In this document: piece after piece, positions 1-32,947 of the stretch | Layout: each line of letters starts with the position of its first letter | Numbering within the stretch: the first letter of the stretch is position 1 | DNA from: a virus | Strand: one strand, 5' to 3' | Length of the DNA stretch: 32,947 nucleotides | Virus genome (UHGV): UHGV-0038968 | Notes under the pieces: generated by a model | What the model saw: only the letters and a program-made list of their open reading frames with translations | Told to the model about the DNA's origin: nothing | Databases searched by the model: none | Translations under genes and position numbers: made by a program

Positions 1-38
1 CTGACTGGCCTACGCCACCGGGGAAACTGGCCAGTCAG
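1..38. other. Perfect 10-bp inverted repeat (CTGACTGGCC / GGCCAGTCAG) with 18-nt spacer at the window edge
   Basis: Read directly from sequence; lies 3' of the small ORF that follows the tail fiber gene; terminator or recombination site not distinguishable. Confidence 0.4.
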
Positions 39-49
39 TAGCATGTTTC

Positions 50-214
50 TTATATCGCTGGGGCTGGCAGTATTTTCTGCATAACTTCAGGTTGCGCGTT
101 ATAAAACTCAATATAACGCGCATCATTCATATCAATCTGTGTGGAGTTTTCTTGCTCGCATGAGAACAATGCCACAACTGACTTTCCATCTGGTGTTAAT
201 TCAGCGTAAATCAT
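50..214 (-). CDS. Small ORF (54 aa, [17 protein letters not shown]...) overlapping the tail fiber stop (ATGA); possible truncated tail fiber assembly protein
   Basis: Hand-translated; below the ORF-track length cutoff; position matches where tail fiber assembly chaperones sit, but much shorter than typical. Confidence 0.25.
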
Positions 215-1272
215 ATCGTATACCCACTGATAAATATTGATGCAGAAAAACCCGTGATTGATGTGCCGTTCGGGTTCACGTCATAAAAAATTGATTGTGG
301 GGTTGATAGCAATAATTCTGCAAACTGACCATAAACCCCTATGCCAAAATTCCCAACATACCCCCCGATTGATACGTACCCGACACCGCTATTGGTGGAT
401 GCAACATCAATAATTAAACCGCCCGATTTCTCATCACCTGATGTTGCATAGATGGAACCATAGCCACTCACTTTCCTTGCATTTTTGGGAACAATCGCAG
501 CAATAGATAACTCAGTTAGCGTATTAACTGTTGCGGTTGTTGTTATTGCTGTCTGACGGTCAATATTAATAACCCGCCCGTGCTGCGTTCCTGCTTTAAA
601 TTTTGACTCTGAAATACCCCAAACACTCACCAGTGCACTGGCGGTATAGTCAGGTGGTAACGATGAACCACCATAAATCTCTGGTGCTTCAGCGGAGGTT
701 GCATTTACCGCAAGCAATGACGACATATCAGTAGTCGGATTATAAATCGCATACAAAGCAACAAATCCTGTTGCCGGAACTGTGCCCGTATCCATCCCGC
801 CTGCCCCTGTTTTCATCAGGTCTACAGATTTATTGAAATTACTCAATCGATACTGGCGTCCATCGCCATCTTCAACAATCAACTCATCGGCTGAAAATGT
901 CGCAGTAGCACTCGCGGCAGCCACTGACATTCTGGCATTTCGCGACTGCCCAACAACGCCAGAAAATGATTCTCTCAATTGAAGGTTTTCGAGAGCTGTT
1001 TTCACCGTGCCATCCGATTTGATATCGCCAAACGGATTTTTGCGGCTTAACAGCAGCGCACGAAGCGCGGTAAGCAGCTGGTCATGCCGCCCCTTCTCCA
1101 GGCTGGCACCGGATTCCTCCACCACGCTGCAAAGCTCTTCCTGCAACATGTCAAAGTAGTCATCATCCAGATCGGTGGCAGGCGTGCCGGTCTGGGGGTT
1201 ACCACGGGTAAAACCGTTCTTACCCGCGCCGAACTTATCCTTCTGCGCGGTTTTCGTGTCTATGCGATGCAT
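211..1272 (-). CDS. Phage tail fiber protein
   Basis: 353 aa; N-terminus [47 protein letters not shown] typical of enterobacterial prophage tail fibers; Gly/Ser-rich C-terminal region; last gene of the tail module. Confidence 0.75.
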
Positions 1273-1275
1273 GGA

Positions 1276-1860
1276 TTACTCCGGATATTTAAAAATTACG
1301 TAGGTATGAGACGGACAGAGTTTGTTAAGCACGCACTCGACAATGGTGTCCCCCCAGATACGCAGTGCGGAATCACAGGGATCGCCACATGTCATCCAGG
1401 TGGTGTTGGTGGCGGCTGGCATGTTGACCTGCCAGTAATACCGCCATTCCGGCGCATTCACCGCGTCAGTACAGGCCGATGAGCAGGTGAACGTGCTTTT
1501 GTCGTATCGCGTGATGGTAGCGTCTGGTCTGCCCAGGGCAGCAAGCTGTGCAAGGTAAAAATCCTCATTGATGCCGCCAGCCAGATTAACCTTCGCATCC
1601 AGCCGTTGCTGACGCTGGCGAAGGGTCTGTGTCCCTGCGGGAATACATTCATCCGGCAGACCGCACAGACGCTCCCAGCGGTTTATCAGTTCAGTGGTGG
1701 TGCGCGGATCCAGCTCCCGCATCAGGGCATCCGCACGCTGATGAACGCGGGTTAATGACGGTGCCGCACCAGCAATCGCCGGATCGCTGGCTGACCACGC
1801 CGGACCGGGCGGCAGCAGTGCCGACAACAGACGGATGTAATCATCGTTTGTCACGTCCAT
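1276..1860 (-). CDS. Tail/baseplate protein, Mu gp48-like (DUF2313, YmfQ-like)
   Basis: 194 aa; sits between baseplate J-like gene and tail fiber as in Mu-like tail modules; family assigned from memory. Confidence 0.6.
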
Positions 1861-2909
1861 GAAATCGTCCCCAGAACCGCCAGTTCATTTTTTGCAATGG
1901 AGATATTGTCCGCCGGTGCAAGCAACTGATGGCTGTATTCCCCGTTCGCACCGGAAATCGCTTCACTGATACGTGACACCTTCAGTTCTCCCTGCGGATA
2001 ACCATCACGCAGCAGGAACGAACGCAACTCGGCGGTGATGGCAGCCCGTATTTCCGGTGTGTCCGGCGTCACGCGGATATGAAAATCCACCGTATGTGCC
2101 ACCGGCCTGAACACATACAAATCAGAGCCTGCCACCGGGGCCAGTGGCCCGATATGTTGTCTTGCCGCCGTTTCCGTTGATTCTTCCGGAATGGGATTAA
2201 TCAGGTCACTGCTGGCAATCATCACACCGACAGTTCCCGTTCCCATCCAGTGACGGTATGTCCATGCGCGGGTAATGCCGGGCACTTCTTTAGCCCAGAC
2301 GACATAGTCCCCGTCAGCCCCGCCCTGCGGCGTCCAGTAATACCGCTCAATGACGCGGGCGCGCCACGTTTCCAGATCTTCAGTATCGAATCCGCCAGTC
2401 AGGGTATCTGCAACACCGGAAGACGGCAGACCATTCACCGGCGTGACCAGGATTAATGCCGTACCGTCGTCAGCGTTACCGACCGCGCCTGTAGTTGAGC
2501 AAGTGATCGGCACACGCAGGACACCACCGGAGCTGGTTGCATCGGCAGTTGCCGTGTACTGAACCAGGTCATCGCGCTGAATAACACTCCCGGCGGTCAC
2601 CTTCAGGCCATCGCTGACACCTTCCCAGCGCACATACCCGCTGGCAGCCGTGGCCCCCTTGCGCGGACACCGTTTCATCGCAGCATGTCGCGCCAGCCAG
2701 GACTCATCGCACAGGTCAGGCAGCATATTCATTGCCAGATAATCGATGTACCCGTAAACCGTATGCAGCGCCGCCGCATACACCTTTGCCCGCACGTCTT
2801 CATCCATGCGCCGGAGCGTGTCGCTGACGTCCAGCCTGGCGAATAAATCGTTACGGAGCATACTGATATTTTCTGCCAGCGTCGGGCGCTGAAATTCACT
2901 GTCCGCCAT
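1851..2909 (-). CDS. Baseplate J-like protein (Mu gp47-like)
   Basis: 352 aa; size and position in a Mu-like baseplate cluster; translation consistent with baseplate J family. Confidence 0.75.
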
Positions 2910-3324
2910 GCGTTATCGCACTCCACAGATCATCAAAAGAAATCATTACCGGTCCGTCACGACGCCAGAGAGTGATACTGTTACCCAGCTCATTAATCCC
3001 GGTGCGGCGGATATCCAGATCAATACGGGACACCACGCCGTCATCAATCATCCATTGCAGGCATTCGCGGATATACCCCCTTACCGTCTGCACCAGCTGA
3101 TTGGTCAGTTTGCTGCGCTGAAGCAGCCACAGTCGGGAGCCGTAACGGTCATTCTGTACCGCAGGCCAGGTATCCCCCCACCATCCCATCGGGACGTCGG
3201 CGTTGTCATCAGGCTCAGCCCGCCGCCAGGTAAACAGGGAAATCACCACGGCGCGGGTCAGCGGATCCAGCGGTGCGCTGGCGCAGGTGCGTTTACCGTT
3301 CACCGTCAGCCACAGTTCCATCAT
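2896..3324 (-). CDS. Baseplate protein, Mu gp46-like
   Basis: 142 aa; lies between the V-like spike and J-like genes, overlapping both neighbours. Confidence 0.6.
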   Translation of the reverse strand: MMELWLTVNGKRTCASAPLDPLTRAVVISLFTWRRAEPDDNADVPMGWWGDTWPAVQNDRYGSRLWLLQRSKLTNQLVQTVRGYIRECLQWMIDDGVVSRIDLDIRRTGINELGNSITLWRRDGPVMISFDDLWSAITHGGQ

Positions 3325-3869
3325 GCCTCCATCGCTTTATCAGGTTTGTCGGTGTTACTGCCCTGACCGTTCTCTCTGTGACGATGCCCGTTATAGGCAA
3401 GCCGCATCGCTGACATGGTGGTGCCGCCGGAGTCGCACAGGTCTTTCACCTGTCCTGTCACTTCCAGGTCCATTTCAAAACGTGCTTTAGGTGAATTGCG
3501 AAACGTGATCGTTTTACCTGCACCCTCCACCACGATCCCCTCCCGGGTCAGCGTCACGGACTGCCCCTGATCGTCATAGACAGCCACCTCACCCGTCTGC
3601 AGCCCTTTCAGGCGGTAGCGCCGGTCCGACACCGTAACAACCACCGCATGAGAACGGTCGCCATCCGGAAACAACACCACCGCTTCCGCACCGCTGTTTG
3701 CCCTTGCGGTAAAACCGTAGGGTTCAAGATGTTCAACCCCGGCTTTGGGTTCACCGGCAATCAGGGACACATCCACGGTCTGACATTTCGTGGCGGCACT
3801 GATGCTTTTCACCACGGCCCGCCCAATCAGGCCGAGGAGTTGTCGCTGCATGGCTTCAATCGTCCTCAT
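3321..3869 (-). CDS. Baseplate assembly protein V-like (spike, Mu gp45-like)
   Basis: 182 aa; position and size match baseplate V/spike proteins. Confidence 0.65.
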   Translation of the reverse strand: MRTIEAMQRQLLGLIGRAVVKSISAATKCQTVDVSLIAGEPKAGVEHLEPYGFTARANSGAEAVVLFPDGDRSHAVVVTVSDRRYRLKGLQTGEVAVYDDQGQSVTLTREGIVVEGAGKTITFRNSPKARFEMDLEVTGQVKDLCDSGGTTMSAMRLAYNGHRHRENGQGSNTDKPDKAMEA

Positions 3870-4948
3870 CAGAACGGGTCCTCCTGTACTCTGGCTTTTT
3901 TCTTTTTCCGCGCGCCGGGGGCTTCGGGTTCAGGCAGATAAGCATCAGGTGGGCCGACACGGATTTCCGTCAGGGTGCCGTTCTGGTCCTGAGTAAACGT
4001 GACTTCCGAAACAAGCAGTTCGGTATTGTCGAAACCACAGACCGGATCAAAGACAATCACCCGCTGGTTGGGCTGCCACAGCGTACCGTTACCCTGTCGC
4101 CAGCCCTGCACCACATAGGTGGTTTCATCCGTCCGCGCCGCCCGTTGTCTGGCTTCAAAGTCCGCACGGGCAATACAGCCTGCCCCCGTAGCCTGCCCTG
4201 TCTGCCTGATATACATCGGACGGTAACGGGCAATAAATGCGTCCTCTGTGCGGGCCCGCAGCGCGGTGGTGGTGGCCTCACCGAAATCATCGTCGTTTCC
4301 GGCACGCTGCCCCGCCACCTGGTAAACAGAAAACCGCTCCCGGATACTCTTCTCCGTATCGCAGGAAAGGATGTTTTCCCCGAGTACCAGCGCAGTATGT
4401 GCCCGCGTTGAGCCAATACCGCCAATCACCAGCCTGCCGTGCGGGTCGTCGTAAGCCAGTGCCTGCTGCTGACCGAGTATTTTGTTGATTACCTCAATCA
4501 CCGTTTCACCGTGATCAGGCTGAACATCAGGAATAACACCCGACGGCGCACCGCTGTTCACCACCTCAATGCCGAAAGGCGCAGCAAGCGCCTGCGCAAT
4601 CTGCACCAGCGAGCGTCCGTTAAACTGTGTCGGTTCGGCTGCACAGTCAATCAGGTCAGCCGTCAGACTACGTCCGGCAATACCGGTGCTGACCGAACGG
4701 GCATCGTAACGAACGGGAGTCGCCTCCACCCAGCCGGTGATCACCAGCTCATCACCAATCAGCACTTCCACTTTTGAACCGTTTTTAATGCGCGGCTGAA
4801 GCGTGGTGATACCCTCATCTCCCGGCCACTGGCGAGTGATCTCCACACTGAAATCCCGCGCCAGCCGTTCAATACCGGCACCGATGCGCACCGATGTCCA
4901 GCCATTCCACTCCCGGCCATTTACCCGTAGCGTGACATTGTCGTTCAT
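3869..4948 (-). CDS. Tail protein, Mu gpP (gp44)-like baseplate hub
   Basis: 359 aa; follows the DNA-circulation gene as in Mu. Confidence 0.65.
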   Translation of the reverse strand: MNDNVTLRVNGREWNGWTSVRIGAGIERLARDFSVEITRQWPGDEGITTLQPRIKNGSKVEVLIGDELVITGWVEATPVRYDARSVSTGIAGRSLTADLIDCAAEPTQFNGRSLVQIAQALAAPFGIEVVNSGAPSGVIPDVQPDHGETVIEVINKILGQQQALAYDDPHGRLVIGGIGSTRAHTALVLGENILSCDTEKSIRERFSVYQVAGQRAGNDDDFGEATTTALRARTEDAFIARYRPMYIRQTGQATGAGCIARADFEARQRAARTDETTYVVQGWRQGNGTLWQPNQRVIVFDPVCGFDNTELLVSEVTFTQDQNGTLTEIRVGPPDAYLPEPEAPGARKKKKARVQEDPF

Positions 4949-6273
4949 TGCACTGGCACCTTCAGAGGGATCACCGGCACAAAGCCGGGATGCGTAATGG
5001 CATTACGCCGGATAATGTCCGCATCACGCGCCGCGTTATCAAACCAGGTAGCCGCCAGCACCAGCGCGGGTAAAACCTCATCCGGTGTGCGCTGAATGAT
5101 CCGTGCAGACTGTTCAAGGCGCGTGTTGATATCCGCATTCAGATCTGCTTTCACCCGGCGCAGCGCCAGAAACAGCGCATCACTGGTTGTACGGGACAAC
5201 TCCTTATCAATTGCCGTATTCAGTGTGTCGCGAATGTCAGTCAGTTCTTCCCACGTCGGCAGGTCAACCGTGTTTTTCACCGCCGGTGCATTGTTTAGTG
5301 CCGGATGCGTGACGGAAGGCCAGCCAGTGCTCTGCGCGGGTGTTGTTGCCTGCCCCACTGCGGAATTCTGCATCACCGCGGAAGTTGTTGGCGCAGACAA
5401 TCGGGTGACGGCATACGCCGCTTCGCTGATTGCGGTCGTACGAAGGGTGCTGGCAACCACGTTACGCTGCTGCGTCGCCGTGGCGGTGGTTTTACTGTCC
5501 GTTTTCCAGACGCCGCGCGGTTGCAGATCGCTGCCGAGGCTGACACCGGAAAGCGTTTTGATCATGGTGACCAGGTCGCTGGCGTTACCATAAAGGCGTT
5601 TCCCGGTACGCCACATTTTCTGCACCTGCTCAACGAAATTTTTGCCTGACGATGGCGGCGGCAGAAGTACCGAGATATCCCCCTGCAACAGCCTGGCGGC
5701 ATCCGATACGGCAGAATCCACCACTTTCATCGCATCAGAAACATACCCAAGCATTGTGCTGGCATTACCGACGACATCGTTCTGCACAAAATCTGCCACG
5801 CCATCGATACTGAAACTACTGAAACTGTCACTGATGCAGTCATCCAGTGCAGAACAGGATGACATCAGCGTCTGCGCCGTCGCCGCACCTGATGTGGGGT
5901 AAGAGAGTTCTCCCGCTTCGACAAACTTCAGGTCAAAGCGGACAATACGCCCTTCACTCTTCGATGTGCTGACCCGAACTTCTCCGTCAACACAGACTTT
6001 CAGCTCACCGTAAGTCGGATGGACAAGCGTGCCGGGACCGGGTTTATTCAGCGCGTCAATCAGGCGATCGCGCTGGTCAAAGCAGTCATCTCCCACCACA
6101 TAAGCCGTAATGGACGGGCGGAAAGTGATTTTCCCCAGGTCTTCGGTATAGGGTTTGTCGCGGTTCGGGTATTCGTGCGTTTCCACACGACGGCCAGTTC
6201 CCGCACTTTCTTCTTCAACCTTAAACGGCACACCTCGAAATGACGCATCCTGAAGCCTGTCTTTCCACGTCAT
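4945..6273 (-). CDS. DNA circulation protein-like (Mu N / gp43-like)
   Basis: 442 aa; N-terminus MTWKDRLQDASFRGVPFKVEEE...THEYPNRD resembles the Mu N family; directly downstream of the tape measure region. Confidence 0.7.
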   Translation of the reverse strand: MTWKDRLQDASFRGVPFKVEEESAGTGRRVETHEYPNRDKPYTEDLGKITFRPSITAYVVGDDCFDQRDRLIDALNKPGPGTLVHPTYGELKVCVDGEVRVSTSKSEGRIVRFDLKFVEAGELSYPTSGAATAQTLMSSCSALDDCISDSFSSFSIDGVADFVQNDVVGNASTMLGYVSDAMKVVDSAVSDAARLLQGDISVLLPPPSSGKNFVEQVQKMWRTGKRLYGNASDLVTMIKTLSGVSLGSDLQPRGVWKTDSKTTATATQQRNVVASTLRTTAISEAAYAVTRLSAPTTSAVMQNSAVGQATTPAQSTGWPSVTHPALNNAPAVKNTVDLPTWEELTDIRDTLNTAIDKELSRTTSDALFLALRRVKADLNADINTRLEQSARIIQRTPDEVLPALVLAATWFDNAARDADIIRRNAITHPGFVPVIPLKVPVQ

Positions 6274-6284
6274 ATATACTCCGA

Positions 6285-6314
6285 AAATTAAAAAGCCACC
6301 TATTAGAAGGTGGC
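6285..6314 (-). terminator. Intrinsic terminator downstream of the AT-rich moron
   Basis: Minus-strand stem GCCACC / GGTGGC with 8-nt loop followed by TTTTTAATTTT, immediately after the stop at 6335. Confidence 0.6.
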
Positions 6315-6334
6315 CTTGTAATGAATTTTATTAA

Positions 6335-6865
6335 TTAGCGAGTCAGAAACAACGAATCTTTATACTTTTGCTGTTGTTCATTTAAATACTTAGCTGTTTC
6401 ATCGCTGGCAAATGGAAATATTACCGTATTTTTAGGCATGGTAATTTCTTTTTTGTCCAGCGTCAGAGTAAACATAGGAACATACTGAGCAGAGTAACGC
6501 ACCGCAGAAACGAGCTCTAGTTTAGACTCTTCAACAACACTTAAATTATCCAGGCTAACTTTCTCTTCATCTTTTTTCTTTGACGCATTTAAAGTTTTTA
6601 TTACTTTATTTAATTTCTCCTGAAAATCCTCCTTAAAGTTTTCAGGATTGCCGTCGACAACAAGAATCTGTTCACCCTGATTATCTGGAAAAATAATCTT
6701 TGCACTTATCAATTTATTTTCTTTATAAACATCACCAAGTTTTATGGCTCCTCCAGATAACTGAATAATATGTTCATCTTTAAAGGAGATGTTGCCAGAG
6801 ATTATGAGAGATGAAAAAACAGCCGCTGCTCCAAGAATTACACTTGCTGTGATATAGCCTTTCAT
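6335..6865 (-). CDS. Hypothetical exported or membrane-anchored protein (moron), unknown function
   Basis: 176 aa; hydrophobic N-terminus MKGYITASVILGAAAVFSSLIISG; Lys/Glu-rich; visibly AT-rich unlike flanking tail genes; own promoter-like and terminator elements. Confidence 0.7.
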   Translation of the reverse strand: MKGYITASVILGAAAVFSSLIISGNISFKDEHIIQLSGGAIKLGDVYKENKLISAKIIFPDNQGEQILVVDGNPENFKEDFQEKLNKVIKTLNASKKKDEEKVSLDNLSVVEESKLELVSAVRYSAQYVPMFTLTLDKKEITMPKNTVIFPFASDETAKYLNEQQQKYKDSLFLTR

Positions 6866-6900
6866 TTTTCGCCTATTAACATTTTTCTAAATGTGCATTA

Positions 6901-6928
6901 ATTCTATCACTCTATTTATGACTTACAA
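6901..6928 (-). promoter_or_regulatory. Candidate sigma70 promoter for the moron (TTGTAA, 16-nt spacer, extended -10 TGaTAGAAT)
   Basis: Hexamers read on minus strand in the AT-rich gap between tape measure stop and moron start. Confidence 0.4.
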
Positions 6929-6956
6929 CCAGCAATACCTGTGAGGGGAATCCTGG

Positions 6957-8789
6957 CTACCAAAATCGGGTATAGCCAACATCGTGATTTATATCAATGC
7001 CACTGGAGCGTGTTTCCGTAACCCGCATACCTGGTGGCATATTTATAAATGATACCTTGATCTCACCATCAACTTTTGGCGCAGAAGCTTTGTTAATCAT
7101 GAAGGGATTCGGGCCTGTGGCATCGGAGGCGTTGTTTGACTGAGCCAGATCTACCGCCGGATAAGGTGTGTATCCCCGCGCCGGTATTCCCGTCCCATAA
7201 GCATCATAAGCACCCGCGCCCCACTGCGCAGAGTTAATGGCATCGACCGTGTCACCGGAACTGTCGGTAAACCACTCAATAATTGGCTTCAGCTTATCCC
7301 ACATATCCTGAAACCACTTAACAACCGGTCCCCAGTTATTGATCACCATCCCCAGCGGCGACCAGGCAAAAACCTTCTTCAGAAGTTCCCAGCCAGCCTC
7401 AAAATAAGGACCAATGGTTTCCCAGAGCTTCTTAAAATAAGGTCCGACAACATCCCAGTTAGTGATAATTAATCCCGCAGCCAGAGCAATCGCCGTCGCA
7501 ATCATGCCAATCGGCGTCATCGACATAATCCTGCTGACAATACTGATGGCACTGCCCACGCCCATCAATCCCAGTTTCAGAATCGCAAGACCGGCAGCAA
7601 GCCCGACGACGCCGCGAATAACCCGGGGATTTTCATCCGCAAACTTCGTGAATTTTTCCCCTAACTCCCCCAGCCACTGCGTGATGTTCTTAGCGTCACC
7701 AGAAAATGCGCCGCCAATAGCCGCAAGGCCGTTAGTTGCGGTCCCCGTCATTGCCTCCCACAGGTTGGACAGCGTACCAAGCTGAGCCTGAACACGTTTA
7801 TTCAGGCTGGCCTGTTTATTCATCTTCTGCTGGATCTGATCGTAGCCATCCTTTCCTTTATCGATTAGTGCATTGACCACCTGAAGGGTTTCGGCATCAT
7901 CACCAAATATTGCCTTAAGTACACCGGTTCGCTTAACGTCGGTCAGTTTTCGCAGCTTTGCCAGTTGCCTGAACATGTTATCAAGACCGCCAAAACTCCC
8001 TTTGCCATCAGTAAAATCGAGCTGTACCCCGAGTTTCTGGCGGGCCATGATTTTATTGACGTCCCTGATTTTCTTAACGCTTAATCCGGACTGGATAACT
8101 TTTCGCAGGGCATTACCTGCCGACTCCCCGTTCATCCCCATCTGATCCATCATGACACTGATGGGGGCAAGACTCTGTGCAGCCTGAAGACCGTCCTTAT
8201 TCACCATCTTCAGAACAGAGCTGGTTTTAGTGAAGAATGACAGCATGTTGGTATCGTCCACGCCCAGATAAAACGCCTTCTGAATTGTGTCGAACAGCCC
8301 CATCATGTCTTCTGAGGCCGTTCCGGTAGCATCCTGCATCTTTGCGGCAAACTCAGCAGCCGCTTCCGGTGTTTTTTTCAGTTGTACCGCAAGATAAGCT
8401 GTCGCTTTACCCACACCACCAAGAATGTTTTCTGCCGGGATCCCCTGACGCACCAGCATCTGCATCATGTTCTGGAAATCAGCCGTTGTACCGGGTAGCT
8501 GGTTACCCAGGCCAATAGCCAGTTTATTGATGTCCTGAAAGCTCTTTCCAACCTCGCCGTTCGCATCCATCATGGCGACTTTCAGCCCGGTGGCGGCGTT
8601 TTCCTGATCAGCATAAGATTTCAGGGAAAGCGTCAGACCCGCTGCCAGTCCGCCACCAAGCGCCAGCCCACCCTGTGACGCTTCTTCCGCCTGGCGTTTA
8701 AATCCCCGGATTTTCTTTTGCATTTTCGACAGCGCGGGAGAAAGCCTGTCGACACCGGTGATCAACGCCTTAAGCTCAAATTCAGCCAT
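6957..8789 (-). CDS. Tail tape measure protein
   Basis: 610 aa; Ala/Gly-rich with hydrophobic segments; follows the frameshifted chaperone pair. Confidence 0.8.
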   Translation of the reverse strand: MAEFELKALITGVDRLSPALSKMQKKIRGFKRQAEEASQGGLALGGGLAAGLTLSLKSYADQENAATGLKVAMMDANGEVGKSFQDINKLAIGLGNQLPGTTADFQNMMQMLVRQGIPAENILGGVGKATAYLAVQLKKTPEAAAEFAAKMQDATGTASEDMMGLFDTIQKAFYLGVDDTNMLSFFTKTSSVLKMVNKDGLQAAQSLAPISVMMDQMGMNGESAGNALRKVIQSGLSVKKIRDVNKIMARQKLGVQLDFTDGKGSFGGLDNMFRQLAKLRKLTDVKRTGVLKAIFGDDAETLQVVNALIDKGKDGYDQIQQKMNKQASLNKRVQAQLGTLSNLWEAMTGTATNGLAAIGGAFSGDAKNITQWLGELGEKFTKFADENPRVIRGVVGLAAGLAILKLGLMGVGSAISIVSRIMSMTPIGMIATAIALAAGLIITNWDVVGPYFKKLWETIGPYFEAGWELLKKVFAWSPLGMVINNWGPVVKWFQDMWDKLKPIIEWFTDSSGDTVDAINSAQWGAGAYDAYGTGIPARGYTPYPAVDLAQSNNASDATGPNPFMINKASAPKVDGEIKVSFINMPPGMRVTETRSSGIDINHDVGYTRFW

Positions 8790-9200
8790 GTGTGCGTTTC
8801 TCCTGCTCTATCCTGTTTGCCTGACTGACCAGCAAGGGAATTTCACTGATCGGCATATTCAGCAATTCGAAGGGATTAATGCGCCAGTAGCTGGCGCAGT
8901 CAAAGAAGCGATCAGTGAGGTATTCAGCCGTCAGGCCTGGAGGAAAAAACCAGCCACAAGCCACGCCGCTGCATTCAGGTCTGCCGGAGACATCTGGTCG
9001 ACAGAGCTTTGCGGCACTTTCGCCAGCCGCACAATGTATTTCGACACCACATGCGCCAGAAGTCTGACGGACTCATCCTGATTCATCTGGTAGGGATACC
9101 CCAGCTCGCGGACATCCTTCCCGGTGGGTTCATCAAACTCCAGTACGGAGAGTGTCTCACCATGAGCGATAATCGGTTTCTTTAACTCAAGCTCTTTCAT
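8782..9200 (-). CDS. Tail assembly chaperone, long form made by programmed -1 frameshift
   Basis: The -1 frame stays open from the slippery site to 8782 (track ORF 8782..8964), ending next to the tape measure start; same arrangement as lambda G/GT. Confidence 0.55.
8931..9200 (-). CDS. Tail assembly chaperone, short form
   Basis: 89 aa; between tail tube and tape measure; carries a slippery heptamer near its 3' end. Confidence 0.7.
   Translation of the reverse strand: MKELELKKPIIAHGETLSVLEFDEPTGKDVRELGYPYQMNQDESVRLLAHVVSKYIVRLAKVPQSSVDQMSPADLNAAAWLVAGFFLQA
8943..8949 (-). promoter_or_regulatory. Slippery heptanucleotide T_TTT_TTC for -1 ribosomal frameshifting
   Basis: Minus-strand reading GCT GGT TTT TTC CTC in the zero frame; plus-strand 8943-8949 is GAAAAAA. 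Confidence 0.6.
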
Positions 9201-9556
9201 TACTGGTAATCCCCTTCTTCACCGTGGAACTCAAGATCAACCGTGCCTTCTTCGGCATTATGGTTCGCTTCTCCGTGCAGCCAGGCGGACGACAATACAT
9301 AGACCTGACCGTTCGCCAGCTCGGCAGTGATGGTCATCTCATCAGACGAGGTGATTTTGCTCACCGGAAAATTCTTCGGCACCTTGAAGGTCCCTTTGAC
9401 ATAAGGCGCACGGTGAGTTTCCTTGCGGTCCACTGAACCGTCCAGGCCGATGATGTCATCATTGACCGTCCTGTTCATGGGCACCTCAATGCCGCCGGTC
9501 AGCGATAGCTGCTGACCGTCAATTTTGAAATAACAGGTTCCCCCGATACGGGCCAT
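9200..9556 (-). CDS. Tail tube protein (Mu gpM-like)
   Basis: 118 aa; directly downstream of the sheath gene. Confidence 0.7.
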   Translation of the reverse strand: MARIGGTCYFKIDGQQLSLTGGIEVPMNRTVNDDIIGLDGSVDRKETHRAPYVKGTFKVPKNFPVSKITSSDEMTITAELANGQVYVLSSAWLHGEANHNAEEGTVDLEFHGEEGDYQ

Positions 9557-11052
9557 TATGCAGACTCCTCTGAATACTGAAGACGGAACTGGTTAACCAC
9601 GGCAAAAACACGCAACTGGTTAACATAGTCAGGCGGGAACAGCGTGTTCAGGCGGTTCGGATCGCTGGCATCACGCTCCACAACCAGGTACTGCTTAAAC
9701 AGTTCGTAGTTTTCCACGATCCCCGCACGCTCAAGCTGACGGTAGGTTGCCAGCAGTTCCCCTTTGATTACCGCCGGGGTGACAATCGCCTGACCGGGAC
9801 CAAAGCGGGTACCGTCGCTGGCAAGCTTGTGACGCCCGTACTTACTGGTAATGACGGATTTCAGTTTGCGCAGTACATACGCACTGGTATGCAGCGTCTC
9901 GCTGTCGAGGTAGCTGTTATCCGCAACCCCGTAAGCATTTTTCCTGTACGTGGTGACATCACGCTGAATGCGCAGCACCCCGCTTTCGACATACGCCGTT
10001 GCCACGCCATGAGACAGCAGGGTCTGCTGCTCGGTCATCGTGAACCGTTTCCCCTTCGGCGCAGGCAGCATACCCACCAGCTCACCGGTCTGCGTGGGAC
10101 GTGCCGGATCGTTGCGGATAAACACCGCTGCGCGGGCGGTACGGCTTGCCGCCAGCTCGTCGGCAGGCGTCTGGGTCTCTTTTTCGTACCCCGCCAGGGT
10201 GATGTGCTGCTGGTTAAACTGGTCACCTGCGTTCACCAGTTCTGACAGTGTGCCGGTCTTTGCCGTATACACATGACCATACAGCTGACGCGCATAGCTC
10301 CAGCGACCGCTGGTATCGTTCATCTCGGTCACCAGCGTGTTAACGGAGGCCGTGTCGTTGAACGGCAGACCGATATAATCAAACGGCTCATCCGCCATTG
10401 CAGCCACCGCGCCGGTGAGAACCGGAGCGCCCGTTCCGGCGCTCCCCGTCGCCACGGCAATCTGTACGCCCGCTGGCAGCACTTCGCCCCCACCAAAGCC
10501 GTAGTAATTGAGGCTGACAGGAATTTCATTCCCGCAAAGCCCCTTATGACGCGCGGTCAGTGTGACCACGCCTGCCGAAGATGAAGCCGTAAACGGCAGG
10601 GTCGGAACGGCATTGATGGCATCCTGGATACTGCTGGCAATCGTCGTGACGTTATCGCCGTTGGTCACCGGAGCCTGCACGCGGGTACGTCCCACATAGA
10701 CATTCACCGTGCCGCTTTCGGTTGCTTCCCCGGTCACCGTCAGCGTAACCGTTGCCGCCGCGCCTGTGGCTTCCGGAACGGCAATCACATACAGCTCACC
10801 AAACGGGTCGGTCTGGCGATAAGCCTCGACCATACGCGCCAGCTGACTTCCCGCACCACAAATCTGGCGTGCATAGTCTGCCGATGGCATCAGCACCAGA
10901 CTGTTGGCAACAATCTCTGCACCGTTATTGGCATGACCAATCAGCAGCGATGCTCCGCTGTCCTGTGCAGTATTCGCCGCCGAGTTATCCATTTCCGCAT
11001 AAAAAATCGGAACCAGCGTATTCGACGGAATGGTGTTAAAGCTTGTCGTCAT
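9556..11052 (-). CDS. Contractile tail sheath protein (Mu gpL-like)
   Basis: 498 aa; size and position typical of sheath proteins. Confidence 0.85.
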   Translation of the reverse strand: MTTSFNTIPSNTLVPIFYAEMDNSAANTAQDSGASLLIGHANNGAEIVANSLVLMPSADYARQICGAGSQLARMVEAYRQTDPFGELYVIAVPEATGAAATVTLTVTGEATESGTVNVYVGRTRVQAPVTNGDNVTTIASSIQDAINAVPTLPFTASSSAGVVTLTARHKGLCGNEIPVSLNYYGFGGGEVLPAGVQIAVATGSAGTGAPVLTGAVAAMADEPFDYIGLPFNDTASVNTLVTEMNDTSGRWSYARQLYGHVYTAKTGTLSELVNAGDQFNQQHITLAGYEKETQTPADELAASRTARAAVFIRNDPARPTQTGELVGMLPAPKGKRFTMTEQQTLLSHGVATAYVESGVLRIQRDVTTYRKNAYGVADNSYLDSETLHTSAYVLRKLKSVITSKYGRHKLASDGTRFGPGQAIVTPAVIKGELLATYRQLERAGIVENYELFKQYLVVERDASDPNRLNTLFPPDYVNQLRVFAVVNQFRLQYSEESA

Positions 11053-11206
11053 CGGTATTCACCTTTTTATTCACGCGCCGGATATCACCCGCTGCTTCAC
11101 GGCGCAGCCAGTAGTTGTTCTCGTCAACATTTCGCCCTTCGGCGGGCAAAAGGTCGCCGCGGGCAGGGTCAGGAACTGACCGCCCTTTAACAGGTTTGAC
11201 AAACAT
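11036..11206 (-). CDS. Small conserved phage protein (56 aa) upstream of the sheath gene
   Basis: Hand-translated MFVKPVKGRSVPDPARGDLL...; GAGGA 5 nt upstream of the ATG; stop overlaps the sheath start; below ORF-track cutoff. Confidence 0.4.
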   Translation of the reverse strand: MFVKPVKGRSVPDPARGDLLPAEGRNVDENNYWLRREAAGDIRRVNKKVNTDDDKL

Positions 11207-11214
11207 GAGGATCC

Positions 11215-11775
11215 TCAGGAAGGAAGGGTTATTTCGGTGTGATGTTCGATATCGCCGTCAGGCCCGTTACCGGGCTCGAGATAATCAACATCAATCGCCA
11301 GCGTTTGCAGTTCATCCAGACTGTTCAGGTCATCCTGCTGGCGGGTATCGTCTTCAGTCAGCTCGCTGATGACCGAAAAATCGAACTGATAAATCAGCTC
11401 ATGACGATTCAGATCCAGCAGCGTGCCGCCGTCATAGGTAATCGGGTTACCGCACGCTTCCGGGTTCCAGCCCAGCAGGGCCTTAAAGAGCATCTGCCGG
11501 ACATCGTCCACCACATCATACGAGGCAAACTGACCGCGCTCATCACGCCCATTACTCAGTATGACAACCACGGAGAAGCCCTCTTTCAGCTCCTGCCAGT
11601 AGTCGGTCTGGCTTTTGTTTTCTCCCGGAGAATCATCACCCGGTACCACATACGCCGCCGGGAGTCTCAGCTTTCCGACCTCCGGCAGATTTTTGAACTG
11701 TGCCGCGCCTGCCACCCGGTTTTCAAAATACGGGCAGCGGGCACGCAGCGCAGCAATAACAGGCGTCAGTTTCAT
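11215..11775 (-). CDS. Virion protein, Mu Gp37-like (tail completion/neck)
   Basis: 186 aa; between head-tail joining genes and sheath. Confidence 0.55.
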   Translation of the reverse strand: MKLTPVIAALRARCPYFENRVAGAAQFKNLPEVGKLRLPAAYVVPGDDSPGENKSQTDYWQELKEGFSVVVILSNGRDERGQFASYDVVDDVRQMLFKALLGWNPEACGNPITYDGGTLLDLNRHELIYQFDFSVISELTEDDTRQQDDLNSLDELQTLAIDVDYLEPGNGPDGDIEHHTEITLPS

Positions 11776-12278
11776 CTGTGTCGTCGCTCCGGCTTCAGTG
11801 ATTTACGCAATTCCCGCGCCAGAAAATAGCGTGTCCAGCTGCGGTTCTTTTCAAGAGTTTCCACCATGAAGTTATTACGTGGAGCCAGTCGCCAGCCGCT
11901 GCCACCGGATGCACCACGATGATGACTACGACGACGTTTTGCTCCTCCCCGGACACCAAAAAACAGAAACGCCGGATAGAAGTCACCAGAGATCATCCGG
12001 TTCCCCTTCCCGTTGCGCTGGTTAGGGGCAATGCGTGTCATAAAACCGGCTCGCTTTTTACTGGCTCTCGGCACCATATAACCAATCGAACGAGCCAGGC
12101 GTCCGGTCTGATAACCGGGGTTTTCACCCGGTGCCGACCGCGCACGGCGCATCACCAGCCGACGGGCATCACGCATATGACGCTGCCCAATCGTGACAAA
12201 CGCCCGCCGGACACGGGCGCGGTTAAAGCGCATCTCGGCGGGCTGCTGAACATCAACGTGAAAAAAGGGAGTCGCCAT
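11772..12278 (-). CDS. Arginine-rich virion morphogenesis protein (HK97 gp10-like)
   Basis: 168 aa, very basic; located in the head-tail joining block. Confidence 0.45.
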   Translation of the reverse strand: MATPFFHVDVQQPAEMRFNRARVRRAFVTIGQRHMRDARRLVMRRARSAPGENPGYQTGRLARSIGYMVPRASKKRAGFMTRIAPNQRNGKGNRMISGDFYPAFLFFGVRGGAKRRRSHHRGASGGSGWRLAPRNNFMVETLEKNRSWTRYFLARELRKSLKPERRHR

Positions 12279-12663
12279 TGCTGCCTCCGTGACTCTGCCT
12301 ACATTCGCCCAGCTCCGTACACTCCAGCAGCAGAAAGCGCCGCGACCCGTTCAGATCGCGCTGACGTTTCACCCGGTACACACTGTCACCGCAGACCACC
12401 TCATAATCAGCGGTGATCCCCCGGCGGTAACGAATGGTGATGTAATGGGTGATGGCGTCCCCGGTCTGCGCGGTTTCCTGCCAGGTGGTGGCACTGGTCT
12501 GGATAACCTTCGCCCATGTCCGGAACGCAACCGGGTATTGAGGCTCCACGCCAAAGTTATCCGCGGGCATATCCACCCGCTGGCGGATCAGGACGCGTTT
12601 ATTCAGTTCGCCGGGGTCCGGCAGAATGTAGGTTGCGCTGGTCTGCGCCTGACGAATTTTCAT
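12253..12663 (-). CDS. Head-tail adaptor / head closure protein
   Basis: 136 aa; follows the gp6-like connector gene. Confidence 0.55.
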   Translation of the reverse strand: MKIRQAQTSATYILPDPGELNKRVLIRQRVDMPADNFGVEPQYPVAFRTWAKVIQTSATTWQETAQTGDAITHYITIRYRRGITADYEVVCGDSVYRVKRQRDLNGSRRFLLLECTELGECRQSHGGSNGDSLFSR

Positions 12664-12983
12664 TGCGGAAAGTACCTGTACGGGCCGACAAGCCAGCCAA
12701 AACTCTGCGGCATGTCGAGTTTCTCCACTTCCGTAACCGAAGAGCGGTTTTCGTAAAAATGGCTGATAAGCATCAGCATCCCCAGACGAATATCATCCGA
12801 CAGGTGCAGCCCGTCCGGATCGCTGTCCGGAATGGTTTCATCCGGTGCATAGAGCTTCCGGTTCAGATACGTTTCCGTCCGCTTTTGCGCCGCACAGGCC
12901 AGCAGTTGCAGATGGCGGTCATCAGCATCGAAATCCTCATCCAGCCGGAGTTGGGCTTTAATCTCTTCCATTGTCAGAAGCAT
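12660..12983 (-). CDS. Head-tail connector protein (gp6-like)
   Basis: 107 aa, acidic; position after the major capsid gene. Confidence 0.6.
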   Translation of the reverse strand: MLLTMEEIKAQLRLDEDFDADDRHLQLLACAAQKRTETYLNRKLYAPDETIPDSDPDGLHLSDDIRLGMLMLISHFYENRSSVTEVEKLDMPQSFGWLVGPYRYFPQ

Positions 12984-12985
12984 AC

Positions 12986-13186
12986 TCAGCCCTCTTTACT
13001 GGTCGTGGCTTTTTTCTCTTTTGCCGCTTTACTTCTTTTTGCACTGGTTCCGCGCTCTGCTAACCCGGCCTGAAGTGCAATCTCCTGCACCCGGGCAGGA
13101 AGCGCCCCGTCGTCATACTCACCGGCCCGAATGACCTCAACACGCATACCGTCCGGTGACCATTTCAGATCTTGTTTCAGGATCAT
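12986..13186 (-). CDS. Small hypothetical protein (66 aa) with Lys-rich tail
   Basis: ORF between capsid and connector genes with GGTGAAG upstream of the ATG. Confidence 0.4.
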   Translation of the reverse strand: MILKQDLKWSPDGMRVEVIRAGEYDDGALPARVQEIALQAGLAERGTSAKRSKAAKEKKATTSKEG

Positions 13187-13196
13187 GATTCTTCAC

Positions 13197-13218
13197 CCAT
13201 CAGAACAGGGGCGCAGTT
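13197..13218 (-). other. Stable GC-rich hairpin just after the major capsid gene stop
   Basis: Perfect 8-bp stem AGGGGCGC / GCGCCCCT with 6-nt loop; no U-tract, so probably an mRNA stability or attenuation element rather than a full terminator. Confidence 0.5.
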
Positions 13219-13234
13219 CAGCGCCCCTGAGTGA

Positions 13235-14440
13235 TTACGCCGCAGCAATCTTCAGCAGTTTGATGGCCTGCGAATCGACCAGCATGCCGCCGGTGCGCTT
13301 GGTGGTATAAAAACCGACAAACGGTTTATTGGTGTACGGATCGCGCAAAATGCGGGTACCGATACGGTCAACGATGGTGTAACCCCGTTTGAAGTTACCA
13401 AATGCAATGGCTTTCGCATCCGCGGCGATATCCGGCATCTGCTCGTTTTCAGCGATACCGTAACCCGCCAGAGAGGACGGCTGCCCCAGTTCCAGCCCCG
13501 GACGCCACAGATAGTTACCCTCGGTGTCTTTCAGCAGACGAATGGCAAACAGGCTGTTGTTGTTCATCATGAACTTCGCACCGGTGCGATGTGCCTTACG
13601 CAGCGTGTAAATCAGTTTGATAATGGCATCAGCGGTCACTGCCGTCGCTTCACCGGATACAATATGCTGAAGTTTGCCGAACGCACGTACCTTATCGGTT
13701 TCATCCGTGGACTCATACGCCAGGAACCCTTTCGGCTTCTTGGTGCCATCACCAGTGGTAAAGGCAATTTCTTCCTGTTCGGCAAATTCGGTTGCCAGCT
13801 CGCTGTTGATCCATGCCTCCACGTTGAAGAAGGCATCGTCCAGCATTTTCTGGGTAGCCTGCGGGTTGCCGTAGATTTCCCCCATGAGAGGTTCAATCAG
13901 CTCCAGTCTGGAGGTGGCAGTCTGGGATCGCGCGTCAGTCTCGCCAACCCATCCGGAAGCCGTACCGCCCAGATTCACCAGTTTTTTGTAGTCGGAACCG
14001 CCAACGGTGATCACCGTGGCTTCCTGACGCATCACCACTTCATCTTTCAGCAGGTTAAGAATGTTGCGATCCAGTTCTTCCGGCACGGCGTAGCCACCGT
14101 CTTCATCGGTACCCACCTGCAATGCCTTACGCTCCAGATCGCGCAGACCGTCTTCACGGCCTTTACGCAGGAAGCCCACAAACGCCTCTTTATGCTCGGT
14201 GGCCAGTTTATTTTGCGCTCCACCTGCCGGACGTTTCAGCTCAAGCAGCTCTTTTTCAAGGTCGCTTTTGAGATTTTCCAGCTCGCTGAGTTTCCCGTTC
14301 AGGGTTTCCACCTGCCCGGCAAGCTTGCCTTTTTCCTGCTCAATCGCATCCACGCGCTTGTCGTTCTTTGCTTTGAAGTCGTCAAACTTCTGCTGCAGCT
14401 CCTGCGCGACCTGTTCGACATCTTTAATATCTACCGCCAT
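13235..14440 (-). CDS. Major capsid protein, HK97 family
   Basis: 401 aa; N-terminal coiled-coil delta domain (KLSELENLKSDLEKELLELK) then capsid domain; directly downstream of prohead protease. Confidence 0.85.
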   Translation of the reverse strand: MAVDIKDVEQVAQELQQKFDDFKAKNDKRVDAIEQEKGKLAGQVETLNGKLSELENLKSDLEKELLELKRPAGGAQNKLATEHKEAFVGFLRKGREDGLRDLERKALQVGTDEDGGYAVPEELDRNILNLLKDEVVMRQEATVITVGGSDYKKLVNLGGTASGWVGETDARSQTATSRLELIEPLMGEIYGNPQATQKMLDDAFFNVEAWINSELATEFAEQEEIAFTTGDGTKKPKGFLAYESTDETDKVRAFGKLQHIVSGEATAVTADAIIKLIYTLRKAHRTGAKFMMNNNSLFAIRLLKDTEGNYLWRPGLELGQPSSLAGYGIAENEQMPDIAADAKAIAFGNFKRGYTIVDRIGTRILRDPYTNKPFVGFYTTKRTGGMLVDSQAIKLLKIAAA

Positions 14441-14454
14441 CGTATTTCTCCTGA

Positions 14455-15141
14455 TTAGAAGTTCAGATTTTTCAGTGCATTCAGTGCAGAGCTCACATCC
14501 TCAGCGTCGCGCAGGGACAGTGCGCCATAGCCCCCGGCCATGAATGCTTTGGCCTGGGTACGGGAGAGTCCGACATCACGCAGGACTCTTTCGATTTTTT
14601 TCTGTTCGGGGATTTCCCCGCGGGCCAGCGCGTTCTTGACGTCGCTGATCCGCGCCTCGTCGTTAGACGGAAACGTCACCAGACTGACTTCCCAGAGGTC
14701 GATTTCTTTCAGCAGAAAGGCTTCTTTCGTCCGGTCGTATTCCCAGTCTTTCAGGACGTACCCAATAGAAAGGCCGGTTAACGAACCGGCCTTCATGTGT
14801 GCATGTGCGCGTTTTGCGAGGGGATCATCATCAATAAGCAACCGTCCCCTGACGTAAAGCCCGACATCGTCTTCCTTCATTTCGGTGTAAACACCGATGG
14901 GTTCATCCATGCGGTGCTGCCAGAGCAGCGCAGGTAACGCTTTTCTGTCACTCCACGCCCGCAGGGAAGCAGCAAATGCCCCGGACATCACCACATCATC
15001 GTGGCTGTCCTTTACACCAAAGACGGAGCCATACCCTTCAAACTCACCGGAGTCACTGACAGATTTCAGACTCAGCGGTACATCAAGACGTTGTTTCGTC
15101 TGCATTGGCGTTATCCTTCTGCTTACCGGCTTTACTGCCAT
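14455..15141 (-). CDS. Prohead protease, HK97 family
   Basis: 228 aa; between portal and major capsid genes; 5' end overlaps portal so true start may be an internal Met. Confidence 0.8.
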   Translation of the reverse strand: MAVKPVSRRITPMQTKQRLDVPLSLKSVSDSGEFEGYGSVFGVKDSHDDVVMSGAFAASLRAWSDRKALPALLWQHRMDEPIGVYTEMKEDDVGLYVRGRLLIDDDPLAKRAHAHMKAGSLTGLSIGYVLKDWEYDRTKEAFLLKEIDLWEVSLVTFPSNDEARISDVKNALARGEIPEQKKIERVLRDVGLSRTQAKAFMAGGYGALSLRDAEDVSSALNALKNLNF

Positions 15142-16324
15142 CGGAGGGTTTCGTGGTCATGTTCATCGGTGTGAGATAGACATCACCACCGGGACGCGGA
15201 TTCATATCTTCCAGGTCGCGGCAGTCATTGGGAGAGTAAATTCCCCAGTTGATCCCGGTGGCGTAGGCTTCAAAACGGGACTTCATATCCCCGCGCAGTA
15301 ACGCCCCGGCGTTAAATTTGGCGTAATAAACGCCCTGCTTACTTTTTCGTACCAGTCCGGTGTTGATCCGCTGTTCGATGCGGGTCAGATACGGCACCAG
15401 TGAATAGTTGATAAATCCCAGCCCCAGCTCTTCGATATTGTTGAAGGTGGCGCGATCGGTGTTCTGCACCATGTGCAACGGCACCCGGAACAGACGACAG
15501 ATTTCTTCAAGCTGAAACTTGCGGGTTTCCAGGAACTGGCTGTCCTCGGCGTTCAGCGCCATCGACTTCCAGTCCAGCCCCATCTCAAGGATCATCGGGC
15601 GGTGAGCATTACCAAGCCCGGTGTGACGCTCCTCAAAATCTTTCTTCAGGCGCTCATAAGCCTGATCCGACAGCGTCTGTTCTGTACGCAACACACCCGA
15701 CGTCACCGCGCCATTGCTGAACAGTCTGGCCCCGTGCTCTTCGGTCGCAGCTGCCAGCGATATTGCCTCACGGGCATAGGCGATGGGATTCAGTCCCACC
15801 AGACCGTCCAGCGTCAGCGTGCGCACATGCCAGATATCCTCCTGGCTCAGTACATCCGTGGAGCCATCCGGGAATGTGACCTGGTAGACCGGCTCCCAGC
15901 TACTGTTAAGCTTCGGTACCACACAGCCGGGATCGACGGGCAGCAGTTCAGCCACTTCGCCAAATGCTTTCACTTTGTAGGCGTAAAAGTTTCCCCGCAG
16001 GCACAGACAGGTGACCACCAGCTCCCAGAACTCCTGCGGCGTCATATAGCCATTGGGATGCGTGGAGATCAGCTTATGCAGACGTTCGCCAGTGGCTCTC
16101 TGCTTCAGGCTGCCGTTCAGGTGATACAGGTTGCAGGGCAACATCCCGACCGACTCCGCCAGCACCCTGACACAGGAAAAAACCGCCGTCAGTCGCATGG
16201 CCCGCTGGCTGCTGATCTGCTTTCCGGTATAGGTGTCGTAGGACAACCCGATGGCATCCGCCAGCTCTGCTGGCGTGGTCACCGGTGCGTCACTTTTTCG
16301 TTGAAATAATCCCGAAAAGAACAC
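15083..16324 (-). CDS. Portal protein, HK97 family
   Basis: 413 aa; immediately downstream of terminase large subunit. Confidence 0.85.
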   Translation of the reverse strand: MFFSGLFQRKSDAPVTTPAELADAIGLSYDTYTGKQISSQRAMRLTAVFSCVRVLAESVGMLPCNLYHLNGSLKQRATGERLHKLISTHPNGYMTPQEFWELVVTCLCLRGNFYAYKVKAFGEVAELLPVDPGCVVPKLNSSWEPVYQVTFPDGSTDVLSQEDIWHVRTLTLDGLVGLNPIAYAREAISLAAATEEHGARLFSNGAVTSGVLRTEQTLSDQAYERLKKDFEERHTGLGNAHRPMILEMGLDWKSMALNAEDSQFLETRKFQLEEICRLFRVPLHMVQNTDRATFNNIEELGLGFINYSLVPYLTRIEQRINTGLVRKSKQGVYYAKFNAGALLRGDMKSRFEAYATGINWGIYSPNDCRDLEDMNPRPGGDVYLTPMNMTTKPSDGSKAGKQKDNANADETTS

Positions 16325-16506
16325 TATTTACCTCCGCCGACAGACAGCTGTGTACGATCGAGATATCGCGCCACCAGCCACGACCAGAACAGGCACAGCG
16401 CCCCGGCAACAACAAAACCCGCCGGGGGATAAATCAGCCAGGCACCATATGCCAGCAAAAGCGCACCCAGCACGCCCACCAGAGGCGCGAGAATCAGCAT
16501 GATCAT
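16324..16506 (-). CDS. Small membrane protein (60 aa, two hydrophobic helices)
   Basis: GAGGT 5 nt upstream of the ATG; stop overlaps the portal start; [26 protein letters not shown]. Confidence 0.45.
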
Positions 16507-16517
16507 AATTACCTCAG

Positions 16518-18251
16518 TTAAAGCGAGCGGATCCCGTAGGACTCAATGTGGTCAGACAGCGTGTCTTCTTTCTCGTACAGCATGGCTCTGCCAACCGCCA
16601 TAATCAGCGCAACTGCACCATCGATTTTGTTTTCCGCCTGCTCTTTGACGGGTTTCACCACATCATCGTTACCCGGAATGGTTTTGCCGACCACGTTGCC
16701 GATACACCAGGTCATGATGGGATTGCCGTCATGATGAAAGCGCCCCGATTCAATTGCCGCTTCCAGCTCTTTCATCGGGTCGGACATGTTGGTGTAGTTC
16801 TGAATGATAGTGACGGGGTTCAGGTCTTCATCAGCAAGGTCATGTGACAACCCGGTCGCCCCGAAGGGGTCGATGGGTGACTCACTGACCGGGCTGATTT
16901 TGTTCGCCGCTTTGGCCTCTTCGAGGATGTAGCGATAATCCACCTCTGCACCATCGGTAACGGTCAGAACGCCCATTTCCACCCATTTCTGAAAGCGTTC
17001 GGCTGTCCGTCGATCTTCATTTTTCTCGACGCTATACACCGTGTCATACGGTACCCAGAAACGCGGGGCCACACTGTAGTAATGCGTTTTACCGTCAATC
17101 TCGCGGGTATAAAGTCGCGCCATGCTGTTCATATCCAGCTTACGCGCCAGGTCAAAGGCCAGAATGCACGGCTGCCCCTCGAACTGCTCAAGAGTCAGTG
17201 ATTTATCCTCGCAGCTCTGCCAGCTCACCAGGTTGAAATACGCCGAACGCGCCGACACCCAGATATTGAGGTGTTTTGTTTTAAAGACGTTTGCCAGACG
17301 GGCGTTATTTTTCGCACGCTGCTGCTGACTTAACAAAAATTCGCGATAAACCGACACGCCAATATTTGGATTGGCTTTTTCCAGCACCTGCGGGTCGGTC
17401 CAGTCGTCACCTTCATCAACGGTATAGATGATCCCGAACAGTTCATCGTTGGGTACCGAACCGTTGAGCATCTCGATGACTTCCCGCCGTTTGTCGTAGC
17501 ACGGCCCCTCAATGTTGTACCCGGCGGTAGTGATAGCCCACATCAGTGGCTGACGTCGCGCCCCCATCCCGGTAAGCATCGTGGTGTAAAGCGCATCGGT
17601 GGCGTGCTCGTGATATTCATCCACCACCGCACAGTGGGGTGATGAACCATCACCGGGGTTACCGATCAGCGGTTCAAAACGCGCACCATCCTCCGGACGG
17701 TTCATGTTTGAGGCGTTAACCTCAATCCCGAACGCTTCCGTCAGCATGGGTGTGCGTTTACACATCAGTCTTGCCGGACGAAAGACTTCCCATGCCTGTT
17801 TCTCCGTCGTGGCACCGGAATACACTTCCGCGCCAAACTCGTTATCACAGGCAAAACAATACAGGGCGACACCGGCAGAGATTGCCGATTTGCCGTTCTT
17901 ACGGGGGATTTCGGTATACACCTCACGGAAGCGGCGCAGCCGGGAGCCTTTATTGACCCAGCCAAACGCGCAGCAGATCACAAAGAGCTGCCACGGCTCC
18001 AGCGTGATGGGCATCCGTTTGAATGCCCACTCACCCTTGGTATGCGGCAACAGCTGAATAAATTTGGCGGCCCGTTCAGCCAGGTCCTTGTCGAAGCGGT
18101 AACGAAACGACTTACTTTTTTCCGCCATCAGGTCATCAAGATGGCGCTGGCAGGCCTGAATCACAAACTGGCAGGCCACAATCTTTCCGCGCACGACATC
18201 ACGGGCATACTGATTGGCTGCATTTACGTTGGGGTAAGATTTCCGGCTCAT
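16518..18251 (-). CDS. Terminase large subunit
   Basis: 577 aa; size and position; ATPase plus nuclease architecture expected of TerL. Confidence 0.85.
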
Positions 18252-18264
18252 GATTCGATGATTT

Positions 18265-18759
18265 TCAGATTGTCAGAAACGGGTTAGTGGCTTTCTTCTT
18301 CCCCGCCAGGCCAATCAGACGCTGGCGGCTGCTGGGGTCGAGTCCGAGCATTGCCCCCGTGCTGCTCATCTCGGACTCCTGTTCTTTTTTGGCGGTCAGC
18401 TCCGGATTTTTGACCATGCCGCCCATTGCACCGGTGATGGTGTTGCCCTGTCTGGCAATATTTTTCACGGCACGTCGCCAGAATTCATAGGCCACACACC
18501 ACCGCTCAAGTACCGCCAGGTCAGTCACGCACAGCAGGCCCTGACCGCAGAGTTCTTTGGTTGTCAGTTGCCACATGATCGTGGCGAGAGGGAGATCTTC
18601 TTCAGCGAACCACTCCGGTGGCTCAACACCTTTGATGGGCGTAAAAACAGGTTCATCTTTATTCAGGGCTCGCTTGCCGGGGTTTCCGGCCAGCGCCTTG
18701 CGCGCCGTTGGCTTGGGGCGACGCCCGGAACGCCCCGCCGTTCCAGCCATATGCGGCAC
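18265..18759 (-). CDS. Terminase small subunit (P27 family-like)
   Basis: 164 aa; basic N-terminus [30 protein letters not shown]; directly upstream of TerL. Confidence 0.75.
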
Positions 18760-18876
18760 TCCTGGTTAAATTTCATTTTTCGCGGGTATAAAAAAACGAT
18801 GGGGCGGGCAGTCCGGAAGGCGCGCGGTCGCAGAGATTTGACCTCCCCTTCCCCAGTCTGATGATGACATTAATTA

Positions 18877-19233
18877 TCACTTGAGCCGCTCACGCGCGGT
18901 CTTCGCTGCGTGACACGACCAGCACAGGCTTTCAAGGTTGCTGTCTTCATCAGTACCGCCGTGGGCCTTCGCCTTGATGTGGTCCACGCAGGACGCCTGC
19001 TTCACTATCGCCTGCCGTAGATGGTTCTGACACAGCCCTTTGTCGCGCTTAAGTATCCGCTCCCGGATGACTTCCCACTTTGTTCCGTATCCTCGCTGCT
19101 GCCGTGATTGACCAGGCTTGTAGGACTTCCAGCCTTCACCTTTGTGATTTTCACAGTAGCCAGATGGGTCTGTTGTGGTGTTGCGACAGCCGCGAACACG
19201 GCAAGCCTTTGGTGTGCGCGGTGGCATATTCAC
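18877..19233 (-). CDS. HNH endonuclease (packaging-associated)
   Basis: 118 aa with Cys/His pairs (CRVRGC...C..H, H...WSCH); adjacent to terminase as in HK97-like phages. Confidence 0.8.
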   Translation of the reverse strand: MNMPPRTPKACRVRGCRNTTTDPSGYCENHKGEGWKSYKPGQSRQQRGYGTKWEVIRERILKRDKGLCQNHLRQAIVKQASCVDHIKAKAHGGTDEDSNLESLCWSCHAAKTARERLK

Positions 19234-19290
19234 TCCCTAAAAAACATATAGCATTATCGCAGACACTTAATGAATGCCTGCTGAATGCCA

Positions 19291-19494
19291 CTAATCGTCG
19301 AGTTGCAATACACCGTGCTCAAGTGACTCTGAGTAAGCGATCAGCCCTGTGTATTCAGGGATAATCTCGCCATCATCCGCTTCGAACTCCGGGATTGTAC
19401 CAGTGGTGATGGTGTATTGGGGCTGACCATCTTCTTTCGCGAATGCTGCTAGGTCTTCAATCTGCTTAGCTGTAAGAACTACTGTCATGCTCAT
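19291..19494 (-). CDS. Small acidic hypothetical protein
   Basis: 65-67 aa, Asp/Glu-rich; GAGGT upstream of the second in-frame ATG. Confidence 0.45.
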   Translation of the reverse strand: MSMTVVLTAKQIEDLAAFAKEDGQPQYTITTGTIPEFEADDGEIIPEYTGLIAYSESLEHGVLQLDD

Positions 19495-19552
19495 ACCTCA
19501 GTTGTTAAAAAGCCCCGCTATTGCGAGGCTATGATTGACTAAAGTGATGCTG

Positions 19553-19828
19553 TCAGGTGTGGGTCCAAATGAATTTAACAATCCCAATAATGCTAGCCAG
19601 AACGCCAAAACCAAAAATAAATTGACCACATACCCCTATGATTCCCGATGCAATGGCACCGGCATTTGTCTGAGCATTTTCGTTTATGCTCGCCCCCACT
19701 AGATACATAATCAAACCAACTATGAGAGATGCGATAATCCAATGTTCCACTGCTAATACAATTACAATGCTCAAAATATCTGCTAAACCATCACTATGAC
19801 CACTCACTGCATATCCTTGCTTTGACAT
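19553..19828 (-). CDS. Small hydrophobic membrane protein (91 aa), unknown function
   Basis: Two to three predicted TM segments (ILSIVIVLAVEHWIIASLIVGLIMYLVGA, GIIGVCGQFIFGFGVLASIIGIV); visibly AT-rich. Confidence 0.55.
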   Translation of the reverse strand: MSKQGYAVSGHSDGLADILSIVIVLAVEHWIIASLIVGLIMYLVGASINENAQTNAGAIASGIIGVCGQFIFGFGVLASIIGIVKFIWTHT

Positions 19829-19894
19829 TTGAAAAATTCATCACTGGATTATAATTGTTTACACCCTTCATAGTCGTTCGAATATGATAAAAAA

Positions 19895-20431
19895 TCAATT
19901 GTGGGGGATAGCGTTATTTGACTCTCTCAACGAGTCGTAAATACGTTCACACGTCATCCCGGCGGTGTAGCGTTCGTCAGCGATTCCAGCATAACGTTTA
20001 GCTTCTGCTGCAATATCTCCGAGCATGTCGGCGAACATTCCGGCGTCGGCGTCGGTTGTTTTGCTTCGGACGGCAGCGGCAAGATCAGCGGTGTGCTTTG
20101 CGGCGTCCAGGCGTGCGGCAAGCTTTGTTGCTTCGGTACGCAACTGGCTAACAGTGGCAGACAGGCCAGCAGCAGTGGCAGCAGATTTAGCGGCTTGTGC
20201 TTGTGCATCTTTTACAGCCTCATCACGGGCAATTATGCGCCCTTGTTCAATCCAGCGTGCGGCAGTCTGCGCGTTCGCTTCCTGTGAAGATTCCATGCTA
20301 TTGTGGTCAGCCCACTTCTTTTGCCAGCCCCGCTCACTCCAGATGTTCCCGACAAGAAATGCACCAGCCAACATCAGCAAAACAATGATTGTTTTCCACC
20401 GCGCCTGAACAAAAGCAAAGACCGCTGTCAT
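19895..20431 (-). CDS. Rz-like i-spanin
   Basis: 178 aa; N-terminal TM ([14 protein letters not shown]) then Ala/Gln-rich coiled-coil-like region; follows the endolysin with 4-nt overlap. Confidence 0.7.
19954..20208 (-). CDS. Rz1-like o-spanin lipoprotein, embedded in Rz in an alternative frame
   Basis: Signal-like stretch with lipobox LLASC followed by a Pro-rich mature region; true start may be an internal codon. Confidence 0.55.
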
Positions 20432-21045
20432 ACCAGCAACGCCGCCCGCGCTTTGTTATAACGACTATTTCTGTCAGCCAGTCCATTCTGGCCACCGTTG
20501 ATGATCTGCGTTACACGGACAACATCACCTGAATACATCAGACAACCACGTAATGTGAAATACCATGCAGCAGAACGGGCTGCATGTTTCTCCTGTGTCA
20601 GCAACTCTGGTGTGCTGATCAGATCCAACTTCAGCGCCGCACCGCATTTGGCGTAGTTCTCGCGGCCGGTGATTTGAAGCAGGCCACGACCGCGATATTT
20701 CCAGCCGTCACCCTGGCTGTTATTCCCCATGCGGTCACCATAAACCAGATTGGCTATTTGCGGCTGGTGGGCTACCTGCTTACCATCGACACGCCCCAGC
20801 ATTTCACACTGATAAGGCGTCAGGCGTTTACTAAAGGTTTTCTTCAGCCCGTCTACCGAGTAGTTGAAGCTTTCCACCAGCGAGGTAAAACCAGCAGATT
20901 CATGCCCAACTTGTGCAATGAACATGGCCTGATCGTTAACTGCTGTGATTCCAAACTCTTTCATTGCAGCATCAATGTGCGGAAACCAGCGCGCAGCCAG
21001 CCCGGCGCTAATACCAGCCGCCTTTTGAAATAATTGTTGGTTCAT
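20428..21045 (-). CDS. Endolysin, glycoside hydrolase family 19 (chitinase-like lysozyme)
   Basis: 205 aa; resembles the GH19 endolysins annotated as putative chitinase in enterobacterial prophages; flanked by holin and Rz. Confidence 0.8.
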
Positions 21046-21326
21046 TAGTGCCTCAGATGATCAACCAGACGTGCAACGTTGCCTCTGACGGCCACCAGCA
21101 CGGAAAGAAAAATAGTGTTCGCCACGATAATGGGCCATGAGGAATGGGGATAAATCCCACAGAGATAGGCCAACGGAACAGCACTGTATGTAACAGTAAT
21201 CAGCCAGGCTAAACGTGAAACCCAAGGACGATGCCGCGAATCACCACGACGATAAAACATCAGAGTAATAACAACACAAGCACATAACAGCGCATTTATA
21301 GTTGCTGTCGGGTCATTTAGCTCCAC
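21045..21326 (-). CDS. Holin or antiholin-like membrane protein
   Basis: 93 aa; two to three hydrophobic helices; between the first holin and the endolysin. Confidence 0.5.
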   Translation of the reverse strand: MELNDPTATINALLCACVVITLMFYRRGDSRHRPWVSRLAWLITVTYSAVPLAYLCGIYPHSSWPIIVANTIFLSVLVAVRGNVARLVDHLRH

Positions 21327-21699
21327 CTGAACCTCCCCGGCGCGTTATGAGCGCCACCAGCGAGCCGATATCCTGATTATTCAGGAACGTCAGGATTTTA
21401 ACGGCTAAAGCAGAGACGATTACGGCACCAATAGCATCCAGAGGTTTATCACTGTATCCGGTCAAGTTCGCCAGCTTGGAGCCAACCAACCCAGAGCAAA
21501 GAATCCCGGCAATATATGACACGATAAAATATGCCAGTCGGCGCGATGCACTCAGATCTGCAGCTGTTGCTATGTAGAATACAGCCCCTGCAAATGCGCC
21601 AAATACAACGCCGTAATCAGTTCCGGTCAGCAGTCCATAAACACTGGCACCCGTCAGGGCACCACCAGCCAGCCCAGTACCGGAAATCGGATCGGACAT
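21313..21699 (-). CDS. Putative holin
   Basis: 128 aa; Gly/Ala-rich TM helices, basic C-terminal tail (RRGGSGGAK); first gene of the lysis cassette. Confidence 0.6.
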   Translation of the reverse strand: MSDPISGTGLAGGALTGASVYGLLTGTDYGVVFGAFAGAVFYIATAADLSASRRLAYFIVSYIAGILCSGLVGSKLANLTGYSDKPLDAIGAVIVSALAVKILTFLNNQDIGSLVALITRRGGSGGAK

Positions 21700-21745
21700 T
21701 TAGCCCCCTCTTAATTGCTGTTGGTCCTCTCAGAACGAGGGGAAA

Positions 21746-21770
21746 CAAAAAAGGCCGCATTAAGGCGGCC
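21746..21770 (-). terminator. Intrinsic terminator between the Q-lysis moron and the holin
   Basis: Minus strand GGCCGC-CTTAAT-GCGGCC then TTTTTT. Confidence 0.6.
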
Positions 21771-21789
21771 TTGGTAAGGTATAGTTTTT

Positions 21790-22386
21790 TTAAGATAAAC
21801 TTTGATTGATATACTCATGACACCCAAAAATAAAGGCGTTTTGTGCATCAATAAATGACTTTTTTTCTTCCGGAGTAAAATACCCTTTTGTAAAACATAC
21901 TTTTAGCGCTTTTTGAAGATCTGCCGTCAGGGTTATCAACTTACAACCTTCCTCATCAGGCCTTATTAATAGAAGTAATTTATTTTTACTTATTTCAGCG
22001 GCCTTTATTGGAACTTGAATCTCCTCAGGGAAAACACCCTTAGCCAATATATCCATATTCTTATTTCCGACCAGATGCCATTGCTCAAATGTGCTGGCCA
22101 ACATAATTACGTCTGTCACATGCTCAGCGCCAGCAAAACGTATTTGTTGCGCCAATTCTTTATTAGTATTCAAGTGAGCCTGTAATGTGGCTAAGGCAAA
22201 ATTTTCTTTGATTGCCCTGTATGCAACCCAACCAGTTATTCCTGCGGCAATAACGCCTGCAAGAGCAGTAATGAGTGTTTCAAAAGGAAAGGAAGAACTG
22301 ATTTCAATTGGCGGTAATTTTTCTATTACCAAGGTCAACTCGCCAGTAGTTTTTTCGAAAGCGTACGGTACGTTTTGCCAAGTCAT
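21790..22386 (-). CDS. Hypothetical single-pass membrane protein (moron between Q and lysis genes)
   Basis: 198 aa; one TM helix (ITALAGVIAAGITGWVAYRAI) after a ~35-aa N-terminal segment; AGGAGG 6 nt upstream of the ATG; visibly AT-rich; no family recognised. Confidence 0.65.
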   Translation of the reverse strand: MTWQNVPYAFEKTTGELTLVIEKLPPIEISSSFPFETLITALAGVIAAGITGWVAYRAIKENFALATLQAHLNTNKELAQQIRFAGAEHVTDVIMLASTFEQWHLVGNKNMDILAKGVFPEEIQVPIKAAEISKNKLLLLIRPDEEGCKLITLTADLQKALKVCFTKGYFTPEEKKSFIDAQNAFIFGCHEYINQSLS

Positions 22387-22416
22387 GAAGCCTCCTGAGT
22401 TTCAGAGGAATCATAA

Positions 22417-22441
22417 CAAAAAAACCCGCTCAATGGCGGGC
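22417..22441 (-). terminator. Intrinsic terminator immediately downstream of Q (tR'-like)
   Basis: Minus strand CCCGC-CATTGA-GCGGG then TTTTTTT. Confidence 0.6.
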
Positions 22442-22492
22442 TCTTAATGTTGTGTTGCTCAGTTCGCTTTAACGTCCCGAGCCTACCACAAT

Positions 22493-23071
22493 TTAAGCAC
22501 TTTCTTGCTCACTCTGCAACTTAAATCTGTCGCTATTTGTGCCGAATGCGTCACAAACTGGAGCGTACAGGATCGATTCTGCAAGACTTAGCCAAGTGTC
22601 AATGCGTCGACGACAGGTGATCAGCGGCCAGTCAGGATGTTTAGCCTGCAGTTCATTGGCCATCTGCAACTTGCTCTTACGAAGACGATACCGGTCAACA
22701 ATCACGCTATAGAGCGATCGGTAGTCATCATTCATCAGTACTGAAGCAATGACACCGTCCACTAACAACCCTTCTTCATCTGAACAGAACGCCAGGCCGC
22801 TTTTATTTTTGCTGTTGAGAATTTCACGCAGGTACGCTTCAAGTTCAGGCTTGGTGATACCCGCTATCTTCATCCGGCGTAGCGCTTCATTGATAGCTGT
22901 CTTGGTGATTTTCCCGGATGCCAGAAGCTGGTTAAACATGTTTCCACCACTACCACCGCCGATATAAGACCAGCGGCCCCACATGCGCAACTTGCCTTGT
23001 ATCCAGATACTTTCCAGAGTACGAAGGCGAACCATTTCACCTGATTTGCCAACTTCAGAAGGATTAATCAT
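22493..23071 (-). CDS. Late-gene antiterminator Q-like protein
   Basis: 192 aa; position directly upstream of a short terminated leader and the lysis cassette; translation resembles lambdoid Q family proteins. Confidence 0.7.
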   Translation of the reverse strand: MINPSEVGKSGEMVRLRTLESIWIQGKLRMWGRWSYIGGGSGGNMFNQLLASGKITKTAINEALRRMKIAGITKPELEAYLREILNSKNKSGLAFCSDEEGLLVDGVIASVLMNDDYRSLYSVIVDRYRLRKSKLQMANELQAKHPDWPLITCRRRIDTWLSLAESILYAPVCDAFGTNSDRFKLQSEQESA

Positions 23072-23085
23072 TTAGCATTCTCCAC

Positions 23086-24081
23086 TTACGCCAGTACGCC
23101 TATTGCCAGCGCACGATCGATAAAACGAAATATCAGCTCCAGCTGGGATCCATACTTCTCTTCAAATGCCACGGTATCCGCATGCAGCTCGTCGTGATGC
23201 TTTCTGCACAAAGGCAACACAAAGAGGTCATGCGCTTTTGTACCCATTCCACCCTGACCGTGGCCTATCAGGTGGTGGGGATCATCAGCAGGCTTTCCAC
23301 AACATGCACACGGCTGTGTCTTAACCCAGCGCGTGTACTTTTCATTAACCCAGCGGCGACGTTTCGGGCGTAACATAAAAGACTCCGGCGACTCCGGATC
23401 CACTTTCAGCGCCAGCACCTTTTTCGCTTTATCCTGGATGATGCTGGTGGCAGGAACCAAAGGCACAAGGTCACTTTCCCGGGTGACAGACGGCACAACA
23501 GGCTTCGGTAATCTCAGAGCCTTACGGGCTGCACTTTCCGGTAAGGCATCCGCCAGGTCATTACGAACCAGCCACCAGCACAGTTCCGGCATTGTCATAA
23601 CGTGACTATCATCAAAACCGAGATCCCGACGCACGACAGACAACACCCAGCGAGCACAGTTATCCGTTGCCATTGATTCCAGCCGTTCCGTGAACTGATC
23701 GCGCAGCTGGTTATCGCAGTGCCAGCACAGACGGATTGCGCCCGGAGCGTGTCGCATTGTGGTCATGTTCTCGCTGTGCCAGTCGGAATGAGGCCACTGG
23801 CAGCCTTTTTCACGAAGTAACCAGCTTTCAAGACATTCCACGCCACCAGCACGACGGATCACTGCCTCATTGCGGAACACGGCCCGAACGGCAGGATCAT
23901 CCGCCAGCGGTTGTGATGCAGCCGGAACGGCACCACTGGCGAAAGATGAATAACGTTCCGGCTCAGGCTCCAGCAGGACACGCCCCTGCATAAACAGGGG
24001 CATCAGCTCTGAACCTGGCCTGAACAATACGATCCCCATACGCGGGGCAATTTCAGGGGTCAGTAGTGCTCTCACGGTCAC
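23086..24081 (-). CDS. DUF968 (YdfU-like) protein with C-terminal Cys/His motif
   Basis: 331 aa; C-terminal CACCGK...HHLIGHG...CRKHH; DUF968 genes precede Q in other lambdoid prophages. Confidence 0.6.
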   Translation of the reverse strand: MTVRALLTPEIAPRMGIVLFRPGSELMPLFMQGRVLLEPEPERYSSFASGAVPAASQPLADDPAVRAVFRNEAVIRRAGGVECLESWLLREKGCQWPHSDWHSENMTTMRHAPGAIRLCWHCDNQLRDQFTERLESMATDNCARWVLSVVRRDLGFDDSHVMTMPELCWWLVRNDLADALPESAARKALRLPKPVVPSVTRESDLVPLVPATSIIQDKAKKVLALKVDPESPESFMLRPKRRRWVNEKYTRWVKTQPCACCGKPADDPHHLIGHGQGGMGTKAHDLFVLPLCRKHHDELHADTVAFEEKYGSQLELIFRFIDRALAIGVLA

Positions 24082-24082
24082 C

Positions 24083-24925
24083 TCAATGAACGGTATCGAG
24101 CAGCTTTAACAGCTCAGGGAATCGGGATTCGAAGAAGTGCGGCTGCGTCTCGCGCGGATTTGCGGGACTGGTGATGTTCTTGCCGAACATGCAGCCTTTC
24201 GCTGTCAGCGACCAGAATTTTTTGATGTTGTTAATCGCGGTACGGCTGTATCGTTCGCGTTGTTCAACGATCCCCAGCTTCGCCATCTGGTGATATGCCT
24301 GATTAGCCGTCAGGCGGATACCATACTGTTTCAGCAGTGCACTCAGCGACAGCGTAGGGCGACTTGAGCCATCAGGCGCGTCAGCAGGAGCATCAATGGC
24401 ATAGCGTGGTGCCAGATTCGGTAAGCCAACAGCCTCCTGGAGTTTCTGACAGGCCCCAAGCACAGATGAGTTAGACAGGTTTAACTCCCGGCGCATAAAG
24501 TCCAGCAGAATCACGCCAGCCTGCATCTTGTCAGCAGCCTGTCCGGATAATTTTTCAGGTGCGCTGGTTACCATATCGAAAGTACGGATCACCTTCAGAT
24601 GGAATGACGGGCTGATCCACATTGCATAGGCATACACCAGTTCTTTGCAGACATACGTTCCCCGTTCATTTCCCCCATGAATCACACTCACCGGGTCAAC
24701 ACCCAAATTCTGGGTGTTGGTCAATTCATGAACAAGTTCAACAGTTTGTTGGCTGGAAAGAAACTTTCCTGGCTCCTTGGTTCTGGCATTTGCACCAGAT
24801 GCTACTGCTGCGCGATGCAGATCGTTCAGGCTGTAACGTCCATAAGCATCACGACGAACTTCAATACCATCAATGACCATCAGATTATTCATACTTCGTT
24901 TCTCCTCTTGATCAGGCGGCTGCAC
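24083..24925 (-). CDS. KilA-N domain protein (antirepressor-like)
   Basis: 280 aa; N-terminal KilA-N-like region (MNNLMVIDGIEVRRDAYGRYSLNDLHRAA...SPSFHLKVIRTFD); likely true start at internal Met near 24892. Confidence 0.65.
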   Translation of the reverse strand: MQPPDQEEKRSMNNLMVIDGIEVRRDAYGRYSLNDLHRAAVASGANARTKEPGKFLSSQQTVELVHELTNTQNLGVDPVSVIHGGNERGTYVCKELVYAYAMWISPSFHLKVIRTFDMVTSAPEKLSGQAADKMQAGVILLDFMRRELNLSNSSVLGACQKLQEAVGLPNLAPRYAIDAPADAPDGSSRPTLSLSALLKQYGIRLTANQAYHQMAKLGIVEQRERYSRTAINNIKKFWSLTAKGCMFGKNITSPANPRETQPHFFESRFPELLKLLDTVH

Positions 24926-25301
24926 CCGCCGTTTTCTCGTACTTACTGATAGTGATCTCGACCTTCCCTTCCGGGATAACCGGTCCCCACTCCACCAGCA
25001 TTCTTTTCACCTGACTGTCGTCTTCCCACACACCCGCGTGGGTCAGGGCGTCAAACAGCGCCTTGTTATAGTTGTCCAGATCGCGGATCCGGTTATCCGG
25101 AGGAAACAACACGATCTCCACTGAAGCAGGTGCCGACGTTGGTTTTGGCAGACGACGTAACTGCTCAACTATTGCTGCACACGCCGCGCTCTGGAATTTG
25201 CGCCCCGCCGCGCTTATCAGGCTCTTACCTGCAAACGCCCCTTGGTTGGGGTGTCGCCAGTACGTGTTCACGCTGGGCGGAAAAGGCAGTATTAGCTTCA
25301 T
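24912..25301 (-). CDS. rusA: Holliday junction resolvase RusA
   Basis: 129 aa; N-terminus MKLILPFPPSVNTYWRH characteristic of RusA. Confidence 0.85.
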   Translation of the reverse strand: MKLILPFPPSVNTYWRHPNQGAFAGKSLISAAGRKFQSAACAAIVEQLRRLPKPTSAPASVEIVLFPPDNRIRDLDNYNKALFDALTHAGVWEDDSQVKRMLVEWGPVIPEGKVEITISKYEKTAGAAA

Positions 25302-25624
25302 ACTTTCAGCTCCCTCTCATGTAACCAGTGGGCTGCACGCAGCCTGGCGTTTTCCTCACCGGCAAGCAGTGAGCGGATAATCCCGACCGCCTCGCTGTCG
25401 TCGTCCTTCACCGCGGTATGAAGCGTTATCCCCCGGGCCACGCCACGCTTTATCGTGATGACGCCTTTTTTCTCCAGTGCGCGAAGATGCTCCACCGCTG
25501 CATTCACTGAACGGTATCCCAGCATGGTTGCCACCTCCTGATTGGTTGGCGGAAAGCCACGCTCTTTCTGGTAAGAAATCAGCATATCCAGCACCTGCTG
25601 CTGGCATTGAGTTAACGTCGTCAT
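25298..25624 (-). CDS. LexA-like winged-helix DNA-binding protein lacking the peptidase domain
   Basis: Strong resemblance to the LexA N-terminal domain (QQQVLDMLISYQKERGFPPTNQEVATMLGYRSVNAAVEHLRALEKKGVI); start chosen at MTTLTQ where ATG overlaps the upstream stop (TAATG). Confidence 0.7.
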   Translation of the reverse strand: MTTLTQCQQQVLDMLISYQKERGFPPTNQEVATMLGYRSVNAAVEHLRALEKKGVITIKRGVARGITLHTAVKDDDSEAVGIIRSLLAGEENARLRAAHWLHERELKV

Positions 25625-26118
25625 TACGCCCCCACGTAATTCCCTGACAGATACCACTCATCACTCGATACAGCGCGCTTGCTGCTTTTCCGTAAACACT
25701 GCTCACGACGCGCCAGAAAATTGTTTCGTTCTGGCTGGGAGTGGCTTTCACGGAATGCCACCATCCACACCGTTGCAGCACGACGGTATAAGCCCCTGGA
25801 CTCCAGTTCTTCCGCCTGGCGGGTCAGGCACAAAATCTCCCGCGGGTCGTTAGTGCCGACATAGAAATTGCGCACAGGTCTGGTTTCACGAACTGGTTGC
25901 GGTTCCGCCTCCTGCGCTCTCTCAGTCAGGCGCGGGAAATGTCTGCGTGTATCCCCTTCACAACGGTGAGCCACACGACCACTCTGACGTAACTTGCTTG
26001 CTGACTGAAGAACGCGCTGCCGTGAGTAACCTGCAAAAGCATCCGCAATGTCTCCGGAAGTACACCCCGGATGGGCTTCAATGAATTTCTGAACGTCATT
26101 CAAAAGACTCATGATCAC
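25624..26118 (-). CDS. PerC-like regulatory protein (putative)
   Basis: 164 aa; C-terminal LESRGLYRRAATVW matches the PerC/Pch-type motif as I recall it; N-terminal half looks winged-helix-like. Confidence 0.45.
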   Translation of the reverse strand: MIMSLLNDVQKFIEAHPGCTSGDIADAFAGYSRQRVLQSASKLRQSGRVAHRCEGDTRRHFPRLTERAQEAEPQPVRETRPVRNFYVGTNDPREILCLTRQAEELESRGLYRRAATVWMVAFRESHSQPERNNFLARREQCLRKSSKRAVSSDEWYLSGNYVGA

Positions 26119-26933
26119 CCCCTGAATCCTGCCGGGATCTGGCTGTAGTCCACGTTGTCGTAACTGGCTTTGAAGTACGGGTCCTCGCGTCTGGCTGCAG
26201 ATACCGCAGGAACTTCCCAGGATTCTTCGAAATGACGATCCGGACCAAAGAACGTGACAGCCTGTTTCACAAATTGTGTGCCGCTGTTACCCATCGCAGA
26301 TACCCAGCCCGCGTAGCGTTTCACACCTTCCAGCATGGTTTCGGGTTTTACCCCCTCATTCAAACGAGCTTTCCAGGCTTTGAGGGCTGCAGATTTTGAA
26401 TTGCCACCAGCACGTTTGGGGTATGCCAGCCATGCCTGCTCAAACTCCGGAGAGTATTCCGGTCGGTTTGAACGAACTCGCACGGACTCATCAGCAGATG
26501 CACCAACAGCTATTGGTTCATTGACTGGTTCTTTGACTGGTTCAAAAGAGTGACTGGTTCTGGGTGAATCTCCTGCACCACCCCCTGGTGCAACTCCTGC
26601 ACTACCTGGTGAATTTGCTGCACTAGATAGTGAATTATTTGCACTACCCCCTAGTGAATCTCCTGCACCATCAAGATGAAGGAGATAGATATTACTTGAG
26701 TTACCTTTTTCACCTTTCCGGGTGACTTTTTTTACCAGCCCGGAATCACAAAGGGCCGCAATATGATTCATCACAGAACGTTTGCTAATCTCGCACTGGT
26801 CAGCAATATGCTGGTAGCTGGGCCAGCACTCACCCTGATCGCTGGCATTATCAGCCAGCTTGATCAGAACCAGTTTTCGCAATGGATTACCCACTCGAAT
26901 TTTCATCGCTTTAACCATCAGCTCCATACTCAT
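26115..26933 (-). CDS. Replication initiator / replisome organiser (lambda O-like, N-terminal HTH)
   Basis: 272 aa; N-terminal HTH (LRKLVLIKLADNASDQGECWPSYQHIADQCEISKRSVMNHIAALCDSGLV); low-complexity central region encoded by iteron-like repeats. Confidence 0.7.
   Translation of the reverse strand: MSMELMVKAMKIRVGNPLRKLVLIKLADNASDQGECWPSYQHIADQCEISKRSVMNHIAALCDSGLVKKVTRKGEKGNSSNIYLLHLDGAGDSLGGSANNSLSSAANSPGSAGVAPGGGAGDSPRTSHSFEPVKEPVNEPIAVGASADESVRVRSNRPEYSPEFEQAWLAYPKRAGGNSKSAALKAWKARLNEGVKPETMLEGVKRYAGWVSAMGNSGTQFVKQAVTFFGPDRHFEESWEVPAVSAARREDPYFKASYDNVDYSQIPAGFRG
26564..26671. repeat. Five ~18-bp direct repeats (iteron-like) inside the replication initiator gene
   Basis: GGTGAATCTCCTGCACCA, GGTGCAACTCCTGCACTA, GGTGAATTTGCTGCACTA, AGTGAATTATTTGCACTA, AGTGAATCTCCTGCACCA at 26564, 26588, 26609, 26630, 26654 (spacing 24/21/21/24). 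Confidence 0.6.
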
Positions 26934-27166
26934 GCTGCACCTCCGAGATGCTTCATGTTTTTTCCGGAGCGAAAGGCAATAAGCGGCATACTGACGCGGT
27001 AATTGCGGCCCAGCGGTTCACAAATCACCTTCTGACATTCACAGTCAACCAGGCTGACACGTAGAACATGCCCTGCTGGCGTGGTGTACCACTGCCCAAC
27101 TGTGGGTGTTGATATTTTTTTACGCTGAAATAAACGGTAAATGTTGAGGAGCAACGGATTAAGCAT
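26930..27166 (-). CDS. Small hypothetical protein (78 aa, Cys-containing)
   Basis: Overlaps both neighbours by a few nt in an operon-like arrangement; no family recognised. Confidence 0.4.
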   Translation of the reverse strand: MLNPLLLNIYRLFQRKKISTPTVGQWYTTPAGHVLRVSLVDCECQKVICEPLGRNYRVSMPLIAFRSGKNMKHLGGAA

Positions 27167-27995
27167 GACGATGCCCTCCGCTGATATTCAGGAGACGGTG
27201 AATATGAAAATTAGCCTTATCCGCCAGACGAATACGTTCAGCTTGCAAGTTAAGAAGGGTTTCTACCAGAACCTGATGTGCCTGCGGATCCGAAAGAGTT
27301 ACCTTGCGCAGAGCACGTAGTGCAGTTGTTACATAACTGAGTTTATGTAAGTCTTCATCATTCAGACGAGTGAGGGCTGGGACAGTAGCCATGATGGCAG
27401 CCTCCTTGATCGGTGAAATACTTCCACCACCGGAAACGCCAATTTCGCTGGTGGTGAACTGAACGGGGTTGGCGTAACCGGTGATCAAGGAAACCGGCGC
27501 ATCTTTCGATGCCCCCGCCCAGCCCACCATAACTTTGATGTGAGCAAATGCGGACGATAAAAAAGACGCTGGCGCGTCATATATCGCCTTGATCAATTCC
27601 AGGACGCCAATCCCGGCACCCGCTTTATAAGGTGCCTGAACAGTGTAACGTCCCGGAATGGCAGAATCAATGTGCTGGTGGTCCTTCACACTCAACAAAA
27701 TCACGCCTGAATTTCCACAAAGGGCTAAAGCACTCATGCGGGTAGTCTTTGCGAAGATAGATAACGCGCTGTGTTTCTGACTCCCAACGAATAACATGAA
27801 CATAAAGTCCTCTTCCGTCACGAAACCAGCGGTTAAGTTCCTGCACAACTCGCCCCCCACAGTCAGGTAAAGTTCTCTGTGGTTACTTACAGCCAGGAGA
27901 TTTGGTAATCTGCATTCATGCCGTAACAACACGTGTTCAGCGACGCTGACCACCAGCTGTTGCGACAAACGGTTATTTGCCGTTAAACTGTTCAT
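27159..27995 (-). CDS. Hypothetical protein (278 aa), unknown function, early-right operon
   Basis: Long ORF tightly packed between the CII/YdaT-like gene and the small ORF; no motif recognised (no Walker A). Confidence 0.55.
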   Translation of the reverse strand: MNSLTANNRLSQQLVVSVAEHVLLRHECRLPNLLAVSNHRELYLTVGGELCRNLTAGFVTEEDFMFMLFVGSQKHSALSIFAKTTRMSALALCGNSGVILLSVKDHQHIDSAIPGRYTVQAPYKAGAGIGVLELIKAIYDAPASFLSSAFAHIKVMVGWAGASKDAPVSLITGYANPVQFTTSEIGVSGGGSISPIKEAAIMATVPALTRLNDEDLHKLSYVTTALRALRKVTLSDPQAHQVLVETLLNLQAERIRLADKANFHIHRLLNISGGHRHA

Positions 27996-28561
27996 GCGTT
28001 AGTTTCTCCACAACCAGAAGCAATCGACGCCACGACGCCCGGAGCTGCACACTCGCGGGCGTCATTACTTTCTGAAATGCAAAAGATTTTGTAGACCAGT
28101 GCTGCATGCTCCTGCAGCTTCGAAATTGAGAGATACAGCTCGTCGTTAATTGCTGTCTTCTCATGCGGTTCCACTACACCGTCTTCGATTGCTGAACGAA
28201 TCTGTTTTGAATAACTGCCGATCTGTTCAATGACTTCCAGCAGACGCTGGTTAATATCGGCGTTGTCCACATCCTCGACGTCAGGAAGAGACACAAAGAC
28301 GCCATTTGCAGACTGCGCCACAGCGTCAGCAATGAAGTGAGTTCCACCAGCACGTTGCAAAATCATTGCCCATCCCAGCGGGAAAATCTGATCGCCATCG
28401 GCACGAAGGCGGTTAAATAATGCGTTCTCTGTTACATCCAGCCAGTCAGCTGCTTCAGCGTAACCACCCGGCAACTTTGCGATAGTTTTTCTGACAGCTT
28501 TCACGTACCACTCAGGCTGTTTTTCTACTTTCCAGTGATGCTTACCCACGGTTAGCCTCAT
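27992..28561 (-). CDS. CII-like / YdaT-like early regulatory protein (putative)
   Basis: 189 aa; second gene after cro on the rightward operon, the position CII-type regulators occupy; assignment tentative. Confidence 0.4.
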   Translation of the reverse strand: MRLTVGKHHWKVEKQPEWYVKAVRKTIAKLPGGYAEAADWLDVTENALFNRLRADGDQIFPLGWAMILQRAGGTHFIADAVAQSANGVFVSLPDVEDVDNADINQRLLEVIEQIGSYSKQIRSAIEDGVVEPHEKTAINDELYLSISKLQEHAALVYKIFCISESNDARECAAPGVVASIASGCGETNA

Positions 28562-28592
28562 CGTTCTGTGGTTAAAAATTGAAAGTGTTCTG

Positions 28593-28793
28593 CTAATCTT
28601 TCGGATAGATATCCGGTCTTAAGTCAGATTTCGTAATTGCACCTGACGTGCATTGCTCAAGTTTTTTAGCCAGCACAAAACTGGCTTTTTTATAGCCATT
28701 GAAAACCAGCCGTAAGTAGCCAGGTGTTGAGCCAACTTTTCCGGCCAACTCGCCCTGCTGTTCTTTGGTTAAAGAGTCCCAATACGCTTTCAT
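28593..28793 (-). CDS. Cro-like (YdaS/Cro family) HTH regulator
   Basis: 66 aa from internal ATG at 28793 (MKAYWDSLTKEQQGELAGKVGSTPGYLRLVFNG...); the longer track ORF would overlap cI; divergent from cI across an operator region; GGAGGT upstream. Confidence 0.65.
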   Translation of the reverse strand: MKAYWDSLTKEQQGELAGKVGSTPGYLRLVFNGYKKASFVLAKKLEQCTSGAITKSDLRPDIYPKD

Positions 28794-28883
28794 ACAATAT
28801 GTACCTCCGGTGTACATATTACATGATTGAAATGAACCTTCAAGATACTTGTACCTTAACGGTACAAGGGTTTTAATTTCGTT
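28794..28883. promoter_or_regulatory. Right operator/promoter region between cro and cI
   Basis: Two palindromes: ATGTACC-TCCGG-TGTACAT (28799-28817) and CTTGTACC-TTAAC-GGTACAAG (28847-28868); candidate minus-strand promoter TTGAAG (28838-28843) and TAATAT (28816-28821). Confidence 0.55.
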
Positions 28884-29558
28884 ATGAAAACAATCCATGA
28901 CATCCGGCGGTCTAACGCCAGAAAATTGAGAGATGGTGTTGGCGGGAATTCTTCCTTTGCCACTATGATTGATCGCGAGCCAACCCAGACCAGCAGGTTT
29001 ATGGGAGATGGTGCTACTAAAAATATCGGTGACAGCATGGCACGACACATCGAAAAATGTTTCGACCTGCCTGTCGGATGGCTCGATCAAGAACACCAGA
29101 CAACGAACATCACAAAAAAACCTGATGTTTCAATCACTAATAAACAAATCACATTAGTCCCTGTCATATCATGGGTACAGGCCGGAGCATGGAAAGAAGT
29201 TGGATATTCTGAGGTTGATTTGAGCACAGCAGAAACGTATCCCTGCCCTGTACCCTGTGGGGAAATGACTTATATCTTGCGGGTGATAGGTGATTCAATG
29301 ATTGATGAGTACCGCCCGGGAGACATGATTTTTGTCGATCCTGAAGTACCTGCCTGCCACGGTGACGACGTTATTGCATTGATGCACGATACAGGCGAAA
29401 CCACCTTCAAAAGGTTGATAGAAGATGGGACACAGCGTTATCTCAAAGCGTTAAACCCAAACTGGCCTGAGCCTTACATTAAGATCAACGGTAATTGCTC
29501 TATAATTGGTACAGTGATTTTCTCAGGAAAACCAAGAAGATACAAAATCAAAGCCTAA
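28884..29558 (+). CDS. CI-type repressor with C-terminal LexA-like S24 autopeptidase domain
   Basis: 224 aa; N-terminal HTH region, C-terminal VIGDSM (Ser) and TTFKRL (Lys) motifs of S24 peptidases; divergent from cro. Confidence 0.85.
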   Translation: MKTIHDIRRSNARKLRDGVGGNSSFATMIDREPTQTSRFMGDGATKNIGDSMARHIEKCFDLPVGWLDQEHQTTNITKKPDVSITNKQITLVPVISWVQAGAWKEVGYSEVDLSTAETYPCPVPCGEMTYILRVIGDSMIDEYRPGDMIFVDPEVPACHGDDVIALMHDTGETTFKRLIEDGTQRYLKALNPNWPEPYIKINGNCSIIGTVIFSGKPRRYKIKA

Positions 29559-29572
29559 TCAATGTTTATGAA

Positions 29573-29593
29573 CCTGCTTCGGCAGGTTTTTTT
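29573..29593 (+). terminator. Intrinsic terminator after the repressor gene
   Basis: CCTGC-TTCG-GCAGG followed by TTTTTTT. Confidence 0.7.
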
Positions 29594-29597
29594 ATAC

Positions 29598-29631
29598 TTG
29601 ACAATGTACCTTTGGGATACATAATGTACCC
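29598..29631 (+). promoter_or_regulatory. pL-like promoter with overlapping operator
   Basis: TTGACA (29598-29603), 16-17-nt spacer, CATAAT/ATAATG; palindrome ATGTACC-TTTGG-GATACAT (29604-29622) of the same form as the right operator, plus another ATGTACC at 29624-29630. Confidence 0.6.
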
Positions 29632-29751
29632 AAGCGAAACAACGAACAGGCAGGACGCCCACGAAGTAGCCGCCTGGGGCATATGAAGTCCAGGATGATT
29701 CGTTGAGTCATGTTGTGCCACTAGGCACTCATGTTAAAGCAGGTGTATGAA

Positions 29752-30027
29752 ATGAAAGTCCAGATTTTAAACAATAACTGTGAAGTCGTTTGGTCATACG
29801 ACATAGCCGCCCCTGTAGATCAGAGCGGCGATAGCTGGACCAATGGGAAACATCAGATTATGGCTGGAGTTGTGTTCTCTTTACGCCGTGCTTTGGAACA
29901 GGCTGAAGTATTTCCATCAGACCCTGAATGGAAATGGCCTTTTTCTATTTGTCCAAATTCGGAGAGCACATTTCAGAAAATTGGTCAGAAAGTCGCACTC
30001 GAAGAGCATCAGCCAACTGTTTCCTGA
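29752..30027 (+). CDS. Hypothetical protein (91 aa), first gene of the leftward early operon; not N-like
   Basis: Start at MKVQ with AGGTG 6 nt upstream (track ORF begins 29731 without SD); no Arg-rich motif. Confidence 0.5.
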   Translation: MKVQILNNNCEVVWSYDIAAPVDQSGDSWTNGKHQIMAGVVFSLRRALEQAEVFPSDPEWKWPFSICPNSESTFQKIGQKVALEEHQPTVS

Positions 30028-30190
30028 TTTTTTCAGGTAACTCGTCGGCATCGCAGAAACAACAACGCTCGATCATGTTGAAAGCCGATTCGTAGAACTG
30101 TTTCTGCTGAGTGTCGCTGAGACAGGAAAAGAGCGACGTTACGATGATTTTATTAATTGCATTATCAAGTTCTTTTTCATCAAAAGTCAT
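29945..30190 (-). CDS. Hypothetical protein (81 aa), convergent and 3'-overlapping with the previous gene
   Basis: AAGGAAA 6 nt upstream of the ATG; overlaps 29945-30027 with the plus-strand ORF, so one of the two may be spurious. Confidence 0.4.
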   Translation of the reverse strand: MTFDEKELDNAINKIIVTSLFSCLSDTQQKQFYESAFNMIERCCFCDADELPEKIRKQLADALRVRLSDQFSEMCSPNLDK

Positions 30191-30445
30191 TTGATTTTCC
30201 TTTTATGTATACGGGCTTAAAAGGATACCACCGAGCCTGAAGTGGTGAAAAGACAGGCACATAACAGCTAAGTATTTTCAACCAGAGAGAATCCTTAGCG
30301 TTGTGGTGAATGCGGCTCAGCGCACGCGGGTTAAGGTTGAGGCTGACAGTCGACCTTCTGTGGATACCCACCCGTCTGGTGTGCAACCTTCGCCAGGCAC
30401 CGGGAGGCACCCGGCACCACAACTTTATGCTGTGTGTAGTCCTGG

Positions 30446-30490
30446 CGGTACCAGTTTGTACCCTTGCTTCCGGCTGGTACCGTCCTTTTT
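30446..30490 (+). terminator. Intrinsic terminator-like hairpin in the GC-rich non-coding region
   Basis: CGGTACCAG (30446-30454) pairs with CTGGTACCG (30474-30482), 19-nt loop, then TCCTTTTT. Confidence 0.5.
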
Positions 30491-30579
30491 ACAAAACAGA
30501 GAAGAGCATCACCGGACGACGGGCTCATAACCCAATCCATCCGGGCGGCTGCTACCGCAGGTGTTCTTCTCTGTTTTGT
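30491..30579. repeat. 15-bp perfect inverted repeat with 59-bp spacer, upstream of the yfdP-like gene
   Basis: ACAAAACAGAGAAGA (30491-30505) and TCTTCTCTGTTTTGT (30565-30579). Confidence 0.5.
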
Positions 30580-30627
30580 GGAGAAACTAATCGGCCTTGC
30601 AGGGTCGATATGATGAGGAGCAGCAAA

Positions 30628-30990
30628 ATGGCTAGCGAACGCAGTACTGATGTGCAGGCATTTATCGGGGAGCTGGACGGCGGCGTATTTGAAACCAAAA
30701 TCGGCGCAGTTCTCAGTGAAGTCGCTTCCGGTGTGATGAACACGAAAACCAAAGGTAAGGTCTCACTCAACCTGGAAATCGAACCATTTGATGAGAACCG
30801 TGTGAAAATCAAACACAAACTCTCATATGTTCGCCCGACTAACCGCGGGAAAATTTCCGAAGAAGACACCACCGAAACGCCGATGTATGTCAATCGCGGT
30901 GGTCGCCTGACTATTCTGCAGGAAGACCAGGGACAATTACTGACTCTTGCCGGTGAACCTGACGGAAAACTCCGCGCAGCAGGTCATTAA
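30628..30990 (+). CDS. yfdP: YfdP-like hypothetical protein
   Basis: 120 aa from MASERSTDVQ with GAGGAG upstream; the track's N-terminal extension from 30310 looks non-coding; size and order match CPS-53 yfdP. Confidence 0.55.
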   Translation: MASERSTDVQAFIGELDGGVFETKIGAVLSEVASGVMNTKTKGKVSLNLEIEPFDENRVKIKHKLSYVRPTNRGKISEEDTTETPMYVNRGGRLTILQEDQGQLLTLAGEPDGKLRAAGH

Positions 30991-31055
30991 TATCGTTCTT
31001 AATTAACTGATTATTTATCTCATCACTGAATATCTTTATATAGTGAGGACTTATT

Positions 31056-31880
31056 ATGTCTCAGAACTTAGACGCAACCGCAATTAATCAAATCCATGCC
31101 CTTATTTCTGCTCAGGGTGTTAATGAAATTATCAGTAAGATTGGTGCCGATGCTGTGGCATTGCCTGAGAATTTCCGCATTCATGATCTGGAAAAATTTA
31201 ATTTAAATCGCTTCCGTTTCCGTGGTGCGCTTTCCACTGCCAGCATCGATGACTTTACCCGTTATTCTAAAGATCTTGCAGATGAAGGCACCCGCTGCTT
31301 TATCGATGCTGATAATATGCGTGCCGTCAGTGTGCTTAACCTGGGTACTATTGATGAACCAGGTCACGCAGATAACACCGCCACTCTCAAACTGAAAAAG
31401 ACAGCACCGTTCTCTGCTCTGTTGTCTGTTAATGGCGAGCGTAACTCCCAGAAATCACTGGCAGAATGGATTGAAGACTGGGCCGACTACCTTGTGGGCT
31501 TTGATGCTAATGGTGACACCATTCAGGCAACAAAAGCGGCTGCGGCGGTCCGTAAAATCACGATTGAAGCAAACCAGACCGCTGATTTTGAAGATAATGA
31601 CTTCAGCGGCAAACGCTCCCTGATGGAGTCTGTCGAAGCGAAGACCAAAGACATTATGCCAGTGGCATTTGAATTTAAATGCGTTCCGTTTGAAGGTCTG
31701 AAAGAACGTCCGTTTAAATTACGCCTCAGTATTATCACTGGCGATCGTCCTGTACTGGTTCTGCGCATTATTCAGCTGGAGGCGGTGCAGGAAGAAATGG
31801 CTAACGAATTTCGTGATCTACTTGTTGAGAAATTCAAGGACAGCAAAGTAGAAACCTTTATTGGTACTTTCACCGCCTGA
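31056..31880 (+). CDS. yfdQ: YfdQ-like protein (DUF2303)
   Basis: 274 aa, [21 protein letters not shown]...; length and N-terminus match my recollection of E. coli CPS-53 YfdQ. Confidence 0.7.
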
Positions 31881-31892
31881 TTTCATTACTGC

Positions 31893-31914
31893 AAATGCCC
31901 CTGCGGGGGCATTT
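31893..31914 (+). other. Hairpin after the yfdQ-like gene
   Basis: Perfect 9-bp stem AAATGCCCC / GGGGCATTT with 4-nt loop; weak U-tract, so attenuator or stability element more likely than a strong terminator. Confidence 0.4.
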
Positions 31915-32007
31915 ATGGAAACGTAATTTACTCAATAATCGCCGGATGGTGAGGGATTCTTTTTACCAGAATTCAGCGCGGTGCAGCGCATATACGTGGA
32001 GAACAAA

Positions 32008-32544
32008 ATGTCATTTATTAAAACTTTTTCCGGGAAGCATTTTTATTATGACAGGATAAATAAAGACGACATCGATATTAACGATATCGCGGTTTCCCTT
32101 TCAAATATCTGTCGCTTTGCCGGCCATCTTTCGCACTTCTACAGCGTCGCCCAACATGCGGTTCTTTGCAGCCAGCTGGTGCCGCAGGAATTTGCTTTTG
32201 AAGCGTTAATGCATGATGCAACAGAAGCGTATTGCCAGGACATTCCCGCACCACTGAAACGCCTTCTTCCTGACTATAAACAAATGGAAGAAAAAATAGA
32301 CGCCGTAATCCGTGAGAAATACGGGTTACCCCCGGTTATGAGTACGCCCGTGAAATATGCCGATCTCATCATGCTGGCAACCGAACGCCGCGATCTCGGG
32401 CTTGATGATGGCTCTTTCTGGCCTGTACTGGAAGGTATCCCGGCAACAGAGATGTTCAACGTGATTCCACTGGCACCGGGCCATGCCTACGGGATGTTTA
32501 TGGAACGCTTTAACGAGTTATCGGAGTTACGCAAATGCGCATGA
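32008..32544 (+). CDS. yfdR: HD-domain phosphohydrolase, YfdR-like 5'-deoxynucleotidase
   Basis: 178 aa from MSFIKTFSGKHFYYD with GGAGA upstream; HD motif (H...ALMHDATEAY); length matches CPS-53 YfdR. Confidence 0.8.
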   Translation: MSFIKTFSGKHFYYDRINKDDIDINDIAVSLSNICRFAGHLSHFYSVAQHAVLCSQLVPQEFAFEALMHDATEAYCQDIPAPLKRLLPDYKQMEEKIDAVIREKYGLPPVMSTPVKYADLIMLATERRDLGLDDGSFWPVLEGIPATEMFNVIPLAPGHAYGMFMERFNELSELRKCA

Positions 32545-32897
32545 ATGTTTTCGAAATGGAAGGGTTTCTTCGTGGGAGATGTGTACCGCGAGATCTGAAA
32601 GTAAATGAAACAGATGCTGAATACCTGGTGCGTAAATTCGATGCGCTTGAAGCTAAATGTGCAGCACAGGAAAACAAAGTAATACCAGTGTCAACTGAAC
32701 TGCCACCAGCAAATGAAAGTGTTTTGTTATTCGATGCTAACGGAGAAGGCTGGCTAATTGGCTGGCGTTCTCTCTGGTACACCTGGGGACAAAAAGAAAC
32801 CGGAGAATGGCAGTGGACATTTCAGGTCGGGGACCTTGAAAACGTCAATATCACTCACTGGGCAGTAATGCCAAAAGCACCGGAGGCTGGAGCATAA
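32535..32897 (+). CDS. yfdS: YfdS-like hypothetical protein
   Basis: 120 aa; follows the yfdR-like gene with overlap; size and order match CPS-53. Confidence 0.5.
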   Translation: MRMNVFEMEGFLRGRCVPRDLKVNETDAEYLVRKFDALEAKCAAQENKVIPVSTELPPANESVLLFDANGEGWLIGWRSLWYTWGQKETGEWQWTFQVGDLENVNITHWAVMPKAPEAGA

Positions 32898-32947
32898 TGA
32901 CCACTTTTACCGACAAAGAACTGATTAAAGAAATTAAAGAGCGTATC
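32897..32947 (+). CDS. 5' end of the next early-left gene (possibly yfdT-like), truncated by the window
   Basis: ATG at 32897 overlapping the previous stop (TAATG); open to the window end (MTTFTDKELIKEIKERI). Confidence 0.35.
   Translation, partial: MTTFTDKELIKEIKERI

Follow-up and report, generated by a model that had tools for sequence, protein, structure and literature searches.

The stretch at positions 30240-30627 of the virus genome UHGV-0038968 is real, and mostly a known kind of element. It probably consists of two adjacent plus-strand modules: a small RNA (sRNA) of the STnc100/PasD group that ends at an intrinsic terminator, T1, and behind it the hairpin leader of the mRNA that is made when transcription reads through T1. 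Comparison with relatives shows the predicted structure of module 1, its conservation and its family relationship. The function seems to be that of an Hfq-type sRNA combined with a terminator that insulates the operon behind it. The features are collected in Table 1, and the whole 32,947-nucleotide DNA that was analysed is called the window.

The window is a temperate phage of the SfV-like kind, and the stretch belongs to its early-left operon, 0.6-1 kb 3' of pL/OL and directly 5' of a yfdP-like gene, which opens the early-left block yfdP, yfdQ, yfdR, yfdS ... xis, int. The first gene of the pL transcript, orf33, is phrog_3195 (PHROG label: unknown function), and no tRNA or tmRNA was found in the window. 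Among 5426 complete E. coli genomes, 2785 (about half) carry the stretch whole or for the most part, 1814 of them with at least 80% query coverage; current annotation shows nothing there, or a frameshifted pseudogene. K-12 CPS-53, considered as a source of transcript data, was set aside; the whole region is absent there.

A preliminary description, made from the letters alone, saw no convincing open reading frame here, and that view holds. The yfdP start codon lies 8 nt after a GAGGAG, PGAP places yfdP at the identical ATG while laying a "frameshifted hypothetical" pseudogene over the RNA, and homology to K-12 yfdP starts about 20 nt 5' of this ATG. The 226-aa open reading frame is an artefactual 5' extension of yfdP. 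A minus-strand frame at 30331-30540 was rejected as well, as it spans segments that are invariant at every codon position or broken by indels in relatives.

Table 1. Features of the early-left region of the window, with the basis or character of each.
Feature	Positions	Strand	Character
pL early-left promoter	29598-29641	+	TTGACA-16-CATAAT; overlaps operators with the pattern TGTACC-N5-GGTACA
Conserved structured element, start of the pL transcript	29636-29712	+	Candidate antitermination-type signal, by inference
Predicted small RNA, ~192 nt	30299-30490	+	STnc100 match, model R1, sRNA-17 ends
P1 5' strand GUUGUGGUG	30300-30308	+	Pairs with 30415-30423 (CACCACAAC), closing the core
P2 hairpin	30312-30327	+	GCG-GC[UCAGC]GC-A-CGC; family-wide UNNGC pentaloop, bulged A
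P3	30328-30373	+	GGG 30328-30330 / CCC 30371-30373; encloses a variable insert
P4 hairpin	30374-30398	+	Loop CAACCUU 30384-30390 pairs with 30333-30339 (pseudoknot)
P5 hairpin	30400-30414	+	CCGGG-AGGCA-CCCGG, within the near-invariant motif ACCGGGAGGCACCCGGCACCA
Single-stranded linker UUUAUGCUGUGUGUAGUCCU, 20 nt	30424-30443	+	Candidate seed or Hfq-contact region
Intrinsic terminator T1	30444-30490	+	11-13-bp stem, 15-19-nt loop, U5 tail
Long leader hairpin H2	30491-30579	+	Stem 30491-30510 / 30560-30579, 20 bp in RNA including 2 G.U
Rest of the yfdP leader	30580-30627	+	Conserved GGAGAAAC at 30580-30587; H3; Shine-Dalgarno
yfdP-like gene	30628-30990	+	phrog_204 (PHROG label: function unknown)

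All the features first described in the stretch are real and beyond chance. The CCGGG-AGGCA-CCCGG stem and the AAGGTTG/CAACCTT pairing are both there, as P5 and as the pseudoknot of the sRNA core. The terminator-like hairpin has arms at 30444-30454 and 30474-30484 (11 bp, 19-nt loop) and a tail of one C and five T (the T at 30486-30490), and the perfect 15-bp inverted repeat, with arms at 30491-30505 and 30565-30579 and 59 nt between them, forms part of the longer stem of H2. Dinucleotide shuffles of the region, 300 in all, gave no perfect inverted repeat longer than 11 bp. When folded, the 388-nt stretch gives z = -5.6 on the plus strand and z = -2.6 on the minus strand, a signal for which the long hairpin (z = -6.0) and terminator (z = -4.4) are chiefly responsible. 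The label "GC-rich" is apt locally, with about 60% at 30300-30450, but not for the stretch overall (53.6% against 52% for the window).

The core of module 1 (30300-30423, plus strand), about 125 nt long, is predicted to fold into a junction of five helices with a pseudoknot. The sRNA body alone is thermodynamically ordinary (z = -1.5 against shuffles), and support for its structure comes from covariation instead of stability. RNAalifold run on the family gives 25 pairs, 12 of them with compensatory changes. In a set of 77 distinct sequences the paired cells amount to 97.6%, where shuffles give 84.7% and slid controls 41-48%, and 18 of the 25 pairs are changed on both sides, as counted in an alignment (A6) that had been made to fit the model. 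Covariation is seen in the outer pairs of P1 (GC:43 / AU:24 at one position), P2 is fully compensated relative to the canonical CCCCC..GGAGGGG, both-side changes occur in all three P3 pairs, and all five modelled pairs of P4 covary. The invariance of P5 owes in part to the way in which the sequences were collected; in phage LLS this hairpin reads GGUGG-AGGCA-CCACC, with the stem compensated and the loop unchanged. The 5' strand of the pseudoknot, AAGGUUG, is located in the P3 insert, and its complementarity to the P4 loop is kept across about 26 distinct sequence types. In a partner test, cognate strands score 15.3 and swapped strands 8.1 at the level of groups, the version used here because related sequences dilute the ungrouped test. 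The loops and junctions of the core are nearly invariant, and its conserved wobble pairs are compatible with a plus-strand RNA only.

The Rfam family STnc100 (RF02076) matches the plus strand at 30270-30492 over model positions 1-206 of 206, with 41.2 bits and E = 4e-7. This is below the gathering score of 47, and the match is not reported in a gathering-threshold scan; the window RNA is a peripheral member of the family. The seven remaining matches in an E-value scan of 29500-31100, all to other Rfam families, had E > 0.4. Sub-threshold STnc100 matches are present at the equivalent locus in ST64B, 118970_sal3 and phiES15. Our own covariance model, R1, scores the window at 79.6 bits, with the window sequence included in a seed that is mostly bona fide STnc100. 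No second family copy in the window was accepted in a covariance-model search; the candidate at 31881-31994 scored just 12.8 bits, due to a terminator-like hairpin.

The P5/P1 motif is common to 115 distinct sequences, with UGGUGAA 63-111 nt upstream, and Rfam STnc100 scores of 57-132 bits mark many of them as bona fide members. The window has the shared STnc100 core: P1 (UGGUG/CACCA), P2 with its UNNGC loop, P4 and P5. With STnc100, PasD1/PasD2 and EcOnc27 (sRNA103) it has in common the core motifs UGGUGAAU and ACCGGGAGGCACCCGGCACCA, helices P1-P5, the pseudoknot, a 3' intrinsic terminator and a co-oriented position in an antiterminated prophage operon. The window RNA differs from them in lying in the early-left (pL) operon instead of the Q-holin/stx late region, in having no strong promoter abutting P1, in the unusually large loop of its terminator, and in its alternative, fully compensated P2 and P3 sequences. 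The majority of relatives stand alone as units of promoter, RNA and terminator, which are often arrayed in tandem, and most copies precede co-oriented genes such as nanS-p, holins, yfdP and kil. In many of them a sigma-70 promoter abuts P1 and a terminator follows P1 after 20-45 nt, a spacing into which T1 falls, as it starts 20 nt past P1. In EHEC and EPEC, expression and Hfq binding have been shown for members of the family (PMC5331693, PMC12711010, PMC8550237, bioRxiv 10.64898/2026.05.13.724894).

Many of the STnc100-type relatives, with promoter and terminator, lie between the Q antiterminator gene and holin, which resembles the lambda pR'-6S RNA-tR' and StxS arrangements, as does the placing of a short terminated RNA before genes that depend on read-through. 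Sy et al. (PNAS, 2020) reportedly described lambda pR'-6S RNA-tR' and StxS as short terminated transcripts in antiterminated phage operons, some of which are sRNAs. Their sequences are unrelated to that of the window RNA, and the window copy is in the pL operon, where Q-type factors are not known to act.

The small RNA that the preliminary description offered as one possibility corresponds in position and ends to a mapped transcript, sRNA-17. In E. coli K1 RS218, sRNA-17 is a 193-nt RNA of an mEp460-like prophage, established by 5'/3' RACE and Northern blot (PMC7719688). With mEp460 as a proxy for the RS218 prophage, the sRNA-17 primers (PMC7719688, Table S2) map to mEp460 L003:2354-2547, an interval that runs from the 5' strand of P1 to the U-tract of T1 and aligned to window positions 30299-30489. 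Both RNAs lie on the same strand between the repressor/pL region and yfdP, and they share the 5' sequence AGCGUUGUGGUGAAUGCG, the P1 3' strand CACCACAAC and a nearly equal length (193 against ~192 nt). T1 is about 96% identical in the two, and both predicted ends of module 1 match the RACE-mapped ends of sRNA-17; the terminator call of the preliminary description thus coincides with a mapped 3' end. The core interior, by contrast, is just ~50% identical, the linker is unrelated, the upstream sequences differ, and the mEp460-type core is degenerate against R1 (21 bits, against 80 for the window). ArcA control, targets and a virulence phenotype have been reported for the RS218 RNA alone (PMC7719688), and given the diverged interior and different linker, neither the targets nor the ArcA control can be transferred to the window RNA. 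The authors of that study found no Rfam homologue for sRNA-17 (PMC7719688). The link between sRNA-17 and STnc100 is first made in the present analysis.

One could also read the core as a decaying STnc100-type remnant in the pL leader, without a role in trans, where selection acts on T1 and H2 alone for insulation or mRNA processing. The core is indeed fast-evolving or degenerate at this locus (21 bits in mEp460, 38 bits in LLS, undetected in phiNP), T1-H2 is highly conserved throughout those phages, and a promoter of its own is not evident in the window. We consider decay unlikely, as the copies in SfV, ST64B and phiES15 keep every helix with compensatory changes and have invariant loops, the linker motif UGCUGUGUGUAGUC is conserved across the pL-operon copies in otherwise diverged phages, and an sRNA with an associated phenotype can be detected even for the degenerate mEp460 type (PMC7719688).

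If module 1 is an sRNA gene, the RNA would be released through termination at T1. Transcription would come from pL upon induction, and possibly, in the lysogen, from a weak promoter whose 3' end is GAGAAT (30287-30292). pL is the sole strong promoter 5' of the stretch, with a score of 13.3, the second best in the window by a simple promoter matrix. No convincing sigma-70 promoter was found before P1, where 6.7 is the highest score of any candidate (0.3% of positions reach this value) and the weak -10-like GAGAAT is without a -35. Alternatively, the 5' end could be generated by processing; the published sRNA-17 qPCR amplicon has its start 249 nt 5' of the RACE-mapped 5' end, and that end of sRNA-17 may therefore itself be a processing product. 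Like PasD and EcOnc27, the sRNA would use Hfq to act in trans, probably via the conserved linker. This linker is long and variable between subfamilies, and no complementarity to it that would suggest a phage-internal target was found elsewhere in the window.

T1 may additionally insulate the downstream genes. It is atypical in its unusually large loop and its just five U; in close relatives, substitutions in its stem mostly preserve pairing, and a recognisable terminator is present in 72 of the 93 distinct downstream contexts of the family. As no promoter was found in the interval from T1 to yfdP, T1 would gate the early-left genes, and polymerases would reach yfdP...xis/int only by reading through it. 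In the wild-type RS218 lysogen, sRNA-17 is made while yfdP, with 0.5 reads, is all but silent (PMC7719688, Table 1).

This layout also invites reading the stretch as a cis attenuator or riboswitch-like leader, in which the core senses a ligand or protein and sets termination at T1, the free RNA being a by-product. A P1-closed junction, pseudoknot, linker, terminator and co-oriented genes follow each other as in a riboswitch, the loops and junctions hardly vary, and most copies have co-oriented genes after them. When the core was replaced in RS218 with T1 kept, as judged from the primers mapped here, yfdP rose 95-fold (PMC7719688). That rise is equally explicable as read-through from the resistance cassette, whose orientation is unstated in PMC7719688. 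The 5' arm of the terminator, compared with core and linker in 72 members, has a median z of 0.11 with 1% above z = 2, and with no excess complementarity of this kind there is no antiterminator in the family. The length and variability of the linker across subfamilies, the tandem arrays of complete promoter-RNA-terminator units, which point to free-standing genes, and the accumulation of members as discrete Hfq-bound RNAs (PMC5331693, PMC8550237) also speak against an attenuator, which we regard as quite unlikely.

Three GTACC motifs had been noted in the terminator hairpin, and all three are present (30448, 30458 and 30477), but they are not conserved as a set: two are the two arms of a stem containing the palindrome GGTACC, and the loop copy is variable, reading GTACAC in close relatives and missing in phiNP. 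The proposal of a protein-binding DNA site, where these motifs and the 15-bp repeat would bind a repressor or other protein as an extra operator or a cruciform, is very improbable. T1 has GGTACC twice and TGTACC once, which recalls the phage operators, but its motifs are spaced N13 and N4 instead of the operators' inverted N5, and their orientation is mismatched too. phiNP and mEp460 keep the stem GGTACC despite their other immunity specificities, and the ST64B stem is unrelated. The site is unsupported because the conserved G.U/U.G wobbles fit plus-strand RNA only; those of H2 would be A.C mismatches on the opposite strand or in a DNA cruciform.

Module 2, the yfdP leader, begins where the U-tract of T1 ends. 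H2 is capped by a three-way junction with H2a (30512-30544, with the invariant core GACGGGCUCAUAACCCAAUCCA) and H2b (30545-30558). In 35 distinct homologues 95% of the cells of H2 are paired, with compensatory changes in 6 of the 20 stem pairs and a U.G wobble retained in 32 of the 35; a terminator U-tract precedes H2 in nearly all of 71 variants. The covarying hairpin H3 follows at 30590-30609 (stem CGGCC/GGUCG in the window, GGCGG/CCGCC in ST64B, phiNP and LLS), and the Shine-Dalgarno GAGGAG is at 30615-30620. Core, pseudoknot, H2 and H3 are thus all conserved with compensatory changes in relatives. The T1-H2 leader matched no Rfam family. The most likely role of this leader would be that of a processing or stability site acting through double-stranded RNA, a candidate of the RNase III type; a processing site was among the options of the preliminary description. 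Cleavage in H2 would part the sRNA from the mRNA of yfdP or adjust how strongly yfdP is translated. Long RNA duplexes are known from the pL transcript of lambda, namely tI/sib and the RNase III site in the N leader. Like H2, these lie beside a terminator or just 5' of the ribosome-binding site of the first gene; they have no sequence similarity to H2.

The preliminary description found no N gene, rightly as far as the neighbourhood of pL goes, and raised a put-like antitermination element as a possibility. Such an RNA would bind polymerase and make it processive, standing in for the N protein. The lambda-type N/nut arrangement (an N-like gene after pL, boxA/boxB) was not recognised around pL, where no N-like gene and no boxA consensus was found, and the early-left genes form a long operon behind a terminator that needs read-through. 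Like HK022 putL/putR, the window RNA is a cis-encoded structured RNA in the early operon of a phage without an N gene. The architectures differ: HK022 put has two stems in ~70 nt (PMC9378689), against five helices and a pseudoknot in the window core, and put lies just downstream of an early promoter, whereas the window core is 670 nt past pL with its own terminator directly after it. Comparison of the window RNA with HK022 putL/putR gave BLAST words at chance level only, and model R1 had no match in the HK022 region. The relatives are moreover self-contained terminated units and arrays. A put-like role for 30240-30627 is therefore hardly credible. The element at 29636-29712, just past pL, is a better placed candidate for a put/nut site; its joint alignment with putL/putR gave no consistent structure.

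The core of STnc100, PasD and sRNA-17 may instead be a dedicated ligand, since the fold, with its invariant UNNGC and AGGCA loops, goes far beyond what a base-pairing sRNA needs, and copies are found at operon entry points and, as tandem arrays, next to tRNA genes of phages. The window copy, T1-H2 and 29636-29712 would then together make up an N-independent control of the early-left genes (xis/int) in SfV/ST64B-type phages. We give this a small chance. RNA polymerase, a ribonuclease, a chaperone or a defence protein, cellular or phage, are examples of the conserved factors such a ligand might bind.

Reading module 1 as an sRNA gene joins three unconnected literatures, those on Rfam STnc100, on the Pas sRNAs and on sRNA-17, and gives the family a secondary structure with a pseudoknot that was tested by covariation. 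The biggest transcriptome change in the sRNA-17 deletion, the rise of yfdP, has another possible reading, an effect in cis on the adjacent gene. T1 appears as the sole barrier between pL and the yfdP...xis/int block, which bears on how the excision genes are silenced and on how they would be switched on without N in SfV/ST64B-type prophages.

The non-coding stretch before yfdP is, judged by comparison with its relatives, an sRNA gene of a prophage, a peripheral member of the STnc100 family and the positional counterpart of sRNA-17 of E. coli K1. The gene and promoter map around it (see table) places it inside the early-left operon. Shigella phage SfV is 99.5% identical over 441 bases around the stretch, many E. 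coli prophages and phages are 96-98% identical over those bases, and 2785 complete E. coli genomes out of 5426 contain the stretch, in whole or in part.

Features of the sRNA locus and its surroundings, in window positions
Feature	Position	Strand	Remarks
C4 antisense RNA (RF01695)	27447-27534	-	82 bits, Rfam
isrK (RF01394)	27559-27635	-	64 bits, Rfam
cro-like gene		-	
OR operators	28798-28866		TGTACC-N5-GGTACA type
cI	28884-29558	+	
Terminator 3' of cI	29570-29589		
pL (early-left promoter)	29598-29625	+	strong; TTGACA-16-CATAAT
Two further operators	29603-29641		overlap pL
pL-leader element	29636-29712	+	conserved, structured; first ~75 nt of pL transcript
orf33 (phrog_3195)	29731-30027	+	
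81-aa ORF (phrog_3311)	29945-30190	-	
Non-coding stretch	between 81-aa ORF and yfdP		437 nt
P1	30300-30308 / 30415-30423	+	
Junction	between P1 and P2	+	AAU
P2	30312-30327	+	UNNGC loop, bulged A
P3	30328-30330 / 30371-30373	+	
P4	30374-30398	+	
Single A	between P4 and P5	+	
P5	30400-30414	+	
yfdP	30628-30990	+	then yfdQ, yfdR, yfdS; in SfV on to xis, int

Running antisense to the pL transcript and overlapping orf33 at the latter's 3' end, the phrog_3311 ORF is preceded by a good ribosome-binding site. In other relatives the minus-strand gene at this spot is a different one (144-157 aa), which suggests an insertion point for morons. C4 and isrK adjoin each other in the pR-side operon; the pair is an immI/Gifsy-type RNA control module, which probably governs an antirepressor; in ST64B, too, isrK occupies the corresponding position.

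All the features that a preliminary description had noted at 30240-30627 are present exactly where it placed them. Its perfect 15-bp inverted repeat (30491-30505 / 30565-30579) is beyond chance, the longest in 300 dinucleotide shuffles being 11 bp. Its "GC-rich" holds for 30300-30450 (~60%) and not for the remainder. It was right to find no convincing ORF: the long ORF extends yfdP spuriously at its 5' end; PGAP starts yfdP at 30628, and its K-12 homology begins just 20 nt 5' of the ATG. RefSeq/PGAP labels 30303-30613 (2614-2924 of locus L128), spanning RNA and leader, a "frameshifted hypothetical protein" pseudogene, and in mEp460 a 48-aa minus-strand ORF is annotated over the corresponding region; both look like annotation artefacts. 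Folding of 30240-30627 gave z = -5.6 on the plus strand and -2.6 on the minus strand, with the long hairpin (z = -6.0) and terminator hairpin (z = -4.4) contributing most of this signal. The RNA body, 30299-30490, reached only z = -1.5 by itself, and its structure is therefore argued from comparison, not energy.

At curated thresholds, Rfam gave nothing in the stretch; its only matches in the window are C4 and isrK. By E-value, STnc100 (RF02076) matched 30270-30492 (+) over its full model with 41.2 bits (threshold 47; E = 4e-7), and ST64B, 118970_sal3 and phiES15 likewise have sub-threshold matches at the same locus. In viral contigs, 115 distinct sequences contained the motif ACCGGGAGGCACCCGGCACCA; nearly all have UGGUGAA 63-111 nt 5' of it, and many are bona fide Rfam STnc100 (57-132 bits). 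RNAalifold on 47 representatives gave 25 pairs, 12 with compensatory changes. The covariance model built from that alignment was used to align 77 distinct sequences; in this alignment, which is thus fitted to the model, the core is paired in 97.6% of cells (84.7% shuffled, 41-48% with partners slid) and 18 of the 25 pairs change on both sides. At one P4 position G.U is the commonest pair (44/77), and this fits a plus-strand RNA only. The AAGGTTG...CAACCTT pairing, which had been listed as a nested stem, is real, as a pseudoknot between the strand just 3' of P3 and the P4 loop. Its complementarity is kept in ~26 sequence types, such as CCAGUC/GACUGG, AUCAGC/GCUGAU and AGACUGACAAA/UUUGUCAGUCU, and cognate partners scored 15.3 against 8.1 when swapped, in a test that defined the P4 loops without reference to the pseudoknot. 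Covariation, proposed earlier as a check, is seen in core and pseudoknot, and also in the H2 stem of the leader. At the same locus, phage LLS (L007:1814-1955) has a divergent core whose P5, GGUGG-AGGCA-CCACC, is a fully compensated stem with the loop unchanged. Phage phiNP (L006:1800-2010) keeps the P1 ends and linker around a different, larger interior, and the family model did not detect its core.

Many relatives have a good sigma-70 promoter, with the -10 ending ~7 nt before P1. Many also have a canonical intrinsic terminator, placed 20-45 nt beyond P1 and present in 72 of 93 distinct downstream contexts. They usually lie between the Q antiterminator gene (PF03589) and holin, or after stx2B and ahead of nanS-p, and often form tandem arrays of 2-5 diverged units ~250 nt apart (IMG/VR loci L024, L032, L069, L015, L030, L070 and L086), frequently adjoining phage tRNA genes. 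These arrays weaken the case for a riboswitch-like attenuator, as does the lack of antiterminator complementarity in the 72 members compared (median z = 0.11). In the literature, STnc100-type relatives are expressed as discrete RNAs, often bound to Hfq (PMC5331693; PMC12711010; PMC8550237; bioRxiv 10.64898/2026.05.13.724894). EDL933 expresses eleven copies, a Northern blot confirming one of them (PMC5331693); the copy that follows stx2B is overlapped by EcOnc27/sRNA103 (PMC12711010); and the STnc100-related PasD1 and PasD2 depend on Hfq (PMC8550237; bioRxiv 10.64898/2026.05.13.724894).

sRNA-17 of E. coli K1 RS218 is a 193-nt RNA by 5'/3' RACE, seen on Northern blot, encoded in an mEp460-like prophage and reported by its authors to have no Rfam homologue (PMC7719688). 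All its published primers map exactly to phage mEp460, in the orientation seen here. There it occupies L003:2354-2547, from CGUUGUGGUGAAUGCG... (the P1 5' strand) to the U-tract of terminator T1 (30444-30490 in the window), and pairwise alignment puts its ends at window 30299 and 30489. The two RNAs are alike in their first 18 nt, in the 3' strand of P1 and in T1 (~96% identical), whereas their interiors are only ~50% identical, and the mEp460 core scores 21 bits with the family model. This makes the window RNA the counterpart of the mapped sRNA-17, with an STnc100 core that is much better preserved. The terminator and small RNA of the preliminary description are borne out by this match and by the STnc100-like fold. 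In some lineages (mEp460, phiNP) the element may be a decaying remnant, a reading at odds with the well-preserved cores of SfV, ST64B and phiES15.

In the wild-type RS218 lysogen yfdP had 0.5 reads although sRNA-17 was made (PMC7719688), so T1 stops transcription effectively there. When the core was replaced by a resistance cassette and T1 kept, yfdP rose 95-fold and yfdR went from 0 to 8 reads, which the authors interpret as trans targeting (PMC7719688). These reported targets are the immediate downstream genes. Because yfdP adjoins sRNA-17, a cis effect on it is at least as likely, and could be cassette read-through or a lost cis function; the cassette orientation is unstated in PMC7719688. 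The forward primer used for qPCR anneals 249 nt 5' of the RACE-mapped start (region L003:2105-2547), so a longer precursor exists, and the 5' end may be a processing product.

Promoters were scored with a simple position matrix. pL scored 13.3, second best in the window, and the best candidate before the RNA (30250, AAGACA-17-TATTTT) scored 6.7, which 0.3% of positions attain. A -10-like GAGAAT at 30287-30292 has no -35, and relatives have TAATGC or TAAGTG there. The RNA is therefore probably transcribed from pL, possibly also from a weak additional promoter. Between T1 and yfdP nothing scored above 6.7, the best match lying inside T1, so the early-left genes would be reached only by read-through of T1. 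Another terminator-like hairpin, AAUGCCCCUGCGGGGGCAUUU, stands between yfdQ and yfdR (~31893-31913, +); an apparent second family copy there was a weak false match (12.8 bits) due to the hairpin.

The preliminary description had found no N gene, and indeed no N-like gene, nor a boxA, was found near pL. Its suggestion of a put-like antitermination element at 30240-30627 is not supported: sequence and family-model searches gave no similarity to HK022 put, whose structure (PMC9378689) differs in architecture. For its alternative, a protein-binding DNA site, an operator at the GTACC motifs fails on their spacing and conservation. The pL-leader element stands where a put or nut site would be. It is conserved in ST64B, 118970_sal3, phiNP and another contig, all with different immunity regions, and contains a covarying hairpin (CCUGG/CCAGG, CCGGU/ACCGG, CCCGG/CCGGG). 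It shares the anchors CGAAC and GGAUGA, similarly spaced, with HK022 putL/putR; joint alignment gave no convincing common structure and failed to establish homology. The window has one copy, and the exact motif lies upstream in 45 of 113 H2-bearing loci. As the signal by which transcription from pL gets past T1, the element is a candidate only.

Between the T1 tail and the start of yfdP, the sequence is conserved as a block in an alignment of SfV-like phages, ST64B, 118970_sal3, phiNP, LLS and mEp460. A scan with the invariant apical sequence of hairpin H2 found 71 distinct variants, nearly all directly after a terminator U-tract though the terminator stems differ. Across 35 distinct sequences the H2 stem (30491-30510 / 30560-30579) is 95% paired, with compensatory changes in 6 of 20 pairs (for example C-G 19 / A-U 10; G-C 23 / C-G 11), and a U.G wobble kept in 32 of 35 points to a plus-strand RNA. 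The cap is a three-way junction of H2a (30512-30544; invariant core, one compensatory closing pair) and the variable H2b. Conserved GGAGAAAC follows, then a small covarying hairpin (CGGCC/GGUCG here, GGCGG/CCGCC elsewhere) and the Shine-Dalgarno. Where some contigs lack yfdP and yfdQ, H2 stands directly before yfdR and so belongs to the operon entry, not to yfdP itself; in such contigs the leader is joined directly to the yfdQ-yfdR hairpin.

Altogether, although it lacks annotation, the stretch is in essence an element of a known kind. Behind it comes a conserved hairpin leader that is new to description, and T1 probably gates the early-left operon. The sRNA would regulate in trans with Hfq while T1 would insulate the operon, and the transcript may be processed at H2, whose 20-bp duplex is a plausible RNase III substrate.
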